64,000 bases of DNA from a virus: the IMG/VR virus record IMGVR_UViG_3300050821_017570, positions 96,001 through 160,000 of that record; one strand, written 5' to 3'. Made by a program: the position numbers and the translations under genes. Positions 1-64,000 of this stretch are shown piece after piece; position 1 is the stretch's first letter; each line of letters begins with the position of its first letter. The notes under the pieces were generated by a model. The model was not told the DNA's origin, ran no database searches, and saw nothing but the letters and a program-made list of their open reading frames with translations.

Positions 1-673
1 ACTCAGCCTTCGGGTCTTCGACATCGTAGCGAGTACGTAACCGAATCAACTGCAGGTTGTGCTTTCGAAACGAGGGGGTCAAACCCCACTGGTCGAACTG
101 TACTTCATCGGAATCCGGCACCGGTCTTAGAAAGCCCCATAGCCGTAGACCGATGAAGTGTCTCGCATCCCCATCAAACTGCAGGCGTCGGGACCATCCG
201 ACCTGATAGGCCAGGTAGCTGAGAAAGCCTTCTGGAAACTTCCGGCGGATCAGGTGGCCCGCCGGATGCCCGGTGAAGCACCTGAGCCCAAACTCCACTC
301 CAGCAAATCGTTCTCGCCACAACGCTTCTCTCGTCGTACGTACCTCCATGGCGACCCATTCGTCACGCACGGGGCGATCGTAAGCAATCAAAGGGCCGTT
401 AGCTAAGTCGGATTCACGACCACCAATCTGGGCAGCCAGCGTTTCGGCCAACTGCCTGGTGAGCGGCTGGCCCACGTACTGAAGCATCGTCTGGGTGCAG
501 GTATGGTTGTCCTGAAACCCTAGCAGCTCGGCCAGTAGGCCTCCAACGTGGATCGCCATCTCAGGCGTGATCGGACAATCGATTCGCTGACGCAGCAACG
601 TAAACGCTGTGTCGGTCTGTAGGAGTATGTCGTCAAACCGAATACGTGGTATCGGCGGTAGATCGTTATCCAC
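1..673 (-). CDS. hypothetical protein, runs off the left edge (MDNDLPPIPRIRFDDILLQ...)
   Basis: Not in the ORF track; manual translation from GTG at 673 is open to the window edge (224 codons) and overlaps the upstream stop by 8 nt. Confidence 0.7.
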   Translation of the reverse strand, partial: MDNDLPPIPRIRFDDILLQTDTAFTLLRQRIDCPITPEMAIHVGGLLAELLGFQDNHTCTQTMLQYVGQPLTRQLAETLAAQIGGRESDLANGPLIAYDRPVRDEWVAMEVRTTREALWRERFAGVEFGLRCFTGHPAGHLIRRKFPEGFLSYLAYQVGWSRRLQFDGDARHFIGLRLWGFLRPVPDSDEVQFDQWGLTPSFRKHNLQLIRLRTRYDVEDPKAE

Positions 674-944
674 GATGCGCTCCGTCCAGCAGTCGCACCA
701 AATCCCACGGATATGGTTGGGTGCGGTCTCGACAGTAATAGGCCGAATCCAAAAGCTCCGGTACCTTATACCAACCACGTATCCAAGATGAATCATACCA
801 GCGATTGGCGTCTCGCACTCCGCCTCGCGTGGTCGCCTGAATACGGATACACCCATCGAGTCGCAACAAATCTGTCACCAGCCCACGAGACCCATTCCGA
901 TATTCCCAAGTCTGACCAACCTTGATGGGTGGCATCAGGCTCAT
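666..944 (-). CDS. small GQxW-family hypothetical protein
   Basis: IKVGQTWEYRNG N-terminal motif and WDLVRLL end shared with about 10 other ORFs here. Confidence 0.7.
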   Translation of the reverse strand: MSLMPPIKVGQTWEYRNGSRGLVTDLLRLDGCIRIQATTRGGVRDANRWYDSSWIRGWYKVPELLDSAYYCRDRTQPYPWDLVRLLDGAHRG

Positions 945-1819
945 TAGGGTGCCAGATCGGTCATCTGTTCCAGGAGCTTATCCACCACCTGTTTGACCTC
1001 CATGAGGCCGGCTTGTGCGTTCTCGAACGCGGCCTTGTAGTTGGCTTGTGCCTTATCGGAGTCGAACCCGATCTTACTGGCCTCGCCAATCACAATGAAA
1101 ACATCAGGTGCGATGCTCAACAGCTTTGTGCAGGTCGAATCGATCTGCTTGAGTGGCTTCAGCGGTGATTGGCTGAACTCCTTCTCCTGGTGCGCACCAA
1201 CCGATTTTGTTTTTCCATCATCGGGCTGGACTGGGGCCGCGACCCCAACGGCATTGTCAGCCGAACCAGTGTCTCCCACGTTATCTGATGGTTCGGCCGC
1301 CGGCGGAGTCGGCTTAACTGGTGCTGGTGCTCGGGCGGTCTGGATGGCTTCATCAGTAGCCTTTCGAACCGACTGTTTACGATGCTCCTGGATCGTTTCC
1401 TCCAAGGCTTTGATCGTGACAGCCTTACCATCATCACCGTAGAGCTTTTCGACCACCGCTGGACGAGTTTCCTCGTCAACCGAAGCCAGCAGCTTGAGGT
1501 GACCGATCAGGACACCCTTACTGACCATCTCGGGCAGATCTTCCTGTCGGTACATGAGATTGACGGACCGCGCACAGTAGAGGGTTGTGGCACCAAACGT
1601 CGCGCCAGGGATGCGAGCTGTCAACTCACTCGCCAACCGCTCAATGCCGGCTCGGGATGGCTTCTCCCCAGCCGCCTGGATGAATCGAATCACAATCGCA
1701 CCCAGCTCCCAGTAGTAGTTCAGGTGAGACAGCTGAGCAACACTGGTACAGCGGCAGGCTGCCTCTAGGCATTCGTTGTAGATAGCTTCAAAACTAGGCT
1801 GTTCGGCCGGAGTATTCAT
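944..1819 (-). CDS. DUF1016/YhcG N-terminal-like domain protein with P/A-rich linker
   Basis: NYYWELGAIV...GIERLASELTARIPGATFGATTLY resembles the DUF1016_N pattern; start moved to ATG 1819 (ATGA coupling). Confidence 0.6.
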   Translation of the reverse strand: MNTPAEQPSFEAIYNECLEAACRCTSVAQLSHLNYYWELGAIVIRFIQAAGEKPSRAGIERLASELTARIPGATFGATTLYCARSVNLMYRQEDLPEMVSKGVLIGHLKLLASVDEETRPAVVEKLYGDDGKAVTIKALEETIQEHRKQSVRKATDEAIQTARAPAPVKPTPPAAEPSDNVGDTGSADNAVGVAAPVQPDDGKTKSVGAHQEKEFSQSPLKPLKQIDSTCTKLLSIAPDVFIVIGEASKIGFDSDKAQANYKAAFENAQAGLMEVKQVVDKLLEQMTDLAP

Positions 1820-2307
1820 GTAGGCTCCTCTGAAGGTCCCCATCGGTTAGAGAAGAACTTCTCAAACGGCAGGACATTGAAAATGGCCTGGCTGGTAGAA
1901 ACGTGAAGAGAGCAGTCCTCCAGGGTGGTCAGATTGGTAGCCACCCATCGTCCTTGCCCATACACGTAGAATATCAAGCAACACGGCTCTGTTGACGTGC
2001 CGCGGAAATTAAGAAACGCTTCCGTAATGGGGTGGCTGACTGGTTTACGAAGCAAGTCAAAGAAGTTAAATCGAAACTCACGCGTCGATCCAACCCTAGC
2101 GGTAACTAGGCCTTCATCGTTAAACCAGTCCCAGCCAAACCCCTCTTGCAGCTCATGTTTCTGGTGGGCGACCTGACCAGCCGACCAACCTAACTGCTTA
2201 AGAACCGCTCCAACAGACGACTCTTCGAAATTTGTCAGCTTGTGGGTTTCGAGTTCCTTGGCAGCGTCAGATAACCCCAACTGCTTCATCACGTCATCAG
2301 GGTACAT
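1816..2307 (-). CDS. hypothetical protein
   Basis: 163-aa ORF tightly packed between neighbours. Confidence 0.75.
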   Translation of the reverse strand: MYPDDVMKQLGLSDAAKELETHKLTNFEESSVGAVLKQLGWSAGQVAHQKHELQEGFGWDWFNDEGLVTARVGSTREFRFNFFDLLRKPVSHPITEAFLNFRGTSTEPCCLIFYVYGQGRWVATNLTTLEDCSLHVSTSQAIFNVLPFEKFFSNRWGPSEEPT

Positions 2308-2309
2308 GG

Positions 2310-3575
2310 TTAGTCACCAAGCACGGTCTGGTCGGTCAGGTCCACTTCCTGGATGTTCGAATACTGAATGATATCAAGGAAGTTGGAGACCTTCTGTCGC
2401 ATCTCAGGGTTCTGCTCGATCGCACGTCCAAACGCAGTGAAGCTAGCTCCATCGAGCCCTAACGCCTCGCACTTGATATGGTTGGGGTCATTTTGGACAA
2501 AGTAGAGCGCGTCATCCAGACGGGCAATATCGTAGGCGAAATTACCGAACTTTTTGTCATACTTCATCTGCCAGAGCAGGTAACCAAGTGCACCTTCCCA
2601 GTCATACTTCATGATCTGGCGACGGGGTCCCTTCAGGGTCGGATCGTCCGGATGCGGGCTATCCACGTACTGCCAAATCAGATCGACCCAAAGCTTGCGG
2701 TGATCGGGTCCCAGGCAGGACATATTGGATTCGATGATGAGCGGATGCCCCGTGCAGGGCACACCCGGATGCGGCATCGCCTCGTGGGTGGCCTTTTCGA
2801 ATCCCGCACACTTGGTTACGCGCAAACTCAGACTGGCCTTGAAGTTAGCTGCCGCACCACCGGTTTCACGCTTCGGAGGCGGCCCATACCCGCCGGTCTG
2901 CTCGATCGCCTGCTTGAGGTGCCGAACATACCCAACCGAACAGGTCGTACCGTGAAGCTGCATAGCCTCCAGATACCGGGTAATCTGCGCGGCAGTGGTT
3001 GGGTAACCACGAGCCTGCGCCATACCTTCCTTCTCGATACGTTCCTGGTCACCCTCCGAGGCTTTACCGGTCAGCGAATCAATACTGACGAATGACGGAA
3101 TACGAGCGCCCTTATCGCGGTATCCGATTCGTCGGGCCAGCTGGATAGCTGCCGTGGCGATTGACTGCCACTCTTCAACTGAAGCCGACTCCTTGAAGAT
3201 GAGTAGCTTTGACTGTGCCTCGGTGAGGCGCCACCACGTCATGGCACTCAACATGGAAGCCGAACTCTTACTCTCATTGTCGATCGCCGTACCGAGCCCA
3301 CCCGCAAGGATATACCAGGTCAGGATCTCAATCATGAGGGTCGACTTGAAAGACTTAGGTTCCCCTGACACGCTTAGATAGCGCTGACATGGGAATACGC
3401 TGCAACCACCGATCACCCACTGAAAGGCCAGACTAGGGATCGGAATCCCCCAGGTGTGCTCGGCATGATCACCCATTGAGTAGGCTTTCGTGGAAGTCGC
3501 CGCCTGGTTAATCGCATCGATAGCAATCTGGGCGAGCTGATCGGGCGCGAAGTCATCCTTGGCTTTTTTAGCCAT
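2310..3575 (-). CDS. uvsX: RecA/UvsX-like recombinase
   Basis: Walker A variant SGEPKSFKSTL as in T4 UvsX (GPSKSFKS); IDNE, SIDSL Walker B, HLKQ, TGG loop. Confidence 0.85.
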   Translation of the reverse strand: MAKKAKDDFAPDQLAQIAIDAINQAATSTKAYSMGDHAEHTWGIPIPSLAFQWVIGGCSVFPCQRYLSVSGEPKSFKSTLMIEILTWYILAGGLGTAIDNESKSSASMLSAMTWWRLTEAQSKLLIFKESASVEEWQSIATAAIQLARRIGYRDKGARIPSFVSIDSLTGKASEGDQERIEKEGMAQARGYPTTAAQITRYLEAMQLHGTTCSVGYVRHLKQAIEQTGGYGPPPKRETGGAAANFKASLSLRVTKCAGFEKATHEAMPHPGVPCTGHPLIIESNMSCLGPDHRKLWVDLIWQYVDSPHPDDPTLKGPRRQIMKYDWEGALGYLLWQMKYDKKFGNFAYDIARLDDALYFVQNDPNHIKCEALGLDGASFTAFGRAIEQNPEMRQKVSNFLDIIQYSNIQEVDLTDQTVLGD

Positions 3576-3599
3576 TTGTTTTCTCGTTTAGTTAATAGG

Positions 3600-3635
3600 A
3601 AAACCAAAGGGGACCACCACCATGATGGCCCCCTT
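3600..3635 (-). terminator. probable intrinsic terminator after the SSB-like gene
   Basis: AAGGGGGCCA-N9-TGGTCCCCTT stem followed by TGGTTTT on the minus strand. Confidence 0.55.
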
Positions 3636-3643
3636 CGATCGGA

Positions 3644-4882
3644 TCACTTCTTCTGCTGTTGCTCAAGAATCCGCTTGTAGGCTGCCTCTAAATCCACCGG
3701 TGCAGCCGTTCCCGCAGGAGCTGGCGTAGGCGCGGTGGGGGCAACGGAAGCGGGAGCCTGAACCGCACCCCAGCCACCCGCCGTGGGAGCCGCTACCGGT
3801 GGCGCACTAGGCGCGACAGGTGCAACACTTGCTGGCGTGGGGGCTGCCTTGCCCCAGCCGGATGGAGCCGGCGCCGGCGCTGGTGTCTGAGCCGCTGGTG
3901 CGGCCGTCGGAGCGGTTGGCGCCGCCGGTCTGGCACCCCAGCCCGACGTAGGAGCTGGAGCCGATGCCGGACGGGCCACATAGCCAGTCGTCGCAGGAGC
4001 GGGTGCGCTTGCCAACTTGAGCTGCTCGATTCGGTCCCTGAAGGCTGGCTTCAGTGACACGATGTTAGCCCCATAGGCAATCACCATCTTCTGGATCAGT
4101 TCATCGTAGGTATAGCGGCGCAGGATATCATCCCACGGAACCCACGCGTTCATCAACTCCGCTGGTAGCGGGAACGGCACAGGGGCCTGTCCCGGCGCTG
4201 CCACTGGGTTGATGTTGAAGCTGACCACCTTGCTACCCGCGGTAGCGACCGGATCGATCTGTAGGGCATAACCAGCCTTGGGATCAAACACATCGATACC
4301 CATGCTGGCCGCCTGAGTCAGACAGACCTGAAGTGCCTTCAGCGCGTTTGCACCGAAAACAATCACACCACGCTGGATCATTGGCTCACAATTCTGGCCA
4401 TTCAGCTGAAGTACCATGCCCTGGCCCAGCACGTGGTCCTGAACGTTAGAGAGTGGCGCACTACCCTTCTCGGTCTTGTTGAGAAGCTGACTAACCTCTT
4501 TGAAGACGGCCGGATCCTGGATCCGATTCTTGTTGATATCACCCTTCAGGCTGATGTAGAGACCAGCAAACGGAAGGTCTGGATCACCCAGATCACGGTA
4601 TCCGGCGTCCGTCGGCCGTACCACACCGTGGAACTTAGTATGAGTGCCAGCGTAGAAAGCCATCTTCTCCATCATGAGGTTTGAGAAGATAGGACCATTG
4701 GCATCATGCCCAACCACCATCGGTAGGATGGTGCCGTCCGGCGCCACCTCAGGGAACAGCCGAATAATGGTTGTGGCCCCAACAATACCCTTGGGCTTCA
4801 CTACCGTCCAGCCACAGCTGGGCTTAAGGATGTCTTGGATCTTGTCCTGGTTGCCATCTTGAGAATGAAACGAAGTAGCCAT
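3644..4882 (-). CDS. probable single-stranded DNA-binding protein (gp32-like) with a long Pro/Ala-rich C-terminal tail
   Basis: IIRLFP motif near the N-terminus; position between polymerase and recombinase; low-complexity tail. Function inferred. Confidence 0.5.
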   Translation of the reverse strand: MATSFHSQDGNQDKIQDILKPSCGWTVVKPKGIVGATTIIRLFPEVAPDGTILPMVVGHDANGPIFSNLMMEKMAFYAGTHTKFHGVVRPTDAGYRDLGDPDLPFAGLYISLKGDINKNRIQDPAVFKEVSQLLNKTEKGSAPLSNVQDHVLGQGMVLQLNGQNCEPMIQRGVIVFGANALKALQVCLTQAASMGIDVFDPKAGYALQIDPVATAGSKVVSFNINPVAAPGQAPVPFPLPAELMNAWVPWDDILRRYTYDELIQKMVIAYGANIVSLKPAFRDRIEQLKLASAPAPATTGYVARPASAPAPTSGWGARPAAPTAPTAAPAAQTPAPAPAPSGWGKAAPTPASVAPVAPSAPPVAAPTAGGWGAVQAPASVAPTAPTPAPAGTAAPVDLEAAYKRILEQQQKK

Positions 4883-4985
4883 ATATGCCTTATTTTGTAA
4901 GCGGTCAATGAGCCGTCGGCTCTGCGACCTAGGTAACGCGTTTTGGCGCGTCTTGAATGTAAAGATTCAACAACGAAATCAAGCC

Positions 4986-7900
4986 CTAAGCTGCCTTAGG
5001 CTTCTCACCTAACCGGTTGGGATAGACGCTAATGTCGACACCGAGTCGTCTTCCATTCGTTTTTGGAATGGGGTTCATGGTGCGCATACAGAGTTCGATA
5101 ACGGTCTTCATTTCATTGACTGACTCGTTAGGGACCTCGAAATAGAAAGCATCATGGACCGGTAGGATGATTCGGAATCCGAGTCGTCGACCCGTCTCGG
5201 TATGATACCGGAAGTTGTAGAGATTGATGCCAGCCTGAGCGAGCAAATCAGCTACCGCCCCCTGAATACCACAATTCATCGCTTGTCGAGCGATCGCAGC
5301 CTGAACAGAACGCGACGCCGTAGCGGCGCCTGGAAAGTAACGACACCGATCAAACACCGTCTCCAGGTACTCGTTCTCGACGGCCGTCTTAGCAGCTGCC
5401 TTCAAAAACGCCCAAACCTGAGGGAATGTACTGGCGATGTAATCGATGATCGCTTGGCCTTGTGCCTGGGTAAACCCCGGAACCACCTTGCCGATCTCAC
5501 GGGCCAGCGCACCAGCGGAACGCCCGTACAGGAGTCCAAACAACACAGCCTTAGCAGCCGTGCGTAATGCGTCATAGAGACTCTTAACCCGTTTGGTCCA
5601 TGCTTTGTATGGCTTCGAATCGCCGGCCTCAATTGCGGCCAACGCGGCTGGAAGATCTGCTCCCTCTGGGAGCTGAAAGCATCGAACAGCGGTTTCAGAG
5701 TGAATGTCACGCTCTTGATCGATCGCCTTGGACATCGCTACGTCACCAGAGACGAAGGCCACAATACATAGCTCGGCGGTCTTAAAGTCCGCCTCCATCA
5801 GCGTGTAGCCAGGTGCAGGAACGTAGCACGACTTAAATGGTCGGAGCTTAATCCGATCTTCCTTTGGGATCAGATCGGCAGGAGCCTTCACATCATCGGT
5901 ACGACGCAGGTATTCCTTCGGAGTCATCCCATCGAATTTGTAGTCAACCAGTACTTCCAACGCAGCCGTCTCCTGCTTGTTGGGATTGGTCTGTAGGTTG
6001 GCCTTGAAGCTACGATACCGCCCCGTCTCACTCGTCTGGTGGAAGTGGGTACGAACCCTACCGTCACGGCAGATATTGTTCTGGAACGACTTACCGTCCT
6101 CCTTCTCACCATAACGATTTTGCTTTGGTAGCACCAGGTAGGTCGATAGGAACTTGCTGAGTACGGACAGATGCTTGAGCATCTTCAGTACCTGCAGGTC
6201 AGCTTTCTCTTCGTCTGTCTTAGCAGCCCCCAAAGACTGCGTATACATGAGGTCAAGAATGTTCGCCTTCGTGCAAGGCGAATTCTGCAACTCCTTATGA
6301 TCGGCTACAATATCGGTCCATAACTTCGGATACTTGTCCGTATTGCAGTAGGGGGTAAACGATAACCCCCTAACACCTTCGGGCAGCGGCTTTTTGTCTT
6401 TGAACTTCGAGGTGCTGAACAGCAAAGACGTGCGCTGCTTACTAGACGATGGGTTAAATTTAGGCCACCCGATGGTATCGCGAAATCGCTCCAGTAGTGC
6501 CTCATAGACCGGCTGATACTGATAATGAATTTCACGTAGCCGCGCCTGATCCACCAAAATGCCCTGGCGTTCCACATCCAGCAGATGGAGTGCGGTGGGC
6601 ATGACAAGATTCCAGAACAGCGACTTGAGCTTAGGATGCTGGTCCAGTTCAGCCTCAACCTTGCGAGCTGCCTGCCAGGTCGCATCGGCATCTCGTAACG
6701 CGTATGGAAACAGAATCTCATCTGGAACGTAGCCATAACCGTGAGCCAGTAGAGAAGGACGCCCCGAGAGTTTGATCCCATCGGGTCGAACCGCGCTTCC
6801 GGTTGAAAGCCACTCTTCGAGTTCCTTCCAGTAGTTACCGAACTCTGGTACGTAGGCACGAATCAAGTGGTCGAGACCATCTGATTCATCCCCGGTAGAA
6901 CCGTGTAGGAGATTGCGAGCCAATAGGGTACAGAATCCGGTCGCAAGCTTGTGATCCAGATTGATCTCAAACTCACCAGCCGCCTTGATATCACCGCGCA
7001 ACTGATGGCCTTCAAGCCGCCGTGCCGGATGATCCATAATCTGGCGCAACAGCTCTCGAATCTGGTTCAACTGCTCTGGCGTGTGGATCTCGGTGCAACC
7101 CACACCCCTGATGACTACCAGAGCCGCTTTACCAGCTGCCCATGAAAACTGTATCGTTCGAAGCAACCCATCCTCTTCACGTCCCGTTAGGTTGCCGTAC
7201 TCGGTATCGAAGCTAACAAGGGTTGCCGAGTCAGCCTCCATGTCGTCACGGAGCTTTACGACCTCCTCAACCGTCTGACAGACACGGTAGTCGGGCTTCA
7301 TGAGACAGGCACCCGACACATAGTTACGTAACCCTACATCGACCGCGCGGGCTAGTTCGGATCGGAATACATCGATGCCTGCGGTTGAGCCGACAAACAC
7401 AAATGGATTACAGGTCGGAACAACCGGAATGCCTTTCCACTCATGTACGGATCCACGATACGTGTCAAGCTTCGCCGTCTTGCCATACAGGACCTTCAAG
7501 GCGTCTGACCCAAGCGTCACGATAACCCGTGGCTGGCAGGCTTCGCAGTCCATCCGTGCGTAAACCGCACAGGCTTTTTTATGTGACTCTAAGGGTTTCA
7601 TATCCTTGGTCGGCATAGGAAACCGAACCGCATGGGTCACCAACATGTCGGCTAACGGTAATCCGGCCTCCACCGCCTGCTCGGCCAATAGGTGGCCCCA
7701 GAAATTACGAAGGCAGGTCCGGAACTCGATATCGCTTTGTGAGCAGATCGGCCCAATCAGCATGTAGTCGGCTATCCGCCATCCGAATCCAGTTCCACCC
7801 ATGTAGCCGGGTGTCTGCACGGGAAGGTGCCATCGATAATCAATCCTCGCTTCCGGTAGTGCGACCAGGTCCTTACAGACCTCATAACAGAACCACGGAA

Positions 7901-8036
7901 CATCGAGACCAGCACGCTGAGTGATACGGAACTCATTATGCTCGGGCGACAGGTCAGCCTCAGTGACGGTAGGAATCAGAACCTGATTACGTGGCCGCAC
8001 CGGTAGTGCGACAATTTCAGACAATGCGGTTGTCAC
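4986..8036 (-). CDS. polA: family A DNA polymerase with N-terminal UDG-like domain and 3'-5' exonuclease
   Basis: Exo I SFDTE; motif A ADFKTAEL; motif B RTAAKAVLFGLLYG; motif C VHDA; N-terminal QPRVIVTLG...YRGSV...VVPTCNP typical of UDG family 4-like domains. Confidence 0.93.
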   Translation of the reverse strand: MTTALSEIVALPVRPRNQVLIPTVTEADLSPEHNEFRITQRAGLDVPWFCYEVCKDLVALPEARIDYRWHLPVQTPGYMGGTGFGWRIADYMLIGPICSQSDIEFRTCLRNFWGHLLAEQAVEAGLPLADMLVTHAVRFPMPTKDMKPLESHKKACAVYARMDCEACQPRVIVTLGSDALKVLYGKTAKLDTYRGSVHEWKGIPVVPTCNPFVFVGSTAGIDVFRSELARAVDVGLRNYVSGACLMKPDYRVCQTVEEVVKLRDDMEADSATLVSFDTEYGNLTGREEDGLLRTIQFSWAAGKAALVVIRGVGCTEIHTPEQLNQIRELLRQIMDHPARRLEGHQLRGDIKAAGEFEINLDHKLATGFCTLLARNLLHGSTGDESDGLDHLIRAYVPEFGNYWKELEEWLSTGSAVRPDGIKLSGRPSLLAHGYGYVPDEILFPYALRDADATWQAARKVEAELDQHPKLKSLFWNLVMPTALHLLDVERQGILVDQARLREIHYQYQPVYEALLERFRDTIGWPKFNPSSSKQRTSLLFSTSKFKDKKPLPEGVRGLSFTPYCNTDKYPKLWTDIVADHKELQNSPCTKANILDLMYTQSLGAAKTDEEKADLQVLKMLKHLSVLSKFLSTYLVLPKQNRYGEKEDGKSFQNNICRDGRVRTHFHQTSETGRYRSFKANLQTNPNKQETAALEVLVDYKFDGMTPKEYLRRTDDVKAPADLIPKEDRIKLRPFKSCYVPAPGYTLMEADFKTAELCIVAFVSGDVAMSKAIDQERDIHSETAVRCFQLPEGADLPAALAAIEAGDSKPYKAWTKRVKSLYDALRTAAKAVLFGLLYGRSAGALAREIGKVVPGFTQAQGQAIIDYIASTFPQVWAFLKAAAKTAVENEYLETVFDRCRYFPGAATASRSVQAAIARQAMNCGIQGAVADLLAQAGINLYNFRYHTETGRRLGFRIILPVHDAFYFEVPNESVNEMKTVIELCMRTMNPIPKTNGRRLGVDISVYPNRLGEKPKAA

Positions 8037-9139
8037 ACAAGACTCCTATGGGTAAGTGGTACCTGCTGACTCAGCAGTTGATGCATAACAGCTAAGCCGA
8101 GATCTGCCGGGTCTGGTACCTGAACATCTTCACCCGCAACTTTTCGTCGAGCGGTCTCAAGAATGCCTGGCGCCCAGTTGAACTGATAGACTGGTAGCTC
8201 ACAAAATTGATTCAATCGTCTGCACGCCTCGGCAGCGAACACTTTGTCATGTGCGCGTGGATCCGGCACTGACGTCTCGGGATCCAAACAGACCACACAG
8301 GTACGATACTTGGCTCCGATCTCGCGAGCCATCTTGTCATCAATCGTTTTCCCAAATATCGCCATACCTGAAGGCCCACAAGCGATCGAACTCGTAATAC
8401 CCTCACAGATGATCGGAACGCTCGTTGAGCCTATCCGATCGATTCCATAGGGCGTCTTACGATAACCGGGCGACAGGATCCATCGTTTGGGTTCTCGCTC
8501 AGTTGGCAGAATCGTACGTCCCTGCCAACCAACGAGTTTGCCATTGTGGTGGATAGGAAAGATAATGCGGTCCTGGACGAGTCGGAAATCCGGATCCCTG
8601 CCGTAACAGAAACAAGCACCGTAGTAGGATCCCAAATACGCACCAGTCAAACCTGTATACTTATGAAGCAAAAACAGGTTCGCTGGGTGATCACTCGACA
8701 GTTCCTGAAGCGGCACCACACACGTAGGTAGTCGGGTTTCTTTGTCTGGTTCACGAACCTGAACTGGCTGCGGGGGCTGAATCAATTCGATCACACCTGC
8801 CGTGCTGGTCAGTTCTTTCGCAATCGGCTCCCAGAAAGCAGGCGACCTAACCGGGCAATCGCTGTTGTAGCAGCACGCCAGGTGAGTGAGAAGACCCCAT
8901 CCTTCCCAGTCGGTCAACCATCTGTAGCTGAGCCCGAGTCGCCCCTTCTGATCCCCACAGAGCGGGCAGTTGATCCAATACTGCTCGTGTGATCCATCCT
9001 TCACGAACCGCTTAGCGCCAGCACCGCGGTCAGTCGTCACGACCCGCGCCTGCAGTTGCTCTCCAGGCGCCGTGATCTTTACATTGCCAAATTTGGCCTG
9101 TAGGTACCGGTACAACACCGGGTTAAGTGGACCGCTCAT
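8033..9139 (-). CDS. DNA primase (Zn finger + TOPRIM)
   Basis: INCPLCGD...CYNSDC Zn finger; DRIIFPI...VGWQGR; ICEG and CLDPE TOPRIM motifs; adjacent to helicase. Confidence 0.85.
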   Translation of the reverse strand: MSGPLNPVLYRYLQAKFGNVKITAPGEQLQARVVTTDRGAGAKRFVKDGSHEQYWINCPLCGDQKGRLGLSYRWLTDWEGWGLLTHLACCYNSDCPVRSPAFWEPIAKELTSTAGVIELIQPPQPVQVREPDKETRLPTCVVPLQELSSDHPANLFLLHKYTGLTGAYLGSYYGACFCYGRDPDFRLVQDRIIFPIHHNGKLVGWQGRTILPTEREPKRWILSPGYRKTPYGIDRIGSTSVPIICEGITSSIACGPSGMAIFGKTIDDKMAREIGAKYRTCVVCLDPETSVPDPRAHDKVFAAEACRRLNQFCELPVYQFNWAPGILETARRKVAGEDVQVPDPADLGLAVMHQLLSQQVPLTHRSLV

Positions 9140-10629
9140 ACCCGCTCGACCTGAACCGCATTACGCGCCCGTTCTTCGACCGGCAACGCATGTGACAGTT
9201 TAGCTGGGCTATCCTTGGTTACGAACCGCTTACCGCGTTGTTCCCATCCATCGGCGCGTTTGAAGCAAGTGCCGTTCTCGTTCCGCACCAGGATGTTTTC
9301 ACCCATATTGTCGTCACGAGATTTCGCGATTCGCATCTTCTGAACGTCAGAGCCCTTTGATCCAGGTAGGGCCTTTGGGTTGCGCGCGTTGAGGGTCAGG
9401 CAGTATCGCATCGATTCACAGAATGACTTGCAGTCTTCACCATCGAAATACGAATTATCCGCGAACGGCCCGCGCTCATTGGCTTTCGAACTCAACTGCT
9501 GTGCCACAACCCCAATGTTGTTGTGAGCGGATGCTACCCTAGCAACCCAGTCGGCCACTGCCCGCAATGGTAGATCACGCGCATCACCAAACCGCTTTGG
9601 ATCCATGCCCTTCATGTGGCTGGCTAGTGGGCCAGCCCAGTCGATGCAAAAGATCCCCAACCGGCCACTATGGCGACGTTCGAGATTATGGATCTCATTC
9701 TCGATCTCATTGATACCACCAGGGTTGGCGATCTGATCCAGAATGTGAAAGTTCTTATCCAGAAGGGCAAGCTTAGCCTGCATGATCTCAATCTGATCGG
9801 CTGACCACTGAAGCCGTCGCGCAATCTCCGGCATGTTAAACATGCCATCGGAAATCACATCGAACGGTACACCGGTGCAGCAGCTCAGGATCTTGGCCCG
9901 TATGATGGGCTGAAACCCCTGCTCAGTCATCACAAGGAGCGCCGGTTTACCCAGCAGAGCGTTCGAGATGGCCAGCTGGGTCAAAAAGGTAGTCTTACCC
10001 GATCCCTGGCCTGCCAGTACCGCAATCCCTGCGCCAGCTACCGGTCCAGCACCCTTGCCAAACGATGAATCGACAAAATCAACTCCAGTGCGAACCCGCT
10101 CTACCTGTTCGGTCTCCATGGTGGAGATACCCGAGATGATAGTGGATCCAGATGCACCCGCATACTGGGTACGGATCTTGTGGATGTGATCGCCCAGCTC
10201 GTGCAGGGTGCCTGTCTTCTCAGCCTGCTCGATTTGTTGCTTAATAGCAGCATCTCGGACCACACGGTGACAGATGAACTCAATCGTCTCGCTGGCAAGG
10301 CCACCAGAGCCAGCGGCCAAGTGGTGTGAGTTTTTCAAAAACTCAAAAGACTTTTCGAATATCTCCATCGCACGGGGGTCGCCTCGCTCGGGAAACAATA
10401 GAGAGGTGACTTCCGACAGCTGGTTAAAAAGAATCAAATCACCAGGGATCTCACGATATTGTTGGTAATACCGCTTGATGATATCAAACAAGATGCCCTG
10501 CCAGGTCTCACCGCCTACCAGGGTATGTGTGAGATGCTGCGGAAGAATGTATTGAAATGACCGCTCTGCTACCGCCGGATCATGCAACACATGAGCCAGC
10601 ATCACCGATACCTTAAATGCTGGAGTCAT
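9136..10629 (-). CDS. dnaB: DnaB-like replicative helicase
   Basis: Walker A AGQGSGKTT, MTEQ, CIDW Walker B, AQQLS, IAKSR. Confidence 0.85.
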   Translation of the reverse strand: MTPAFKVSVMLAHVLHDPAVAERSFQYILPQHLTHTLVGGETWQGILFDIIKRYYQQYREIPGDLILFNQLSEVTSLLFPERGDPRAMEIFEKSFEFLKNSHHLAAGSGGLASETIEFICHRVVRDAAIKQQIEQAEKTGTLHELGDHIHKIRTQYAGASGSTIISGISTMETEQVERVRTGVDFVDSSFGKGAGPVAGAGIAVLAGQGSGKTTFLTQLAISNALLGKPALLVMTEQGFQPIIRAKILSCCTGVPFDVISDGMFNMPEIARRLQWSADQIEIMQAKLALLDKNFHILDQIANPGGINEIENEIHNLERRHSGRLGIFCIDWAGPLASHMKGMDPKRFGDARDLPLRAVADWVARVASAHNNIGVVAQQLSSKANERGPFADNSYFDGEDCKSFCESMRYCLTLNARNPKALPGSKGSDVQKMRIAKSRDDNMGENILVRNENGTCFKRADGWEQRGKRFVTKDSPAKLSHALPVEERARNAVQVERV

Positions 10630-11198
10630 AGTTTGGCAACCTCATCGGGAAACAGTTCGGCCGCAACCGGTTGCTGAGCCAGCTCTTTACGAGCCTCACC
10701 AGCATATTGGTTCAACACGCCAGGGATGTTGTACTTGAGGGCAAGTACACATCGGAACAGTGGGCTAAACGACCTGAACTCGTCAAGGATAACGAGACGG
10801 GGCTCCATGACCTTGATGGCGTCTGAAAAGGTGTGCCATTGAGCCATATAGAAGTCAATATGACTGATCCGCTGCTTAGCCTGCAGTCGAACAATGTCAT
10901 CGGCGATCTTGGCCGACTCTAATACCTGTGGGTACCAGATACCGTACTGGATCATAAGAGGAACTCGTTGCATAACGAACTCCTCAGCTGTCTGTCCACG
11001 CTGCCGGCAAAGCCACGCCGCACGGACATAGCTGGAGACTTTTGCACTCACCCGCTTGTCACAATATTGGGCCCTCACTTCAAGAAACAGATCCATGATC
11101 CGCTTAGCCAAGACTTCCAGCTCAGGCGTAACGGCGAAATGTTCCCCATCTGGGGTCAGGTTTTGATCTTTACGTGACCGGCTCAATCTTGAATCCAT
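10626..11198 (-). CDS. hypothetical protein in the replication cluster
   Basis: 190-aa ORF overlapping both helicase genes at its ends. Confidence 0.7.
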   Translation of the reverse strand: MDSRLSRSRKDQNLTPDGEHFAVTPELEVLAKRIMDLFLEVRAQYCDKRVSAKVSSYVRAAWLCRQRGQTAEEFVMQRVPLMIQYGIWYPQVLESAKIADDIVRLQAKQRISHIDFYMAQWHTFSDAIKVMEPRLVILDEFRSFSPLFRCVLALKYNIPGVLNQYAGEARKELAQQPVAAELFPDEVAKL

Positions 11199-12636
11199 TC
11201 TGTCGATAGACTTTGAATCGGTTACGTGAACGAGCCTGCAGATCGGGAGAGAACGTATCGTTGAAATCGATCAGTAGCCCTTTTTGCTTCTGACCATCCG
11301 ATCCCAATCGACTCAATCGACCCGGTACCTGTACCGAGTTGATCGAACTACTGGTACCATCGGCGCGGACCAAGATATCGAGATCAAGAAAGTTAACGCC
11401 CTTAGACCATATGAAGGTGGCGATCACGCGGCGCAGCGTACCGGCGCTGAACTGCTCCTTGTAGGCAGCGCGTTCCTTACGCGTACAGGTTCGCTGACCT
11501 TCCAGGATACCGCCACGCTTCGCCAGCCTATCGAGCTGTCTATCATCCGACTCACCCGTCACGACGGTAAAATCGGGCATCAGCTGCTGTAGTCGTAACG
11601 CATGTTCGATCTTGTCGACCATGATGAGGATCTGAGGATCCTCCCGCTCCAGCCGATATCTAGCATACTGCACCGAGTATCGGATCATTTCGTTACGGTA
11701 CTGGTTCTCCCAGATACCTTTACGGTTCTTGAGATCAGGCCGCACGATCGACTGGACGTTGGGGCCATGGTCGACCCGGAAGACCCAGACGTCAATCGGC
11801 ACCACGTTACCCATCTCGACGGCTTCCTGGTAAGGGACTTCGTATATGATGGGTCCAAACAGAGCCTCGATGTATTGGTCTCCGCCATCCGACCGACCGG
11901 TTGGTGAGGCCGTCATACCAATAAACTTGGCTCGTGGAAATTGGACCAAATCCTCACGGAATCGTTCGCTCACCAAGGCATGCGCTTCATCGCCTACCAA
12001 CAGATTAGCGTTACGATGACAGTGCTTGAGCGAATGGGAAACCGCAACCGTTACTCGCTGAGGATTCACAGTTCCATCACCACAAAAGCCAATCCGCCCA
12101 TCCTGGGCCACCAGTGACTGGTAGGTGTCACGCGCGATATCGATAGACGGGACGGTGAATATGATGTTTGCGTCAGGGTACAGGTGTACCAGTTGACGCA
12201 TGATAAAAGTCTTGCCCCATCCGGTTGGACAAACCACTGTGCCACAACGATTTGCAAGAATCGATGCCAATACGGCGGGTTGACTGCCACGCCACTGGAT
12301 GTCGGCAGGAATACAATCGAACCGTGGAGCCGGTAGCTCACACGGAATCCAATCCCGCTCCTCTACAGTGAAGCCAGCATCTTTTAGCCCACCAATGATC
12401 CTTGGGCCGAATCCACTGAAGGTGAAGAACTTGGCCACACCTTGTGGGTCTGTGTCGTACCAGAAGACACGCTGTGGCTTCTGAATGACTTGCGGCTTCC
12501 ATCCATTTCTCGGGTCGGGATCACCGCGCTCGATCAACGTGATGGAAAGGTCAGACTCAAACAACTGCCCTAGGTAGGCGGGTTCAATCGACATCACCCT
12601 ACCCAGGTAGGTCACGATAGCTGTTTTGTCGCTCAT
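11170..12636 (-). CDS. superfamily 2 (UvsW/DEAH-like) helicase
   Basis: CPTGWGKT, DEAH, TASP, KGVN, QVPGRLSR motifs. Confidence 0.9.
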   Translation of the reverse strand: MSDKTAIVTYLGRVMSIEPAYLGQLFESDLSITLIERGDPDPRNGWKPQVIQKPQRVFWYDTDPQGVAKFFTFSGFGPRIIGGLKDAGFTVEERDWIPCELPAPRFDCIPADIQWRGSQPAVLASILANRCGTVVCPTGWGKTFIMRQLVHLYPDANIIFTVPSIDIARDTYQSLVAQDGRIGFCGDGTVNPQRVTVAVSHSLKHCHRNANLLVGDEAHALVSERFREDLVQFPRAKFIGMTASPTGRSDGGDQYIEALFGPIIYEVPYQEAVEMGNVVPIDVWVFRVDHGPNVQSIVRPDLKNRKGIWENQYRNEMIRYSVQYARYRLEREDPQILIMVDKIEHALRLQQLMPDFTVVTGESDDRQLDRLAKRGGILEGQRTCTRKERAAYKEQFSAGTLRRVIATFIWSKGVNFLDLDILVRADGTSSSINSVQVPGRLSRLGSDGQKQKGLLIDFNDTFSPDLQARSRNRFKVYRQNGFKIEPVT

Positions 12637-12750
12637 GAGGACCTTAGGTCGGGATAGCTACGATAACAGAGTTCCATCAATCTCAATAGGTTGGTTATGT
12701 CCCCCATCCGGTTGTAGAACCGGGGCCATGACCCACTAGTGATTGATACC

Positions 12751-12793
12751 AAAAGAAAAAGATCCCCCGGCGCCTTTCGGCCACCGGGGGATC
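12751..12793 (-). terminator. intrinsic terminator closing the ubiquitin-like operon
   Basis: GATCCCCCGG-TGGCCGAAAGGCG-CCGGGGGATC stem followed by TTTTTCTTTT. Confidence 0.85.
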
Positions 12794-12846
12794 TTCCTCA
12801 CCCACAACCGGCATTCCGCCGGAGTGAGTTCATCTGATGCTGAAAC

Positions 12847-12864
12847 CTAGCCCTTGCGGGCTAG
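12847..12864 (-). promoter_or_regulatory. GNRA-tetraloop hairpin directly after the Ubl stop codon
   Basis: CTAGCCC-GCAA-GGGCTAG. Confidence 0.6.
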
Positions 12865-12866
12865 CC

Positions 12867-13487
12867 TCACTTGTTGCCCTTGATGGGCTCGGTGAGGAGG
12901 ACGAGATCGCCATCCTGGACTTCGGTATCCAGGGTGGCGGGATCGCCGCCGATCTTCAGATCGTAGTTGCCCTTCACGAGACCCGCGTGGCGGAGAACGT
13001 CCGCGACGGTGTCACCGTGGTCGACAGCCACCGGGGTCAGGCGACCCGGGAACTTGCCGACCTGAACGGAGATCTGGTTGCCCTTGATGGGCTCGGTCAG
13101 CAGAACCAGGTCACCATCCTGAACCTCGGTCTCCAGAGTCGCGGGATCGCCGCCGATCTTGAGATCGTAGTTGCCCTTCACGAGACCCGCATGCCGCAGC
13201 ACGTCGGCCACGGTATCGCCGTGATCGACCGCGACAGGCGTCAGACGACCAGGGAACTTGCCGACCTGGACGCTGATCTGGTTGCCCTTGATGGGCTCGG
13301 TGAGGAGGACGAGATCGCCGTCGAAGACCTCGGTGTCGAGGTTGGCGCTCTCGCCACCGATCTTGAGGTCGTAGTTGCCCTTCACGAGACCCGCGTGGCG
13401 GAGCGCATCCGCGACGGTCGAGCCTGCATCGCAGGTGATGGGGGTGAGACGACCGGGGAACTTGCCAACCTGAACGGAGATAGCCAT
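12867..13487 (-). CDS. tri-ubiquitin-like (beta-grasp) polyprotein precursor: 3 x 68-aa units ending IKG, plus an NK cap
   Basis: Three tandem units ISVQVGKFPGRL...TVAD.LRHAG...YDLKIGG...L.TEV.DGDLVLLTEPIKG (ThiS/MoaD/Ub-like pattern); real start ATG 13487 with AAGGAAG SD; next to E1, JAB and E2 genes. Confidence 0.85.
   Translation of the reverse strand: MAISVQVGKFPGRLTPITCDAGSTVADALRHAGLVKGNYDLKIGGESANLDTEVFDGDLVLLTEPIKGNQISVQVGKFPGRLTPVAVDHGDTVADVLRHAGLVKGNYDLKIGGDPATLETEVQDGDLVLLTEPIKGNQISVQVGKFPGRLTPVAVDHGDTVADVLRHAGLVKGNYDLKIGGDPATLDTEVQDGDLVLLTEPIKGNK
12870..13481 (-). repeat. three tandem 204-nt repeats encoding the Ubl units
   Basis: Period 204 nt; units differ mostly at synonymous positions. 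Confidence 0.95.
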
Positions 13488-13560
13488 GTGAAACTTCCTT
13501 GAGAGAGGTGGGTTAGAGGCCCACCTTTGTAACAAACAACATTTTCAGTACAAGCGCAAA

Positions 13561-14274
13561 CTAACCGGCAGCCTTCTTGAGGAAGGTCCGGGGCAACAGG
13601 ACAGTAAAGGCGGGGCTCATAGCGACAAGGACGTCCCACTGTGGGGCTTCCTTCCCTTCCTTACCCTGTTTGTGGGCCCACCACTGGATCAGCGTCCACG
13701 TGGCGTATCCTGCGAGAATCTCGGCAGTCGGACCTACCGTGATCTGCGTCCCACAGGCGCTTACCGTCGCCTGCTCATCCCCATACAGATACCCTTCCCA
13801 GAACTTGACCTGTTCGGGGCTATTGGGATCGATCGCAAAGACACGCGCCTGGTCAGCCCCCATGCGGGTCTCGATCATCAGCTTCAAGTAGGGATGGTAC
13901 TTGATACTGGCGTCCCAAATCTCCTTCCGACTCTTCATCGTGTCGGTCAGGAGGAAAACGAACGATCCGAGATCCTGCTGGCCCTCGTAGGCCTCATTGT
14001 GCGCAGTGATCTCGATCTCGGTCTGGCGCCGGATCATCTCCTTCAACGCCTCGACCTTCGGCTTTCCAATGTCATCGATGCCAAACGCCTGATTTGGCAC
14101 ATTGTGGCCTTCGATCTTGTCGAAGTCCCAACAGTGAAGATTCTTGATGCCGAGCTTGGCCAGCGAAATGGCCACTCGGGAACCGGTTGCACCGCATCCG
14201 ATGATGTCGACCCGCTGCTCGCCAAAAGCATACGGGTCGAACACCTCCAGATGCCGCATCGTATTAAGCGGCAT
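13561..14274 (-). CDS. E1-like (ThiF/MoeB family) adenylating enzyme
   Basis: IIGCGATGS nucleotide loop, DFDKIEGHNVPNQ, GKPKV, TD...R, ETRMG; candidate catalytic Cys174 in SACG; no CxxC Zn pairs. Confidence 0.92.
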   Translation of the reverse strand: MPLNTMRHLEVFDPYAFGEQRVDIIGCGATGSRVAISLAKLGIKNLHCWDFDKIEGHNVPNQAFGIDDIGKPKVEALKEMIRRQTEIEITAHNEAYEGQQDLGSFVFLLTDTMKSRKEIWDASIKYHPYLKLMIETRMGADQARVFAIDPNSPEQVKFWEGYLYGDEQATVSACGTQITVGPTAEILAGYATWTLIQWWAHKQGKEGKEAPQWDVLVAMSPAFTVLLPRTFLKKAAG

Positions 14275-14287
14275 ACCTATCCTGGCT

Positions 14288-15349
14288 CTACGGGCCGCGC
14301 GGGGCCTGTGGGTCTGGCTTCACTTGAGTCGACGGAGCTTGCTCCGCCCCTTCAAGAATCTCCGCAACGGCAGGGTAAGTGTCCTTTGCGTTGAATCGTG
14401 AGGAGACTGAGGTTTCGGCAGGAGGGCTGTGGTGCGGGGCTCCGCAAAAGTGCTCCTCGTGATCGAGGACCTCCTGACCCGATGGTGCCACCGGAGTCGA
14501 AGAGGTTGTGCCTTCCAGCTCGATCACCGCAACCGTGTCGCCCAGCGACGGCAGATGGGTGAACGGCACCATCTTGGCACGCACGCCACAGCCCTTCTTC
14601 TTGTACGGGCAGGTCAGCATGCTGAACATCTGGCGACGCTCAACCGTGACCTCCTGCCGACAAGCCGAACACCAAGCCGGCACTTCCTGTTCGTCCCAAG
14701 GCTTATACGGACGATATCCCTTGAAGTCGTCACCATCGCTCCAGCTGGTACGTCTCCAGTCCTGGCTCGCACCGCTCCAGGTGAGAGGCTTGACCTTGAG
14801 GTCAAACTCCGCCTGAAGGGCCGCCCGACGCGGCGAATCCGACGATGCCTCGACCGCCCACTCGATGTCGAGAACCGCATAATGCTTGTCGAAGTCGAAC
14901 AGATCGAGCTTCAACTCACCACGCTTGTTGCCGATCGCTCGGATCAGGAACGGAGCCTCGTTGCGCTTCCAGAGCCCGACCTGAGTGTCGTCCTGACCAG
15001 ACGGTTCCACCCCCATCGTGTGATGGGAATGGAACCAGTAGTAGAGACGATTCACGTCGGCCTTGATGACCGGATTGGCATTCCGGCCCAGCTCGACCGC
15101 GAGCTTACCCAGCCCCTCGGTCGAGATCTCGTTGGTACCGGCGTTGACCTGCTGGTCGATCAGATAGACCCGCTGGACCACAAGGGTCCCATCGGCCAGC
15201 TTCTCCACCGCACCGAGCATCCCCACCTCAACGGTGGCGATGTCGGTGATGATGGCCTGATCCTCAAGAGCCTGGCGGCTGATGATGATCTTGGGAACCT
15301 GAGCCTGAATGTCATTCTTGAACTTGTGCCCAACAAACGTCATGATCAA
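14288..15349 (-). CDS. JAB/MPN (JAMM) metalloprotease, deubiquitinase-like, with C-terminal Cys cluster
   Basis: E41...H107-S-H109-x7-S117-x2-D120, an exact JAMM signature; CSAC...CPYKKKGC downstream. Confidence 0.9.
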   Translation of the reverse strand: MIMTFVGHKFKNDIQAQVPKIIISRQALEDQAIITDIATVEVGMLGAVEKLADGTLVVQRVYLIDQQVNAGTNEISTEGLGKLAVELGRNANPVIKADVNRLYYWFHSHHTMGVEPSGQDDTQVGLWKRNEAPFLIRAIGNKRGELKLDLFDFDKHYAVLDIEWAVEASSDSPRRAALQAEFDLKVKPLTWSGASQDWRRTSWSDGDDFKGYRPYKPWDEQEVPAWCSACRQEVTVERRQMFSMLTCPYKKKGCGVRAKMVPFTHLPSLGDTVAVIELEGTTSSTPVAPSGQEVLDHEEHFCGAPHHSPPAETSVSSRFNAKDTYPAVAEILEGAEQAPSTQVKPDPQAPRGP

Positions 15350-17043
15350 TCCTTCTTCGCACCAGCGGCCTTCGCCGCCGGCTTGGCCATCTCGGCCAGC
15401 TCAGGGTATTCGGCCAGCTCGGCAGCATAGCGAGCCTTCTTCTCGATCGCCAGGGCAGCGCGCTGCGCCTTGACGACCTCCGGATCGGCCACCGGCCACC
15501 GGTTCACCTTGCTACCCGCGCTGTCGTCCACATTGACCGACTGCAGGTACAGGATGACGGCCACGATGGCCGCCTTGTACTCGAACGACGCCACCAGCTC
15601 GGTGACGGTCGACCCGATGTTGCCCCAGCAGGGCTTACCGCTGGAGAACACGTGCGGAGCCTGCATGCCCGTCTCCTGGGCATCGACGGTCTTGCCGATC
15701 GCGAACATCTTCACATCACCATTGGTGGTGTTGATGTTGATGCGCATGCACCCCACGGCATGGAGCTTGTTGACCCGAGGATCCGTCACATAGAGCGGAT
15801 CGGTCTCGACGGTCAGCACGTCGCCCTTGAAGGTGACGTTCGCCACATGCGCCAGCTCACGCAGAGCAACGAACTCCTTGGTCAGCTTGGCGGTCTGCTG
15901 ATCGGTCGTCAGGCCACGGGCCTCGGCGATCGCCTGTAGATGCTCGATATTGCGGGTCGACTCGATGATCTGACGCTTCGCCGCTGCGAGCGCCTCCTCT
16001 TCCTTCTTGACGTTCTCGACCGCGTTCTTGCGCTCGATCTCGAATCGCTTCATCGACACCGCGACATACTTCTCGCAGAGGTCGCGATAGTTGGGCGGGC
16101 GATACCCACGCGTCATGATCTTGACCGCTTCGGTCAGATAGGTCTTGAGCAGCGTGAGGGTCTTCCCATCGTTCACCGCATGGACGGCATCGAAGGTGAT
16201 GTAGAGGTTGTTGTCGTTGAAATAGCCAACCTCATCACCCTCGGCCGACATGATCTTGCCACCCTGCTCCCACGGCACGAAGTGGCCGGGCGGACGCTCG
16301 GTAACCTGATGCCCCCACATGGTCTCGGGCACCACGAAACGGGAATCCGGGCCACCCGCATCGGGCGCCGACCAGATGAACACGTTGAACGTGTCACCGG
16401 CGATCGGAGCCTGCGCGCGGCCGTGCGGGATGTAGACGTCGATGTTGCGCTTCACGTAAGCGCCCAGGATGTCCTTGAACGCCTTCAGAACCGAGTCACG
16501 GAAGCCCGCATCGGTTGCGATCGTATAGTCGGTCCAACCCTTCGGGGTCACGACGACGGCCGAAGCCTCCATCGTGCCGATCCGCACCTTGTGGGCGGTC
16601 GCCGGCTTGGCCGGAGCGGCCGTGGCAGCCGTGGCAGCCACGGCGGGAGCCGCTGCCGCAGGAGCAGCCGCCTGAGGTGCCGCAGGGGCGGCCTCAGGAG
16701 CTGCGGGCGCGGGAGCCGCTGGGGCAGCCGGGGCCGGAGCGGCACCGGCCGTGATGGCGGTCAGCTCGATCGCATTGATCGAACTGTGCTGCTGGGCACC
16801 GATGACCCAGCCGGCGCGAGCCAGACGGTCGAGACCTTCACGCGTCACGAGGAAGCACTGCTGACCGTCAACGTTCATGCCGTTGGGGGTCATGTTGTAG
16901 GCACCGACGTTGGCCAGGTCTTGCGCCGACACCACATCGGTCCGAATGGCGAAACTGACATCGACGACCGTCGGAACCGCCTCAGGAGTGACTCCCTCGG
17001 GGATCGTGACGGTGGCCGGACGAGGACGAGAAGTACGAGCCAT
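15346..17043 (-). CDS. multidomain protein with C-terminal prokaryotic E2 (Ub-conjugating)-like domain
   Basis: APHVFSSGKPCWGN matches the prokaryotic E2 (H)PH-x-Cys-x-G pattern; preceded by coiled coil and A/P linker; start ATG 17043 has AAGGA SD. Confidence 0.78.
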   Translation of the reverse strand: MARTSRPRPATVTIPEGVTPEAVPTVVDVSFAIRTDVVSAQDLANVGAYNMTPNGMNVDGQQCFLVTREGLDRLARAGWVIGAQQHSSINAIELTAITAGAAPAPAAPAAPAPAAPEAAPAAPQAAAPAAAAPAVAATAATAAPAKPATAHKVRIGTMEASAVVVTPKGWTDYTIATDAGFRDSVLKAFKDILGAYVKRNIDVYIPHGRAQAPIAGDTFNVFIWSAPDAGGPDSRFVVPETMWGHQVTERPPGHFVPWEQGGKIMSAEGDEVGYFNDNNLYITFDAVHAVNDGKTLTLLKTYLTEAVKIMTRGYRPPNYRDLCEKYVAVSMKRFEIERKNAVENVKKEEEALAAAKRQIIESTRNIEHLQAIAEARGLTTDQQTAKLTKEFVALRELAHVANVTFKGDVLTVETDPLYVTDPRVNKLHAVGCMRININTTNGDVKMFAIGKTVDAQETGMQAPHVFSSGKPCWGNIGSTVTELVASFEYKAAIVAVILYLQSVNVDDSAGSKVNRWPVADPEVVKAQRAALAIEKKARYAAELAEYPELAEMAKPAAKAAGAKKD

Positions 17044-17066
17044 TTGTATCCTTTGAAACGACCAAG

Positions 17067-19325
17067 TCACGCCTCACCGACGTGAATCACATGGTCAAGA
17101 AAACCTTTGAGTGACGCATCATGTGTGACAATCAGAATCTGTCTGCCCTTGGCTTGCGAAATCTCGCGTAACCTCAGGAGCAGGTTCTGAAGATGGACGA
17201 TGTTTGCCTCGTCCAGATAAGCCGACGGTTCATCAAGAACCAGCAGGCCCATGTTCCGGGCAAACGTATCGGCCATCGCTAGCCTGAACGCAACCGACGC
17301 AATGATCTTCTCACCTCCGGATAGGCGAGATGCGTCTACCTGAACACCCTTCTTCTCTCCACTGATGAAGAGAATACGGAACGCCATATCGGCGTCTAAC
17401 CACATTCGAAACGGAGATTCGAGAAGTAGCAAATACTGCTCGATATGGTTGTTGAGAATCGCAGAGTATTCACGCATCGCCAGGGCTGGATACCCAGATA
17501 CATGCATAGCCTCTCTGACCTGTCGAACGACTGCGACCCACGCGTTATCGTCAGCCTCACGCTGAGACTGCTCAAGTAGGCGTCGCGCCTCACCTTCACG
17601 CTGTGTCGCTAGCCCGCTGGCGACACCAACTTTCAACGTCAGTTCCTGTAATGCGCGGCTGAGACCAGGATAAGCTTCCATCTGGCGCTTAGCCTCGGTC
17701 ACTTCCTCCATAGTTGGAATGTTGTCAATCTGACCTAGCTGATCGAGATACTCCTTTGCCTTACAAGCCGTCGCAGCCGCCTGGGTGATCCGCGTGACCA
17801 ACCCAGCGTAGCGCTCATTCGCTACCGCGACAGCCGTTTGAAGCGTTTGGAACTCCGTGACGATCGCTCGTAACTGAGTCATCAGGACGCTATCCGCCGG
17901 CTCGGTAGGCAGGCCTCGCATCTGACTGGTAATCGATTCGACATCACGACTCAGCAACTGGTGGGCGCGAGCCAGCTCGGTCAGTCGGGTCAACTCGGCC
18001 GTCTGGAGTCGCAGGTTCGTCTTGAGAACGTCGGCTTCACCTTTCAGCAACTTGCTCGTAATCTGATCGATCTGATTCAACTGGCCCTGTACGGTAGCAC
18101 GCTGCTCTTGCAGGACTGCTAATTCGGACTTCTTCCGCTGAACCATCTCTGGCCCGCCATGAACGGTCTGACCACACGTCGGACAGACCCCACTTCCAAG
18201 GTGCTGACACTCACTCGACAGTTGGCGCTGGCTATCCGATAGCCGTGCCAGCTCAACCTCCAGGGCTTCCTGACCTGGCATCTTCGGCCGCGCGGCTGGC
18301 GTCTTAACCATCCATTCGAGTGACTCCAACCGAGCGGTGTCGGCCTTGATCTGATCCGCTAGCGCGGTTTGATCTGCCTGGGAAAATGGTGCCAGCTGGG
18401 TCTTCTGAAGCTCAGCAAGCCGCTGACTCAGCTCAACCCATCGTTCCCATTGTGTGTGAGCCTTCTCCAGCGATTTGATCTGTTCGACCGCACTAATCGC
18501 AAGAGCCTGGCTAGCGTCACGCTGTGCTTGTTTGGCCACCAACGCTTGGTGGGCCTCATCTGCTTCCAGCCGAGCAGCCTCACACTCTTGCGTCATCCGC
18601 TCGTACTGCTGGGTCGCCTGGGCAACCGCAGCCGTATGTCGGATCGCTTCACTGGCCCGCTGAAGCGTCTGCTGGTGAACCGCCAGTCCCTCTAACGCGA
18701 CTTGCGTCCGTTGAAGGTCGGCTTCTGCCGCTACCAGTTCGGCTCTCGCCTTGGTGGTTGCAGCAACCGCCTCGGCCAGAATGTCTGTCAGGTTAGGCGT
18801 GACCTGGTAGAGATTCTGCTCAACCGTCAGGAGTCGATAGACCTGCTCGGTTCGATCGAGCCCAAAGCTAGCCTGGAACTCCTTGAGCCGGCTGGTTGGG
18901 CTGGCACACAAGATGGCCTCAATCTTGGTCTGCTGGATGAAAACATTGTCCAACAGGAGATCGATCGGAGCGCCAAACATGTCCTGGATAAACAGATCCA
19001 GTTCACCGGCCTTGTTGATACGGGTGCCTGGTCCGGTCAGAATCGACTTGGCCGGCAGATCACGATAGATGTGCCGGACGATCTGATACTCGGTACCGGC
19101 TTGATCGAACAGACCTCTGACCTCTGCGTCGGCCTGACCGTCGCGGATGTTGTCCTTGTTGTTGCCGCTGTTGACGCTTCGACCCGTGAACAACAGTCGG
19201 ATGGCGTCGCAAAGATTCGACTTGCCACTTCCGTTGGCACCCACGATACCGTTCAGGCCAGGTCGAAACTCGACCTCCAGACTTCGATGTTGGCAATAGT
19301 TCGTAAGCAGGAGTGATTTTAGCAC
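17067..19325 (-). CDS. sbcC: SbcC/Rad50 (gp46-like) SMC ATPase
   Basis: GANGSGKS Walker A, CPTCGQ zinc hook, long coiled coils, LSGGEK signature, LLVLDEP, IVTH. Confidence 0.95.
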   Translation of the reverse strand: MLKSLLLTNYCQHRSLEVEFRPGLNGIVGANGSGKSNLCDAIRLLFTGRSVNSGNNKDNIRDGQADAEVRGLFDQAGTEYQIVRHIYRDLPAKSILTGPGTRINKAGELDLFIQDMFGAPIDLLLDNVFIQQTKIEAILCASPTSRLKEFQASFGLDRTEQVYRLLTVEQNLYQVTPNLTDILAEAVAATTKARAELVAAEADLQRTQVALEGLAVHQQTLQRASEAIRHTAAVAQATQQYERMTQECEAARLEADEAHQALVAKQAQRDASQALAISAVEQIKSLEKAHTQWERWVELSQRLAELQKTQLAPFSQADQTALADQIKADTARLESLEWMVKTPAARPKMPGQEALEVELARLSDSQRQLSSECQHLGSGVCPTCGQTVHGGPEMVQRKKSELAVLQEQRATVQGQLNQIDQITSKLLKGEADVLKTNLRLQTAELTRLTELARAHQLLSRDVESITSQMRGLPTEPADSVLMTQLRAIVTEFQTLQTAVAVANERYAGLVTRITQAAATACKAKEYLDQLGQIDNIPTMEEVTEAKRQMEAYPGLSRALQELTLKVGVASGLATQREGEARRLLEQSQREADDNAWVAVVRQVREAMHVSGYPALAMREYSAILNNHIEQYLLLLESPFRMWLDADMAFRILFISGEKKGVQVDASRLSGGEKIIASVAFRLAMADTFARNMGLLVLDEPSAYLDEANIVHLQNLLLRLREISQAKGRQILIVTHDASLKGFLDHVIHVGEA

Positions 19326-19588
19326 GGTGCCTCATACAGAAGTGTAATGAAATCACGTTCTGGCAGGCTTGGATGACGCCAGAGCCCATCCTTCCACGTG
19401 CGATGACAACCACCACTACCGGTTCGTTGCCAGACCGAATTAGAATACGTGACTGATTCCGTCATAGCCTCACACCTCGCGATATAAACGATACCATCAA
19501 CACGGGCTACAACCGAATCGCTCAGAATGGTTATACGTAGGTTCTGGTTCCTACACTGCCAGATTTGACCTCGTTTGCGCGTAATCAT
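19319..19588 (-). CDS. small GQxW-family hypothetical protein
   Basis: RGQIWQCRNQ...RDFITLLYEAP. Confidence 0.7.
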   Translation of the reverse strand: MITRKRGQIWQCRNQNLRITILSDSVVARVDGIVYIARCEAMTESVTYSNSVWQRTGSGGCHRTWKDGLWRHPSLPERDFITLLYEAPC

Positions 19589-20019
19589 GATGTGGTTTCC
19601 GGATCATACAACAGAAGTGTGAAATCACGATCCGCATCATGAGGGTGTCGCCATTGGCCATACACAAATTCTCTCGTCGCATGACCGGTAAACGAGAACA
19701 CCGATCCATCGGCACCCGACCGGTACACCTCTACCTGAAAGCTTAGCATATCAACAACTTGATCACCGCGGATATCTACATCTTCGTCATCAAGATGAAG
19801 CAACTTCATCGACACCCGCTGGTCCCGACACTGCCAGACCTGACCGACTCGTAAGCGGCGAGCATCTGGGGCGGCTTCGCGATAAAGGGCCGATAGCTGT
19901 CGGACACGAGGCGAGCAAACAAATCGGCATGCATACCAGACCGCGTACAGACATCGCTTGATAAACCTCACCAGTCGTATGACGGTGGGAAAATCTTCAG
20001 GCCACATACGGTGTCTCAT
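19585..20019 (-). CDS. GQxW-family hypothetical protein with N-terminal extension
   Basis: LRVGQVWQCRDQ...RDFTLLLYDP. Confidence 0.7.
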   Translation of the reverse strand: MRHRMWPEDFPTVIRLVRFIKRCLYAVWYACRFVCSPRVRQLSALYREAAPDARRLRVGQVWQCRDQRVSMKLLHLDDEDVDIRGDQVVDMLSFQVEVYRSGADGSVFSFTGHATREFVYGQWRHPHDADRDFTLLLYDPETTS

Positions 20020-20948
20020 TCCCTATGCGGAAAATCGCGCTTCAGGTTCTCGATCGTGTCGTGCTGGAGCTGGAACCCAAACCGCCACATCCGATCCATC
20101 GACACCACATGAGGGTCACCGATGATCCGGAACTGCTTCTTCAGGGCTTCTTTCCGAACATACTCCACCACGTGGTGGCGCTGATAAGTGTCGCCATTTG
20201 TACCGAGATACTGGTGGAACTTCCAACGGTTGTCGTCGTTCCGCTCGGCCAGCCCGGTGCCGGGAATGGTCAGCATGATCAGGCTGATCGGCTTGAGTCG
20301 CTTCAGCATCAGTGGGATACATTCCAGGCCGATCAGACCACCGTACGGGTCGATATCACCAGCATCATATTTGGTACCGCTTCCGAGGAGCCTCGGGATG
20401 GCTTGACGCTCCACGTCGGTTTCCGCGGATCCATCGTAGACATTGACAGTCACGGTGCATCCGAGGTCCGCATAGATCTTCGTCAGGTCGCCCATCACGT
20501 CCTGCTCGCCAGGATTGCTGAAGAACTCGAACACCAGGGGATGGCGGTCCTGCTGATACGTCTGACGGGCCGTGAGGATCTCCATCATCAGGGTGGTCTG
20601 GACCCGCTTCTCCGGCACGTGCCGGGTCGCTGGATCCAACTCGGTCTGACGACGTATGATGTTCATGTTCGAGACGGCTGTCTCGCTCATCTGGCAGGCC
20701 GCCGCGACCTCCTTGTTGCTGGCTCCCTGACGGAGCATCTGCTCGGCCCGCTCATATCGGGTCTGTGGGGGCGTTAGGAGTCCCGTCGTGGGCGCCGGCG
20801 TAATAACCTCCAGCAGCTTCCGTCGCCGGTACGACACCACCTGTTTGGGGATCGCTAGCTCTTCGGCGATGTAGGAGTCGCTGAACCCCTGCTGCAACAT
20901 GTGGTTGATCGGAGCGGTTGCGGCAGCATAGCTGTGACGAATTTTCAT
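20016..20948 (-). CDS. tandem HTH + putative SAM-methyltransferase-like domain protein
   Basis: Two HTH-like segments (GFSDSYIAEELAIPKQVV; GASNKEVAAACQMSETAV); FEFFSNPG and GDIDPYG motifs. Confidence 0.5.
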   Translation of the reverse strand: MKIRHSYAAATAPINHMLQQGFSDSYIAEELAIPKQVVSYRRRKLLEVITPAPTTGLLTPPQTRYERAEQMLRQGASNKEVAAACQMSETAVSNMNIIRRQTELDPATRHVPEKRVQTTLMMEILTARQTYQQDRHPLVFEFFSNPGEQDVMGDLTKIYADLGCTVTVNVYDGSAETDVERQAIPRLLGSGTKYDAGDIDPYGGLIGLECIPLMLKRLKPISLIMLTIPGTGLAERNDDNRWKFHQYLGTNGDTYQRHHVVEYVRKEALKKQFRIIGDPHVVSMDRMWRFGFQLQHDTIENLKRDFPHRE

Positions 20949-21047
20949 AGGAGCCTCTCTAAGCCGCCCAGCAGGCCCGTAGAGGCTCGCTGTGCTGCCA
21001 AGGTAGTCTGAGTAGGGGGAATGGGGTAGAAATCGATCCTGAGGCCG

Positions 21048-22184
21048 CTACGGGGCCTTGGCGACCCCAGTGCGTCTCAGTTGGCAGAACCGTTCCCTGG
21101 CGTCCCTGATGAGCTGGCCGGCATCACCGGGGTCACTCAGCAGGGTGAGGGCGAGCCGATAGGGCACCGGATGCTTGTCCGGGTCGATCACCCGACCCAG
21201 CAGGTCGGGCACGCTGGGGAGGACCTGAGATGAATCCGCCTGGTCGTCTGGCGTGGCGGGACCGGCGTGACTGCCACACTGGTCGTCCGTCACCAGCAAC
21301 CCGAACCGCTCGGTCAGTGGGATGGCGAGCTTCTGGGCCAGCGCGAACTGGTCGAGTGTCTCGTGGTTCCAACGCAGGTGGAGGACCGGCGGGAGCGCCT
21401 GTAGGCCAGTGAGGTCGGCCGTCAGGCTGGCGAACCGGGCCTCCAGGTCGCTGGGCACCCACATCGGCTGGAGCGTCATCACGGTAAACGTTCTGGCCGC
21501 GATGGGGGCTCGGAACCAGCTAAGGTCCCGGCGCACCACCACACAGCTCTTGGGGCCAATCTGGGCCCAATTGCGGGCATGGGTGGCTCCGCTGTAGAGG
21601 ACTTCCGATCCATGGAGGGCCCGTTGGGTCAGCGGGCTGTGGAGGTCACCCACCAGGGTCAGCGGGATCCCCTCGGGGATCCAATCGGCATCGTGGTTCC
21701 AGGCACCGTCGAACCTGAGGAACTGACGGATCGCCTGGTGGAGCATCAGGATCTGGGGAACCGGTTGGTCAACCAGACTGGCCATCTGCTCCTCGATCTG
21801 ATCGCGGACCGCATAGTCGAACGCCCGTACCGATACGCCGGCGATCTCGACCGGCTTCCCATCCCCCACGTGGATGGGGTGCTCGGATGCGGCGCAGTAC
21901 CAGGGCGTGGGTGCCTTGTCGTGGTTGCCCTGGTAGGCGAAGACCTGGATGTTGTGTCGGTGGCAGCGATCCATCTCGTGGCGAAAGAAACTGATGAGCC
22001 CGCTGTCGGGCCGTACGGTGTCGAAGATGTCGCCACCCAGGACGAGCGGAACCTGGTACTCGATCGCCCGGTCCACCACCTGACTGAAGCCGAGGAAGCT
22101 GTCACCACGAATCAGACGGCGATCCGTCCAGATCAGATGCGACAGGTGGAGGTCGCCCATGAAACACAGCAATGGATCACTCAT
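21048..22184 (-). CDS. sbcD: SbcD/Mre11 (gp47-like) metallophosphoesterase nuclease
   Basis: GDLH, GDIFD, GNHD, LHQ, GDLH motifs. Confidence 0.92.
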   Translation of the reverse strand: MSDPLLCFMGDLHLSHLIWTDRRLIRGDSFLGFSQVVDRAIEYQVPLVLGGDIFDTVRPDSGLISFFRHEMDRCHRHNIQVFAYQGNHDKAPTPWYCAASEHPIHVGDGKPVEIAGVSVRAFDYAVRDQIEEQMASLVDQPVPQILMLHQAIRQFLRFDGAWNHDADWIPEGIPLTLVGDLHSPLTQRALHGSEVLYSGATHARNWAQIGPKSCVVVRRDLSWFRAPIAARTFTVMTLQPMWVPSDLEARFASLTADLTGLQALPPVLHLRWNHETLDQFALAQKLAIPLTERFGLLVTDDQCGSHAGPATPDDQADSSQVLPSVPDLLGRVIDPDKHPVPYRLALTLLSDPGDAGQLIRDARERFCQLRRTGVAKAP

Positions 22185-22208
22185 AGGTTTATTCTGACCT
22201 ATCTTTAT

Positions 22209-22343
22209 GGGTCCAAATGGTGAATCATCATCTTAAGCACATACTTTCAGTATATTATATCTTTTTAGATCTCTAGATGGATCGTATGAGAGTATAATAT
22301 ACTGAAAGTATGTGCTTAAGATGATGATTCACCATTTGGACCC
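22209..22343. repeat. perfect 51-bp inverted repeat (22209-22259 / 22293-22343) with 33-bp spacer, AT-rich
   Basis: GGGTCCAAATGGTGAATCATCATCTTAAGCACATACTTTCAGTATATTATA and its exact reverse complement. Confidence 0.97.
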
Positions 22344-23149
22344 TATTTAGGGGCAACACGTCTGTCATTTAAATGACAATAACGTTTGAAATTCATACAT
22401 GACCGAATGGCTTCACCATAATTGGAAGACTCAACCCCACTACCAGGATAGTCACTTAGTGAGACAAAGTAGTCCCACGCTGCACCGCGGTATGGGAACG
22501 ATTGAGTCTCCAAGCCACCAAGATCACGTCTCGTAGACCTTTCATAGATACGATCTGTTTTGATCCCAATGGGGACATCAGATGTCCAGAGACCGACTAG
22601 ATACAGGTAAAACGTCTCGATCCGAACTTCGCTTCTATGGTCCCAGTGGACAACCGTTTCGGTTTCACAGTACCGAAGGCATGGTAGGTATCCAACCAGT
22701 TGATAGGCCGTATGGTTGGCCCGGAACCGAGTCATGATCGCCGGATGTAGTGGCTCAGAAGATACCAATTCGGGATCTGTAACCCGTACGTGCCAGTAGG
22801 GGGCCTCGATCTGGTCGACGAGTGTTCCGAGTCGGTTCTGGTGGACACACCAGCAGCTCGGACAGAACGCATTCCCGCATACGTTGGTTGGACAGATGAT
22901 TGGCTCATCGGATTCGTTGTTTGCCTTCATGAGCCCAACCAACGGCTTGGCAATCGCTCCGATACCACGACACAACCGGCCGCTCGCTCGGTTGTACCGA
23001 TACTGGTCGAGGGTTAGCTTGCCAAACAACCCTGGTGTGATTGCATCCTGGCTGGATTGGATACGCTCCCAAACCTGATATCGGTCGTCGAATTCGGTAG
23101 TCTCGCGGCTAGTCATCACTTTGGTTGGCCATTTGGGAGATTCAGTCAT
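22343..23149 (-). CDS. hypothetical protein with Cys cluster (CPTNVCGNAFCPSC)
   Basis: 268-aa ORF; its stop abuts the inverted repeat. Confidence 0.75.
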   Translation of the reverse strand: MTESPKWPTKVMTSRETTEFDDRYQVWERIQSSQDAITPGLFGKLTLDQYRYNRASGRLCRGIGAIAKPLVGLMKANNESDEPIICPTNVCGNAFCPSCWCVHQNRLGTLVDQIEAPYWHVRVTDPELVSSEPLHPAIMTRFRANHTAYQLVGYLPCLRYCETETVVHWDHRSEVRIETFYLYLVGLWTSDVPIGIKTDRIYERSTRRDLGGLETQSFPYRGAAWDYFVSLSDYPGSGVESSNYGEAIRSCMNFKRYCHLNDRRVAPK

Positions 23150-23460
23150 GACGCCTCATACAGACAAACCACGAGATCACCCGACATGTCGTTACGCTGA
23201 TGATAAGCCACTCCATTATGATCGACATGCGCGTAGTAGGTTTGATCGCGCGATTCGATCCAGCGTAGCTCGTTAGAGTGAACCGACCAGGCCAGCTGAC
23301 CGTTATGCCACAGTTCCTCACTACCCGAGCACACCCAGTGTGGATTGGGTCCATCCGAACGGGCCACCGTCTGGAGAGTGAACATGCGCTGGTAGTCCGG
23401 TGCACAATCGATCTTGCCGGCCTGCCAGACCTGCCCCGGCCTAAGTGGTTGGAGGGTCAT
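23146..23460 (-). CDS. GQxW-family hypothetical protein
   Basis: LRPGQVWQAG...DLVVCLYEA. Confidence 0.7.
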   Translation of the reverse strand: MTLQPLRPGQVWQAGKIDCAPDYQRMFTLQTVARSDGPNPHWVCSGSEELWHNGQLAWSVHSNELRWIESRDQTYYAHVDHNGVAYHQRNDMSGDLVVCLYEAS

Positions 23461-23695
23461 AGATGAGTGTCGTTAGTGCGTAAGGATCGATACCGTGGGT
23501 GGCCCGAGACCACACTCCGCTGACCCACCGTACGTCACCGGTCCACTTGTGTGTATCACGATCTACGCTCGTACACCACTGGTAGGACAGATCGGTCTGG
23601 TAACTGAGTTCGGTCCGTTTGGCAAACCTCACAACTGTCCATCGAACGTTTTGATCATAACCCAACCAGATCTGGCCAATCTTAAGCGGGGTCAT
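23441..23695 (-). CDS. GQxW-family hypothetical protein (tandem duplicate of 23682-23933)
   Basis: LKIGQIWL...RWTVV...KRTEL.YQ.DLSYQ...DPYAL.TLIYDP. Confidence 0.75.
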   Translation of the reverse strand: MTPLKIGQIWLGYDQNVRWTVVRFAKRTELSYQTDLSYQWCTSVDRDTHKWTGDVRWVSGVWSRATHGIDPYALTTLIYDPPTT

Positions 23696-23933
23696 AAATG
23701 AGCGTCGCTAGCGCGTAAGGATCCACACCATTACCACGGGCCCAAACCCCATTGATAAAGCGTATCGAACCGCTCCATCCGTATGACCCGTCACTTGTGC
23801 CTCTTGTCGATTGGTAGGACAGATCGACCTGATAATGCAGTTCGGTTCGCTTGGTTAGTTTGACAACCGTCCATCGGATGTCATGCGTGCCAGCCAACCA
23901 GATTTGACCGACTCGGATCGGCGTGGGGGTCAT
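23682..23933 (-). CDS. GQxW-family hypothetical protein
   Basis: IRVGQIWL...DPYALATLIYDP. Confidence 0.75.
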   Translation of the reverse strand: MTPTPIRVGQIWLAGTHDIRWTVVKLTKRTELHYQVDLSYQSTRGTSDGSYGWSGSIRFINGVWARGNGVDPYALATLIYDPA

Positions 23934-24322
23934 GAGATATCCTCGATGAGGTCGGCAACCGTTTGGTTACCACGTGCGGGTGGGTGACGAGTCAGTGTGT
24001 CGTGGGCCAGCTTGGCCGCCCCGGCGAGTCCGAACCAGCAAACAACGAAACCCCCAATCCCGCCCAGTACGTGATCGTGAACCAGCAGGGTGACGGCCAA
24101 GGCGTGCCAGTAGGACTGACAGGTTGGGCAGGTTGGAAAGTCGGCCAGATCGGCCCAAATTCGATTCAGGGGCCATCGGCTAAGCGGTCTCCGCTCGCTA
24201 ATCCGGCTGAACCATCCCTCCAGCAGCTCCCTTGGGTAGCTCATGATGGTGGACTTAGCCGTCAGTTGGGTGAGCCCAAACACCGCCAGCACACCGATGC
24301 AGAAGACACAAAAACCTGACAT
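23930..24322 (-). CDS. membrane protein, DUF1360-like
   Basis: Hydrophobic segments plus CPTCQSYW (CPxCxSxW) motif. Confidence 0.55.
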   Translation of the reverse strand: MSGFCVFCIGVLAVFGLTQLTAKSTIMSYPRELLEGWFSRISERRPLSRWPLNRIWADLADFPTCPTCQSYWHALAVTLLVHDHVLGGIGGFVVCWFGLAGAAKLAHDTLTRHPPARGNQTVADLIEDIS

Positions 24323-24358
24323 GCTGACTCCTCGGTTGGTTGGCTGAATTGGTTCTGA

Positions 24359-24568
24359 TTACTTGAAACAACCGCCGCGGCAGGTCAGGCTCCCACAGAG
24401 GCCACAGTGGCCCTCGGAGTCATCATAGACCGTGAACCCGCTGGCGGTTTCGATACGTTGGCTCCGCATGGGCGGACGGCGGTTACCCGCTTCGTCCAGC
24501 ACGTAGGCGCGTCCATCCGCATCATGATGGACGATTTCACCATCACGGTTACGACCGTGGTTGTCCAT
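24359..24568 (-). CDS. small Cys-rich hypothetical protein
   Basis: C-terminal CGLCGSLTCRGGC; AAGGA SD. Confidence 0.65.
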   Translation of the reverse strand: MDNHGRNRDGEIVHHDADGRAYVLDEAGNRRPPMRSQRIETASGFTVYDDSEGHCGLCGSLTCRGGCFK

Positions 24569-24585
24569 TAGGTATCCTTGGAAAG

Positions 24586-24789
24586 TTACTCACCAACCAG
24601 GTAGGCAATCCCACAGACCGCCGCGATGGCGACCACAGGATGATAGATTGCAAGCAGACAGAGAAGTGCGAACCCGCAGATCCTAAGGAGCCGGATGCTC
24701 CGGTACGAAGGGTAGGAGTGTGGGTACAAATGTGACGTCCGGAAGATTTTCCGGAGTCCGCGCTCGATCCGTCGGAAGAGTGCCGACAT
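24586..24789 (-). CDS. small membrane protein
   Basis: Basic N-terminus and hydrophobic C-terminal segments. Confidence 0.6.
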   Translation of the reverse strand: MSALFRRIERGLRKIFRTSHLYPHSYPSYRSIRLLRICGFALLCLLAIYHPVVAIAAVCGIAYLVGE

Positions 24790-25061
24790 TGGGTATCACG
24801 CTTTTGAACCGAAGTATCGTCTTGGGAAATTGCAGCTGTAGGTAGATTCGGGCACTCGACATGGCCGTAGCTTAGCCGGTGGGCCGAACATCAAAAGTAG
24901 CCCCGTGGGGTTCTCTCCCACGGGGGCAATAGGTATTAGCCCAATACCTCGCAGGTGCATACAATGGCGGCGTAGACAAGCCCAACCAGTGCGAGAACCT
25001 TTAGCAGCGATAACGCGGCTAAAGCGATGCCCCCGAGTACGAGATAGGACGTCAGATCAGC

Positions 25062-26858
25062 GTGTCGCATACAGCTCCAGGTGACCAGGCGAACCCAGTC
25101 AGTCAGCATGATCCATCTGATGTGATGGATGCCATCCAGAGGTATCAGCGACTTCAGGAGCGGTATCCGGACATGCCGGCGGTAGCCATCCTACCGCTGA
25201 TTTTCAAACTGAATGGAAAGCCGTATTCGATCTCAGAAGGCCACTTCCCGATGGAGCCACTGTTCCGGCGAACCAATCTGCCCTTGCAGTTGGTCCTGCG
25301 GTGTGGGCGCCAGGTTGGCAAGAGTCAGACATTCGCATGTTCGACCATCTTGCGGGCCATCTGTAACCCCTACTACAAGCTCCTGACGGTGACGCCGCTA
25401 TTCGAACAGGTGCGTAAGTTCAGCTCCAACTATGTGAAGCCAGCCCTCTCGGAGTGCAGGTTCCGAAGCCAGATCTTGAATCGCGGTCAGGACAACTCGG
25501 TCCTGCAGCGCACGCTGTCGAATGGATCGTATCTTCTGTACAACTACGCCAGCAACTCTGCCGACCGCATCCGTGGTACGCCGTCGGATGAGATCTTCCA
25601 TGATGAGGTGCAGGACTTTGACCTGTCGGTTCTGCCGGTGATTGAGTCGTGTCTTGACGCCAGTCAGTTCAAGCTGCGCAGATTCGCCGGTACGCCCAAG
25701 ACGACCGATGGACCGCTTGACCAGCTGTGGAACAAATCCAGTCAGGCAATCTGGTACATCCCCTGTCAGACCACGGGTTGCAAGGTCGAGAACATCTGTT
25801 CGGTATCCGGTCACCTGCTCAAGATGGTCGACCATCCTAAGACTCTGGTGTGTTACAAATGTGGCCAGCCGCTCGATAGCCGTCTCGGCTACTACGTCCA
25901 CACGTATCCGGACCGCCAGATGGAGTTCGCTGGCTATTCGGTGCCTCAGCCCATCCTGCCGATGCATTACGCGGATCCGAAGAGCTGGCACCGTATCCAG
26001 CGAGCCATGAAGGGGGACAAGCCGACCTTCGCCTTCTACAACGAGATCCTCGGTGAGGCCTACGACATAGGATCGAAGATGCTGTCCAAAGAAGAACTCG
26101 CAGCCGCCGCTACTCTTCCGGTTATGCTGCCAAAGCAGTGGCAGGGGGGCCGCTACCTGAGTGTCGTCCTGGGGGTCGACTGGGGTGGTAAGGGCAAGGA
26201 ACGCCAAACCGATCGTGAGGAGTTCATCTCCAACACCGTGCTGTGTTTGGCAGGACTGCGTCACGACGGGGTCGTGGAGGTCAAGTGGATCTACAAGACC
26301 CCATATGCGGCCAACCATAACCAAGAGGCCGAGATGGTGAAGGACGCGGCGGCGGACGCTCGGGTCAACTGGGTGGCCCACGACTTCACCGGTGCGGGTG
26401 ACGTTCGGGAGACTCTGTTGCGAAACTTTGGCTGGCCGATCGAACGCATCATTCCATTTAGTCTGACCGTTATGGGTCCCAACAACCCTATCGTCTCCTA
26501 CACACCCGCCGGCACCACGGGCGTGCGGTCCAGCTACAAACTCGACAAGCCTCGCTCGCTGCTTTTGCTATGCGAGCTGATTCGACGTCAGAAGGTGCTG
26601 CTGCCTCAGTATGAGGGCGCACGTGAAATGCTGGAAGACTTCTTCCACATCTACCATGAGACGGTTGATTCACCGCGAGGTAAGACCAGTCTGGTTAGAC
26701 GACTCACCGGTACGACCGATGACGTCGTCATGGCGATCAATAATGCGGTTATGGCGCTCTACCATACGACTGAATCGTGGCCCGTACTGGCGGACTCGTT
26801 TCAGACGTTGGTGCCGCCGATCGTGACGGCTATGGATTGGGACGATCGCGACTTGTGA
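25062..26858 (+). CDS. terL: terminase large subunit (lambda gpA-like architecture)
   Basis: LRCGRQVGKS Walker A, HDEVQD Walker B, GTPKT coupling motif, C-x4-C...CxxC Zn insertion, GVDWG RNase H-like nuclease Asp. Confidence 0.9.
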   Translation: MSHTAPGDQANPVSQHDPSDVMDAIQRYQRLQERYPDMPAVAILPLIFKLNGKPYSISEGHFPMEPLFRRTNLPLQLVLRCGRQVGKSQTFACSTILRAICNPYYKLLTVTPLFEQVRKFSSNYVKPALSECRFRSQILNRGQDNSVLQRTLSNGSYLLYNYASNSADRIRGTPSDEIFHDEVQDFDLSVLPVIESCLDASQFKLRRFAGTPKTTDGPLDQLWNKSSQAIWYIPCQTTGCKVENICSVSGHLLKMVDHPKTLVCYKCGQPLDSRLGYYVHTYPDRQMEFAGYSVPQPILPMHYADPKSWHRIQRAMKGDKPTFAFYNEILGEAYDIGSKMLSKEELAAAATLPVMLPKQWQGGRYLSVVLGVDWGGKGKERQTDREEFISNTVLCLAGLRHDGVVEVKWIYKTPYAANHNQEAEMVKDAAADARVNWVAHDFTGAGDVRETLLRNFGWPIERIIPFSLTVMGPNNPIVSYTPAGTTGVRSSYKLDKPRSLLLLCELIRRQKVLLPQYEGAREMLEDFFHIYHETVDSPRGKTSLVRRLTGTTDDVVMAINNAVMALYHTTESWPVLADSFQTLVPPIVTAMDWDDRDL

Positions 26859-26930
26859 GTAGATCGCGAATCTTGACGATTCCGAGCCACCCGAACCACA
26901 TCATCAGTACCACCACACCTTTGATTTTGT

Positions 26931-27200
26931 TCATTCGGGGCTCCATAGCAGGAACATGATTTGTTCGCCATTATTGGTCTGAAGACTGCAGCAACCATCG
27001 GCTAGCTCTCGAATCAACCGGACTGGCCAACCTGGGTTACGACCGGGACTAACATAGTGTTGGTACCAATCCGTAGAACCATACCACCAACCTGAATATG
27101 CGTGCTGGGTATCACCCCGTATGACTACGAGCCGTGTATTAATACCGCTCGTTAGCTTTCTCTGTTCGAACCATATTTGACCGATCTTGAGGCTAGTCAT
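26931..27200 (-). CDS. GQxW-family hypothetical protein
   Basis: MTSLKIGQIWF...; start 27200 by ATGA coupling. Confidence 0.65.
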   Translation of the reverse strand: MTSLKIGQIWFEQRKLTSGINTRLVVIRGDTQHAYSGWWYGSTDWYQHYVSPGRNPGWPVRLIRELADGCCSLQTNNGEQIMFLLWSPE

Positions 27201-27634
27201 GTGATCGCCTCGATATCGTGCCAGCTGGTGAGCCACTGACGGTTCACGTCAGCAAAACTGGCCCCGCAGATGCGAAGCATCTTGACTCCCTGATAGGTTT
27301 CGACACGCCATTTGCCAGGCGGATAGACCCCCTTGAGGAGCCATCGGATGCATCCACGGCCACGTTCAAACCTGACGTAGCAGCAGAACTTGTTCATGTG
27401 GATGATCTTTTCGGCCGCCGGTAACAGCAGCAGATCACTACGATCGAAAAAGAACGTTACGCCTGCCACACGCTCCAGTTGGTTCCACGCCACCACCGGA
27501 ATCGTCAGCCGGCTGCGGAGAATCTGACAGCAGTCGTGCTTGGGGCTTCGGTGATGGACCCGTATCTCCGAATAGTGAACCCACGCCTGTGGGACCACCT
27601 GTCGGAGCTGAGCCGGTGTATAGAGTTGTGTCAT
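27197..27634 (-). CDS. hypothetical protein
   Basis: Start trimmed to MTQLYTP (ATG 27634). Confidence 0.6.
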   Translation of the reverse strand: MTQLYTPAQLRQVVPQAWVHYSEIRVHHRSPKHDCCQILRSRLTIPVVAWNQLERVAGVTFFFDRSDLLLLPAAEKIIHMNKFCCYVRFERGRGCIRWLLKGVYPPGKWRVETYQGVKMLRICGASFADVNRQWLTSWHDIEAIT

Positions 27635-27684
27635 CGTGGCTCCTACCCACCGGCCCCGCGGGGCCGGTGGGGCAGCTTGGCTGA

Positions 27685-28221
27685 CTAGCCGGCCGCCTGT
27701 GCGGCCTTGACCCGCTCGGCCGATGCCTGCAGATGTGCGGCCTTCCACTGGTTGAACCAGCGGTGGGCTTGCGCACCGATCCAGGCCTCGAACCAGGGTT
27801 CGTGGAGCGCCAGCTCCAGCACGGGTGGCCGCTCACCGGCCCTGTGGGCCTGCTCGACCAGAACGCACCATTGGCAGTACGAGAGCGCTCGGTTGATCCA
27901 CCTGAGAGCCGCCTCGCCATTCTGGTCGGGCGTCTCCAGTTCGATCACCGCGTGCGTGCCGTTCTCGCACACCACACCACAGAGGCCTCCATCGAATCGC
28001 TCCATATGGCGATACTGGTGAAGCCCCATCAGGGTGACGGTGCAGAAGCCGGTGTTGCGGAGCAGCTGATACAGTTGTGAGGACTTGTCATGGAGAGCTT
28101 CCATGAGCTTCGCCCTCACTCCCATCAGACTCTCAGCCGCGAACGTCGGATTCGGCTCGGTTTGACCGACCGCACACGAATAGGCCCTGAGGGCCAGAAT
28201 GGGAATCTGCTTGGGTTTCAT
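27685..28221 (-). CDS. hypothetical protein
   Basis: 178-aa ORF with AAGGA SD in the gene array. Confidence 0.7.
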   Translation of the reverse strand: MKPKQIPILALRAYSCAVGQTEPNPTFAAESLMGVRAKLMEALHDKSSQLYQLLRNTGFCTVTLMGLHQYRHMERFDGGLCGVVCENGTHAVIELETPDQNGEAALRWINRALSYCQWCVLVEQAHRAGERPPVLELALHEPWFEAWIGAQAHRWFNQWKAAHLQASAERVKAAQAAG

Positions 28222-28224
28222 GAA

Positions 28225-29067
28225 TCATCCTTCGTCAGTGAGACCGTCCTGAGCCCGCTCATCGGTGAGCGAACCCAACACAGCCTCGGTGTGGATTTGC
28301 TCGGCATGTTGGGCCATCTGCTGGATCTCGCGCTCCAGCTGAGCGGGATCGACGGGTGCGGCCTCACTCGCGGGGACCGCGACCTCGTGGATCGTCTGCG
28401 GCGCCACCGCATGGGTGGGGCCGAGGACCGTGCGGATCTTCCGCAGCAACGCCTCTGCGTTGCGATCGCCACCGATGTAGGTGACGACCATCTCGACCTC
28501 GCTGGCATACCGGGTCAGAAGATTCTGCCGGGCATGCACACGACGACTGTCGAGAGCGCTCTTGATGGCCGCCACGTCCTTGCGGAAGTGCTTGAGCTGG
28601 TCAGAACGCTCGACCCGCTCGTGTGACTGTGAGATCTGCGCCAGCGCATTGACCTGGCGGCACGTATGGATGCCACGCTGGACCAGCGCGTCCACCAGAT
28701 CCTCCAGCATGATCTTCAGGTCGATGCCTGGGATGGGATTGTTGGGATCGTTGGCCGCCAGATGTACTTCGTAGCTGGCATAGCGGGCCAGCCCTATGAA
28801 GCAGTCGGTCAGATTGTTAGCGAATTGACGTCGGCGCGCCGGCAGGGCGCGGAAGGCAGCCACGTAGTCCTGGTGGGACCGCTTCTGCTTGGCACGCGCA
28901 TGTTCCATTTCGCGTACCGAAGGTCGCGGAACCAGAAGACTCGTTGAGTGACCAAGCGACAGAATGCTCATGAGGAGCACCTGAAGATCGGTGTGGGTGA
29001 CGGGGGAATGGGAAGTGGGCGAAGCAGCCATTGGAAACTCCATCAGCTGGTGAGGAAACACCCCCAC
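28225..29067 (-). CDS. hypothetical protein, helical
   Basis: 280-aa ORF with strong G/C third-position bias. Confidence 0.7.
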   Translation of the reverse strand: MGVFPHQLMEFPMAASPTSHSPVTHTDLQVLLMSILSLGHSTSLLVPRPSVREMEHARAKQKRSHQDYVAAFRALPARRRQFANNLTDCFIGLARYASYEVHLAANDPNNPIPGIDLKIMLEDLVDALVQRGIHTCRQVNALAQISQSHERVERSDQLKHFRKDVAAIKSALDSRRVHARQNLLTRYASEVEMVVTYIGGDRNAEALLRKIRTVLGPTHAVAPQTIHEVAVPASEAAPVDPAQLEREIQQMAQHAEQIHTEAVLGSLTDERAQDGLTDEG

Positions 29068-29111
29068 CCTCGATCTGAGGGTGGGGGTCGGTCAGTTGAC
29101 CCAACGTGGGG

Positions 29112-29540
29112 TCAAACGATGTCGTGCTGGCGATTCCCGTCGAGCGAGATACCGTCCTTGTTCCACCGGAAGGTCTCACGACCGTCCGTGCCTTCCATGA
29201 CCCAGTCACCGCGCTCGGCGGTGATCTTGGTGATCTGGGCACTGAAGGTGTTGCGCAGGGCGACGTAGCCCCCTTGCTTGAACCGGGTCACGGCCTCTTC
29301 TGTAGGTGCCACATCGACGACCGGGCGATCGAATCGCGGGGCCGTCTCGGGGGCGGTTTCCACCGGCGCATCGGTCGACGTGGTGGCGGCCCTGACGCCC
29401 AACGCGTCACGAAGGTCATCCATCACGTCGGCCAGTTCGCTGAACAGCTCGTTCACGCGAGCCATGTCGACGGTGGGAGGGGTACGACGGGTACGAGGAG
29501 CACGAGTTTCGGTCGGCATATGATTCGATTCTAGGGCCAA
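29112..29540 (-). CDS. hypothetical protein
   Basis: 142-aa ORF; C-terminus (W..DG......HDIV) faintly resembles the GQxW-family end. Confidence 0.7.
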   Translation of the reverse strand: MALESNHMPTETRAPRTRRTPPTVDMARVNELFSELADVMDDLRDALGVRAATTSTDAPVETAPETAPRFDRPVVDVAPTEEAVTRFKQGGYVALRNTFSAQITKITAERGDWVMEGTDGRETFRWNKDGISLDGNRQHDIV

Positions 29541-29576
29541 GCCCTATCAGGAGAAAAGGGACAAAACCTCGACTGG

Positions 29577-29885
29577 TTAGTCGAGGCTAGCCGAGACGGC
29601 CCGGTGGGCCTGCTCGGCTTCCCATTGTTTCAGTTCAGAGAAGGGGTGCTGCCGATCCATTTCTACCCACGCGTGTGGATCGAGCTGGAACAGCGCATCC
29701 TTCGCAACCAGCCAGGTCTGCCTGGCCCGCGCGGTGCGGGACTCCAGACAGACTGCCTTCACATCATCCACAAAATCCAATGCATCGGGCCGTTGGATCA
29801 GGAGAGCGATCGCTTCACGCTTCGCCGCCTGACTACGACCCCTGAGGGCCGCACGGATATGACTTGGGTTATTTTGAATCGGCAT
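29577..29885 (-). CDS. hypothetical protein
   Basis: AGAGGAG SD 5 nt upstream of ATG. Confidence 0.7.
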   Translation of the reverse strand: MPIQNNPSHIRAALRGRSQAAKREAIALLIQRPDALDFVDDVKAVCLESRTARARQTWLVAKDALFQLDPHAWVEMDRQHPFSELKQWEAEQAHRAVSASLD

Positions 29886-29939
29886 AACGCCTCCTCTGAT
29901 GATGTGGTGGTGTCAGGATGAGTCAGAAACGAGACGGAA

Positions 29940-30200
29940 CTAGCGTGCGCGGAATCCGAGTCGCAACACATTGGCCTTGTCGGCGAATGCGCTGTGGAGG
30001 GCTGTGAACTCGTCTGCGGTCAGTCCGACAGTCGCTATCTTGTCGAAGGCACTCCTCAGATTGGTGCGTAGATAGTCGCCACGATCACGGATGCCGCGAC
30101 GATCGACGCTCGTGCGGGCCCTGGCGGCATTCTGACGGACACAGTCGGCGATCCAGGCATCCTGGCGCGCACGGTTGGGATTGATGGCCTGGGTAGGCAT
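29940..30200 (-). CDS. hypothetical protein
   Basis: AAAGGA SD; non-overlapping in the array. Confidence 0.65.
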   Translation of the reverse strand: MPTQAINPNRARQDAWIADCVRQNAARARTSVDRRGIRDRGDYLRTNLRSAFDKIATVGLTADEFTALHSAFADKANVLRLGFRAR

Positions 30201-30242
30201 GAGAATCCTTTCGAATGGTTGGAAACAGGTGGAGAGGGCGAA

Positions 30243-30551
30243 CTACCGCTGGGAGTTGATCCCAATGGCAGCTCGCTCCTCGGGGGTGAGGGTAGCGTGG
30301 ATCTTGGACAGGGCGGAGGCACGAATGCTGGCTCGGCGGGCAGTCTCCTGCTCGCGCTGAATACGACGACGATCAGCCTCCTGGTGTTCTGCCCACCAGG
30401 TGGCGGTGTTACGGGGAATCCGAATTCCATTGTCCTGGAGGGACTGACAGGCCGCACACAGCATTTGGGCTAGGAGAGTATGGCGACGCTCCAGCTGCGC
30501 TAACTCTTCACCATCTCGGCTACAGCCCCAGCCTCCATCACTACATGGCAT
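30243..30551 (-). CDS. hypothetical protein
   Basis: Abuts the upstream gene; helical, charged. Confidence 0.65.
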   Translation of the reverse strand: MPCSDGGWGCSRDGEELAQLERRHTLLAQMLCAACQSLQDNGIRIPRNTATWWAEHQEADRRRIQREQETARRASIRASALSKIHATLTPEERAAIGINSQR

Positions 30552-30552
30552 G

Positions 30553-30882
30553 TTAGACTCCGAATTCTTTAGTCCAGTCGGGCGTTATCGTCAGGCCCGA
30601 CGGTAGTATGTCTTTGGTCATCGACAGCTCGGTCGCATCATCGGCCGCAAGCCTGAGATGTCCGAGGTTGAAACTGATGAGTTTGTCCCGCTCTTCCGCC
30701 GAGACAGATCCGTAGCAACCACTTGTTTTCATGTCGTCCTGAAGCGACACCGCTAGGAGAAGAAGTGGCTTCAACCGCTCGATCAGCCAGAGGCGTCGCG
30801 TCCGTGCACAAAACGCAATCTGCGTTCTCATCACGCGGATGAATTGTTCGAGTTCTTCCATCTTGGTCATCGGTAGGGCCAA
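30553..30882 (-). CDS. hypothetical protein
   Basis: Non-overlapping ORF in the array. Confidence 0.6.
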   Translation of the reverse strand: MALPMTKMEELEQFIRVMRTQIAFCARTRRLWLIERLKPLLLLAVSLQDDMKTSGCYGSVSAEERDKLISFNLGHLRLAADDATELSMTKDILPSGLTITPDWTKEFGV

Positions 30883-30891
30883 TCGATACGG

Positions 30892-31242
30892 TTAGAGCCG
30901 CTCTGGATCCGGCTCTGGTGGTGGGTTCGGCTGCACGGGCTCGATCGGCAAAGTCTTCGGTGGTTCTTCCTCACGATCAAAATCATGAGACAGAAACTCA
31001 TCTGGGTCCACACCCTTGTGGGTGAGATTGCGGCGAAACCGATCAATCTGTTGGTTCTGAATCTTGACGATCTTGGTCAATTGCTCTAACGCCGTTCCAC
31101 CACGGGCGTTGTATTCCGAAATATGATCGAGCTGACGGTTCAGTTGGCCAAGCCGTACGGTGACCACACACAGTAGGACAAACATCACGGTGGTCATGAC
31201 GGCACAACCCATAACGGCAATTTTTTGGTCCCGTGGGGTCAC
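30892..31242 (-). CDS. single-pass membrane protein with coiled coil
   Basis: N-terminal hydrophobic helix; preceded by the SD-hairpin element. Confidence 0.7.
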   Translation of the reverse strand: MTPRDQKIAVMGCAVMTTVMFVLLCVVTVRLGQLNRQLDHISEYNARGGTALEQLTKIVKIQNQQIDRFRRNLTHKGVDPDEFLSHDFDREEEPPKTLPIEPVQPNPPPEPDPERL

Positions 31243-31248
31243 CGAATC

Positions 31249-31267
31249 CTCCTCTGGTTGACAGAAT
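31249..31267 (-). promoter_or_regulatory. SD-overlapping hairpin element (variant copy)
   Basis: ATTCTGTCAACCAGAGGAG, 6 nt before GTG 31242. Confidence 0.65.
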
Positions 31268-31283
31268 CATAGGGCCGGCGCTC

Positions 31284-31421
31284 TTACTCCTCGTGAGGTG
31301 GCGACGACTCACGCGAACGCCGGCGGCGATCTCTGAAGACTTGTTTCGGTCGAGGCATCGGACGGCGGAATGCCGTCCTCAGCTCCTCCACCAGATTGGC
31401 CTTTGGATGCTTGCGCTTCAC
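31284..31421 (-). CDS. 45-aa basic peptide (MKRKHPKANLVEELRTAFRRPMPRPKQVFRDRRRRSRESSPPHEE)
   Basis: Below the ORF-track cutoff; GTGA coupling to the upstream stop. Confidence 0.5.
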   Translation of the reverse strand: MKRKHPKANLVEELRTAFRRPMPRPKQVFRDRRRRSRESSPPHEE

Positions 31422-31780
31422 GCCAGATCCGGCTGATACCTGCAAAGCCAATCAACCTCCCAATGCGGATAGATCCGATCGTTGATGACCCCACACATAC
31501 GGAGACCCGCGACCGAGTTACCCGTATGGACCTGAAACCGAACCGGTTTCGCGATCACCCCATCGTGGACCCATCGCTCGACCTGATCGATCACATCGAT
31601 TCCTTCGATCCCAGGCCCGAGATCGTTATCGAAGCTACAGAACGCTACTGCGTCGTGCCGGAACAGCTCCAGCAGCGACTCGCCGGTCCGGCAGTGCAGC
31701 TGGTAGCCTTCCCTCATAGGGCGTCGGTCATCCAGCCACACCACCAGACCGCGACGGTAGCGGTTGGCGATGTCGTCCAT
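31418..31780 (-). CDS. cyclic-phosphate-processing receiver-like domain protein
   Basis: VWLDDRR...SFDNDLG...GIDV...VHTGNSVA matches that stand-alone receiver family (LDD, S.DHDLG, HS.N). Confidence 0.75.
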   Translation of the reverse strand: MDDIANRYRRGLVVWLDDRRPMREGYQLHCRTGESLLELFRHDAVAFCSFDNDLGPGIEGIDVIDQVERWVHDGVIAKPVRFQVHTGNSVAGLRMCGVINDRIYPHWEVDWLCRYQPDLA

Positions 31781-32019
31781 CAGTCTGCCTTCTTGGCGAC
31801 CTTCTCGGCGATCTCACCACGCCGGACCTTGCGATTCTTGGGCCGCCCCACCATGTGGAACTTGTTCTGGCCGTCGCGGTAGCCGTCGCTGACGCAGAAC
31901 GAGGGTGGCCGACGGGACGGCTTGTTCTTGCCGGCGCCATGGTCGCGGTGGCGCTCCGCGCCATTGAAGGGGCTGTAGGGCCAGCCACGGAGGCTCAGAG
32001 GGGACTTGTTGGCAGCCAT
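31780..32019 (-). CDS. small basic hypothetical protein
   Basis: AAGGAG SD; strong codon bias. Confidence 0.65.
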   Translation of the reverse strand: MAANKSPLSLRGWPYSPFNGAERHRDHGAGKNKPSRRPPSFCVSDGYRDGQNKFHMVGRPKNRKVRRGEIAEKVAKKAD

Positions 32020-32028
32020 GTTGGCTCC

Positions 32029-32415
32029 TTAGCAGCTAGTGGTGAAAACACACTGGATCAGTTCGAGCGGTCTATTATATGCATCACTACAGACGAGATA
32101 ACGGGTTGATGGCGCAGCCGGATCGTAATAGCAGGTAGTGTAGGCATGTCGATCGGGGCTGACCTGCTGAACACCCACACAAATGTAACCTTCATGTTCG
32201 CCATTATCTCCTCTCCATATTTTTACCACTTCCCACTCTCGCTGAACCACAGGGTTATCTAGGTATCCGAGATTGTGCGGATTGGATATCCAGATCTGAC
32301 CAATCTTCCATTGGGCGAGCCAATCTCTGCACAGGTTGGCGGCGCGAGTTTGGTTTTCGAAACCGGTTCTTCCTGGCATGGTGTACCTTTGGATTATGGT
32401 GGCGTGTAGAGACAC
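32029..32415 (-). CDS. GQxW-family hypothetical protein
   Basis: WLAQWKIGQIW...LELIQCVF. Confidence 0.7.
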   Translation of the reverse strand: MSLHATIIQRYTMPGRTGFENQTRAANLCRDWLAQWKIGQIWISNPHNLGYLDNPVVQREWEVVKIWRGDNGEHEGYICVGVQQVSPDRHAYTTCYYDPAAPSTRYLVCSDAYNRPLELIQCVFTTSC

Positions 32416-32837
32416 TGGATGAGTTGAACCCGACCGAAGGCAGTATAGAAGATACGATTTCGACCCTCGGTGTTATCGTAGGCGCATTCGCATTCTGGAC
32501 CAATCCCTGGTGAGTTCGGTTTCAGCCCTACTCTTGTATAACCCATAGTCGACATGCAAGAGACTACCCATTCCCCATGATGGGGTCCGAGGCGTGGGTA
32601 TACTCTGTAGATTTCGAACGACTGCCAGACCTGCCCGATCTTCCATTGGGCAAACCACTGCTGTCTGGCCGCATCCTGCAGGGCCGCGGCCTGCCGTTGA
32701 GCCGCCTGCGCGGCAGCCACACGCTCTGCCGCCATTCTGGCAGCTTCCGCTAGCTCAGTGGCCGCTACACCGAGTCGATGGCGATACAAACCCTTCGGCG
32801 CACTCCTGGGCTCTGGCCCAATCTGTAGGGTTGGCAT
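32394..32837 (-). CDS. GQxW-family hypothetical protein
   Basis: WFAQWKIGQVW...VQLIQCLYTP. Confidence 0.7.
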   Translation of the reverse strand: MPTLQIGPEPRSAPKGLYRHRLGVAATELAEAARMAAERVAAAQAAQRQAAALQDAARQQWFAQWKIGQVWQSFEIYRVYPRLGPHHGEWVVSCMSTMGYTRVGLKPNSPGIGPECECAYDNTEGRNRIFYTAFGRVQLIQCLYTPP

Positions 32838-33088
32838 TAGCTGCCCAGGTAGTGGGCGTATGCGGCTTCGATGTTCTGACGCTCTACCGCCGTCAGTGGG
32901 GCAATCGCCTCTGCCTTCTCGGCCAGCTGATCGGCCTTACGTCGGTAGCCCCGCTTGGCCAGCTTCCTGGCGTCGCACAGGAATCGGTTTCTGACCCCGA
33001 ATGGACTGGGCGTCCCCTCGGGTACCAATTCCTTCACATTCACGTCACTGATCGCCCGGCGGGCTGCTTTTGCTTCGGCTGGATCCAT
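32837..33088 (-). CDS. hypothetical protein
   Basis: AGAGGAG SD; stop/start coupling. Confidence 0.7.
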   Translation of the reverse strand: MDPAEAKAARRAISDVNVKELVPEGTPSPFGVRNRFLCDARKLAKRGYRRKADQLAEKAEAIAPLTAVERQNIEAAYAHYLGS

Positions 33089-33393
33089 TACGGCTCCTCT
33101 TGGTAGGACCAGTCGCCATGGATGGCGTAGTGGTGTGATTGGTAGGTGAACGTCAGTACCTGACTCGTCTCATGTACATCTGTGGCTCCGTGGAGCACCG
33201 CTGTATCGACTCCATTGGTCATCAGATGCACCGCATAGTGCTTGGTTGAGGGATGAAGATCCTGCCAAACCATCAGACTGAGGACAACAAACATGAACAA
33301 GAGCAGAACGATCCCAAACGAGTGCTCCTCAACCAGCATGGCGAACCGTCGATAGCGGTCACCCGGCAGGGTGTTGTCTTCCGGCTCAGGCAC
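33088..33393 (-). CDS. single-pass membrane protein
   Basis: FGIVLLLFMFVVLSLMVW hydrophobic helix. Confidence 0.7.
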   Translation of the reverse strand: MPEPEDNTLPGDRYRRFAMLVEEHSFGIVLLLFMFVVLSLMVWQDLHPSTKHYAVHLMTNGVDTAVLHGATDVHETSQVLTFTYQSHHYAIHGDWSYQEEP

Positions 33394-34075
33394 GGATCGG
33401 CACCTTCAGCAGCAGTTCACCGTACTTGGCATACTGGGTGCCGTGGACAAACTCCAGATGGTGGTAGAACTCTGGCATCTGGTCGAGCTGCCGATCCTTC
33501 AGCAGTGTCTCCAGCAGCCACGACAGGCCATCATAGAGAGGTGGCTTGTTCTGCCGCTTCATGTCCGTGCTTGCGAGCCAGCGGGCCCCGATCGGCAGCA
33601 CGATCGTCAGGAGCGCGTCAACCTCCAGGGTGGCCAACCGGGTGAGCGTGCCGGTCAGCTGATCGGTCGTTGGGCCCGGCCCCTTCATCACGAACATCAG
33701 GACCCGGAAGGCGATCGGAGTGGCGGTCACGGCGATCGGATGATCCTCATGAATCAGGTCACAGACCCGACCGACGATCGCCGCACCGATACCCGCTGCC
33801 GCATCCAACATGATGTTGGCCAGCTCCTCCTCGATGCGACCGTTCTGCAGGTCGGCTGACAGCCAGGCCCGAAAGTCTGCCGTGCAGACATTCAGGCCAG
33901 AGATCACGTGGGTGAGATCGGTGTGCTCGGCTGTCGTCAGCTTGCGATCCAGGCGTCGTTCCAGGACGGGAACGACCCCACGGAGCGCCTCCTTGGTTGC
34001 GATGTGAAGCTCGGCGTCGCCGATATTGGTAGGCATGGGTGCTCCTCGGACTGTGTCCGAATCAATGGTGGTCAA
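33386..34075 (-). CDS. hypothetical protein
   Basis: 229-aa ORF in the array. Confidence 0.7.
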   Translation of the reverse strand: MTTIDSDTVRGAPMPTNIGDAELHIATKEALRGVVPVLERRLDRKLTTAEHTDLTHVISGLNVCTADFRAWLSADLQNGRIEEELANIMLDAAAGIGAAIVGRVCDLIHEDHPIAVTATPIAFRVLMFVMKGPGPTTDQLTGTLTRLATLEVDALLTIVLPIGARWLASTDMKRQNKPPLYDGLSWLLETLLKDRQLDQMPEFYHHLEFVHGTQYAKYGELLLKVPIRA

Positions 34076-34227
34076 CGGGTTGCAACGATGATGCCGCCGG
34101 CCGACACCAGGAGACGGTACTTACCGTCCCGTGGTGGCAGCACAGGGGGGACGGCGGGCGGTTGCCTCGGGTGCTGACGCGCTTCGAGTGCTGCCTTCTC
34201 ACGCCGGACAATCTCATCCAGATTCAT
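34072..34227 (-). CDS. 51-aa hypothetical peptide (MNLDEIVRREKAALEARQHPRQ...)
   Basis: Manual translation; ATGA coupling upstream, AAAGGA SD. Confidence 0.55.
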   Translation of the reverse strand: MNLDEIVRREKAALEARQHPRQPPAVPPVLPPRDGKYRLLVSAGGIIVATR

Positions 34228-35078
34228 GATGGTTCCTTTTGGACGTTCTCCAACTTCAGACGTTTCAATTCACGATGGTTGAGGGCCTGCTTGCGATAGG
34301 CGCGCCAACCCTTCCCCGCGCACAGAACCTCGTGTGCCTCTATCGGTCGGCCGAAGCCACCGCCGTCGCTGCCATAGAGGACTTGTTCGGCATCCCAGCT
34401 CTGGCAGAGCTGACCGATGATGCTGTACCGGCGCACCAGCAGATCCTCATAGATGCTCGGCTCGCCGGGTTCGAGATACACGTGGTACCAGGTTCCGTTG
34501 ATCCGATGGATCTCAATCGTGGGGTCATCGGTTGGTCTCCGCACGGCCAGGATTCGGGCTGCCCGTACGGCCTGCCAGTCCTGTTGGGCCTTCGGCTTGC
34601 GCCGGTACCGACAGATCCGTCGGCTGCTTGGGTGGACGTAGTACTCGGTTCGGGCCCATCCCTGGCCAGCCGGCTCCCACTTGCCACTGTACCCGCACAC
34701 CTCCAGCTGGGATCCGTTCATGCGGGTCTTGATGTCGATGAAGTCGCCTAGATGCTGGTGAACGTGCTTCTCGATCGTCGTGCCGGTCGGTGAGACCTGC
34801 TGGCAGAGTTCGCTGTAGAAGCGATCCCAGGAGCGACCGAGGTTCTTGTGGATCAGGCCGCGAAGCGCGCCCAGATTCTCGCTGAATCGGCGCTTCTCGT
34901 CCCACAGGAACCGTTTGGTGAACGACTCGTGGCGTGGTTCGAACTCCATCTCGCCATAGTCCTCCCGGTCTTCCGGGTTACGGCTACGGTGGGACTTCTT
35001 CCAACCCTTCGGATACCCGGAGTCACGGGGGCCGCGACGGGCATCCTCGCAAATCACCTTTTTCAGATCCGATCGCAT
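34224..35078 (-). CDS. hypothetical protein resembling an uncharacterised bacterial family (MRxDxxKVI...ENL..L...GRxWD..YSE)
   Basis: Motif recalled from bacterial hypothetical proteins; not verified by search. Confidence 0.7.
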   Translation of the reverse strand: MRSDLKKVICEDARRGPRDSGYPKGWKKSHRSRNPEDREDYGEMEFEPRHESFTKRFLWDEKRRFSENLGALRGLIHKNLGRSWDRFYSELCQQVSPTGTTIEKHVHQHLGDFIDIKTRMNGSQLEVCGYSGKWEPAGQGWARTEYYVHPSSRRICRYRRKPKAQQDWQAVRAARILAVRRPTDDPTIEIHRINGTWYHVYLEPGEPSIYEDLLVRRYSIIGQLCQSWDAEQVLYGSDGGGFGRPIEAHEVLCAGKGWRAYRKQALNHRELKRLKLENVQKEPS

Positions 35079-35099
35079 TGGGTATACTTTACCTGAGGG

Positions 35100-35357
35100 T
35101 TAGAACTGAACTTCCCTGATACGTGAGATGGGTACGCGCTTGTCTTTCACAGGGTCGAATGGACGCCAGTAGTACATCCACATCTCTGCTACGGATGAGT
35201 TGGAACCCATCGACACCGTGATGTCTCGGGCTTGTACTTCCGTATCGTGCATGACTTTGTCGGCTGCGCGTTGGATGATTGCCATCGCTTCCTTATAGTC
35301 AATGTCACTGAGTTCTCCCTCCTCTATCACTAAAACCGAATCCTTTACATACTTCAT
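35100..35357 (-). CDS. hypothetical protein
   Basis: GCAGGAG SD. Confidence 0.65.
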   Translation of the reverse strand: MKYVKDSVLVIEEGELSDIDYKEAMAIIQRAADKVMHDTEVQARDITVSMGSNSSVAEMWMYYWRPFDPVKDKRVPISRIREVQF

Positions 35358-35379
35358 AGATTCTCCTGCAGATGGTGGG

Positions 35380-35631
35380 TTAAGGCTTCGTCAACTCTTG
35401 AACTTTTCGGGCAAGCGGACCGATCTCTGGATCAAGGCCGACTATGCTGCGAAGCGTACGATCCGCTAGCTTGCGAGCGGCTTCCTTGAGGTCCATTTGC
35501 TTATTTGCTTCGACCTCAAGCTGCTTGATTTGTGCCTTGGTATACGCGTGATTCCTTTCTAAAAGTGGAGGGGCCAGATGGAGTCGCACACACCAGAGGT
35601 CAGGCCTAGTGGGCCCAGACCTCACACCCAC
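35380..35631 (-). CDS. hypothetical protein
   Basis: Non-overlapping ORF; start uncertain. Confidence 0.55.
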   Translation of the reverse strand: MGVRSGPTRPDLWCVRLHLAPPLLERNHAYTKAQIKQLEVEANKQMDLKEAARKLADRTLRSIVGLDPEIGPLARKVQELTKP

Positions 35632-35706
35632 GTACCGTTTGCCCGCTAGGGACCGTTACGTGTTCTGGGAAGCCCCATGATCCCCCTCACGTGAGTGGGA
35701 TGAATG

Positions 35707-36369
35707 CTATTGCGGAAGCGCGATCAGCTTGAATTCGCTATTCGGAATCAGCTGGTCCTTCGTCTTGTCGATCGGCTGGTAGCGGGCTACCGTCTTCCCG
35801 GGCCGGCTGACCGCGAAGTCCAGCAGCTGGTCCATCGTCTCCGCCACCGTCGCGAGATTCGAGAACTCCAGGATGCTGTTGTAGCAGAACCAGTCACTGA
35901 TGATCTCGCCATGCAGGCCGGCCTCGGATCCCTGCTTGGTCACGATGCGGACGCAGGTCGCCTTGATCAGCGGAGCATCATCGATCGTATCGGTGATGAA
36001 CCGGTAGCCCAACCGGCCATGCTTGGCCCACACGGGCAGCTTGCGCACCAGGAGGGACCGCAGGAAGCAGTAGGGGGTGAGGCCACAATCCAGGTCGAGC
36101 GACACGTCGAAATACGTGCACCCGGCGGCCGGATTGGTTGGCACGACCGGCAAGATGGTACGCTGAAACAGGTTGCGGAAGTTGGCGCCACGGTAGCCGG
36201 ACCCCTGCTTGATGAACGCCCCATTGATGATGGGTCGCTGGTCGAACAGCCGGACCCCATGGGGGCCGAGATTCATCGTCAGATCGAATGCCTTGGTCAG
36301 ACGGGTCTGAAGGGTCAGTTGGTTGGCACTCGGCTTGATCGCCACGTTGGTTGATTGGGTAGGGGTCAT
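35707..36369 (-). CDS. hypothetical protein
   Basis: 220-aa ORF, ATGA-coupled, strong codon bias. Confidence 0.75.
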   Translation of the reverse strand: MTPTQSTNVAIKPSANQLTLQTRLTKAFDLTMNLGPHGVRLFDQRPIINGAFIKQGSGYRGANFRNLFQRTILPVVPTNPAAGCTYFDVSLDLDCGLTPYCFLRSLLVRKLPVWAKHGRLGYRFITDTIDDAPLIKATCVRIVTKQGSEAGLHGEIISDWFCYNSILEFSNLATVAETMDQLLDFAVSRPGKTVARYQPIDKTKDQLIPNSEFKLIALPQ

Positions 36370-36611
36370 GAGAGAACCTGATAGTAGGTAGAGGTGCGGC
36401 CACGAAAGCTGTGGCGGATACGCAGGAGTTGATCCGTTTGGACCAACTGGTTCAGAATGTGAGCGAGATCGACATAGTCGATCAGATCGTCGGCACCATC
36501 ATAGGGCTGGTAGGCCCGTACGGTGATCGTGCCGACTAATTCATGCTCCTCGACCCCATCGGAGTCACAGAGCACATCGAGAACCAGCCTGGCTAGTTCG
36601 TTATGCGTCAT
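36366..36611 (-). CDS. hypothetical protein (possible winged-helix-like)
   Basis: GGAG SD; short alpha/beta pattern. Confidence 0.6.
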   Translation of the reverse strand: MTHNELARLVLDVLCDSDGVEEHELVGTITVRAYQPYDGADDLIDYVDLAHILNQLVQTDQLLRIRHSFRGRTSTYYQVLS

Positions 36612-36632
36612 ACTGACTCCAATGGGTAAGGA

Positions 36633-36857
36633 TCAGGCTACCTTTTTGATTGGCAAACGTCTGCGCCGTTTTGGTGGCGGGTCACCCATCATCTCGGGTG
36701 GTCGAACACCCTTGTAGCGGGGCAGATGTGGGCACCAGAGTGGCAGGATGATGCGGTCCTGTACCGCTCCGTTGACGATGAACGGATGGATCTCTGGCAT
36801 GACCTTTTTAGGCCACGGAGGGATCCGGCCGTTTTCATCACGCTGAATGATAGCCAT
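36633..36857 (-). CDS. small basic Pro-rich hypothetical protein
   Basis: Non-overlapping ORF. Confidence 0.5.
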   Translation of the reverse strand: MAIIQRDENGRIPPWPKKVMPEIHPFIVNGAVQDRIILPLWCPHLPRYKGVRPPEMMGDPPPKRRRRLPIKKVA

Positions 36858-36862
36858 CTGGA

Positions 36863-37189
36863 TTATTTCTTGTCAATCGTTTGGATGAAGAACTTGATCT
36901 TGAGCAGCAGCTCTTCGAGCGTGTCAGCCCTGAATTCCTGCTCGCCAGATGTTTCACCATTCTTGAATTTGACCGACCCGCTGACCGATGGTTTCCCATC
37001 ATGCATGTAGATGAACATGTAGATGCGTTCCACATGTCGGGATCCGAACGGATCATTGAAAGGCGTGATCGCCTTGGCCTCTGGCGCCGCTCGGGCTGGC
37101 TCCGGCTTGGTTCGTGCCGGTTCCGCCTGAGGGGTGATCACCCGGAGGGTCTGCATGCCAGCATCAAACAATCGCGCAAGTGCGCTCAT
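36863..37189 (-). CDS. hypothetical protein
   Basis: Start trimmed to MSALARL (ATGA coupling). Confidence 0.65.
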   Translation of the reverse strand: MSALARLFDAGMQTLRVITPQAEPARTKPEPARAAPEAKAITPFNDPFGSRHVERIYMFIYMHDGKPSVSGSVKFKNGETSGEQEFRADTLEELLLKIKFFIQTIDKK

Positions 37190-37500
37190 AGTGGACCTTT
37201 GGCTTCGACCGGCAGGTCTTCCGTAGCGATGAAGATCAGATGATCCCCAGGCTCCAGAAGGTCTTGTCGCAGGTCTTGTAGACCCCATCGCTTCATCACC
37301 GTCAGTACCAGCTCCTTATTACGCCAGACCTCTATGATACCGGATACCGCGTAGGGGACCCGGTAGCGATAGAAGTCATCCAGCGTGGTTGGGTTGGCAA
37401 CACGAAACTCTTTCCGATACGCGTGGCCGTTTGGGCCTGCCCAGGTCAGCCAAACCGACATCCTGGGCAGGCCAAACAACCTCAACAGCCATCTAACCAT
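37186..37500 (-). CDS. hypothetical protein
   Basis: Coupled to neighbours. Confidence 0.65.
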   Translation of the reverse strand: MVRWLLRLFGLPRMSVWLTWAGPNGHAYRKEFRVANPTTLDDFYRYRVPYAVSGIIEVWRNKELVLTVMKRWGLQDLRQDLLEPGDHLIFIATEDLPVEAKGPL

Positions 37501-37509
37501 GTGGCTGAA

Positions 37510-37983
37510 TTACGGCTTCACCGGCGTGGACTTCATCTCCTCGTCGATCGCCGCCACCATCGCCTCACCGGCCGTCTCGGGCACCGCTTGGGCCCGAGCC
37601 AACAGGCTGGCGAACCTCTCCACGTCACTGCGATCCACCTTCTCGACCGGAACCTCCGTCATCGGCTCGGTGACGGCCGCCTGATCGGTCGGATACTCCT
37701 CCTGGACCGCATCGATGGCCGCAATCGGAGAACCCGACGGTAGAGCCGATGGGTTGGTCGGAGTGGTGTCGTGCTGACCGATCAGTCGGCGGATCCGGCC
37801 CATCAGCCAGAACCCGACCGCCAGCCCGGCCACCAGCGTGATAAGGGCCAGTCGGGGGTGCCAGGGGTGGTGCAGGTTGTGAGCGAGCCAGCAGGTCACT
37901 AAGACGCTGCCAAACCCCTCAATGATCAGACAGTGCATAAGCACGATCAGACGCATCATGTCGGCAACGGGATTGCGGCTCAT
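37510..37983 (-). CDS. two-TM membrane protein with acidic tail
   Basis: Two hydrophobic helices; GTGA/ATGA overlap. Confidence 0.7.
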   Translation of the reverse strand: MSRNPVADMMRLIVLMHCLIIEGFGSVLVTCWLAHNLHHPWHPRLALITLVAGLAVGFWLMGRIRRLIGQHDTTPTNPSALPSGSPIAAIDAVQEEYPTDQAAVTEPMTEVPVEKVDRSDVERFASLLARAQAVPETAGEAMVAAIDEEMKSTPVKP

Positions 37984-38264
37984 CGGGTCACCCGCGCCTT
38001 CTCGCGCGTCGTCAGTCGGGCCAGCTGGTTGGCCTGACCCAGCAGCTCGGTGACCTTCTCGTGGCGACCCAGCAGGTGGGCCTTACGGGCCTCGGTCAGG
38101 CAGTGGGCACGAGTGCCCCACGACTGACCGGGCTTCTGGGGCCCCTCGGCGAGCGCACGACGCGCGTGGCGTCCCGCCTCGTCGGTCTTCTGGGCCGCTT
38201 GGGCGGCGGCCCGACGGCGCATGTGGCCGTCACCGATCGGAATCTTCGTCGCATGTGCAGGCAT
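37980..38264 (-). CDS. small basic hypothetical protein
   Basis: Preceded by the SD-hairpin element. Confidence 0.7.
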   Translation of the reverse strand: MPAHATKIPIGDGHMRRRAAAQAAQKTDEAGRHARRALAEGPQKPGQSWGTRAHCLTEARKAHLLGRHEKVTELLGQANQLARLTTREKARVTR

Positions 38265-38270
38265 AGTGGT

Positions 38271-38291
38271 CTCCTCCAGGGTTTCTGGAAT
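38271..38291 (-). promoter_or_regulatory. SD-overlapping hairpin element
   Basis: ATTCCAGAAACCCTGGAGGAG before ATG 38264. Confidence 0.7.
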
Positions 38292-38324
38292 CTGTATGGT
38301 GGGTAGGAACGAAACCGAAACCGA

Positions 38325-38930
38325 CTACGACAACCCCAGCCGACGCAGCTGGTCGTCGAGATCCTCATGACCCACGATGAGCTTCCACGCCGCCATCTCG
38401 GCGCGGATCTCCGCTGGCGTCGCGACCCGCAGGTCGGAATCCTGGCTCAGATAGCAGTCTTCGTTCAGCACATGGTCGTCCTGACGGTAGATCACATGGG
38501 CATCGTCGTCTTCGGTCCTAGAGACGATGACGAGACGATCGTCCGAGAAGTCGACCAGACCGACCGAGCCGGCATCCTCGACGATGTAGGCCTGACCGAC
38601 GGCGAAACTGAACGGGTGGTCGGTCTCGTCCTCGGTGTCGTCGTCATCGAGCTTCAGCTTCAGGGCGTCGACCTCGACGTCCATGAGGTTGGCGATCAGA
38701 TGGACGATCGCCTTCTTGTGACCGCTGTCACCGAAATGGGCCTCGATGAGCCCACCCATTCGCTCGGCCCGTCGGGCCGGGCTACCGGCGGCAGCCGGCT
38801 TCGCGGCCTTGGCCGGCTTGGGAGCCGCGGCTGCCGCCATCTTTCGTATCAGGGCGGCGTTGAGACGAAGTGCGGTCTTCTGGATGGCGGTGATCTGGGT
38901 CAGCTTGGTGGGAATGTCAAGATTTGGCAT
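38325..38930 (-). CDS. hypothetical protein with acidic C-terminal domain
   Basis: Start trimmed to MPNLDIP; strong codon bias. Confidence 0.7.
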   Translation of the reverse strand: MPNLDIPTKLTQITAIQKTALRLNAALIRKMAAAAAPKPAKAAKPAAAGSPARRAERMGGLIEAHFGDSGHKKAIVHLIANLMDVEVDALKLKLDDDDTEDETDHPFSFAVGQAYIVEDAGSVGLVDFSDDRLVIVSRTEDDDAHVIYRQDDHVLNEDCYLSQDSDLRVATPAEIRAEMAAWKLIVGHEDLDDQLRRLGLS

Positions 38931-38992
38931 AGTAGGATTCCGTTTCCGACAACGTCGGGGTTGGGTTGGTAGGTGATGAAAACAACAGCAGG

Positions 38993-39238
38993 CTATCTGG
39001 GTAGACGCCACCCATGTTTGCCAAAGCCAGTCAGGCAAAACACAAAGGCGAGCCCGATTGGGCCAAATACACTGAATATGCACGAGAACACCAACCAGTA
39101 ACCAATTCGGCTACGGTTGGTACCCTCGGCCTGTTTGGCTTCGAAAAATGCCCAGAGTAGACCGAGAATGCCCCAAGAGCATCCGACCCACACAAGGTAT
39201 TCGCTCAGCACAACCAGGAAGTGGTGATCGATCAACAT
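38993..39238 (-). CDS. small membrane protein
   Basis: Two hydrophobic helices. Confidence 0.6.
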   Translation of the reverse strand: MLIDHHFLVVLSEYLVWVGCSWGILGLLWAFFEAKQAEGTNRSRIGYWLVFSCIFSVFGPIGLAFVFCLTGFGKHGWRLPR

Positions 39239-39259
39239 GTTGGATTACCGCCTAGCCCG

Positions 39260-39904
39260 TCAGGGTAACTGGCACCCCAGCAGGACTCCGAACAGCTCCT
39301 TGGCCTTCTGCTGCTGGCAGCCAAACGCACCAGGGTTCTTCTCGAACCACTCGTACACTTCTCGGGCCTTCGGATGGCTACGGTTGAGACGCGCCAGCAT
39401 CTCCTCACGGTCCCGCTTGGCCTTCTCTGCCGCTGCGGCTGCCTCACGGGCGGCCTTCTCGATGGCCTCGACACCCGCTCGATTGAACGCACGACGGAAT
39501 CGCGGGTTGGTCATCAGACGGTCACGGCGAGCCTGATTGGGGACCTGATGGAGCCGAAAGATCAGCTTCACCAGTCGGGTCGCGGCAGCGAAGTCATCAC
39601 GGCGGAACCATGGCCAGCTGTACTCGCCTGACCAGGCAGGCGCGTAGCCGTAGGCGAGAGTCGCCGCGTCCACCCGGTCGGCGTAGACGTTGATGATTGG
39701 CGAGGCACAGTATTCGGATTCCGTCCGCTTGAGAATCTCCAGGTAGCTCGCGCAAACCTTGCTACGAAGGCCATCGGGGAATTCGACGACATCGAATTCG
39801 GCCAGACAGGTCAGTTCATGGATGTTGGAAACATTCCAGGTACGCACGGTGGGTCCTTTATCTGAAGAGAAGAGGTGGAAAAAACGACGCAGTGGCGACC
39901 ACAT
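39260..39904 (-). CDS. hypothetical protein, paralog of 42015-42482
   Basis: Shared AYGYA...WP...D.AA.TR.VK..F and PGA.GC...LLG blocks. Confidence 0.75.
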   Translation of the reverse strand: MWSPLRRFFHLFSSDKGPTVRTWNVSNIHELTCLAEFDVVEFPDGLRSKVCASYLEILKRTESEYCASPIINVYADRVDAATLAYGYAPAWSGEYSWPWFRRDDFAAATRLVKLIFRLHQVPNQARRDRLMTNPRFRRAFNRAGVEAIEKAAREAAAAAEKAKRDREEMLARLNRSHPKAREVYEWFEKNPGAFGCQQQKAKELFGVLLGCQLP

Positions 39905-39910
39905 GACTGG

Positions 39911-40237
39911 TCAAACCAGACAGTGGATGACCCACAGGATCATCATCGTCATGAGCGGTGTGAATATCGCGTACGCCACCACGAAGGCATACTCGTTGTC
40001 CTGCTTCGGCGTCACTGGGGCTGGCCAGATCATGCCGATGAGGATACGCAGCAGGATCGCCTGCTTGAAGCTCAGCATGGGAAGCGCGAACGGCAGGAGC
40101 GGCATGAACCACTCCCACGCCTTGAACGTCAGCAGCCCCCACAGGAGGACTGAAAACGGCATCATCAGAAAGATCAAGCACATCAGGCCGATTGCTGACA
40201 TGAGCTTGTCGAACGAATCGGTAGAATGGTCAGACAT
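39911..40237 (-). CDS. membrane protein
   Basis: Three hydrophobic segments; SD-hairpin upstream. Confidence 0.75.
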   Translation of the reverse strand: MSDHSTDSFDKLMSAIGLMCLIFLMMPFSVLLWGLLTFKAWEWFMPLLPFALPMLSFKQAILLRILIGMIWPAPVTPKQDNEYAFVVAYAIFTPLMTMMILWVIHCLV

Positions 40238-40243
40238 TTGAAT

Positions 40244-40264
40244 CTCCTCTGGCGGTGCCAGAAT
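40244..40264 (-). promoter_or_regulatory. SD-overlapping hairpin element
   Basis: ATTCTGGCACCGCCAGAGGAG before ATG 40237. Confidence 0.75.
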
Positions 40265-40290
40265 TGGTTGGTTGGGTGGATTGAAGCCTA

Positions 40291-40659
40291 CTACCGCACG
40301 GTCTCGAAACGGGTCGCCAGAAACCGATCGGACGGCTTCTCGACGAACCGTATGACGTCACGATCCACGAACCTGGCGAAGCGCCAACTGTCCTTGGTCA
40401 GCGCGACCCGGTATTCCTCAGCCTGCGCGGTATCGGCATGCAGGGGAACCAGGATGACGCGCACCCGACGGGTCGGATGCTCCGGAGTCGACTCGATCAG
40501 ATGGAATCGGGCGGCGAAACGGATCCGACGGTTTCCGATGAGGGAGCGATCGAGATCCAGCATCAGAAGACCAGCGGAGTAGGGGCCGAAAAACTGCCGG
40601 AACAGTCGTTCGGCCTCTTCGCGCGAAATCAGGTTGAGGGGTTGGGTATCGGTTGGCAC
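40291..40659 (-). CDS. hypothetical protein
   Basis: Start moved to GTG 40659, 6 nt after the SD-hairpin. Confidence 0.7.
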   Translation of the reverse strand: MPTDTQPLNLISREEAERLFRQFFGPYSAGLLMLDLDRSLIGNRRIRFAARFHLIESTPEHPTRRVRVILVPLHADTAQAEEYRVALTKDSWRFARFVDRDVIRFVEKPSDRFLATRFETVR

Positions 40660-40665
40660 GGAAGC

Positions 40666-40686
40666 CTCCTCTGGCTGAGCCAGAAT
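40666..40686 (-). promoter_or_regulatory. SD-overlapping hairpin element
   Basis: ATTCTGGCTCAGCCAGAGGAG. Confidence 0.75.
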
Positions 40687-40700
40687 CATAGGTTGGTTGG

Positions 40701-40907
40701 TTATCCTTCTTCGTAGTCGGGACACTTCTGGGCCTGCTCCATCTTCACGGACAGCTCGACCCGTACGTCATTTTCAGACGTTGACAGCTCCCAATGCCGT
40801 TTTAGGCAGGTGATTGAGCTGTCCATGCCAGGCGTGACATCTGAGTATCCCGCATACCCGAGGTCTACCTGACAATGCCGACACTTGAGGCAATGGTGTT
40901 CGCTCAT
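40701..40907 (-). CDS. small Cys-rich protein (CLKCRHC...C...C)
   Basis: Start 40907 by ATGA coupling. Confidence 0.6.
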   Translation of the reverse strand: MSEHHCLKCRHCQVDLGYAGYSDVTPGMDSSITCLKRHWELSTSENDVRVELSVKMEQAQKCPDYEEG

Positions 40908-41656
40908 GCGAAATATAGATCTTTTGCTATGCATTTCATCAGATCCAATCGGCTGTGGGTACCATCTGAGCAATGACGTCCATTACGGTGCCACACGCTC
41001 TGTACAACACGATTACCGAGACGATGGCCATGCCAATACCATTCGGATCGGCTTATGTTGTCTCGTTCCAAGTCGAGTTCCCATACGGTACCTTCACGAT
41101 CCACCCAGCGGCTAGCCAACTCGATGGGCTCACCAGTCAGCCAATGGCGTGGACCAGTGGACTCGTCCTTTGTCTCCATTTCTGGTACGTTGACAAGATC
41201 GTCATCGTCCCCTGGATAGCGCTTGGTCGTACCGTCGGCATAACGCTCTTCTATGATCTCATAGTTTGATTCACGTATCGCTACGGCGATCGGGTGCACT
41301 CCCAACAGATCCGTGGCAAGGATACGCGCCTTGCGCCCATCCCGTGTCTGTACTGGTTTCTTTGGATCGAACGGCATCTTCTGGTCAGGTGTCTTCTGAC
41401 CCGGCATCTCGACCAGAGAGATGAGGTTGTGGTGGTCCGACTTGTTGAGAAAGGCGTGCCCATCAAGGGTCCAACTCACAGAGCTGGCACCAGAGGCGCT
41501 GAACAGAAGTCCGCACCACCGCATTCTGCTGAGTTCATGCCCCAAGGACGCGCCGGTGATAAGGGCGATGCATCCCGCCTCACCGGTGGTCCAGTACTGA
41601 CCGACCTCGATTTTCAAACCGGTACCGAAATGATGTCCCACATTGCTATCCGGCAT
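40904..41656 (-). CDS. protein made of three tandem GQxW/TRDG-type small domains
   Basis: IEVGQYW...NLISL; KPVQTRDGRKARI...DLVNV; SRWVDREG...DLMKC; start moved to ATG 41656. Confidence 0.75.
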   Translation of the reverse strand: MPDSNVGHHFGTGLKIEVGQYWTTGEAGCIALITGASLGHELSRMRWCGLLFSASGASSVSWTLDGHAFLNKSDHHNLISLVEMPGQKTPDQKMPFDPKKPVQTRDGRKARILATDLLGVHPIAVAIRESNYEIIEERYADGTTKRYPGDDDDLVNVPEMETKDESTGPRHWLTGEPIELASRWVDREGTVWELDLERDNISRSEWYWHGHRLGNRVVQSVWHRNGRHCSDGTHSRLDLMKCIAKDLYFA

Positions 41657-41662
41657 ACTCTG

Positions 41663-41683
41663 CTCCTCTGGCTGAGCCAGAAT
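41663..41683 (-). promoter_or_regulatory. SD-overlapping hairpin element
   Basis: ATTCTGGCTCAGCCAGAGGAG, identical to 40666-40686. Confidence 0.75.
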
Positions 41684-41689
41684 CATGGG

Positions 41690-41989
41690 TTAGTCGTTGG
41701 TGAGTTCGTACGTGCGAGGGTTGATACGGTAGAAGCGCATCCAGCCGTGTTGGAGCCCACCGTACTGGTAACAGGACACCATCAGGCGATGAAAGGAGCG
41801 GCCGGCTGGGTCGGTGACCCTGAAGACCCCGATCTCGACCAGGAAGTGCCCGAACCGCATGCTGGTGCTCTGGCAGCCTGTCTGGTCGAGATCAACCTTC
41901 GGGTCACTGATCCATTCGCGATACCGGGTGAGACAAGCGTCCAAAACCGCCACCTGGGCAGGCAGCTGGTGTTTTACAGGTTTTTCCAT
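41690..41989 (-). CDS. hypothetical protein, paralog of 42516-42812
   Basis: F.RLMV..Y...F.RI....Y/F.LT shared. Confidence 0.7.
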   Translation of the reverse strand: MEKPVKHQLPAQVAVLDACLTRYREWISDPKVDLDQTGCQSTSMRFGHFLVEIGVFRVTDPAGRSFHRLMVSCYQYGGLQHGWMRFYRINPRTYELTND

Positions 41990-42014
41990 ACTGCCTCCCT
42001 GGGTGGCTGGGTTG

Positions 42015-42482
42015 TTAGAACTTGACGCCGAGCAACTCCTCCACCACCGCGATCACGCCGGTACGGTGGCAGCCGTAGGCGCCCGGATGGGCTTCGAGGT
42101 ATTCGTGAATCCGACGCGCGTTCGCCGGCATACGGGCCAGCCGTGCGGCCTCTGCCTTGGCGGTCTCAGGCCGGTAGGCAAACAACGCCTTGACCATTCG
42201 GGTCAGAGCCGCCATATCACCCTTACGTGACTCTGGCCAAACACCATCTGGTGCGGCGTATCCGTAAGCCTCGGCGGCAAACTGACAGATCTTTCTGTCG
42301 TCGTCAGTACCGAGTATGGCCTTAATCGGTGCGCGGTTGTCATAGCCGTTGCAGTCGAGAAAACACTCGGTGACAGTCGACGTGTAGGTATCTGTCTTGT
42401 GTCGGAACTGAACCGTATCGCCCCGCTTCAGCTGCCGACAGCGGCTGATGTTGGCGGACGTCCATGTGGTTTTTCTGGCCAT
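42015..42482 (-). CDS. hypothetical protein, paralog of 39260-39904
   Basis: See 39260-39904. Confidence 0.75.
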   Translation of the reverse strand: MARKTTWTSANISRCRQLKRGDTVQFRHKTDTYTSTVTECFLDCNGYDNRAPIKAILGTDDDRKICQFAAEAYGYAAPDGVWPESRKGDMAALTRMVKALFAYRPETAKAEAARLARMPANARRIHEYLEAHPGAYGCHRTGVIAVVEELLGVKF

Positions 42483-42515
42483 ATAGTGGTTTCTATGGTT
42501 GGTGGTGTGGGAAGA

Positions 42516-42812
42516 TCAGATGGGGGTGAGATCGAAATTCTTCTCGATCCGAAAGAAGTGGAGACGCAACCGATCGGTTTTGTGCTCGTCACGCAGGTAG
42601 AGCGCTACCATCAGACGGTTGAACTGGTGTCCGTTACGGACTCCATAGTCGACGAATAACTCGATGATATACTTGCGGCCGTATCCGTACGAGATCCTAA
42701 CCCCGCGGAGTGCGTCGAGGTTACGTTGGGGCGTCTCGATCGCGTGCCTGAAGAGTGTTTCTGCCTGATCGAGGTAGGCAGTCACACAGGGTATACCGGT
42801 TTGGTTTGGCAT
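42516..42812 (-). CDS. hypothetical protein, paralog of 41690-41989
   Basis: See 41690-41989; CAGAGGAG SD. Confidence 0.7.
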   Translation of the reverse strand: MPNQTGIPCVTAYLDQAETLFRHAIETPQRNLDALRGVRISYGYGRKYIIELFVDYGVRNGHQFNRLMVALYLRDEHKTDRLRLHFFRIEKNFDLTPI

Positions 42813-42829
42813 GTGGGCTCCTCTGGCGG

Positions 42830-43033
42830 TTATATCAGAACCACAACGTCGAGCTGATTGGGTTGGATGGAGGCAACTCTGGCTTCCCTGACATCCGCAA
42901 CCGCTCGTGCTACTTCTAGTGAGCTGAAGCGAGTCGCATCGCGGGCCGCATCATGCCAACCACCGTCCGTCACATCATAGAAGCGAAAATGCTGAGAGTC
43001 AGGTCCGGGAAAGGGTCGGGCGACAACAAACAT
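42830..43033 (-). CDS. hypothetical protein
   Basis: SD-hairpin upstream. Confidence 0.7.
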   Translation of the reverse strand: MFVVARPFPGPDSQHFRFYDVTDGGWHDAARDATRFSSLEVARAVADVREARVASIQPNQLDVVVLI

Positions 43034-43038
43034 AGCGT

Positions 43039-43059
43039 CTCCTCTGACAGTGTCAGAAT
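43039..43059 (-). promoter_or_regulatory. SD-overlapping hairpin element
   Basis: ATTCTGACACTGTCAGAGGAG (compensatory G-C to A-T pair). Confidence 0.75.
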
Positions 43060-43068
43060 TGTTGATGG

Positions 43069-43605
43069 TTAGAAACAGATTCCGTACCAGATCGAATCCC
43101 TAGATCGGGTTGGGACCAACCCAACCAGCTCGCTAGGAATGAATCCATAGGAGGGGTAGCAGGTTGGGTCAAATGGCGATGGCGCGCGGAACCTCGGGGT
43201 CAGTCGTACCTGAGCCACCATGTCTAAAAACTGATCGATCGACATGTTGTCTTTGAGTCGGTTACACCGAAGACAAAGAGGTCGAAGGTTATTGATGTCA
43301 TTACGACTACCGTAGGGGCATTTCGACCGTGGTACAATATGGTCCAGGGTCATCCGCTCCCCACTGTCCGTGTAGAGACCGAAGTGCCAGAAGCCATCCT
43401 GCATGGTGGGTCGGAAATGCGTTCCCACCACGCCGCAACCATAGCAGGTCTGACCAAGCTTGTGAAACATCCTGAGTTTCTCACGGTTCCTTTGACCGAA
43501 CCCAAACATCATCCCATCGATCTGCATGGGCGTGGAGATCTGTCCCTTTATGAGATCGAAAACAAAGCTGAGCGGATAGCGCACCTCTCCTGATGCGATC
43601 AGCAT
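43069..43605 (-). CDS. HNH endonuclease
   Basis: CYGCG...TLDHIVPRSK...NLRPLCLRCNRLK; start moved to ATG 43605 (GAGGAGG SD). Confidence 0.85.
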   Translation of the reverse strand: MLIASGEVRYPLSFVFDLIKGQISTPMQIDGMMFGFGQRNREKLRMFHKLGQTCYGCGVVGTHFRPTMQDGFWHFGLYTDSGERMTLDHIVPRSKCPYGSRNDINNLRPLCLRCNRLKDNMSIDQFLDMVAQVRLTPRFRAPSPFDPTCYPSYGFIPSELVGLVPTRSRDSIWYGICF

Positions 43606-43657
43606 GGTTACCTCCTCGGGCAGCGCCCGAATCGTGGGTTGAAAGAAACGTAACCTC

Positions 43658-43784
43658 AATCGCCGACGGGATTCGAACCCGTAGGGAGCACCTACGTCGT
43701 GCTATAGTGCTCCGTCGGATTTCGCCATGGGCACGTCCCATCTTGGCTAAGCCGCGACTGCATCTGCCGTTTTGCTACAGCGAT
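43658..43784 (-). tRNA. atypical tRNA-like element (127 nt), class II-like, with enlarged anticodon arm; amino-acid identity not assignable
   Basis: Acceptor ATCGCTG/CGGCGAT, D-arm GCA-AAACGGCAGA-TGC, T-arm ACGGG-TTCGAAT-CCCGT, variable arm GAGCAC/GTGCTC. Confidence 0.7.
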
Positions 43785-43806
43785 TGAGGTTACAGGAAAC
43801 GCTGAC

Positions 43807-44031
43807 TCAGCGGGTCGCCAGCACGACCGCTTCGGATCCGATGTAGGCGACTTCGGTCGCACCGGGGAAACAGGTACCCTGATGGGCTGCCTGGTTGATC
43901 TCCTGCTGGGAGATCTGGCGCTCGGCCTCACGCTCCGAACACCCACGAGCCTTCATCGTGCTGGCGATGAGGGTCCGACGGATCTGCAGGGTGCGGGCGA
44001 GACGGACGGCGGCATTGGTCTGGATACGCAT
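43807..44031 (-). CDS. hypothetical protein
   Basis: Start trimmed to MRIQTN (GAGGAG SD). Confidence 0.6.
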   Translation of the reverse strand: MRIQTNAAVRLARTLQIRRTLIASTMKARGCSEREAERQISQQEINQAAHQGTCFPGATEVAYIGSEAVVLATR

Positions 44032-44247
44032 GGGATGACTCCTCGGGCTATGCCCGAATCGGTGGTGGTTGAATGAAACGAAACGAAGAACGCGTGTTTC
44101 AAGTCCCGCCGGACCAGCGATCTCCACAGCAACGGTTGCAAACTGTCGGGGCCGGCAGTGATAGTACGCCGTCACCATTTTGACTGCCACCATACGAGGG
44201 AATGGGTCGTATGGTGTCTCTCCTGGGGTTAGCCAGGGAAAACCGAA

Positions 44248-44535
44248 TCAGAACAGACGAAGGCCACGCAGGATCGAGCGCATCTCGTGCTGGCGGCGCT
44301 CCTGCTCCTGACGGATCTGCTTGGCCCGGGCCTTCTCGGCCCGCTGCATGTTCCGCAGGTTCACCATGGCGGCCACGTGGGCGGCCCTGGCCTCGTAGGC
44401 CCGAGCACCCTGCTGGTCGCCCAGCCGACGGCACTCGGCCGCCTGGCTGATCAGGTCGCGGCGTCCGTTTTCGAGACTCCCCCACATGGTAATGACGTTC
44501 TCGGGGGTCAGGGTGGAATGGTCACTGTGACTCAC
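44248..44535 (-). CDS. helical/coiled-coil hypothetical protein
   Basis: Start GTG 44535 after the SD-hairpin. Confidence 0.7.
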   Translation of the reverse strand: MSHSDHSTLTPENVITMWGSLENGRRDLISQAAECRRLGDQQGARAYEARAAHVAAMVNLRNMQRAEKARAKQIRQEQERRQHEMRSILRGLRLF

Positions 44536-44541
44536 AAAAGC

Positions 44542-44562
44542 CTCCTCTGGCTGGGCCAGAAT
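44542..44562 (-). promoter_or_regulatory. SD-overlapping hairpin element
   Basis: ATTCTGGCCCAGCCAGAGGAG. Confidence 0.75.
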
Positions 44563-44580
44563 AGTGGGGTGATGGACAGC

Positions 44581-44633
44581 AAAAAGAAAAGGATCCCCCA
44601 CGCGCCTGGCTCGTTAGGCCAGACACGTGGGGG
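44581..44633 (-). terminator. probable intrinsic terminator
   Basis: CCCCCACG...CGTGGGGG stem followed by ATCCTTTTCTTTTT. Confidence 0.65.
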
Positions 44634-44772
44634 AAGAAGAGTACGTTTGGGTTAACGGCCCCTTTCGGGGGAGTTAGTGAAACAGGCTCAGGGGGAGTCC
44701 TTGTGGACATTCCTGAACGGATTGATCCTCCTCCTTGGTAGGAATCGATGGATCGTTCTTTTGGTGGATACC

Positions 44773-44841
44773 AAAAGAAAAAGGTTGCCCACAGCCACAT
44801 ACCCAGCTCCCGCAACAGAGCCAGATATGGGCTGTGGGCAA
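44773..44841 (-). terminator. long hairpin + U-tract (terminator or ncRNA 3' end)
   Basis: TTGCCCACAGCC/GGCTGTGGGCAA 12-bp perfect stem extended to about 24 bp, then CCTTTTTCTTTT. Confidence 0.75.
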
Positions 44842-44923
44842 TCTTTCGTAACGGCCTTTCGGGAGTTACGTTGCGGACAGGGGGTAGTCCTTGCGAACAT
44901 TCCCTGCTTATGAGATTGTGGCG

Positions 44924-45184
44924 CTACTTCGCGCGCTTGACCGACCAGAGGCCCTGACGGACCTGATACCAGATGAAACCCGTGGGGAGTTTCGTATCAG
45001 GGTTGGTTGGTGCCCAGCAGGGTCCGACGAACCGCTCGAACCTACCGGGTGACACTTCGGGTAACTTGACACGGTTCCAGAAACGGTGATTGACCTCGAT
45101 CCATTGGATCGCCGGATCAGACTCCGCAGGAGACTGACTGCCGGAATGCGTCTGTTTTGATGATGTAGCCACGTTTGGCGACAT
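44924..45184 (-). CDS. hypothetical protein (RFW..V...CW segment recalls HNH-endonuclease N-termini; possibly a remnant)
   Basis: Short ORF; weak motif. Confidence 0.4.
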   Translation of the reverse strand: MSPNVATSSKQTHSGSQSPAESDPAIQWIEVNHRFWNRVKLPEVSPGRFERFVGPCWAPTNPDTKLPTGFIWYQVRQGLWSVKRAK

Positions 45185-45437
45185 ACGATGATACTTTCTC
45201 TTTTACAATGAAGGTATTTGGAGTTCGCGGAGTTTGGGATGTCAGCCCAACCCTCCTACCATAACCTTCAGAGCGTGTCAGATGTCGACGGAACGACATA
45301 TCCCGCCGGAGGCTCGCTCTAACGTTGCGAGCTTTGTTACCGTGGATCATGCTCCACCGCAACCATTTCACGTGCCACGAGTATCATGGCAGAGGCGCCG
45401 GCTAGCGTAACCGGACGAACCGGAGGATTACGATCCC

Positions 45438-45809
45438 TCAAACGACCGATACAGCGTACCAATGCCCTGCTTCAAAATACTCCTTCCCAATCAGTACCCA
45501 CTCTGGCGGTGGGGGTTCACCGGGTGTCAGCCACCCGGCGGGAACGAATGTATCTCGTTCAAACGGCGCGATTATTGAATCGGCCTCCTGGTGCATCAGC
45601 ACAACTGTGACGAGCGGGATATCGTCATCCCGCAACTCGCAATGTGCTTCGCCATATTCGGTCGAGTCTCTGCTACCGAGTTTCTGGAGAAGCAGCTGAT
45701 GCAGCTCCTCCGTCCACTCCTTGCCGCCGCGCTGACGGAGCGCGGCTCTGATGTCAGCGAAGCTTTTCAAGGGGTGTCCTTTCGCAGATATAGCAGATGT
45801 AGCCCTCAC
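45438..45809 (-). CDS. hypothetical protein
   Basis: ORF in the array; true start may be TTG 45770 (AAAGGA SD). Confidence 0.6.
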   Translation of the reverse strand: MRATSAISAKGHPLKSFADIRAALRQRGGKEWTEELHQLLLQKLGSRDSTEYGEAHCELRDDDIPLVTVVLMHQEADSIIAPFERDTFVPAGWLTPGEPPPPEWVLIGKEYFEAGHWYAVSVV

Positions 45810-46113
45810 GTTCCCATGTGTAGAGACCGTGAAGACACCATATGCCGTGTGGGTGGGGATAGAACTCCTCTATCCATGGATGCTGGGGCGATACCAGCGG
45901 CTCAACGAGACAGACCCTCACCTCATCGCCGGCGAGAATCAAATGGTGGGTCCACTTACGGAAATGGTATTCGCGAACCAAACGATTGGTTAGATTGTGG
46001 AACAAGTCCCACGCCACCGTCTGGCCAAACTGTCGAACCATAAGGGCTCGCGCTGCATGATACCCAAGTATTGGACGGGTTGGTTGCCCCGGAATGAGGA
46101 AACCGGCCGTCAT
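45754..46113 (-). CDS. hypothetical protein
   Basis: ATGA-coupled to the upstream gene. Confidence 0.65.
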   Translation of the reverse strand: MTAGFLIPGQPTRPILGYHAARALMVRQFGQTVAWDLFHNLTNRLVREYHFRKWTHHLILAGDEVRVCLVEPLVSPQHPWIEEFYPHPHGIWCLHGLYTWEREGYICYICERTPLEKLR

Positions 46114-46331
46114 ACCTCCAACACACGCGACGCACGTGGAAATCCAGCCAGATTATCCAAATGCTTCGCTAGGGCCTCCGCATCACCGAGTTTGAGAAAC
46201 TCAGTCGCCTGATGCCTGGCGCCTACGAACCGACCTACGGTAACGTTGTAGAAGACATTGTTGCCTTGAACAACGCGGCTGATGACGTACGTGGGGCTGA
46301 TTCCGCTGGTGTGGTCGTATGGCTGGATCAT
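46110..46331 (-). CDS. hypothetical protein
   Basis: ATGA-coupled. Confidence 0.65.
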   Translation of the reverse strand: MIQPYDHTSGISPTYVISRVVQGNNVFYNVTVGRFVGARHQATEFLKLGDAEALAKHLDNLAGFPRASRVLEV

Positions 46332-46558
46332 AAGGCCTCAATCAACGCGGTCGCATCCTCACCACGCTGGAACGCCTCGGCAATTTCGACATGCCTACAT
46401 GCTTCCAACGTCCACCGTATGGCTGACTGGGCTTCGAAGTCAGCCATACGGTGATGGTTGAGAGCGACTGAGATCTGGAGGCTATCGAGTCTCTTCAACG
46501 CCATATGGGCACAATCGAGTGCTCGTTTGGCGAAGAATTCGGCATCGGGGTCTAACAT
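46328..46558 (-). CDS. hypothetical protein
   Basis: SD-hairpin upstream. Confidence 0.7.
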   Translation of the reverse strand: MLDPDAEFFAKRALDCAHMALKRLDSLQISVALNHHRMADFEAQSAIRWTLEACRHVEIAEAFQRGEDATALIEAL

Positions 46559-46563
46559 CTGTT

Positions 46564-46584
46564 CTCCTCCGGCGGAGCCGGAAT
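46564..46584 (-). promoter_or_regulatory. SD-overlapping hairpin element
   Basis: ATTCCGGCTCCGCCGGAGGAG (compensatory T-A to C-G pair). Confidence 0.75.
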
Positions 46585-46618
46585 CGTCGGTGTGAGAGGG
46601 GTGAAAGGTACGAAGGAA

Positions 46619-46933
46619 TCAGATGAGTTGTTTGCCAGACTCCTCGTCGCGGAAGTCGGTTGGCCACCATTGGAGCACGATCGGTGTGACCCACTGGGTA
46701 CCGAGGAAGTCGACGGTCCAGCGGTATCGCCAGCCCTTGTAATCGCCTTGGGGGCGATATCCCTTGAGACGAACTGGTGTTTGGATCAAATCCACAACGA
46801 AAAGAAATGGCCCGCCACTGGGGGTGGTGCGCCATTCGGTGTAGGCGGCCTTGCCAAACCTCGTATACCTCTCAGTCACGAGTTTGGTCGCCAGATCACC
46901 CCGTGGGTAGGTTCTGAAGAGAAGCGCCTCCAT
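46619..46933 (-). CDS. hypothetical protein (MEALLFRTYPRGDL...)
   Basis: Start moved to ATG 46933, just after the stop of the acidic mini-ORF. Confidence 0.65.
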   Translation of the reverse strand: MEALLFRTYPRGDLATKLVTERYTRFGKAAYTEWRTTPSGGPFLFVVDLIQTPVRLKGYRPQGDYKGWRYRWTVDFLGTQWVTPIVLQWWPTDFRDEESGKQLI

Positions 46934-46934
46934 C

Positions 46935-47084
46935 TCACTGTCCGTTATCATCAGGATCCTCTTCTGTCCCGTCGTCGGACTCCTCTTCAGCTTCTTCTTC
47001 CTCCGCTTGTTTGGCAGCTTCGTATTCCGCTTCTTCTCTGGTTCGACCAAGCTGTATGAGTTGTTCGAGTAGTGTCTTCTCCAT
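46935..47084 (-). CDS. 49-aa highly acidic peptide (MEKTLLEQLIQLGRTREEAEYEAAKQAEEEEAEEESDDGTEEDPDDNGQ)
   Basis: Manual translation; GAGGAGG SD 4 nt upstream; absent from the ORF track. Confidence 0.75.
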   Translation of the reverse strand: MEKTLLEQLIQLGRTREEAEYEAAKQAEEEEAEEESDDGTEEDPDDNGQ

Positions 47085-47167
47085 TGGTGCCTCCTCGGGC
47101 TTGGCCCGAATCGGGGTGATTGGGAATCATCCACCTGCCGAATTGTGAGTTCGGCAGGTAGGGATTC

Positions 47168-47689
47168 TCAAGCGGGGATATTGAAGAGATCCAGTTCGGA
47201 CTCTCCGTAGGTAGGGGAATACCTACCGTCTCGGTCGTGCTGGGTCACCTGCTCCTCTCCTGGCTTCACCATTACCAAGACAACAATCGGATAGGGTCCC
47301 ACGGCGTCAAAACTCACCAAACGAACCAATCGCCCGTCCCTGGTCTGCATCGGCATCCTCAGGTCGAGAACCGGGATCTCGTTTGTATCGATCGGAGCCA
47401 CCAGCTGGAGCACCGGAACGCTGGCTACGTCTGAGACAGCCACTTCCGGTGATCTACGTGGCGTCGTGGTCCGGGGCGCCAGCCCACCGAGATATCGGAG
47501 CTGGTCCGTAAACACACCCACCAGGGTGACGCTGCCGATGATCAAAGCAGTCGCCACTTTTGGGTGGTGGTAATGGTGAAACTGCGCGAAGACGACACAG
47601 CAGAAAGCGATGACAGCAATCCAGAAGGCCGCTACCCGAGGGCTAACCCGGTAGAGGCGTGGAAGGATATTGGTCGCAGAAACTTGCAT
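47168..47689 (-). CDS. two-TM protein fused to a TRDG/GQxW-type small domain
   Basis: Two hydrophobic helices; PMQTRDGRLVRLV...DLFNI matches domain 2 of 40904-41656. Confidence 0.75.
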   Translation of the reverse strand: MQVSATNILPRLYRVSPRVAAFWIAVIAFCCVVFAQFHHYHHPKVATALIIGSVTLVGVFTDQLRYLGGLAPRTTTPRRSPEVAVSDVASVPVLQLVAPIDTNEIPVLDLRMPMQTRDGRLVRLVSFDAVGPYPIVVLVMVKPGEEQVTQHDRDGRYSPTYGESELDLFNIPA

Positions 47690-47941
47690 ACGGTTCTCCT
47701 CCGGCTGGGTTGGTGGGTACCCAAAAGGGCCCCAGGGGGGTCAAAACGGTATGGTGACCCATACCCACCCGGATCCATGTTCGTGAGAGCATGGAAGGGG
47801 TATCACCTATATATGCGTGTTTTAGGTGTTTTATTAAGTACCCCCTAGGGGGGGGGGATACCCACCACTTCTGCTATGACCCCCTAACTACCACCTAGCC
47901 TAACCAGACCCATTGCCGATACTCTGGCTAGGGGGTAGCGG

Positions 47942-48655
47942 ATGGCCCAAGAACCCGATCCCGACCTGACGAGCGAGGAGCTTCATAAAGAGGTTCTTGC
48001 CGATATCACGAAAGCACTCATTGACCGTCAGGGGCTTATACTGGGCCGGTTTAAGCTGAGGGGCCAGCGAACCACCCCCTACCTGTTACGTCTCGATCGG
48101 CTGACCTGTGGGCAGGACTGCTTCGCCATCGCTCGCGCGATGGCGGTAACGATACGAGCCCACCATGGCGATGAGCTTGATCTCGTCTGGGGCACCCCCT
48201 ATGGGGGTATCCCATTGGCCGTCATGACGGCCAACTACTATTCGCTCCTAGTGGGTCGGGAAACCCATTGGGGCTATGGGCGCAAACCGACCGATCCGGT
48301 ATCCGAGGATCCGCCGGACCCGGTGCTGGCGCCACCCGATTGGACCGGTGCCAAGGCTGTGATTGTGGACGATCTGTTTGTCGAGGGTGAGGGTATCCGT
48401 CAGCAGATCAGTGACCTGAAGCGCGGAGGGGCGGACGTCGTAGGGGCGGTCACGCTCATCGACCGGTGTGAACGATCGAGGGGTAAGTTCTTTTCAGACC
48501 TCATCCATCGTGATACCGGCGTGCCGGTCGTAGGCTGTGTAACCCTCCCGGAGATCCTCACGACGATGGATCCAAAGCTGCTACCCGAGGATCAACGGGA
48601 GGTTCTGTTGCAGCATCTATCGCCAGAGGCGAAGGCCTACCAGAGCGGCGGCTAA
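47942..48655 (+). CDS. pyrE: orotate phosphoribosyltransferase-like protein with degenerate active site
   Basis: GRFKLR..R.TPY, G.PY.GIP, GRK, AVIVDD...G..I, VG.V.LIDR.ER align with type I OPRT. Confidence 0.75.
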   Translation: MAQEPDPDLTSEELHKEVLADITKALIDRQGLILGRFKLRGQRTTPYLLRLDRLTCGQDCFAIARAMAVTIRAHHGDELDLVWGTPYGGIPLAVMTANYYSLLVGRETHWGYGRKPTDPVSEDPPDPVLAPPDWTGAKAVIVDDLFVEGEGIRQQISDLKRGGADVVGAVTLIDRCERSRGKFFSDLIHRDTGVPVVGCVTLPEILTTMDPKLLPEDQREVLLQHLSPEAKAYQSGG

Positions 48656-51114
48656 CTGAATAGGTTGGACGTAACGAGCTGCCAGATGTCACCGTTGATG
48701 ACCCAACTGGTCGGGGTCTGACGGATCAGCATCCGTGCCTCGGCGAGTATCCTGGTCATGCGGGCTATGTTTGGGCTCGTCAGCGCAGGGGTCGTCAGTG
48801 CGGTCATCACGTTACTGATCTGGATCTCCACCCCATCGGTCACCATCGTGACGGGAAGCTGCCCCTGCTGGTGCAACCGATGCAGCAGCCGCACCATGTT
48901 GGTGGCACCGCCGGATTCGCCACTCAGGTACTGATGATCGAGTTGTTGGGCCGCCACCAACAGGGCATGACTCGGGCACACGTGGGCGGCAAGATTTTTA
49001 ATCTTTGCAGCTAACGCGCCATAGAAGTGTCCGTCATCTGGGTGTGGAACCGAATCCTGCAACAGCACCGCCAGGGCATAGAAGGTCCAGCGTACCGCTG
49101 AGTAGTCACAGAGCGTCTGAACCGGCAGCACGACCCATCCGGGCTCACAGGACAGCAGGTTAGCAGTTTGGCCGTCACAGCTCACCATCGCATGGATGGG
49201 TTGCTTGGATTCAATCGCACGTCCAAGCTGGCTGGGGGTCCAATCACAGAACGTCGGCAGCGGGGTTAGCCCGGTCAGGCTCTGCGGGTCCGGTTGCGTG
49301 ACCCGCATGCCCATCTGGCTTGCCAGGCGAGCCACCAGGTGAGGGGCCTCTTCGACCGCTATCCGGAAACCGGGTTTACCAAATCGGGTCCGGTAGAGGT
49401 TTCCCAACAGGGTCAGTATGACGAGACAGGTATCACGATCCTTCAGCGCGTCACCATCCATGGTGGTCAGTTGGGTGGGAAACTCAGGGTCGGGGCCATC
49501 CACACGATTCGCCACCCTCTGGATACCATTCTGATCCACCAGAAATCGTGGTAACCGAAGCACTCCATCCCGACTCCAACCGAGTGGTTTATCCGTCGTA
49601 GTAATGGTCATACGGGATTGAGAGAACTTACGCCCAATGTGGAGAAGGCGTTTCGACCATTTACTATCACAACGGATCCAGCCACCGTGGGCGAGACAGA
49701 ACCTGCCCAGCCAGTCGGCAGTGTTGCGCTCAAGCGTCTTCATCTCTTCCCGGAACGGTATGACGACGATCTGATGGGTTTCATCGGATTGAAACGACAC
49801 AGTACCCGACACGTAGGCCGTACCGGTGGCACGATCGCTCACCACCTCATCGATCCGCATGGTGGCGCTGCTGATAAGCTTGCCCTCGCAGTACCAGCCC
49901 TGCGGGGTTTCGTTAATCGTATGGTCGTCGAATTGGATCGACTGACTCTTCATGTCGGCATCGAGCGCGCGTTTCAAAAAGATGAAGTCTTCACCTTCTC
50001 GCCCCACTAGGACCTTGGCCTGTTCCTGAAGATCGAGATGCCAGGATAGCGCTACCCTGGTGGCGTCTTGTTTGGTCTTACAGAGTAGGTATTGGGCGAG
50101 TGCCTGGTAGGGCGGCTGGGCTGTCTGTCGCATCAACCGAATCGTATCGACTACCGTTCGGCCCTCAGGCCACTGGGTCAGGGGGTTGATACGAAGCTGG
50201 CTGTCGAGGAGGATCTGCGCGTCAGCTCCGCCGAACCGAGCCCCCTCCAGCATAAACCGATCACCGGTTGGGCCACTCTGACAGTGATAGAAGATCACCT
50301 GTCGAGCCGATAGTTGGGTACCCCGGAACCGTACCGATGGGGCCGGCACCCCGAAGACCGCGATGACTCGGCGTTCCGAGACCTGGCGGCTCATCATGCG
50401 GACCGCTACCCTGGGGTCACTCGTACAGAAGACCAGCTCGTCGAGTGGTGATACGTGATCCCCATATCCGAGTCCAGGCAACCCCTGTTCGTTCGTGAAG
50501 TCGAGATACTCGTACTGCTGGTCAAACGCCTTGTCGTGGAGTAACCAAAGCCCAATCAGCCGGGCATCCGTCCAGACCGGGATAGCGAGACAGCTCCACT
50601 TACCCATGTGCCGGATGACTCGTTCGGCTTCTTTCGACAGTTCGATATCGAGGGCCAGGATATCCTGGCCACGCACCAGCCCATGGTAGCGGGCAAACGC
50701 TGGTGCGTGCTGGTCATGAAAGAAACAATCAAACGCCTGGAGTAGCCCGCGTAGCGAACCTGGGTTTTGACTCGCGTACTCCTGACCCTCCCGCAGCAAC
50801 CCTATAAGGAGTGCATTCCTGGCACGATCTGCTAGATAGGTAGCAAGATCTTCAGGATCGACACTAATCAGCTGATCCAGCACCAGAGCTGCGGCGGCTT
50901 CATTCAGAGACTGCTTCTGTGTCGCTGCATACAGTTCCACCACATCACCCACCCAGCGACAGTCCCGACACACCAATGACTCCGGAGAACGGAAATCAAG
51001 CCCTTCGGCGCTTTGACATAGAGGGCACCGTGTCGAAAATGGGTAGGTACCAGGATCTCTGACCCCACACCGCGGCAGAATACCACTAAGGTTGTAGTTA
51101 CTTATGAGCGACAT
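48652..51114 (-). CDS. large primase-like protein (N-terminal CHC2-type Zn finger; DUF927-like middle)
   Basis: CPLCQ...VCRDCRWVGDVVEL Zn finger; ETPQGWY...S.T.RID segment; no clear catalytic motifs. Confidence 0.5.
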   Translation of the reverse strand: MSLISNYNLSGILPRCGVRDPGTYPFSTRCPLCQSAEGLDFRSPESLVCRDCRWVGDVVELYAATQKQSLNEAAAALVLDQLISVDPEDLATYLADRARNALLIGLLREGQEYASQNPGSLRGLLQAFDCFFHDQHAPAFARYHGLVRGQDILALDIELSKEAERVIRHMGKWSCLAIPVWTDARLIGLWLLHDKAFDQQYEYLDFTNEQGLPGLGYGDHVSPLDELVFCTSDPRVAVRMMSRQVSERRVIAVFGVPAPSVRFRGTQLSARQVIFYHCQSGPTGDRFMLEGARFGGADAQILLDSQLRINPLTQWPEGRTVVDTIRLMRQTAQPPYQALAQYLLCKTKQDATRVALSWHLDLQEQAKVLVGREGEDFIFLKRALDADMKSQSIQFDDHTINETPQGWYCEGKLISSATMRIDEVVSDRATGTAYVSGTVSFQSDETHQIVVIPFREEMKTLERNTADWLGRFCLAHGGWIRCDSKWSKRLLHIGRKFSQSRMTITTTDKPLGWSRDGVLRLPRFLVDQNGIQRVANRVDGPDPEFPTQLTTMDGDALKDRDTCLVILTLLGNLYRTRFGKPGFRIAVEEAPHLVARLASQMGMRVTQPDPQSLTGLTPLPTFCDWTPSQLGRAIESKQPIHAMVSCDGQTANLLSCEPGWVVLPVQTLCDYSAVRWTFYALAVLLQDSVPHPDDGHFYGALAAKIKNLAAHVCPSHALLVAAQQLDHQYLSGESGGATNMVRLLHRLHQQGQLPVTMVTDGVEIQISNVMTALTTPALTSPNIARMTRILAEARMLIRQTPTSWVINGDIWQLVTSNLFS

Positions 51115-52726
51115 CAATCCACACCGGTTACATCGTATTTTCGCGGTAGTTGGGCGTCCAGGCTATTGCAAAATTGCCTCCGAGGTTGTTGGAGATGCTT
51201 GCCCTGACCGTGGATACGCTGACCTGGCCCGGCACCGGTACCCATGTCACACCAAGGAAGCCGCCTTCGCTAGCGCCATGTTGGCCTGCGAGGATCGCCT
51301 CAATGGTGAAGATCTGCATCCGCATGTCCGTACCGAACTAGCGAAGTTCGCTCACTTCTGGGGCATCGAGTCTGACGTTCAGGCAGGTGAGGTCAAGCTG
51401 GCGCAGGCACACCGTCAGGTTCCGGTGACCGAGCTTCCCGACAGTGACTTCGCGCTCGTGCAGATGCACAAGGATCAGAAGGTACGTAAGTACGCAAGTT
51501 TTGATGCTACATCGACTTACGACTCAGCCATAGCGTTCTACGAGAACCGCCATCGTTATCCACTAGCGTGGCGCAAGACTGCGGCCCAACAGCTGCTCTG
51601 GCGGGCCGAGCATTTCGGCCAAGGGCTGCCCGAGTACTGCAGCCAGTACCTTCACAAGGCGGCTGGCTATGCGATCCCGTCCGAAGACGCGATCGAGACG
51701 GCTATCGTCCAGCGCCTCAACCTTTCGGATCGTGAAGACACAGTCAAGCTGGCTGAGGCGCTCAATGGGTTGGCTGAAGACCCAGAGGCCCGATACGAGC
51801 ACAATCTGGTCGAGGAGATCGTCCGCCTGATGGACCAGCACGATCGCGACCACAAGATCGCTACCCACTATGGTAGTCGGCTTGGGCTGCCGGAAGAGAT
51901 CCTTGGTTGGACAATCAGCCAGATGGAGAAGGTCGCGGCCCAGCAGGCTCATTGGGTCACCCTAACGAATGGCCACGAAGTTGACGTCACCGAGATCCCG
52001 GCCGCCATATTGGCAGCTGTGGACCTTGAGGGCGCTAGCTGTCAGAAGCTGGCTGAAGTTCTTCCCACGCTTCCGGTTCCGGATGCAAACCTCCTGACCC
52101 GGCTGCTACCCAAGGTAGCAGCTATGCCGAATCCGACGGGTTTGGATTTCAGCAACGCCGGTGGGGCTGGTGCGCCCGCTATGGGGCCCGCATCGATGAC
52201 TCCCACGACCTCACCGTCTCCCAAGGTCGATAGCTTCAATACGGCGAGCAATGACGTGATGGCTCAGCTGGACAAGCCAGGTGGCCCCAACGGGACTGCG
52301 GGTAATACGCTGACGGATGCGAATTTCAGCCAGCAGACCCAGGGCATGGGCGCCAACCCGACCGCTACCTCAGCGGGTGCGTCTGGATCACAACCTCCGC
52401 TGGCCACGAATATTGGGCCCAATGGTGTGATGCCTGAGGGACAGTACTCGATGGGTGGCCAAAACGTCAACCTAGGTACCCCGACGGCCCCCACCGCGCC
52501 GACTCAGCCCGCGGGTGCGACCGCATCCGCGTCACCGACCGCTTCTCAGACCGCAGCGCCCGCTATGCCGGCCAGCACGGTTGGGCAACCCGCTGGTACC
52601 GGTATGACGCCTCCCAGCACGCCAGCTCCGGGGTCCACCATGGGTAGCTCGATGAGTGGGACCGGCATGGGTGGCACCACCACATCAACGACCGGTACGT
52701 CGTCCACGCCTAACAAGCCGATGTAA
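51104..52726 (+). CDS. hypothetical protein rich in K-x-A motifs with a long T/S/P/G/A/M low-complexity tail; possibly virion-associated
   Basis: 540-aa ORF; motif counted by hand. Confidence 0.75.
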   Translation: MSDINPHRLHRIFAVVGRPGYCKIASEVVGDACPDRGYADLARHRYPCHTKEAAFASAMLACEDRLNGEDLHPHVRTELAKFAHFWGIESDVQAGEVKLAQAHRQVPVTELPDSDFALVQMHKDQKVRKYASFDATSTYDSAIAFYENRHRYPLAWRKTAAQQLLWRAEHFGQGLPEYCSQYLHKAAGYAIPSEDAIETAIVQRLNLSDREDTVKLAEALNGLAEDPEARYEHNLVEEIVRLMDQHDRDHKIATHYGSRLGLPEEILGWTISQMEKVAAQQAHWVTLTNGHEVDVTEIPAAILAAVDLEGASCQKLAEVLPTLPVPDANLLTRLLPKVAAMPNPTGLDFSNAGGAGAPAMGPASMTPTTSPSPKVDSFNTASNDVMAQLDKPGGPNGTAGNTLTDANFSQQTQGMGANPTATSAGASGSQPPLATNIGPNGVMPEGQYSMGGQNVNLGTPTAPTAPTQPAGATASASPTASQTAAPAMPASTVGQPAGTGMTPPSTPAPGSTMGSSMSGTGMGGTTTSTTGTSSTPNKPM

Positions 52727-52729
52727 CCA

Positions 52730-53437
52730 GTGCACCACGCGTCGAACGAGTTTCGGCGGACGGCGGTTGAGTTCCTCTCCGGTAGATCACCTACCTATGC
52801 GACGGTGCTGGTGGGGATTTGTCTGAAGGCCTATGGGGCCGAAGCGTTGGAGTGGGACCCTCTCACGCTGGAGAGTCAGATCCAACAAGACTTTGGCGTT
52901 GAGATGCCAGACGAAGTGTATGAGCAGCTCTTCTGTCTGATCAACGTCATATCAACCGATACGGTCTACCACAGTGTTGCGGTATTTGATGCGACGGTCT
53001 CGCACCTCTGTCGATCCCAGCACCATGATACAGACGCACCATCGCCCTACGAGTTAGCATGGGCGTGTTTTGAGATCATGATCAATGATCCGGATCCGTA
53101 TGATCAGAAGGCAGATCATCCGCCGTTCAGCCACGACATTGCCCGCTACTGTGGAGTCGTGCTGGCTGACGCTGGATTCAAAACCAAGCCGATGACGTTA
53201 GGGTTCGCCAGCATGCCGCAGTGGGCGGCTAAGGATCAGTTGGATGATCCTGAGATGGAAAACGCAGCGATTGATTCCGAAACCGCCACGAGTGCGGATG
53301 TCGATAGGGAAGTAGAGAAGAATGCTGCCCAGCTGATCCAGGATCTCAAGACCCTGAAGATCGCTCCAGCACCCCTACTCCAGGAAGAAACAGACGATCT
53401 GCCTCAAGCAGATCCATTAGCTGGGATTGTTCCGTAG
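52730..53437 (+). CDS. acidic hypothetical protein
   Basis: Follows the previous gene after 3 nt. Confidence 0.75.
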   Translation: MHHASNEFRRTAVEFLSGRSPTYATVLVGICLKAYGAEALEWDPLTLESQIQQDFGVEMPDEVYEQLFCLINVISTDTVYHSVAVFDATVSHLCRSQHHDTDAPSPYELAWACFEIMINDPDPYDQKADHPPFSHDIARYCGVVLADAGFKTKPMTLGFASMPQWAAKDQLDDPEMENAAIDSETATSADVDREVEKNAAQLIQDLKTLKIAPAPLLQEETDDLPQADPLAGIVP

Positions 53438-53636
53438 CCAGTACGGCGGACGTCAGCAAGGTCCGATAGAGCGTGTCGGGAATGGTGGCGCGTTTCGGTT
53501 TTGGACAACTCGCACACGGCTTATCCATTTGGGCCAGATAAGCACGAACCGCATCCAGGCTCTTAAGTCGATTAGCCTTCGTGGTACTGGCCAACCGAAT
53601 AACGGTCTCTTTATTGAGGACAGCTTCTCTGGTCAT
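53346..53636 (-). CDS. small CxxC protein
   Basis: Start trimmed to MTREAVL (ATGA); CASC. Confidence 0.55.
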   Translation of the reverse strand: MTREAVLNKETVIRLASTTKANRLKSLDAVRAYLAQMDKPCASCPKPKRATIPDTLYRTLLTSAVLATEQSQLMDLLEADRLFLPGVGVLERSSGS

Positions 53637-54022
53637 GACGGGATCGTGTAGGTGGTTGACGGCCCGAGATCGTTTGCCAGACGATCCATCTCCAGACACA
53701 ACGTGTTGAGCTGAACCAACATGGTTTCCGTACACTGGACCGCAATGTCCTTGCTCGGATAGATCAGGTCGGCGACCGAGCGGCGCACAATCTGGCTGGC
53801 CGGATCCACCACATTGTAGATCCAATCGGCCAGATCGGCTGGCGAGCAGATCGCCTGGAGCGATTCCTGCTGTGGGCCAATCACCAGGAATCGGAACAGA
53901 CCCGGATCGGTGAAGCCGCTCACGACGCTGATGGTGAGGATGACACGATAGCCTTGCGAGGAGCCATCGACATAGCTGCCACTATCCTGGCGCGCCACAC
54001 TGATGGAATACGTGGTAGTCAT
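53633..54022 (-). CDS. hypothetical, probably structural, protein
   Basis: ATGA-coupled in the late cluster. Confidence 0.7.
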   Translation of the reverse strand: MTTTYSISVARQDSGSYVDGSSQGYRVILTISVVSGFTDPGLFRFLVIGPQQESLQAICSPADLADWIYNVVDPASQIVRRSVADLIYPSKDIAVQCTETMLVQLNTLCLEMDRLANDLGPSTTYTIPS

Positions 54023-54303
54023 TTGGTAGCTTTCGGCAAAGAACTTTTAAGCACCGGGAGCACGCCGGCCAGTCCTTCTGTCTTGAGGATCTTGTCCTGC
54101 ATCTGGAGTTGTATCTGTGCCAGACCGGCCGCGATCTTGCGTTTCTGGCACCCAACACATCCAGATAGGCTTACCTGATCCTGTAGCCGCTTGATCGCAT
54201 GGCGGAACGGCACCAGCTCTGGGGCCATCTGGTCCAGTAGGGGCGAGTCCAACAGCTTCAGTAACTCAAACGCCGTGTCGGTCATGCGGGTAGGACGCTC
54301 CAC
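54019..54303 (-). CDS. small CxxC protein
   Basis: GCVGCQKRK. Confidence 0.65.
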   Translation of the reverse strand: MERPTRMTDTAFELLKLLDSPLLDQMAPELVPFRHAIKRLQDQVSLSGCVGCQKRKIAAGLAQIQLQMQDKILKTEGLAGVLPVLKSSLPKATK

Positions 54304-55520
54304 AGCTTTGGCGTAGCGGGTGAATCAAACTCAGCTGATAGTGACACCGTGTCGCCGACACTCAAGACGGAATTGCTCGCATTGGTGAGCGTGTTGGCGG
54401 TTGGGTCAACCTCGGTGCCGGCGGTACCCAAGAGACCAAGTCCATCGTAGATCGGCACAACCGAACCCGGTGGGTAGGCGGTCGCACAGGGGCTGGTGGG
54501 ATCCGGCGTATGGTTCATCATGGTTCCGACCGTGAACCCGCTGGCGGACGATGCCGCACTACTGCTACCCGAACCCAGCACGGGAAGTGTGATGGTATCC
54601 GAAACAATGCTGATGCAGCTGTTGCCACTGAAGTTGTTGGTGACGGTTTGGACCCACGTGGGTGCACCCGTGGTAGCGGTGATGGTCCATTGGTTTCCCG
54701 ACGCCAGGGTAGCGGATGTGGTGGGGCCGAAGGTAACTTTCGCACCATGGGAACCAACCGAGATGCTGGAACCGGACGTTACCGAGTATGGACCGCCTCC
54801 GTCACCAGAAGGGCTTGACGTGACGGTGACCTGGGCGGCCCCGTTGGCCATTCCGGCCGTCGATACCGTCACCGTATACGTGAATGGCGTCGCACCCGTG
54901 TAGGTACCACTCGATGTCGGAACCGCCGTACCGGTGATACTGCCCACGGGCGTAGCAGCACCAACCGAGGATCCGGCCGGAATCAGGTTGATCGTCTTGT
55001 TACCCGGCAGGATCTGTGTGCAGGGGAAGACCACACTGGGGATGACTTCCAGCTGGCAGGTATCGCCGTTGTAGGGCTGAATCGTCAGACCCAAGGCACC
55101 TGTCGTGCCGGTCTGACTGGTACCAGGTTGCACCGACGGAACCGGACAGAGCGTACCCAGGCTGGGTGGTACCAACGGGACGACCGGTACAGATGCGGTC
55201 GCACGGGTCGCCCATGGGAGCGATAGCTGCGCTGGCGTGACGGTCGTGAAACTCCACGGCCGTGTGATACGAATCAGGTAGGGCGGAGAGTCAGTATACT
55301 GGTCGAGACAATTTCGATAGGGGGTCCAGGTGTCGACACACGTATCGGTATGACCGGCGGTTGGGTAGTAGGCCGGATCCGTCAGATCGGGTAGCGAACT
55401 CCGTGGTGGCACATCCTGGGCAGCCGAGATTGGCTGGCTCACCGGTGGTACCGTGATGTCTTCACGCGGATCCGTGATGCCGTCGATATCCGGATCAGGC
55501 GGATTAGGGGCTTCAGACAT
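54282..55520 (-). CDS. Thr/Ser/Gly-rich beta-stranded structural (tail fibre/baseplate-like) protein
   Basis: Start trimmed to MSEAPNPP; composition typical of virion beta-proteins. Confidence 0.65.
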   Translation of the reverse strand: MSEAPNPPDPDIDGITDPREDITVPPVSQPISAAQDVPPRSSLPDLTDPAYYPTAGHTDTCVDTWTPYRNCLDQYTDSPPYLIRITRPWSFTTVTPAQLSLPWATRATASVPVVPLVPPSLGTLCPVPSVQPGTSQTGTTGALGLTIQPYNGDTCQLEVIPSVVFPCTQILPGNKTINLIPAGSSVGAATPVGSITGTAVPTSSGTYTGATPFTYTVTVSTAGMANGAAQVTVTSSPSGDGGGPYSVTSGSSISVGSHGAKVTFGPTTSATLASGNQWTITATTGAPTWVQTVTNNFSGNSCISIVSDTITLPVLGSGSSSAASSASGFTVGTMMNHTPDPTSPCATAYPPGSVVPIYDGLGLLGTAGTEVDPTANTLTNASNSVLSVGDTVSLSAEFDSPATPKLWSVLPA

Positions 55521-56577
55521 ACGGAGCCAACAGGTCAAGATTCTGCGGGTTGACCACCAGGAGGAGTCGGTGACCACCCGGGTCACTGATGATCGAAACG
55601 TTCGAGCCAGCCGTCAGCGTAAGGGCTCCGTCGGTCGTATAGACCCCGTTGACCGATTTGACACAATCGATCGATAGCGTGCCGAGTTCGCCCGACGGAT
55701 AGGGCGCAGGTGACAACGCGGGTAATCCACAGAGCGTCTGAGGTACCGAAGGCGCATACTGGTATCCGAACACTAACGTGCCGGCAGTCTGATTACCTGA
55801 CAGGACGAGGTTGTAGCCGCCAAGGAACCCAAACCCTACCGACACACTGCCGTTGGTGGTTGCGTAGGCGGCTGGTGTTGGAACAAAGTCAGTCGGTGTG
55901 TTGGGCGTCACGGTCGTCACAATCGTACCGGTATCCATGGCCGTCACGACGTAGTCGACCGGCTGGGGGATAGCGATCATCGTGACCGCATAGGTGGTGG
56001 GATCGACGCTGGCCTGGGTCGTCACAGGGATGTTGGGGTACTCGACACACGCAAGCGTCTGAACCGACTCGCGTGTGACCGTGCTGATATTGCGTGGCGT
56101 GCCGTGGGTTTCCTGTTCGGTCGCTTTGACCGAACGAGGCATGTTGGCCACCGTCACGTTGAATGCCCCAACCGCCCCGGCCAACCGCACAACCGTTGGG
56201 TCGAGCGCTGCCGACATCGTGATCGTGCCGGGTGACAACGTGATGAGCGATGCGGTTGACCCGATGACTAGAAAGCCATAGCCATCCTGAGGCGAACTGA
56301 ATGATGCCAAGATCCGAGTCTGCTCAACTGTACTATCCGGGACCGTACAGGTGATGGCCAGTCCGATTGGCGTGACGAGAAAATGGAATATCGTCTGTCC
56401 AGACGAGCGGACCAAACTAACCAGCGTAACCACATTGCCGGCCTGGTATTGGTTTGACCCGATCACGATCTGTGCGTCGATCACGACGGCGTCACTAAAC
56501 GGAAGCGTAGCGGTCTGCACGAACGGAAACCGACGATAGAGGTTCTCAGTCAGGTACTGGTTGACCGTAACCGTCAT
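55513..56577 (-). CDS. structural protein, W-x3-N-x2-R-x-YP / SING paralog 5
   Basis: QYLTENLYRRFPF; KSVNGV. Confidence 0.75.
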   Translation of the reverse strand: MTVTVNQYLTENLYRRFPFVQTATLPFSDAVVIDAQIVIGSNQYQAGNVVTLVSLVRSSGQTIFHFLVTPIGLAITCTVPDSTVEQTRILASFSSPQDGYGFLVIGSTASLITLSPGTITMSAALDPTVVRLAGAVGAFNVTVANMPRSVKATEQETHGTPRNISTVTRESVQTLACVEYPNIPVTTQASVDPTTYAVTMIAIPQPVDYVVTAMDTGTIVTTVTPNTPTDFVPTPAAYATTNGSVSVGFGFLGGYNLVLSGNQTAGTLVFGYQYAPSVPQTLCGLPALSPAPYPSGELGTLSIDCVKSVNGVYTTDGALTLTAGSNVSIISDPGGHRLLLVVNPQNLDLLAPYV

Positions 56578-57317
56578 ACTGATCCCTCCACCAGCTGGAT
56601 CGTGAGCTGATCCTGCCCAGACGGATAGACCGTCACTCGGAACTTCGTCAACGTCGGGTCACTGAGGTTGGTCTGGAAGGGCATCGTGAGATTGATGTTA
56701 CCGTTCGGGTCAGGGGCCACCCCATTGATGGTCTGTAGACCACGCGTAGGGACGGTTCGCCCATTAAATGGGTCCCCAATCGCATCGAGTCGAACCTGTG
56801 ACCCACTGGCCGACAGCCAAAGCCCCGTGTCGGCCACCATGGTGACACCCGTAGAGGCGTTGAAGATCGATCCGTCGGGTAGCTGGAACCCAATGTTCCA
56901 GAGAGGATCCGACACAACCAGCAGGTGTGGGATGACTTGTACGTTCTGGAACGTGTGCACGCCAGGGGTCCAGCCGTTCACGATGATGGCGTTACCAGGG
57001 TCAACCAGCGCGATACCGGCGATGGCGGTACCGTTCAGGATGTTAACCTGACCGTTTGAGATGGTCGAAAAATCCGCCGTTCCCACCACCGTACCGTCTT
57101 GAAGCGTAAACGTCACCAGCGCTGCTCCGTTGGAGCCGCCGGTTGTGATGCTACTTAGGTAGACGTAATTAGTCGACTGGGCGACCAGAAGGTTGAGGTC
57201 CAGGAAGCAGTCATCGGGCAGAACAAACAGATCGGTCGATACGGCAGGTTCCGACCCCATGAACGGATACTGCTGTGACAGAAGCGAATCACTCCACTGT
57301 TGGTTCAGGACCCGCAT
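56574..57317 (-). CDS. structural protein, paralog 4
   Basis: QWSDSLLSQQYPF; QTINGVAPDPNGNINL. Confidence 0.75.
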   Translation of the reverse strand: MRVLNQQWSDSLLSQQYPFMGSEPAVSTDLFVLPDDCFLDLNLLVAQSTNYVYLSSITTGGSNGAALVTFTLQDGTVVGTADFSTISNGQVNILNGTAIAGIALVDPGNAIIVNGWTPGVHTFQNVQVIPHLLVVSDPLWNIGFQLPDGSIFNASTGVTMVADTGLWLSASGSQVRLDAIGDPFNGRTVPTRGLQTINGVAPDPNGNINLTMPFQTNLSDPTLTKFRVTVYPSGQDQLTIQLVEGSV

Positions 57318-58096
57318 GGTTCCCCCGCGTCCGAGATAGCGATCAGATTGTGGGCTCCAACCGCCGTCACACCCACCAGCGGATCAGTTCCGGTTTGATC
57401 GAGATTCAGCACTACCAGTGAGATGTCACCCGTCGTCAGCGCTGGTATAACCCCATTGATTGACGTGATGGGTTGGACGTTTGGATTACCTGCTGCAGGT
57501 TTCTCACATGCGGGCCATGCTTGCGTGTAGATGATTGGATCGTTAACGCTGAAAAAGATGACCGTCTGGTAGGCGGACGGTGAACCGATCGCAATACTCG
57601 CCTTTGAGATCGAAATGCCGTTTTGGCCACTCAGGCTGACGAGACCGTAGAAGGTACCGGTACCGCCAACCCCGCTCGCGTTGCTTGCCGTGCAGGTCAC
57701 CGGGTTGACTGCATAGTCGTAACTGATGAGGGCTGCGGAAACAAAACTGTATAGGCCGTCTACCCGGAGATTGTGTTGGTTGATACCCGAGCCGAATGTG
57801 ATGAATCCACTCACACCGGTTGGGGTGTTGTTGCTGATGATTGGGACCAGCGTATTGGGTGCATAGATTTGCAGGTTTTGTTTCAAACCTGTGAAATAGG
57901 CGACCGCCACCCCACTGATCGCCACAACGACCGATACCAGCAGTGGGGTGCAGGAGATCGACATCAACTGTAGCTGCTGCCCAAGCGCCAGTGGGGCGTG
58001 CACGACACAGTCGACGATGATGTTCGATGGAATCTGACTATCGTCGTTCCCCACCAGCGGATATGCAATTTGCTCGTTATCGCCGTACCAGGTCAT
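57305..58096 (-). CDS. structural protein, paralog 3
   Basis: TWYGDNEQIAYPL; TSINGVIP. Confidence 0.75.
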   Translation of the reverse strand: MTWYGDNEQIAYPLVGNDDSQIPSNIIVDCVVHAPLALGQQLQLMSISCTPLLVSVVVAISGVAVAYFTGLKQNLQIYAPNTLVPIISNNTPTGVSGFITFGSGINQHNLRVDGLYSFVSAALISYDYAVNPVTCTASNASGVGGTGTFYGLVSLSGQNGISISKASIAIGSPSAYQTVIFFSVNDPIIYTQAWPACEKPAAGNPNVQPITSINGVIPALTTGDISLVVLNLDQTGTDPLVGVTAVGAHNLIAISDAGEPCGS

Positions 58097-59373
58097 GATC
58101 CACCCATTACCACGAGAGGCGCCGTGCGGGTCAGCACGATCGTAGGGTTGCCACCTTCGGTAAACACGGTCGTCGCCGTAACGGTCCAGGTCCCGCTGGT
58201 CGGCAAGACGTTTGGCGGCACCACCGGATTCATCTGTACCTCAGCCGTAATGGTCGCGGTCTCATTGGGCCCCATGTTAAGTACCACGGGTACGGATGGG
58301 CTAGGTACGGTCGTAACGATTGGGGTGAACTGCTGGCCCGTCGTGAGGAACTGCTGGATAATTGCACTGTTGGGGACCGGCGAAAATGCGCTATCGAGGG
58401 ATCCGGCATCGATGATCAGGCTGACCGTGCAGGTAGCGGCCGTCGTGTTCGCCACCGCGATAACGATCTGGCTAAAGTAGGGGCGATTAAACGATCTGAC
58501 CCCAAGGTCAAAAAACCCAGGCGCCGACACGACGGCCCGCGAGGCCGCACTGGCGATTTCGATATTGGCCTGCGCGACCGCATACTGGTATCGATTGAAC
58601 TGGTCGGTCACGATGGCTGCAAGGTCGTAGAAGTACTTGGATGCTTCGGCCAGCCATTGATCGGTTCGCACCACGCGAGCTGAATCCACACACGGTAGAC
58701 AGAAGTCGGCAGCCACGAGCTGATAGTTGATCGCCGTCGGGCCCAACCGTAGACACGTATCGGGTGTGAGGCTGAATGAACCAAATTGGTCTGGTCCAAT
58801 TCCATTAATCGTGAAGACCTGCTGGTCACACGGAACGATCGCCCCAACCCCACTGGTGGGCCAACCAGCTGGTGGCGCGTCGCAATTAAAGCGTCCGTTA
58901 CCATCCTGGAACGCGACCGTAACCGTATCACCGGTTTCGGTGACGATACTGTAGTTGGGCAGACTCAACGTCACCGCGCCGGTGAGTCCGTTGATCGATT
59001 GTACGTATGGTGGGATGAGCGTGATGGCGGTTGGGACAAATGTGAGGGTTGTCGTTAGGTTTGTATAGGTCTGAAGCCCTACGGTACTGCAGATGAGCGT
59101 GCACCACGAGTCGTTCACCGTGTCGTGTGCGGTCAACGTGGTGAATGCCCCCGTTGTGGTTACGACGGCTGCGGTGGTTGACAGAACCGTGGTGACCCCG
59201 CTCATGATGACCACCAGGGCGTTGGTGAGGCTCTGCGGGGTGAATGTCGTCAGTGTGAGTGGGCCCTCGATGCCCGTCACGATACGTGCGTCCGCCACAA
59301 TGCCGGTCAATGGATCCGGTGTGCCATCGACGAACGGGTAGACCCGTTCGAGATTTTGCTCCAACCACTCCAT
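58093..59373 (-). CDS. structural protein, paralog 2
   Basis: EWLEQNLERVYPF; QSINGL and TINGIGPD. Confidence 0.75.
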   Translation of the reverse strand: MEWLEQNLERVYPFVDGTPDPLTGIVADARIVTGIEGPLTLTTFTPQSLTNALVVIMSGVTTVLSTTAAVVTTTGAFTTLTAHDTVNDSWCTLICSTVGLQTYTNLTTTLTFVPTAITLIPPYVQSINGLTGAVTLSLPNYSIVTETGDTVTVAFQDGNGRFNCDAPPAGWPTSGVGAIVPCDQQVFTINGIGPDQFGSFSLTPDTCLRLGPTAINYQLVAADFCLPCVDSARVVRTDQWLAEASKYFYDLAAIVTDQFNRYQYAVAQANIEIASAASRAVVSAPGFFDLGVRSFNRPYFSQIVIAVANTTAATCTVSLIIDAGSLDSAFSPVPNSAIIQQFLTTGQQFTPIVTTVPSPSVPVVLNMGPNETATITAEVQMNPVVPPNVLPTSGTWTVTATTVFTEGGNPTIVLTRTAPLVVMGGS

Positions 59374-60266
59374 TAGGGGGTACCGGTATAGTAGTTGTCT
59401 ACCTGGCGAAGCCCAGCTTCCAAGACCGCAACCTGGTTGGCCAGAATGGTCTGTGCGTCCAGAATGGTCGATGCGTTGGTGGCCAGCTGATCCAACTCAG
59501 GGCTCCCACAACAAGGGGTGGCACAATCGTCGGTAAGCGTGACCGCATTAGTGGCCGTACCGGTGGCCAGGCAACCAAGCCCCACCAGGGTGAGGTTTCC
59601 GGCTACCGGATCTGGCACCACCCCATTGATCGATTGGATCGGAACCCTCGTGGCCCCACCGCTGTCCGTGCACGGGCATGGATTGCCTACCACGATGGCT
59701 TCTTGGGTACCCACGATGATGCTCTGACCGGAAACCGTTACATTCGCGTACGGACCAGCCGCGATCGTGAGATTCCCGGTCAGAGTCTCGGCTTGGCCAA
59801 ACACACCCACGATGCTCAGCGAGCTAACCCCGATGGGCGCTACCACCACAACGGTCGGAAGAATCTGTGTGGCGGCTTGGAGGAAGTTCCACTGGCTGGT
59901 CGATGCCGACATGATGGCACCTGACGAACCAATCGTCATGGTACCACCGACTCCTGGGTTGCCAGGTAGGGGTGAAACCACGTATGTGGAATACTGGGTA
60001 AACCCATACCCAGGTACCGTAACGGTCGCTACGGCCCCAAAACCTTCACATGACAAGGTAATGACCACACCGGTCCCATAGGCGGTGGTCTGACTGACAA
60101 ACCATCCAACGAGTGAATACGTCGGAGGCGCCGAGATCTGAAGGTCGACAATCAGATCGTTCGGAAGCGTGAACGTGCTGGTCGTGTCGAGCCGTGTCGC
60201 CTCATCGAACAACGGGTATGACCGTTGAGAGTTCTCATCCAGCCATTGCTGATCGAGGATGTTCAC
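59373..60266 (-). CDS. structural protein, paralog 1
   Basis: QWLDENSQRSYPL; QSINGVVPDPVAGNL. Confidence 0.75.
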   Translation of the reverse strand: MNILDQQWLDENSQRSYPLFDEATRLDTTSTFTLPNDLIVDLQISAPPTYSLVGWFVSQTTAYGTGVVITLSCEGFGAVATVTVPGYGFTQYSTYVVSPLPGNPGVGGTMTIGSSGAIMSASTSQWNFLQAATQILPTVVVVAPIGVSSLSIVGVFGQAETLTGNLTIAAGPYANVTVSGQSIIVGTQEAIVVGNPCPCTDSGGATRVPIQSINGVVPDPVAGNLTLVGLGCLATGTATNAVTLTDDCATPCCGSPELDQLATNASTILDAQTILANQVAVLEAGLRQVDNYYTGTP

Positions 60267-60275
60267 GCCCTACTC

Positions 60276-61988
60276 CTAGGTGAGTTCGTACCCTGCACGA
60301 ATCAGATAGAGGTTCCCATTGAAACCATCGGACGTCAATGCGTTCCTCGTCACCTGGAGCATCACGAGTGAACCAGCTGGAACACCTGTAACGGTTGGTG
60401 CTAGCCCAAATTCGGCAGCCTGGCCAGCCACCACGGTGGTGCCGCTGATGCTGGTCAGAGTGGTCCATGAGGAAGGTAGGGTTGTGTTGGTAGGCGTGGC
60501 GGGAACGACCAGATACTGGATCGTTACGCTCGATGGTACCGATCCGCTGGTATCGCTGTACAGCCATAGCTCAAACGTCAGCGTGCTGACCGCTGGAGCG
60601 AATCTCGATAGATTGAAACTGAAGATCGGAGACTGGTTGCGCCCCTGGAGGAGTGCAATCATGCTGATGTTTTGGATCTGACGATAGTCAGCATTATTCA
60701 GGAATACGCTATCGGCGTTACCCTGGAGGTCCGACGTATTGGTGGCCGAAACCTGTACGGCTCCATAGAAGCCAGAAGTCGAATTACCATTCGGGCCCGT
60801 CAGGGTGACACCAGGACCGGGTGTGAGGGTCGTGGTGACCGGCCCGGTTGTGAACCCGCCGCCCGTGATGGACTTCACACCCAGCACACCCGCGTCGGTG
60901 GTTGACGTGTTGGCCAGAATGGTGGGTACGTTCAGGAGGAGGGACCCAGAAGACGCTGGAAGCCCACCAACTCCGAGGAATTGGCCCTGAAGAGCTGAGG
61001 TGGAGGCAAAGCCTAGACTCTGAACCGTCGCATTGGTGGTAGCGGCTAGGACGTTAACCCAGTAGCCGTAAATAGGCGCAGCAACAGGAGCGGTATTCCA
61101 GTCCACAGGCCAAGGTGCTAAGCCGTACGTATTTGTGAGCCAGAAAATACCCTCATCAGTCGCAATAATAGTAGTTGCTGGACTAAGTTGGGCCCCGCCT
61201 TGGAAAAAAACAGCTGAGTCGGTCGGAACCGGAGGGAAGGCAGCCTGCAGCACGCCTTCTGCAGGATTCGCTATATTGTACCAGAAGACTGCTCCGGAAG
61301 GTGCCGTACCGACAAATGTACTGATAGGCAACCAACCTTGAAGCGAGGGGTTGGCGATCAGTATCAGTTGCGGGTTGCCCGTAGACGGTGTGTTAACTGT
61401 TCCTGCAGGGTTACCGCTCAGAACGACATAGTCGTGCACATGGGCCCCAAACACAGGTGGTTGGGCCTTCAAAAGAAATGAACCATTGGGAAACGCGGAT
61501 CCGCAGAACACGGCGAGGGGGTCAACCGTAAGACTAATCTCACCAGCGTTAGCCGCGCTTAGGTAATAGTTTCCTTCGGCCCACGTACCTCCCATGACGA
61601 CTTGCCACTGAGACTGCGTGATGTAGTCGGTACTGATGTAGCCGTTAAGACAGACTGAACCAGTGGTTGAGCTGGTGAGTGTAAGCACCACACCAGTGAT
61701 GTAGGCGGTTGCAGAAGCGGTGCTTCCGGCAACAGTGTTGGCTAGAGCTGACTGGGCGAGATGAAAGGTGCCATCCTCGTTGAGGTAGACCACGTTACCG
61801 ATCACTACCCCAGGTTGAAAAGTAGCATCAGGATAAATCAACATCGCACCAGTCGACTGGGCGTCTTGAACTTCTAGTAAGGCCTCCGTTCGTTGGGCTA
61901 GCTGACTAATAGGAACATTTGTAACGGCTGCATCAACCGATTGACCATCAGATATTAAGGTAATAGCATTTACGAAGGGGGTAGCCAC
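60276..61988 (-). CDS. large structural (tail fibre/baseplate-like) protein
   Basis: N-terminal DG..V.AA.TN.PI.QL..RT pattern typical of tail-fibre attachment domains; beta-rich. Confidence 0.7.
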   Translation of the reverse strand: MATPFVNAITLISDGQSVDAAVTNVPISQLAQRTEALLEVQDAQSTGAMLIYPDATFQPGVVIGNVVYLNEDGTFHLAQSALANTVAGSTASATAYITGVVLTLTSSTTGSVCLNGYISTDYITQSQWQVVMGGTWAEGNYYLSAANAGEISLTVDPLAVFCGSAFPNGSFLLKAQPPVFGAHVHDYVVLSGNPAGTVNTPSTGNPQLILIANPSLQGWLPISTFVGTAPSGAVFWYNIANPAEGVLQAAFPPVPTDSAVFFQGGAQLSPATTIIATDEGIFWLTNTYGLAPWPVDWNTAPVAAPIYGYWVNVLAATTNATVQSLGFASTSALQGQFLGVGGLPASSGSLLLNVPTILANTSTTDAGVLGVKSITGGGFTTGPVTTTLTPGPGVTLTGPNGNSTSGFYGAVQVSATNTSDLQGNADSVFLNNADYRQIQNISMIALLQGRNQSPIFSFNLSRFAPAVSTLTFELWLYSDTSGSVPSSVTIQYLVVPATPTNTTLPSSWTTLTSISGTTVVAGQAAEFGLAPTVTGVPAGSLVMLQVTRNALTSDGFNGNLYLIRAGYELT

Positions 61989-62600
61989 TTAAACTCTCTC
62001 CTCTGTCATAAGCTTAGCGACAGCTACAGCTTTAGAATCAGCGCAAGCCACGACCAGCTTACATACTGCAATAAACTCGTCTTCTGTCCGATCAAGTTTA
62101 TCAAAATTGATTGCTCTGTGCGCCCAGACAAGATTGCTCCGTTCATACTTCAGCTCTGGGTATCGTGCTTTTGGCATTTTATGTTCAACTGAAGCGATAC
62201 CTGGTTTGATAGTAATATTAGTGTAATAACACTTATAGCCCTGCGATTCCATTAAGTCCTTTAAGAACTGCACATTATTGGCTGAACTAGAACCTAAGTG
62301 AGTTCGAGCCATAGTAATATACCAACAGTGTTCACAGCGCTGTTGCCCCGGCAAAGAATTCACATTACAGCCTGCAGTTGTACATAAACCAGCAGCAACA
62401 CGAGCTTGCCGCTGCTCACGCATATTTTTATGGTATTCTGCACCTTTTTCTGGGTACTTATTGCGCCAGTGAACCATACGATCTGGGTCCAACTGATGTA
62501 ATTCACGTGCATAGCGTGCGTAGTATTCTGCCAACGTCTCACCCGGTTGTTTTGGCGCTATGCCATACTTACTTGCTTTAGGTTTTCTAGTCTTAGCCAT
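61989..62600 (-). mobile_element. free-standing HNH homing-endonuclease-like gene
   Basis: C-x4-C...CEHC, KCYYTN...SVEHKMP...NLVW.HRAINFDK; visibly more AT-rich; wedged between structural genes with no spacer. Confidence 0.75.
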
Positions 62601-62601
62601 A

Positions 62602-63201
62602 TCAGACCCAAGTCGTTGGCCATGAGCAGCTTACAGCACCGGTACCCGTAAGAGGTAGAGCTGAGCCAAGTATAAACCTAGCATATAGTAGATCACCGGT
62701 ATAGGTTGAGCCCTGTGGAAACGAGCACAGGCACACCGACAAAATCTGGCTGGAACTTGAGACACCAAAGGGAGACCCATTGAGTCCCTCGGTAGCATTG
62801 GTCAGGGTAGTAAACGAAACAGCGTTGTCAGCATAGTTCACACTGGTCGAACTCAGAACCGGTCGTGCTATTAAGGGTGCACGAACTAAGTCATAAGGAG
62901 ATGAAACGCCCTGTCGACTAACGGAGGTGTCCGTAAGTGCGAATGGAGTAGCAGTACCTGCCCCGTTACTATACTCATAATACATACCAGCTATCTGGTA
63001 GTTAGGCAGCCCAGCCGCTAACCCAGCCAGGATATCGGCCGCTTGGTAGGGACAACTATTCATTCCCTCTACGGTGACTCCACTTGAGAGGTCCGTGATG
63101 TAAACGTAACCACGCGAGAGTGAGCGAGTACTGGAGATGGTACGGGGTGTCATGTTAATACGCCAGTATGAGTGGAGTTCCGTCGTAGAAGTTGGTGCCA
63201 T
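62602..63201 (-). CDS. hypothetical structural protein
   Basis: In the late cluster; true start may be MTPRTIS. Confidence 0.65.
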   Translation of the reverse strand: MAPTSTTELHSYWRINMTPRTISSTRSLSRGYVYITDLSSGVTVEGMNSCPYQAADILAGLAAGLPNYQIAGMYYEYSNGAGTATPFALTDTSVSRQGVSSPYDLVRAPLIARPVLSSTSVNYADNAVSFTTLTNATEGLNGSPFGVSSSSQILSVCLCSFPQGSTYTGDLLYARFILGSALPLTGTGAVSCSWPTTWV

Positions 63202-64000
63202 TTATACGTGTGTCGACACTCGTTACAAGCCCTGGGGCCAAAACCGGCGTCGACGTCGTACCCGAGATAGGGTACTGCTCTCCGGTCGCTTCAAGCTGGA
63301 ACGAAAAATACAGCAACGTCCCGGCAGGCATCAGGAGTGGAATCTGATTCAAGAAACCAGTGATATAGTTCAGAAAGTCCTGAGGCTTCACGGTAATGAT
63401 GATGAGATTGTTGCCGATGAAATTATCGATCACAAAGCTCAGGGGGTTCACCGGAATCGTCGGCCCCGGCAGACCCAACCATTGGGCTAGTGTTTTACCG
63501 GCAGCGAGTCCACGAGCGTGAACTGAGGCCCAAAAGTTCTCAATGTCGGTTGGGTTACCATACAGCTGAAACCGAGCATCGCTACCCGTGTAGGTCCATG
63601 TCTGGTTGGCATTCACGAAGACGACCAGGTCCATCACTCCACTGATCAGACCAGGCCCGCACGCCAAGCCCGGCACATCCGTCAGGTCGGGTGTCCGACC
63701 GGTTCCGCACTCAATGATCTGAATCGTATCGGTCAGAGGTTGGTCGGGATTAACCATTTCTCCAACCGTAACCAGTGGGGTCGCGGTCGCGGCAAACCGG
63801 TATACGTTTTGATCCGTCACGATGCAGAGACCATCTGCATCAGTCTGAATGACTTCAATCGTTTCATTACCAACGGTCGCGCGCAACCCCGCACTAGCCA
63901 TCAGGCCCTGTGAGAGGCTGTGAAGGCATGGACCACGCACAAACATAGCCCAGGCGGCGTTTAGGATGGTGACGTAGTCGTCACTCGATTGGCCCGGAAC
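63155..64000 (-). CDS. probable baseplate/structural protein, truncated by the right edge
   Basis: Frame stays open from 64000 (VPGQSSDDYVTILNAAWAMFV...). Confidence 0.7.
   Translation of the reverse strand, partial: VPGQSSDDYVTILNAAWAMFVRGPCLHSLSQGLMASAGLRATVGNETIEVIQTDADGLCIVTDQNVYRFAATATPLVTVGEMVNPDQPLTDTIQIIECGTGRTPDLTDVPGLACGPGLISGVMDLVVFVNANQTWTYTGSDARFQLYGNPTDIENFWASVHARGLAAGKTLAQWLGLPGPTIPVNPLSFVIDNFIGNNLIIITVKPQDFLNYITGFLNQIPLLMPAGTLLYFSFQLEATGEQYPISGTTSTPVLAPGLVTSVDTRINGTNFYDGTPLILAY

Follow-up and report, generated by a model that had tools for sequence, protein, structure and literature searches.

A phage cassette encoding a putative ubiquitin-like conjugation pathway within a replication block

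Four consecutive genes in the genome of an uncultured soil phage probably constitute a self-contained ubiquitin-like conjugation pathway, made by the phage in its replication phase. In the absence of expression or biochemical data, we put the probability of this reading at roughly two in three. The analysis established the identities of an E1, a JAB protease and a ubiquitin-like (Ubl) tag, a predicted UBC-like fold with an invariant His and Cys in the fourth protein, purifying selection, and co-occurrence of all four genes in 69 of 80 loci.

A four-gene cassette in a phage replication block

The source contig is an IMG/VR virus record of 187,139 bp, 95% complete by CheckV. The window (the whole 64-kb stretch of DNA that was analysed) also encodes SbcC, two helicases, a primase, PolA, a UvsX-like recombinase and the large terminase. 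An earlier note, made from the sequence alone, had left open that this might be a region of a host chromosome; the virus record, the CheckV estimate and the phage replication and terminase genes identify the contig as phage.

Within the replication block, the cassette comprises four consecutive minus-strand ORFs, referred to here as genes A to D. ORF calling agreed with the coordinates and strand given in the earlier note, and its intergenic gaps of 23, -4, 13 and 73 nt were reproduced with the same start codons. The motifs it had named, PHVFSSGKPCWGN, E41...H107-S-H109-x7-S117-x2-D120, GCGATG and SAC174G, were all found, and family scans agreed that the cassette contains no ParB, CD-NTase or recognisable E3. 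A strong terminator had also been described after the operon. While a simple terminator scan returned nothing on the cassette strand, reading of the sequence revealed a hairpin of ~20 bp followed by UUUUUCUUUU at 12748-12799 (minus strand), with a folding energy of -37.3 kcal/mol (z = -6.4 versus shuffles). We take this hairpin to be the intrinsic terminator at the operon end.

Gene C encodes a minimal ThiF-type E1

Gene C (13561-14274, minus strand) encodes a minimal ThiF/MoeB-type E1 adenylation domain of 237 residues. Pfam ThiF (PF00899) matched at 74.3 bits against a cut-off of 28.1 (E = 1.1e-20), ThiF models ranked first in NCBIfam, and the PDB matches were MccB, MoeB, ThiF and NAE1. Across 12 homologues there is no variation in the GxGxxG motif at residues 26-31, D50, K73 and D111. 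The same holds for Cys174 (codon 13753-13755), located in an S-x-C-G motif of the crossover loop, for which a catalytic use is inferred only. In a phmmer alignment, Cys174 is offset by ~10 residues from E. coli ThiF numbering and so falls near ThiF Cys184. No CxxC zinc pair, second adenylation domain or UFD was detected in gene C. Family, profile and fold evidence confirm this protein as a ThiF-type E1, in keeping with the earlier description of GxGxxG, Cys174 in SACG and missing zinc CxxC pairs. The absence of a UFD-like E2-docking domain from the E1 counts against a conjugation role.

The best solved-structure sequence match of the E1 was MccB (1.5e-8), ahead of MoeB and ThiF. MccB works on a C-terminal Asn, and the match raises the possibility that the ThiF-like enzyme of the cassette acts as MccB or PaaA do. 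The C-terminal Asn of the tag would then be the reactive residue, with adenylation and a succinimide leading to a phosphoramidate or other non-isopeptide product, and the JAB would cut after Asn. However, the MccB match is restricted to the Rossmann segment (residues 20-90), the MccB peptide-clamp domain is missing and the NCBIfam ranking favours ThiF. MccB-type chemistry would, moreover, leave no place for an E2-like partner.

A triple Ubl precursor and a JAMM protease

Gene D (12867-13487, alternative start 13535, minus strand) encodes three ThiS-like beta-grasp units of 68 residues each (13284-13487, 13080-13283 and 12876-13079). Every unit ends in PIKG, and unit 3 is followed by an Asn-Lys tail (12870-12875) and the stop codon. 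Pfam ThiS (PF02597) matched at 8.6e-7 (29.9 bits, cut-off 22.5) and NCBIfam PRK06437 at 6.5e-12, under its equivalog cut-off; TRF reported a 204-nt period in 3.0 copies with 81% DNA matches. The three beta-grasp Ubl units read earlier are thus borne out, on sequence-based evidence. Between units 2 and 3, 28 codons carry synonymous changes and 1 a non-synonymous change, and strong purifying selection on the predicted tag units is evident at this level.

A C-terminal Gly-Gly of the ThiS/MoaD type is absent from gene D, where the units end in Lys-Gly and then Asn. For the tags from 64 distinct homologues, the terminus is nearly always Lys-Gly-Asn or Lys/Arg-Gly-Ala, followed by 0-3 residues and rarely by up to 22. 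The combination of this end with a short tail points to JAB trimming, the pattern being typical of precursors that need it. K-G-N forms the very end of more than half of the 64 tags, and a few have kept Asn and lost Gly (K-S-N or K-A-N), as would be expected if Asn were the reactive residue. In contrast, about eight tags ending in [KR]-G-A and one ending in K-G-A-C have no Asn at all, and together with the E1 evidence we judge MccB-like chemistry to be very improbable. The reactive tag terminus nevertheless remains unsettled, as the residue after Gly is often the last and some tags have no Gly.

Gene B (14288-15349, minus strand) encodes a 353-residue protein with a JAB/JAMM domain at residues 20-190 (nt 14780-15292) and a C-terminal half that is predicted to be disordered and holds a CxxC...CPx6C motif. 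Pfam gave no match to gene B. Its profile matched only JAMM DUBs in the PDB, and Foldseek returned Rpn11 (7.8e-8) and PfJAMM1 (1.3e-7), each with a probability of 1.0, with 201 PDB matches below 1e-3. The residues E41, H107, H109, S117 and D120 do not vary across 12 homologues, and 64 of another 73 retain the motif. With an MPN fold and the complete motif, which had been reported as an exact E...HSH-x7-S-x2-D, gene B is confirmed as a JAB/JAMM metalloprotease.

Protein A has a predicted UBC-like C-terminal domain

Gene A (15346-17070, minus strand) encodes 574 residues from a GTG at 17070, or 565 from an ATG at 17043. Protein A consists of an N-terminal domain (residues 1-95), an Ala/Pro-rich linker (~100-170), an alpha/beta middle domain (185-325), a 60-residue helix (328-385) and a C-terminal UBC-like domain (388-530), the last at nt 15481-15909. 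Protein A had zero matches in Pfam, NCBIfam, PHROG and PADLOC, and Pfam searches of protein A and 61 family members against the E2 sequence families (UQ_con, Prok-E2_A-E, E2-CBASS) gave no match at E <= 1. A profile search collected relatives in 2,719 representative clusters, which by this measure makes protein A a member of a large unannotated family, new here. The lack of a sequence-level tie between protein A and any E2 family is a second observation that counts against conjugation.

The AF2 model of the last ~145 residues has a UBC-like fold (pLDDT 94.6). Top Foldseek matches of this domain were all E2s (E 0.03-0.2, probability up to 0.93), and VIA aligned it to E2s with Z of 6.6-7.3 over 113-122 of ~150 E2 residues. 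In a second look, the top 50 structure matches were all E2 cores (rmsd 3.4-4.7, 110-122 residues aligned), as were the best non-coiled-coil matches of the model (Z up to 7.3). These results are consistent with the UBC arrangement of a helix, a four-stranded meander and further helices, but the scores stay short of a firm threshold, and a Z of ~7 falls in the range where the tool warns of a merely common arrangement. Among ESM Atlas neighbours were a Prok-E2_D cluster (TM 0.53) and CBASS E2 (TM 0.48/0.52); hhalign of protein A to one Prok-E2_D protein was not significant (probability 1.8%), and RWD-like Spc24/25 domains also appeared among the structure matches.

Conservation was examined in the homologues of protein A, where P472-H473-x7-C481-x-G483 is invariant in 61 of 61, with 76 of another 89 sequences retaining it. 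His473 (codon 15652-15654) and the candidate catalytic Cys481 (codon 15628-15630) lie in the model within the loop that connects the final strand to the helix after it, the region of the E2 HPN...Cys. The loci of many relatives contain a second E2-like paralogue, X, and this protein also retains the His and Cys. Assignment of protein A as an E2 is supported by the predicted UBC-like fold, the invariant His and Cys and the co-occurrence of the genes, but it is not proven, and no superposition of its Cys on an E2 Cys is available. The earlier E2-like call is supported to this extent: a fold check that might have refuted it returned E2 cores as its top matches and the conserved residues agree, but the scores are modest (Z only ~7) and a sequence-family match is lacking. 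This call is the only soft point among the confirmed observations.

These weaknesses leave room for a system without an E2, in which E1, JAB and Ubl work as archaeal SAMP/UbaA/JAMM or Thermus TtuB/TtuC do, through E1-driven conjugation and/or as a thiocarboxylate sulfur carrier. Protein A would then be no thioester carrier; it would serve as a scaffold, target or adaptor, and its UBC/RWD-like domain would just bind the tag. A minimal ThiF/MoeB E1 without a docking domain fits such a system, as do the restriction of the E2 evidence to fold level at Z ~7, the Spc24/25 matches and the non-significant hhalign result. The invariant His and Cys in the loop where E2s carry HPN...Cys, kept even in paralogue X, argue otherwise, and protein A accompanies the other three in the same 69 loci. 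Furthermore, the tag terminus is one Gly with a cap behind it, not Gly-Gly, and none of the sulfur-relay partners ThiG, MoaE, PP-loop ATPase, rhodanese or IscS (cysteine desulfurase) was found in the phage genome. We therefore consider an E2-less system improbable.

Proposed pathway

In the conjugation pathway that we favour, the JAB would cut the triple precursor after Gly at each ...Ile-Lys-Gly/Asn junction and strip the Asn-Lys cap, releasing 68-residue tags with a free C-terminal Gly. The minimal ThiF-type E1 is inferred from family chemistry to adenylate this Gly, and a thioester may form on Cys174 before the tag is handed to Cys481 in the UBC-like domain of protein A. Protein A would act without a partner E3 and probably dimerises via its long helix. 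Its N-terminal and middle domains would choose the target, a phage or host protein in which a lysine would receive the tag, and the JAB may also undo the mark.

Comparison with known systems

By membership criteria, the cassette does not belong to Bil, CBASS, Bub or PRTRC. Bil (BilABCD, type I/II), an ISG15-like anti-phage system, has the same four roles in separate genes for Ubl, E2, JAB peptidase and E1, likewise without an E3. In contrast, the phage E1 is a single adenylation domain, the E2-like protein spans 574 residues, combines several domains with a coiled coil and belongs to an unannotated family, the tag terminus is Gly-Asn, and the cassette resides in phage replication modules rather than bacterial defence islands. 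Bil membership as defined (PMC11601596) is unmet, with an E1 of just 237 residues and one adenylation domain.

Type II CBASS Cap2/Cap3 shares ThiF-type adenylation, a JAB peptidase and, as far as the predicted fold of protein A goes, a UBC-like E2 domain with the cassette, and the Atlas CBASS-E2 cluster is a structural neighbour. However, Cap2 fuses E1 to E2, the system uses the CD-NTase C-terminus as its substrate and so lacks a free Ubl, and it depends on both a CD-NTase and an effector; none of this holds here. CBASS was ruled out on the separate E1 and E2, the lack of PADLOC matches for A, B and D, and the confinement of PADLOC Cap2 'E1-E2' matches (up to 8.6e-16) to the Rossmann segment of C.

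Bub (6E/DUF6527) also combines E1, E2, JAB and Ubls of 1-3 beta-grasp domains (PMC11601596), and triple-Ubl proteins such as mlr6139 were noted in this class by Iyer et al. 2006 (PMC1779556). Bub differs in an E1 and E2 without catalytic Cys, in oxyesters, in fusions (Ubl-E2, JAB-E1, E2-E1) and in a DUF6527 serine protease. It was excluded on the invariant Cys, the separate genes and the absence of DUF6527 from Pfam scans of the cassette. Similarly, the PRTRC cassette (ThiF, proteins A, B, C, E and F, and ParB) was rejected, as TIGR03736 reached 29.3 bits against a cut-off of 144.75 and none of the PRTRC models matches the remaining three proteins.

ThiF/ThiS, MoeB/MoaD and archaeal SAMP/UbaA/HvJAMM1 have in common with the cassette a minimal E1 with a crossover-loop Cys, a ThiS-like partner and, in SAMP, a JAMM protease. 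Their tags end in Gly-Gly, they have no E2-like partner, ThiF and MoeB carry a zinc CxxC, and their sulfur acceptors ThiG and MoaE are missing in the phage. The phage lambda tail pair gpK (JAB) and gpI (Ubl) is likewise a case of a phage JAB cleaving a phage ubiquitin-like domain (PMC1779556; PMC12908700), but one with no E1/E2 or conjugation, set in a tail module, with the Ubl fused to a structural protein.

Distribution and possible roles

A search for the cassette in other phage genomes, as the earlier note had suggested, used IMG/VR loci seeded on the E1. Of the 80 such loci, 69 carry A, B, C and D on one strand in permuted orders. Hundreds of phage contigs contain the kit. It is found very commonly among phages from metagenomes, is patchy across lineages, and usually adjoins genes for DNA polymerase, helicase or ribonucleotide reductase. 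The cassette belongs to a very large module that phages carry and that is persistently linked to replication genes. Our literature search found no paper describing the four-gene phage kit.

The same chemistry could act in counter-defence and not in the regulation of replication, by mimicking or jamming host Bil, type II CBASS or Bub, or by tagging host defence proteins. Characterised prokaryotic E1/E2/JAB systems all act in phage-host conflict (PMC11601596, PMC10557695, PMC10097602), and a phage-borne kit of patchy distribution would suit such a role. Nonetheless, the kit persistently occupies replication and nucleotide-metabolism modules rather than sitting with small early anti-defence genes, its protein families differ from those of Bil, CBASS and Bub, and the retention of all four genes by very divergent phages suggests that their function is a core one. 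A counter-defence role is accordingly rather unlikely in our view.

More broadly, tailed phages from many lineages, ranging from jumbo phages of soil to relatives of crAss-like and Flavobacterium phages, might run their own ubiquitin-like tagging in replication, a picture that we offer as a tentative and on balance doubtful one. It would amount to a viral counterpart of SUMO/ubiquitin replisome control or host takeover, with an unrecognised coiled-coil E2 family and a Gly-Asn tag end that may reflect uncommon chemistry at the terminus.

To date, the only characterised role of prokaryotic E1/E2/JAB/Ubl pathways is the defence of bacteria against phages (Bil, type II CBASS, Bub). Here the reverse applies: the complete kit is borne by a virus, and its E2-like and JAB parts go unrecognised by Pfam, PHROGs, NCBIfam and PADLOC. 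If the biochemistry holds, the question opens of what the phage tags, be it replication proteins, host factors or defence proteins. The cassette would also provide a new minimal E1-E2 pair without UFD or E3 for mechanistic work, and it bears on how ubiquitin-like systems have moved between viruses and cells in evolution. JAB and ThiF pairs in cultured crAss-like and Flavobacterium phages, at present annotated as 'thiamine biosynthesis protein', would need re-annotation.

Gene layout and phage setting

The cassette comprises four minus-strand open reading frames, each present exactly as an earlier note, made from the sequence alone, had given it. Gene A (15346-17070) encodes the E2-like protein, with 574 aa from a GTG start or 565 aa from the ATG at 17043, the shorter form being the one in the protein database. 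Gene B encodes the JAB protease (14288-15349, 353 aa), gene C the E1 (13561-14274, 237 aa) and gene D the tag (open reading frame limits 12867-13535). The true start of D is most likely the ATG at 13487, as judged by sequence comparison, because homologues open directly at the first beta-strand. Intergenic gaps of 23, -4, 13 and 73 nt were reproduced with the start codons first chosen, and the three-unit repeat claimed for D was recovered by TRF (204-nt period, 3.0 copies, 81% DNA identity). The operon was also said to be closed by a strong terminator. Though a simple scan detected none on the cassette strand, reading and folding the sequence located an intrinsic terminator downstream of D at 12748-12799, where a long GC-rich hairpin (-37.3 kcal/mol, z = -6.4) is followed by UUUUUCUUUU.

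The source is a 187,139-bp IMG/VR virus record with completeness rated 95%, and the window additionally encodes SbcC, two helicases, DnaB, primase, PolA, a UvsX-like recombinase and the large terminase. An origin in a host chromosome or a chimera, which the earlier note had named as grounds for refutation, is therefore ruled out.

E1, JAB protease and tag

Gene C encodes a ThiF-family adenylation domain (Pfam, 74 bits, E 1e-20) that matches MccB, MoeB, PaaA, ThiF and the NEDD8 E1 among solved structures. The protein is a minimal, one-domain E1 without a second adenylation domain, a UFD or CxxC pairs, and both Cys174 (S-x-C-G) and the nucleotide-binding residues are invariant across 12 homologues, in agreement with the E1/ThiF originally described, with Cys174 as its candidate cysteine and no CxxC pairs.

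B has no HMM match in Pfam, NCBIfam, PHROG or PADLOC. Its assignment as a JAMM protease is borne out by a full motif (E41, H107, H109, S117 and D120, invariant in 12 homologues), by a profile of those homologues that retrieved solely JAMM deubiquitinases from the PDB (BRCC36, Rpn11, CSN5, PfJAMM1 and AMSH), and by an AF2 model with pLDDT >90 over residues 20-190, which matched Rpn11 and PfJAMM1 at ~1e-7, with 201 matches below 1e-3. Disorder is predicted for the last 160 residues. The disordered C-terminal half contains a C-x2-C ... C-P-x6-C motif (residues ~222-250; window 14600-14690) that is possibly a zinc ribbon, the model being of low confidence in this region; the B homologue at a relative locus, L002, also has a CxxC in its C-terminal region.

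The tag gene D exceeds the Pfam ThiS threshold and encodes three 68-aa units, in keeping with the three beta-grasp Ubl units initially proposed. Between units 2 and 3 there are 30 nucleotide differences, which amount to 28 synonymous codon changes versus 1 non-synonymous, and therefore strong purifying selection acts on the protein sequence of each unit. An initial set of eight tags had [I/V]-K-G at the end of every unit, followed by Asn (Ala in one case), and the last unit bore a tail 1 to 22 residues long. More than half of 64 distinct tags, drawn from 80 loci, end exactly in ...K-G-N; others extend K-G-N by 1-3 residues or finish in [K/R]-G-A, a few have long tails, and rare tags have K-S-N or K-A-N. 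Variable tails past a conserved Gly are the hallmark of Ub/Ubl precursors that a protease trims, and with JAB encoded alongside they support cleavage at Gly|Asn, which we infer would free three tags from one precursor in the window phage. Conservation of the Asn itself is unexplained and motivates an alternative in which this C-terminal Asn would be the reactive residue, through chemistry like that of MccB, a ThiF-like enzyme acting on a C-terminal Asn and the best PDB sequence match of the E1. We hold Asn-directed chemistry to be quite improbable.

A protein with a probable diverged E2-like domain

Gene A matched nothing in Pfam, NCBIfam, PHROG or PADLOC; phmmer and profile searches of the PDB returned only low-complexity and coiled-coil noise, and tblastn against 50,697 phage records gave no match. 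The sole cassette part with blastn matches to other phages is the Ala/Pro-rich linker of A (residues ~100-170; window 16560-16770), and these matches, to tape-measure and 'tegument' regions, were rejected as low-complexity noise. Run against 1.84 billion proteins, a profile of residues 185-545 recovered 2,719 representative clusters at E < 1e-3, and for 410 of these E fell below 1e-30. A Pfam domain was found in 0/61 sampled members, and P472, H473, C481, G483, W525 and P526 are invariant in the 61-member alignment.

The AF2 model (pLDDT 94.6) consists of an alpha/beta middle domain and a 60-residue helix, followed by a helix, five strands, a P-H...C loop and further helices. The best Foldseek matches in the PDB were all eukaryotic E2s (E 0.03-0.2, probability up to 0.93). 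A Foldseek-independent VIA search placed UBE2S at the top (Z 7.2, rmsd 4.0, 117 residues), and its other non-coiled-coil matches were UbcH10, Ubc13, UbcH5 and UBE2E1, bar two Spc24/25 (RWD-like) domains. On a second look, 50/50 E2 cores aligned at Z 6.6-7.3 over 110-122 of ~150 residues, a range that the tool itself calls middling. Structure searches of the ESM Atlas yielded a Prok-E2_D cluster (TM 0.53) and a CBASS-E2 cluster (TM 0.48/0.52) beside the family's own, mostly viral clusters; Atlas leads to a glutamine amidotransferase or metallopeptidase-like middle domain were distrusted, with TM < 0.5 only. A scan of 401 genomes supplied only 3 Prok-E2_D matches, and hhalign of the A family against the single one used was not significant, its sole segment pairing F-x-D-G-x-a-C-x-G of A with Y-K-D-G-R-I-C-I-G. 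The E2-like call of the earlier note is supported without being proven: a UBC-like model, E2 fold matches and invariant H473 and C481 favor it, but no E2 sequence family matches and the fold scores remain middling. On this evidence as a whole, we consider the C-terminal domain probably a true E2 domain of UBC-like fold that has diverged strongly.

A might otherwise be a non-catalytic partner in a system that works without an E2 or as a sulfur carrier. Two findings weaken this explanation, which we regard as unlikely: the His and Cys of A are invariant, and a search of the phage genome for ThiG, MoaE, PP-loop, rhodanese and IscS genes found none.

Occurrence in other phages

Relatives were seeded by matching the APHVF..G..C.GN motif of A with a degenerate DNA pattern, which retrieved seven IMG/VR contigs and six MAG contigs. 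Of the latter, three have A, B and C together, a fourth has A and C with JAB undetected, a fifth has only A, and the sixth matched by chance. On MAG contig L016, the A-family gene has no E1 or JAB within 8 kb.

A search for the same gene order in other phages, as had been suggested, revealed that the cassette recurs. Two relatives (50% and ~30% identity in A) share the arrangement sbcC-A-B-C-D-helicase-...-DnaB-primase-PolA, and a distant member (24% identity) still has A-JAB-ThiF-small ORF; elsewhere the order is permuted (A-B-C-D, D-A-B-C, D-C-B-A, or B-C-D then a giant A of 1,149-1,320 aa). An E1-seeded search gave 300 IMG/VR relatives, and HMMs of the four families were run on the best 80 loci: all four families lie on one strand in 69 and three families in 6 more, while the remaining loci have one or two, several of these at a contig end. 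That the membership stays constant while the gene order is shuffled argues strongly for a functional unit of four parts, and by gene content the module appears widespread and obligate. Catalytic motifs persist under strict regular expressions (A, 76/89; B, 64/73; C, 64/68). Neighboring genes mostly serve replication or nucleotide metabolism (phrog_62 helicase, phrog_17 DNA polymerase, ribonucleotide reductase), with SbcC in 10/80.

Many relatives display a second architecture, A-X-B-C-D, in which X (~350-475 aa) is a paralogue of the helix and E2-like domain of A with His and Cys kept (loci L007-L010, L013, L014 and many of L059-L103; for example, L010:6025-7089). The window phage has a single copy only and no X. 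The paralogue suggests either that A and X pair as heterodimers or that each such system has two E2s.

A proposed phage-borne conjugation module

The cassette was compared with known bacterial systems as defined previously (PMC11601596, PMC10557695, PMC1779556). Bil has the same gene set (Ubl, E2, JAB and E1; no E3), but its defining BilD architecture is absent here, as are the Cap2-type fusion and CD-NTase of type II CBASS. The Cys-less enzymes and DUF6527 protease of Bub do not apply, and PRTRC models scored far below cut-offs on the cassette proteins; membership of all four systems was rejected on these grounds. JAB and Ubl are the sole parts in common with lambda gpK/gpI. The first reading knew of no characterised phage example, and our full-text literature search likewise turned up no account of an E1/E2/JAB/Ubl cassette encoded by a phage. 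A jumbo-phage survey (PMC7824862) makes no mention of ThiF, E1 or JAB, and the nearest literature is a preprint that records E1-like genes in viruses of Asgard archaea.

Overall, we read the cassette as a Ubl conjugation module that phages carry, built on a minimal E1 and a new E2-like family. The genes themselves are confirmed, and their interpretation as a conjugation operon, first put forward in the earlier note, is supported by the E1, JAB and Ubl identities, the UBC-like model of A and co-occurrence. Only component identities, conservation and co-occurrence were directly observed, every chemical step being inferred from family knowledge. With a probability of roughly 0.68, JAB would mature the tag, the E1 would adenylate it, and Cys481 of A would take it over; A would then transfer it without an E3, with either its extra domains or a coiled-coil dimer (A-A or A-X) choosing the target, and JAB would also undo the mark. 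Genomic position suggests a role in regulation of replication or host takeover, which is untested, and counter-defence against host Ubl immunity is equally so.

Cultured phages and variant loci

Flavobacterium phage FpV4 (L021, gp50-gp51) and crAss-like cr111_1 (L022, gp057-gp058) encode a JAB-motif protein with an intact HSH-x7-S-x2-D JAMM motif directly upstream of ThiF, which is annotated 'thiamine biosynthesis protein' in FpV4-like phages and cr111_1. This pair sits in the replication module, between primase, UDG and exonuclease genes; in Xanthomonas jumbo phages, ThiF adjoins topoisomerase genes. HMMs confirmed ThiF in FpV4, cr111_1 and Xanthomonas PhiXhv-12 and JAB in FpV4 and cr111_1 only, and did not detect the A and Ubl families in these three phages. 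BFVD fold matches of A include crAss-like proteins, which are not tied to these loci.

Giant A-family proteins span 1,149-1,320 aa at L030, L032-L035 and L037 and reach 1,623 aa at L092. Those in the order B-C-(D)-A lack the strict H..C.G pattern by regular expression, and Pfam identified no domains in four giants (1,149-1,623 aa). A second, more divergent JAB-like gene occurs a few kb downstream of the cassette at L011:1797-2777, and also at L025, L027 and L048. Tandem A-family pairs were seen on short metagenome contigs (L005:94-2913, L004:3-2342), and one IMG/VR contig of 187,794 bp bears two complete or near-complete cassettes side by side at ~82-102 kb (L039 and L042), arranged as A675-B218-C227-D141, then A532-B-C219.

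Follow-up and report, generated by a model that had tools for sequence, protein, structure and literature searches.

P0001, a gene of a large soil phage, encodes three ubiquitin-like (Ubl) β-grasp units joined head to tail, and it appears to be a counterpart of the eukaryotic polyubiquitin gene that arose separately in viruses. It is found in a 187,139-bp IMG/VR virus record (IMGVR_UViG_3300050821_017570; estimated 95% complete), of which positions 96,001 to 160,000 make up the window, that is, the whole 64,000-nucleotide stretch of DNA analysed. P0001 is the last gene of a co-oriented four-gene cassette in the order P0004, P0003, P0002, P0001, in which the other genes encode a protein with a putative E2-like domain, a predicted JAMM/JAB metalloprotease (JAB) and a ThiF-type E1, respectively. 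On balance, the sequence and model evidence leans towards P0001 being a polyubiquitin-style precursor that would be cut by the JAB into mono-Ubls. Polyubiquitin genes, which supply many identical modifiers per translation, are regarded as eukaryotic, and some eukaryotic viruses carry them.

Gene and repeat anatomy

The P0001 open reading frame is on the minus strand, running from an ATG at 13487 to a stop at 12867, and its product is 206 amino acids long. A single tandem array was predicted by TRF at 12873–13481, with a period of 204 nt, 3.0 copies, 81% matches, no indels and a score of 815. The array and the reading frame together bear out the three-unit, polyubiquitin-like ORF with a 204-nt period that was described in the original prediction. 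The units follow one another head to tail without any spacer; all three end in LLTEPIKG, and IKGN is found at all three unit ends. The features of the gene, in window coordinates, are as follows.

12867..13487, minus strand: poly-Ubl gene P0001 (206 aa), three β-grasp units followed by NK and a stop codon
13284..13487, minus strand: unit 1, residues 1–68, ending ...EPIKG; 81% identity to units 2 and 3
13080..13283, minus strand: unit 2, residues 69–136, starting NQ and ending ...EPIKG
12876..13079, minus strand: unit 3, residues 137–204; one amino acid and 30 nt different from unit 2
12867..12875, minus strand: N205, K206 and the stop codon; cap NK for a cut after Gly, K for a cut after Asn
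13494..13500, minus strand: Shine-Dalgarno-like AAGGAAG, 6 nt 5′ of the P0001 ATG, read from the sequence
12750..12799, minus strand: GC-rich hairpin followed by a U-run, 3′ of the P0001 stop, from folding

The whole 122-nt stretch containing the hairpin folds at −69.3 kcal/mol (z = −6.6). A simple terminator scan did not pick up this hairpin, whereas folding reveals it; with its U-run, it is likely an intrinsic terminator that closes the cassette.

An internal VKGN resembling the junction had also been pointed out in the original prediction. It is present at residues 35–38 of each P0001 unit but is not kept in relatives, which have S-x-x-G-[YF] at that place; its likeness to the junction is therefore treated as a coincidence, and the internal motif was dropped as a candidate second cut site.

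Contigs identical to parts of the gene occur in sequencing runs from soil, two of DNA and two of metatranscriptomes, with no variant joint among them. These contigs break inside the repeat, and those from the RNA libraries are no proof of transcription.

Fold and sequence affinity of the units

The P0001 sequence by itself gave an unusable AF2 model (pLDDT 38.6), and an alignment was needed; the model described here was built on an alignment of 24 three-unit relatives (A5). It has a mean pLDDT of 92.4 and a pTM of 0.46, and dips in pLDDT are confined to residues 61–70, 131–140 and 201–206. The order of secondary-structure elements in each unit is β-β-α-β...β, as in the β-grasp fold, so the fold assumed in the original prediction is also the one that AF2 gives for all three domains. 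The joints between domains are read as flexible because pLDDT is high, pTM is low and the dips fall at the junctions only, which in terms of the model means three confident β-grasp domains on flexible tails.

Such floppy junctions and low pTM do not favour an alternative in which P0001 acts as an uncleaved multi-domain modifier. In this alternative, which is possible although it is given clearly less weight than cleavage into mono-Ubls, the JAB would trim the cap only and also deconjugate, and the whole 22-kDa protein would be activated at its last unit; the intact tri-domain protein would then be attached to targets or would self-assemble. ISG15, FAT10, BilA and the BubA Ubl3 are the models for such a modifier.

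The top Foldseek matches to P0001 in the PDB are linear tri- and tetra-ubiquitin (5h07_A, 7eb9_A and 7yui_A; E ~1e-10), followed by ISG15 and a Naegleria polyubiquitin (5vix) at E ~1e-7 to 1e-8. The presence of ISG15 among the good structural matches suits the uncleaved alternative. In the ESM Atlas, the structural neighbours of P0001 are eukaryotic polyubiquitins and its feature neighbours are viral clusters, while in BFVD an uncharacterised Caudovirales protein ranks first, ahead of polyubiquitins from giant viruses and pestiviruses.

By sequence, P0001 matches the ThiS family (PF02597) with 30.4 bits against a cut-off of 22.5, a total over the repeats in which no stretch is significant on its own, and it matches NF005028 at E 4.5e-12. 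The SAMP2 chains 4hrs and 2l32 match the profile of the P0001 family at E ~0.005, which makes SAMP2 the closest solved relative by sequence profile. The ubiquitin model PF00240 is absent among the Pfam matches of P0001 at E up to 1. As judged from these profile matches, the units are ThiS/SAMP2-like and lie outside the ubiquitin family proper.

Enzymes of the cassette

The cassette is flanked by an SbcC/Rad50-like gene on one side and an SF2 helicase gene on the other. The features of the three genes upstream of P0001 are as follows.

13561..14274, minus strand: E1, a single-domain ThiF-family adenylyltransferase (P0002, 237 aa), with Cys174 conserved
14288..15343, minus strand: predicted JAMM/JAB metalloprotease (P0003), given here from the likelier ATG at 15343; 353 aa from the TTG at 15349
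15346..17070, minus strand: P0004 (574 aa), with a possible alternative start at ATG 17043
15472..15888, minus strand: putative E2-like domain of P0004, residues 395–533, with the motif (H)PHVF-x2-G-x2-C

P0002 lies 73 nt upstream of P0001 and scores 74.3 bits on PF00899. P0003 has no match to any Pfam, NCBIfam or PHROG model; its motif E...H-S-H-x7-S-x2-D is invariant in seven homologues. A model of the complex of its JAB domain with one P0001 unit and Zn reached an ipSAE of 0.89, compared with 0.01 for the best control; 58 of 80 solved complexes, but just 2 of 110 mismatched pairs, reach the mark used for such models. Three runs share 100% of their contacts, the pLDDT of the partner is at least 93, and residues 61–70 of the Ubl are placed on E39, H105, H107, S115 and D118 of the JAB. 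JAMM-Ub and JAMM-SAMP2 complexes have been solved, and likeness to them may account for the score; the model would also be expected to pass whether the enzyme cuts all junctions or trims the cap alone. On the strength of the motif and the complex model, P0003 is classified as a JAMM/JAB protease.

P0004 consists of N-terminal domains, an Ala/Pro linker, a coiled coil and the C-terminal E2-like domain. Its residues P472, C481 and G483 do not vary among six homologues, and its H and C are spaced as in the HPN...C motif of E2 enzymes. The ESM Atlas model of residues 395–533 matches E2-CBASS and Prok-E2_D clusters with TM scores of 0.52–0.54. The sequence-model libraries gave no match to P0004, a PDB search with the family profile returned coiled-coil noise only, and the Prok-E2_D HMM (PF14460) found nothing in the virus genome at E up to 10. 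The C-terminal domain is provisionally treated as E2-like.

The minimal, single-domain ThiF nature of the E1, together with the ThiS, SAMP2 and ThiF families as best sequence matches, would also suit a sulfur carrier like ThiS, MoaD or TtuB. Adenylation by the E1 would then lead to a thiocarboxylate, the JAB would only mature the carrier, and the sulfur would go to a phage-made thio-modified nucleotide or cofactor. The gene neighbourhood fits this idea as well, as the cassette, or its E1 and JAB genes, lies among genes for DNA replication and repair, such as SbcC, helicase, UDG and primase, in this and other phages. However, the cassette showed no recognisable rhodanese, cysteine desulfurase or sulfur-insertion enzyme, and an E2-like protein with an invariant Cys, which belongs to its core, would be needless for sulfur relay. 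A sulfur carrier is accordingly considered improbable.

Relatives and unit number

An exhaustive search with an HMM built from seven units (alignment A1), with representatives clustered at 50% identity, yielded 1373 representatives at E ≤1e-3 and 438 at E ≤1e-10. Among the best 150 of the 1373, 17, 101, 26 and 7 proteins have one, two, three and four units, respectively; as this list is ranked by summed score, multi-unit proteins are over-represented in it. A comparison of unit number across homologues, proposed with the original prediction, thus gives one to four units among relatives, and spacers between units range from 0 to ~35 aa in family members. The family is large, uncharacterised and apparently viral.

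Other searches were less productive. A word-based homologue search returned just two relatives, each a two-unit protein, and turned up nothing among shorter proteins. No match was found to P0001 by tblastn, or to 11 kb by megablast, in 50,697 GenBank phage records. No related locus was found with the E1 protein alone, and only one new locus with A1.

Other viral contigs also carry the four-gene cassette, in varied gene orders and with varied unit numbers. The cassette in locus L004 has one unit and an E1 that is 51% identical, and L006 and L012 have one unit each. There are two units in L002, two in L020 along with a second E2-like paralogue, and two in L016, where they follow the JAB and the E1. 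Cassettes with orthologous E1, JAB and E2-like genes therefore contain one, two or three units, three being the number at the P0001 locus. Variation from one to four units and from 0 to ~35 aa of spacer alongside orthologous enzymes counts against a modifier that acts as one uncleaved whole.

Three cultured phages with P0002-like E1 proteins were also inspected with HMMs, and none has a KGN-type Ubl within 5 kb of its E1. These are Xanthomonas phage PhiXhv-12, in which the 70-aa ORF after the E1 does not encode a Ubl with a Gly or Asn tail; Flavobacterium phage FpV4, in which a weak JAB match adjoins the E1; and the crAss-like phage cr111_1, in which an annotated metalloprotease does so.

Divergence between units

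Units 2 and 3 of P0001 differ by a single residue (E/D) and by 30 nt, and 28 of these 30 changes fall at codon position 3, as the original prediction had noted in outline. The probability that third positions would take at least 28 of the 30 by chance is ~1e-13. By the Nei-Gojobori method, dN between the two units is 0.020 and dN/dS is 0.024, which supports the claim of purifying selection on the protein; that claim had been made to depend on synonymous divergence between units, and the dS of 0.85 is far from zero. Unit 1 is the more divergent one, also as predicted, with 13 and 12 residues different from units 2 and 3 and dN/dS values of 0.18 and 0.29, respectively.

The same pattern of alike proteins and diverged synonymous sites recurs independently in two relatives. 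In the four-unit P0007, the units differ at 5–10 of 65 residues and synonymous sites are saturated (pS 0.67–0.77), while in P0041 the two units share one protein sequence and have 21 nucleotide differences.

Of 307 units in family members, 205 have a sister unit as their nearest neighbour, and the median best identity between units is 65% within a protein versus 31% between proteins. Where the nearest neighbour lies in another protein, it has the same position index in 69 of 102 cases. Strongly diverged units with positional orthology are found in P0006 and L020, which hints at specialised units that are not interchangeable. Diverged, position-specific units in some relatives would agree with an uncleaved protein, but units 2 and 3 of P0001, held alike at a dS of 0.85, are hard to square with different roles for each domain.

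Conservation of the tail motif and processing

The C-terminal tail of the unit is strongly conserved, both at junctions and at protein ends. Among the best 150 of the 1373 representatives, Gly68 is present in 163/163 aligned internal units and 117/117 terminal units, and (K/R)GN in 138/174 internal and 93/117 terminal units. The motif is kept at junctions in 126/126 cases where the identity of a unit to its sisters is above 50%, in 24/29 at 35–50% and in 14/18 at ≤35%, although these junction counts are drawn from matches to a profile in which the KGN motif itself raises the score, and from the list whose ranking favours multi-unit proteins. As the motif is kept even in the two lower identity classes, its presence at junctions is not a leftover of recent duplication. 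A full tail motif on internal units at ≤35% identity also speaks against a protein in which only the last unit is ever activated.

Single-unit orthologues end in the same tail (...KGN stop), while the C-terminal extensions that follow the tail vary. There may be none, a K, or one to four residues; longer extensions comprise ~20 aa in P0007 and P0016 and a fused domain of ~140 aa in P0104 and P0112. Since these varied extensions follow a shared KGN end, a processing step at the motif must therefore exist in the family. At each junction, a protease acting at the KGN motif would be faced with the same fold and the same tail, and this is a further difficulty for the uncleaved alternative, in which the enzyme that handles a terminal KGN-x would have to leave the junctions alone.

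These features incline the interpretation, by a modest degree, towards P0001 as a phage-encoded precursor of a ThiS/SAMP2-type modifier with an I-K-G-N tail on each unit. The JAB, encoded two genes upstream, would recognise the unit with its tail and cut all the junctions as well as the C-terminal cap, so that three free modifiers would come from one P0001 translation product. Once freed, the C-terminus would be adenylated by the neighbouring ThiF-type E1, and the Ubl would pass to the E2-like domain of P0004, at its conserved Cys. This domain would then attach the Ubl to phage or host proteins; the JAB could also undo this conjugation. The precursor reading is weakened by the near-invariant Asn after the Gly, as this is unusual for a discarded residue.

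A non-covalent scaffold or decoy, in which the multivalent tri-Ubl might for example titrate a host Ubl defence and its tail would never be activated, seems very improbable. β-grasp arrays can be adaptors, and bacterial Ubl defence systems against phages exist. Nevertheless, the tight linkage of the gene, in varied orders, to an E1, an E2-like and a JAB gene of its own, and the retention of the C-terminal tail motif in each aligned unit are not what a tail without a function would lead one to expect.

Identity of the mature C-terminus

Cleavage of the precursor could leave either Gly or Asn at the end of the modifier. The original prediction had the units ending in a single Gly, and each unit does end in IKG, but the profiles place N69 at the terminal Gly of ThiS and SAMP2. 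Its proposal that NK masks the last Gly stands in part; the ...KGNK end is present, but the cap may be K alone. Residue 204 of P0001 falls on position 75 of the 76 in the ThiS model, and the KG of the family aligns with the KG in the C-terminal ...IKGG of SAMP2. In two independent profile alignments, G68 thus corresponds to the penultimate Gly of ThiS/SAMP2 and N69 to their last Gly. Among the best 150 of the 1373 representatives, the C-terminus is mostly exactly ...KGN, with a minority of KGA or KGG. The four-unit relative P0060, which has RGG-N-G junctions and an RGG-R-G end, is readable either way.

The mature end may be Asn because N occupies the position of the last Gly of ThiS/SAMP2 and most relatives end in KGN. 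The two possibilities, a Gly end with N or NK as cap and an Asn end with K as cap, for which most relatives would need no trimming, are judged about equal. The fuller proposal of an independently evolved phage precursor of the polyubiquitin style, whose modifier ends in Asn with G-N replacing G-G, is a more speculative one and is considered unlikely. If it were true, the E1 would activate a C-terminal Asn, possibly via a succinimide, and this would be a new kind of Ubl conjugation. A chemistry of this type is so far known only from MccB-type peptide adenylation: the ThiF-like enzyme MccB adenylates the C-terminal Asn of MccA peptides through a succinimide intermediate (PMC4010828). The GN ending of the family is at odds with a sulfur carrier too, as ThiS and SAMP2 end in GG.

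Comparison with known systems

The eukaryotic polyubiquitin genes (UBB, UBC and yeast UBI4) share several features with P0001. Both consist of spacer-free β-grasp units with a full tail on each and one or more residues beyond the last unit; both combine near-identical proteins with synonymous divergence in the DNA, and linear polyubiquitins are the best structural matches of P0001. P0001 differs in that it has no PF00240 match, is ThiS/SAMP2-like and has 68-aa units with a K-G-N tail instead of R-G-G. In addition, its unit 1 is merely 81% identical to the other two, it is borne by a phage, and the presumed processing enzyme, a JAMM protease, is encoded alongside.

Among bacterial systems, the “polyUbl” proteins of 6E operons, with two to three repeats, have been called reminiscent of polyubiquitin (Iyer 2006; PMC1779556). 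The 6E systems are now named Bub, and BubCD cuts once, after the conserved Gly229 (PMC11601596, PMC11601603). The characterised bacterial multi-β-grasp Ubls, namely BubA and the BilA Ubl2/Ubl3 proteins, are cleaved just once, behind the conserved C-terminal Gly, and all of them work with their domains still joined. In the E. coli Ubl3 whose structure is solved, domains 1 and 2 are tightly packed; Ubl3 proteins dimerise, and the Ubl3s of Bil and Bub form Ca-dependent filaments (PMC11601596, PMC11601603). These precedents, with one cut after a conserved C-terminal Gly and with Ubl3 dimers and filaments, are points in favour of P0001 acting uncleaved.

Like Bub and Bil, whose proteins have one to three tandem β-grasp domains, the P0001 cassette combines its Ubl gene with E1, E2-like and JAB or peptidase genes. 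Unlike these systems, it repeats the tail at each junction, has separate JAB and E2-like genes and is phage-borne. The Bub E1 is fused to a peptidase and the Bil E1 is multi-domain, with inactive and active adenylation domains and a Cys domain (PMC11601596), whereas P0002 is a single domain of 237 aa. Membership of 6E/Bub, which is marked by a Multiubiq (PF14452) match, a peptidase-E1 fusion and an inactive E2/RWD partner, was rejected, as P0001 has no PF14452 match in Pfam and the JAB and E1 of its cassette are encoded by two genes instead of being fused. Bil was rejected as well, with only one ThiF domain in P0002 and no Bil model in the NCBIfam or PADLOC scans.

The archaeal SAMP2/UbaA/HvJAMM1 sampylation system likewise pairs a ThiF-type E1 with a JAMM protease, and the SAMP2 end ...I-K-G-G is close to the ...I-K-G-N of P0001. 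SAMP2 is, however, a single unit with a GG end that is made mature and is conjugated without an E2, in contrast to the one to four units, the GN tail and the E2-like protein of the P0001 family and its cassette.

PRTRC systems (ThiF, JAB, Prok-E2_D and Prok_Ub) have the same types of component, and the E2-like domain of P0004 is structurally nearest to Prok-E2_D/E2-CBASS models. The connection to PRTRC drawn in the original prediction was not supported by sequence: with the PRTRC_ThiF model (TIGR03736), P0002 reaches 29.3 bits where the cut-off is 144.75, and scans of the cassette and genome gave no sequence match to PRTRC protein C, Prok_Ub or Prok-E2_D. PRTRC membership was dropped on the sub-cut-off PRTRC_ThiF score and the missing Prok_Ub and Prok-E2_D matches.

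The pair MccB/MccA is comparable in that a ThiF-family enzyme acts on an Asn-ended ribosomal product, and most P0001 relatives end in ...G-N. The MccA substrates are peptides of 7–56 aa and not β-grasp proteins (PMC4010828), and the P0001 cassette has E2-like and JAB genes in addition. No MccB model was among the NCBIfam matches of P0002.

Implications

No description of a phage poly-Ubl with the tail repeated at its junctions was found in the literature searched, coverage of which is incomplete. The known bacterial poly-Ubl proteins act uncut, whereas the P0001 family keeps an activation tail on each unit. If the junctions are cut, the cassette would represent a convergent phage polyubiquitin and a minimal, readily reconstituted Ubl system. 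Its existence raises the question of whether an Asn-terminated Ubl can be activated, and, with the cassette sitting in a replication/recombination module, of what phages tag during infection.

Relatives of the poly-Ubl

Relatives of the window's poly-Ubl (P0001) vary in unit spacing and in what follows the KGN tail motif. One subfamily comprises P0104, P0112 and roughly a dozen further matches from the profile search (261–317 aa); its members have two Ubl units and then, starting straight after KGN, a C-terminal region of ~140 aa. Within this region lie a coiled coil and the Cys-rich motif HECxC; it has no match in Pfam. The architecture resembles that of ubiquitin fusion proteins or BubAB.

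Among the other relatives, P0027 (319 aa) has repeated spacers of ~35 aa between its three units. The four units of P0060 (293 aa) carry ubiquitin-like RGG tails, after which comes N-G (RGGNG); the C-terminal end of the protein is RGGRG. Weak Ubl-like ORFs are found in two more distant cassettes, at L009:2518–2898 and L010:2574–2816, where the E1 is ~30% identical. These ORFs end in ...K-x-D-N-A in place of KGN, which may represent another tail type.

Variation in the JAB and E2-like proteins

Two regions of the window's cassette proteins are as follows:

14288–14680, (-) strand, C-terminal extension of the JAMM/JAB metalloprotease P0003 (residues ~225–353)
16590–16760, (-) strand, Ala/Pro-rich low-complexity linker of the E2-like protein P0004 (residues ~105–160)

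The JAB extension carries a C-x2-C...C-x6-C pattern, possibly a zinc ribbon, and a Pro/Ser-rich tail; in pairwise comparison, it did not align with the orthologue from locus L002. The P0004 linker separates the N-terminal domain from the remainder of the protein, falls in the region's highest-GC 600-base bin (GC 0.68) and is absent from the orthologues. At locus L005, the order of the two conserved regions of the E2-like protein is swapped. The 112-kb viral contig L020 encodes two E2-like paralogues (1799–3517 and 5527–7299), which flank its JAB, E1 and di-Ubl genes.

E1 and Ubl genes in other contexts

E1 proteins resembling the single-domain ThiF-family E1 (P0002) are encoded by cultured and reference phages, namely Xanthomonas phage PhiXhv-12 (L017), Flavobacterium phage FpV4 (L018) and the crAss-like cr111_1 (L019). 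All three are annotated as "thiamine biosynthesis protein", probably a mis-annotation, and lie in the replication module, adjoining genes such as primase, UDG, exonuclease or topoisomerase. In cr111_1 the E1 has a neighbour described as a metalloprotease, whereas the JAB match in FpV4 was weak. Searches covering 5 kb around these E1 genes detected no KGN-type Ubl.

One relative of the poly-Ubl has the following location:

L015:3400–4266, four-unit Ubl gene P0007

It is flanked by a UDG gene and a Rad52-like gene, and radical-SAM and AAA genes follow downstream. Genes for an E1, a JAB or an E2-like protein were not found on its 8.6-kb contig, and the Ubl gene can therefore be separate from its enzymes.
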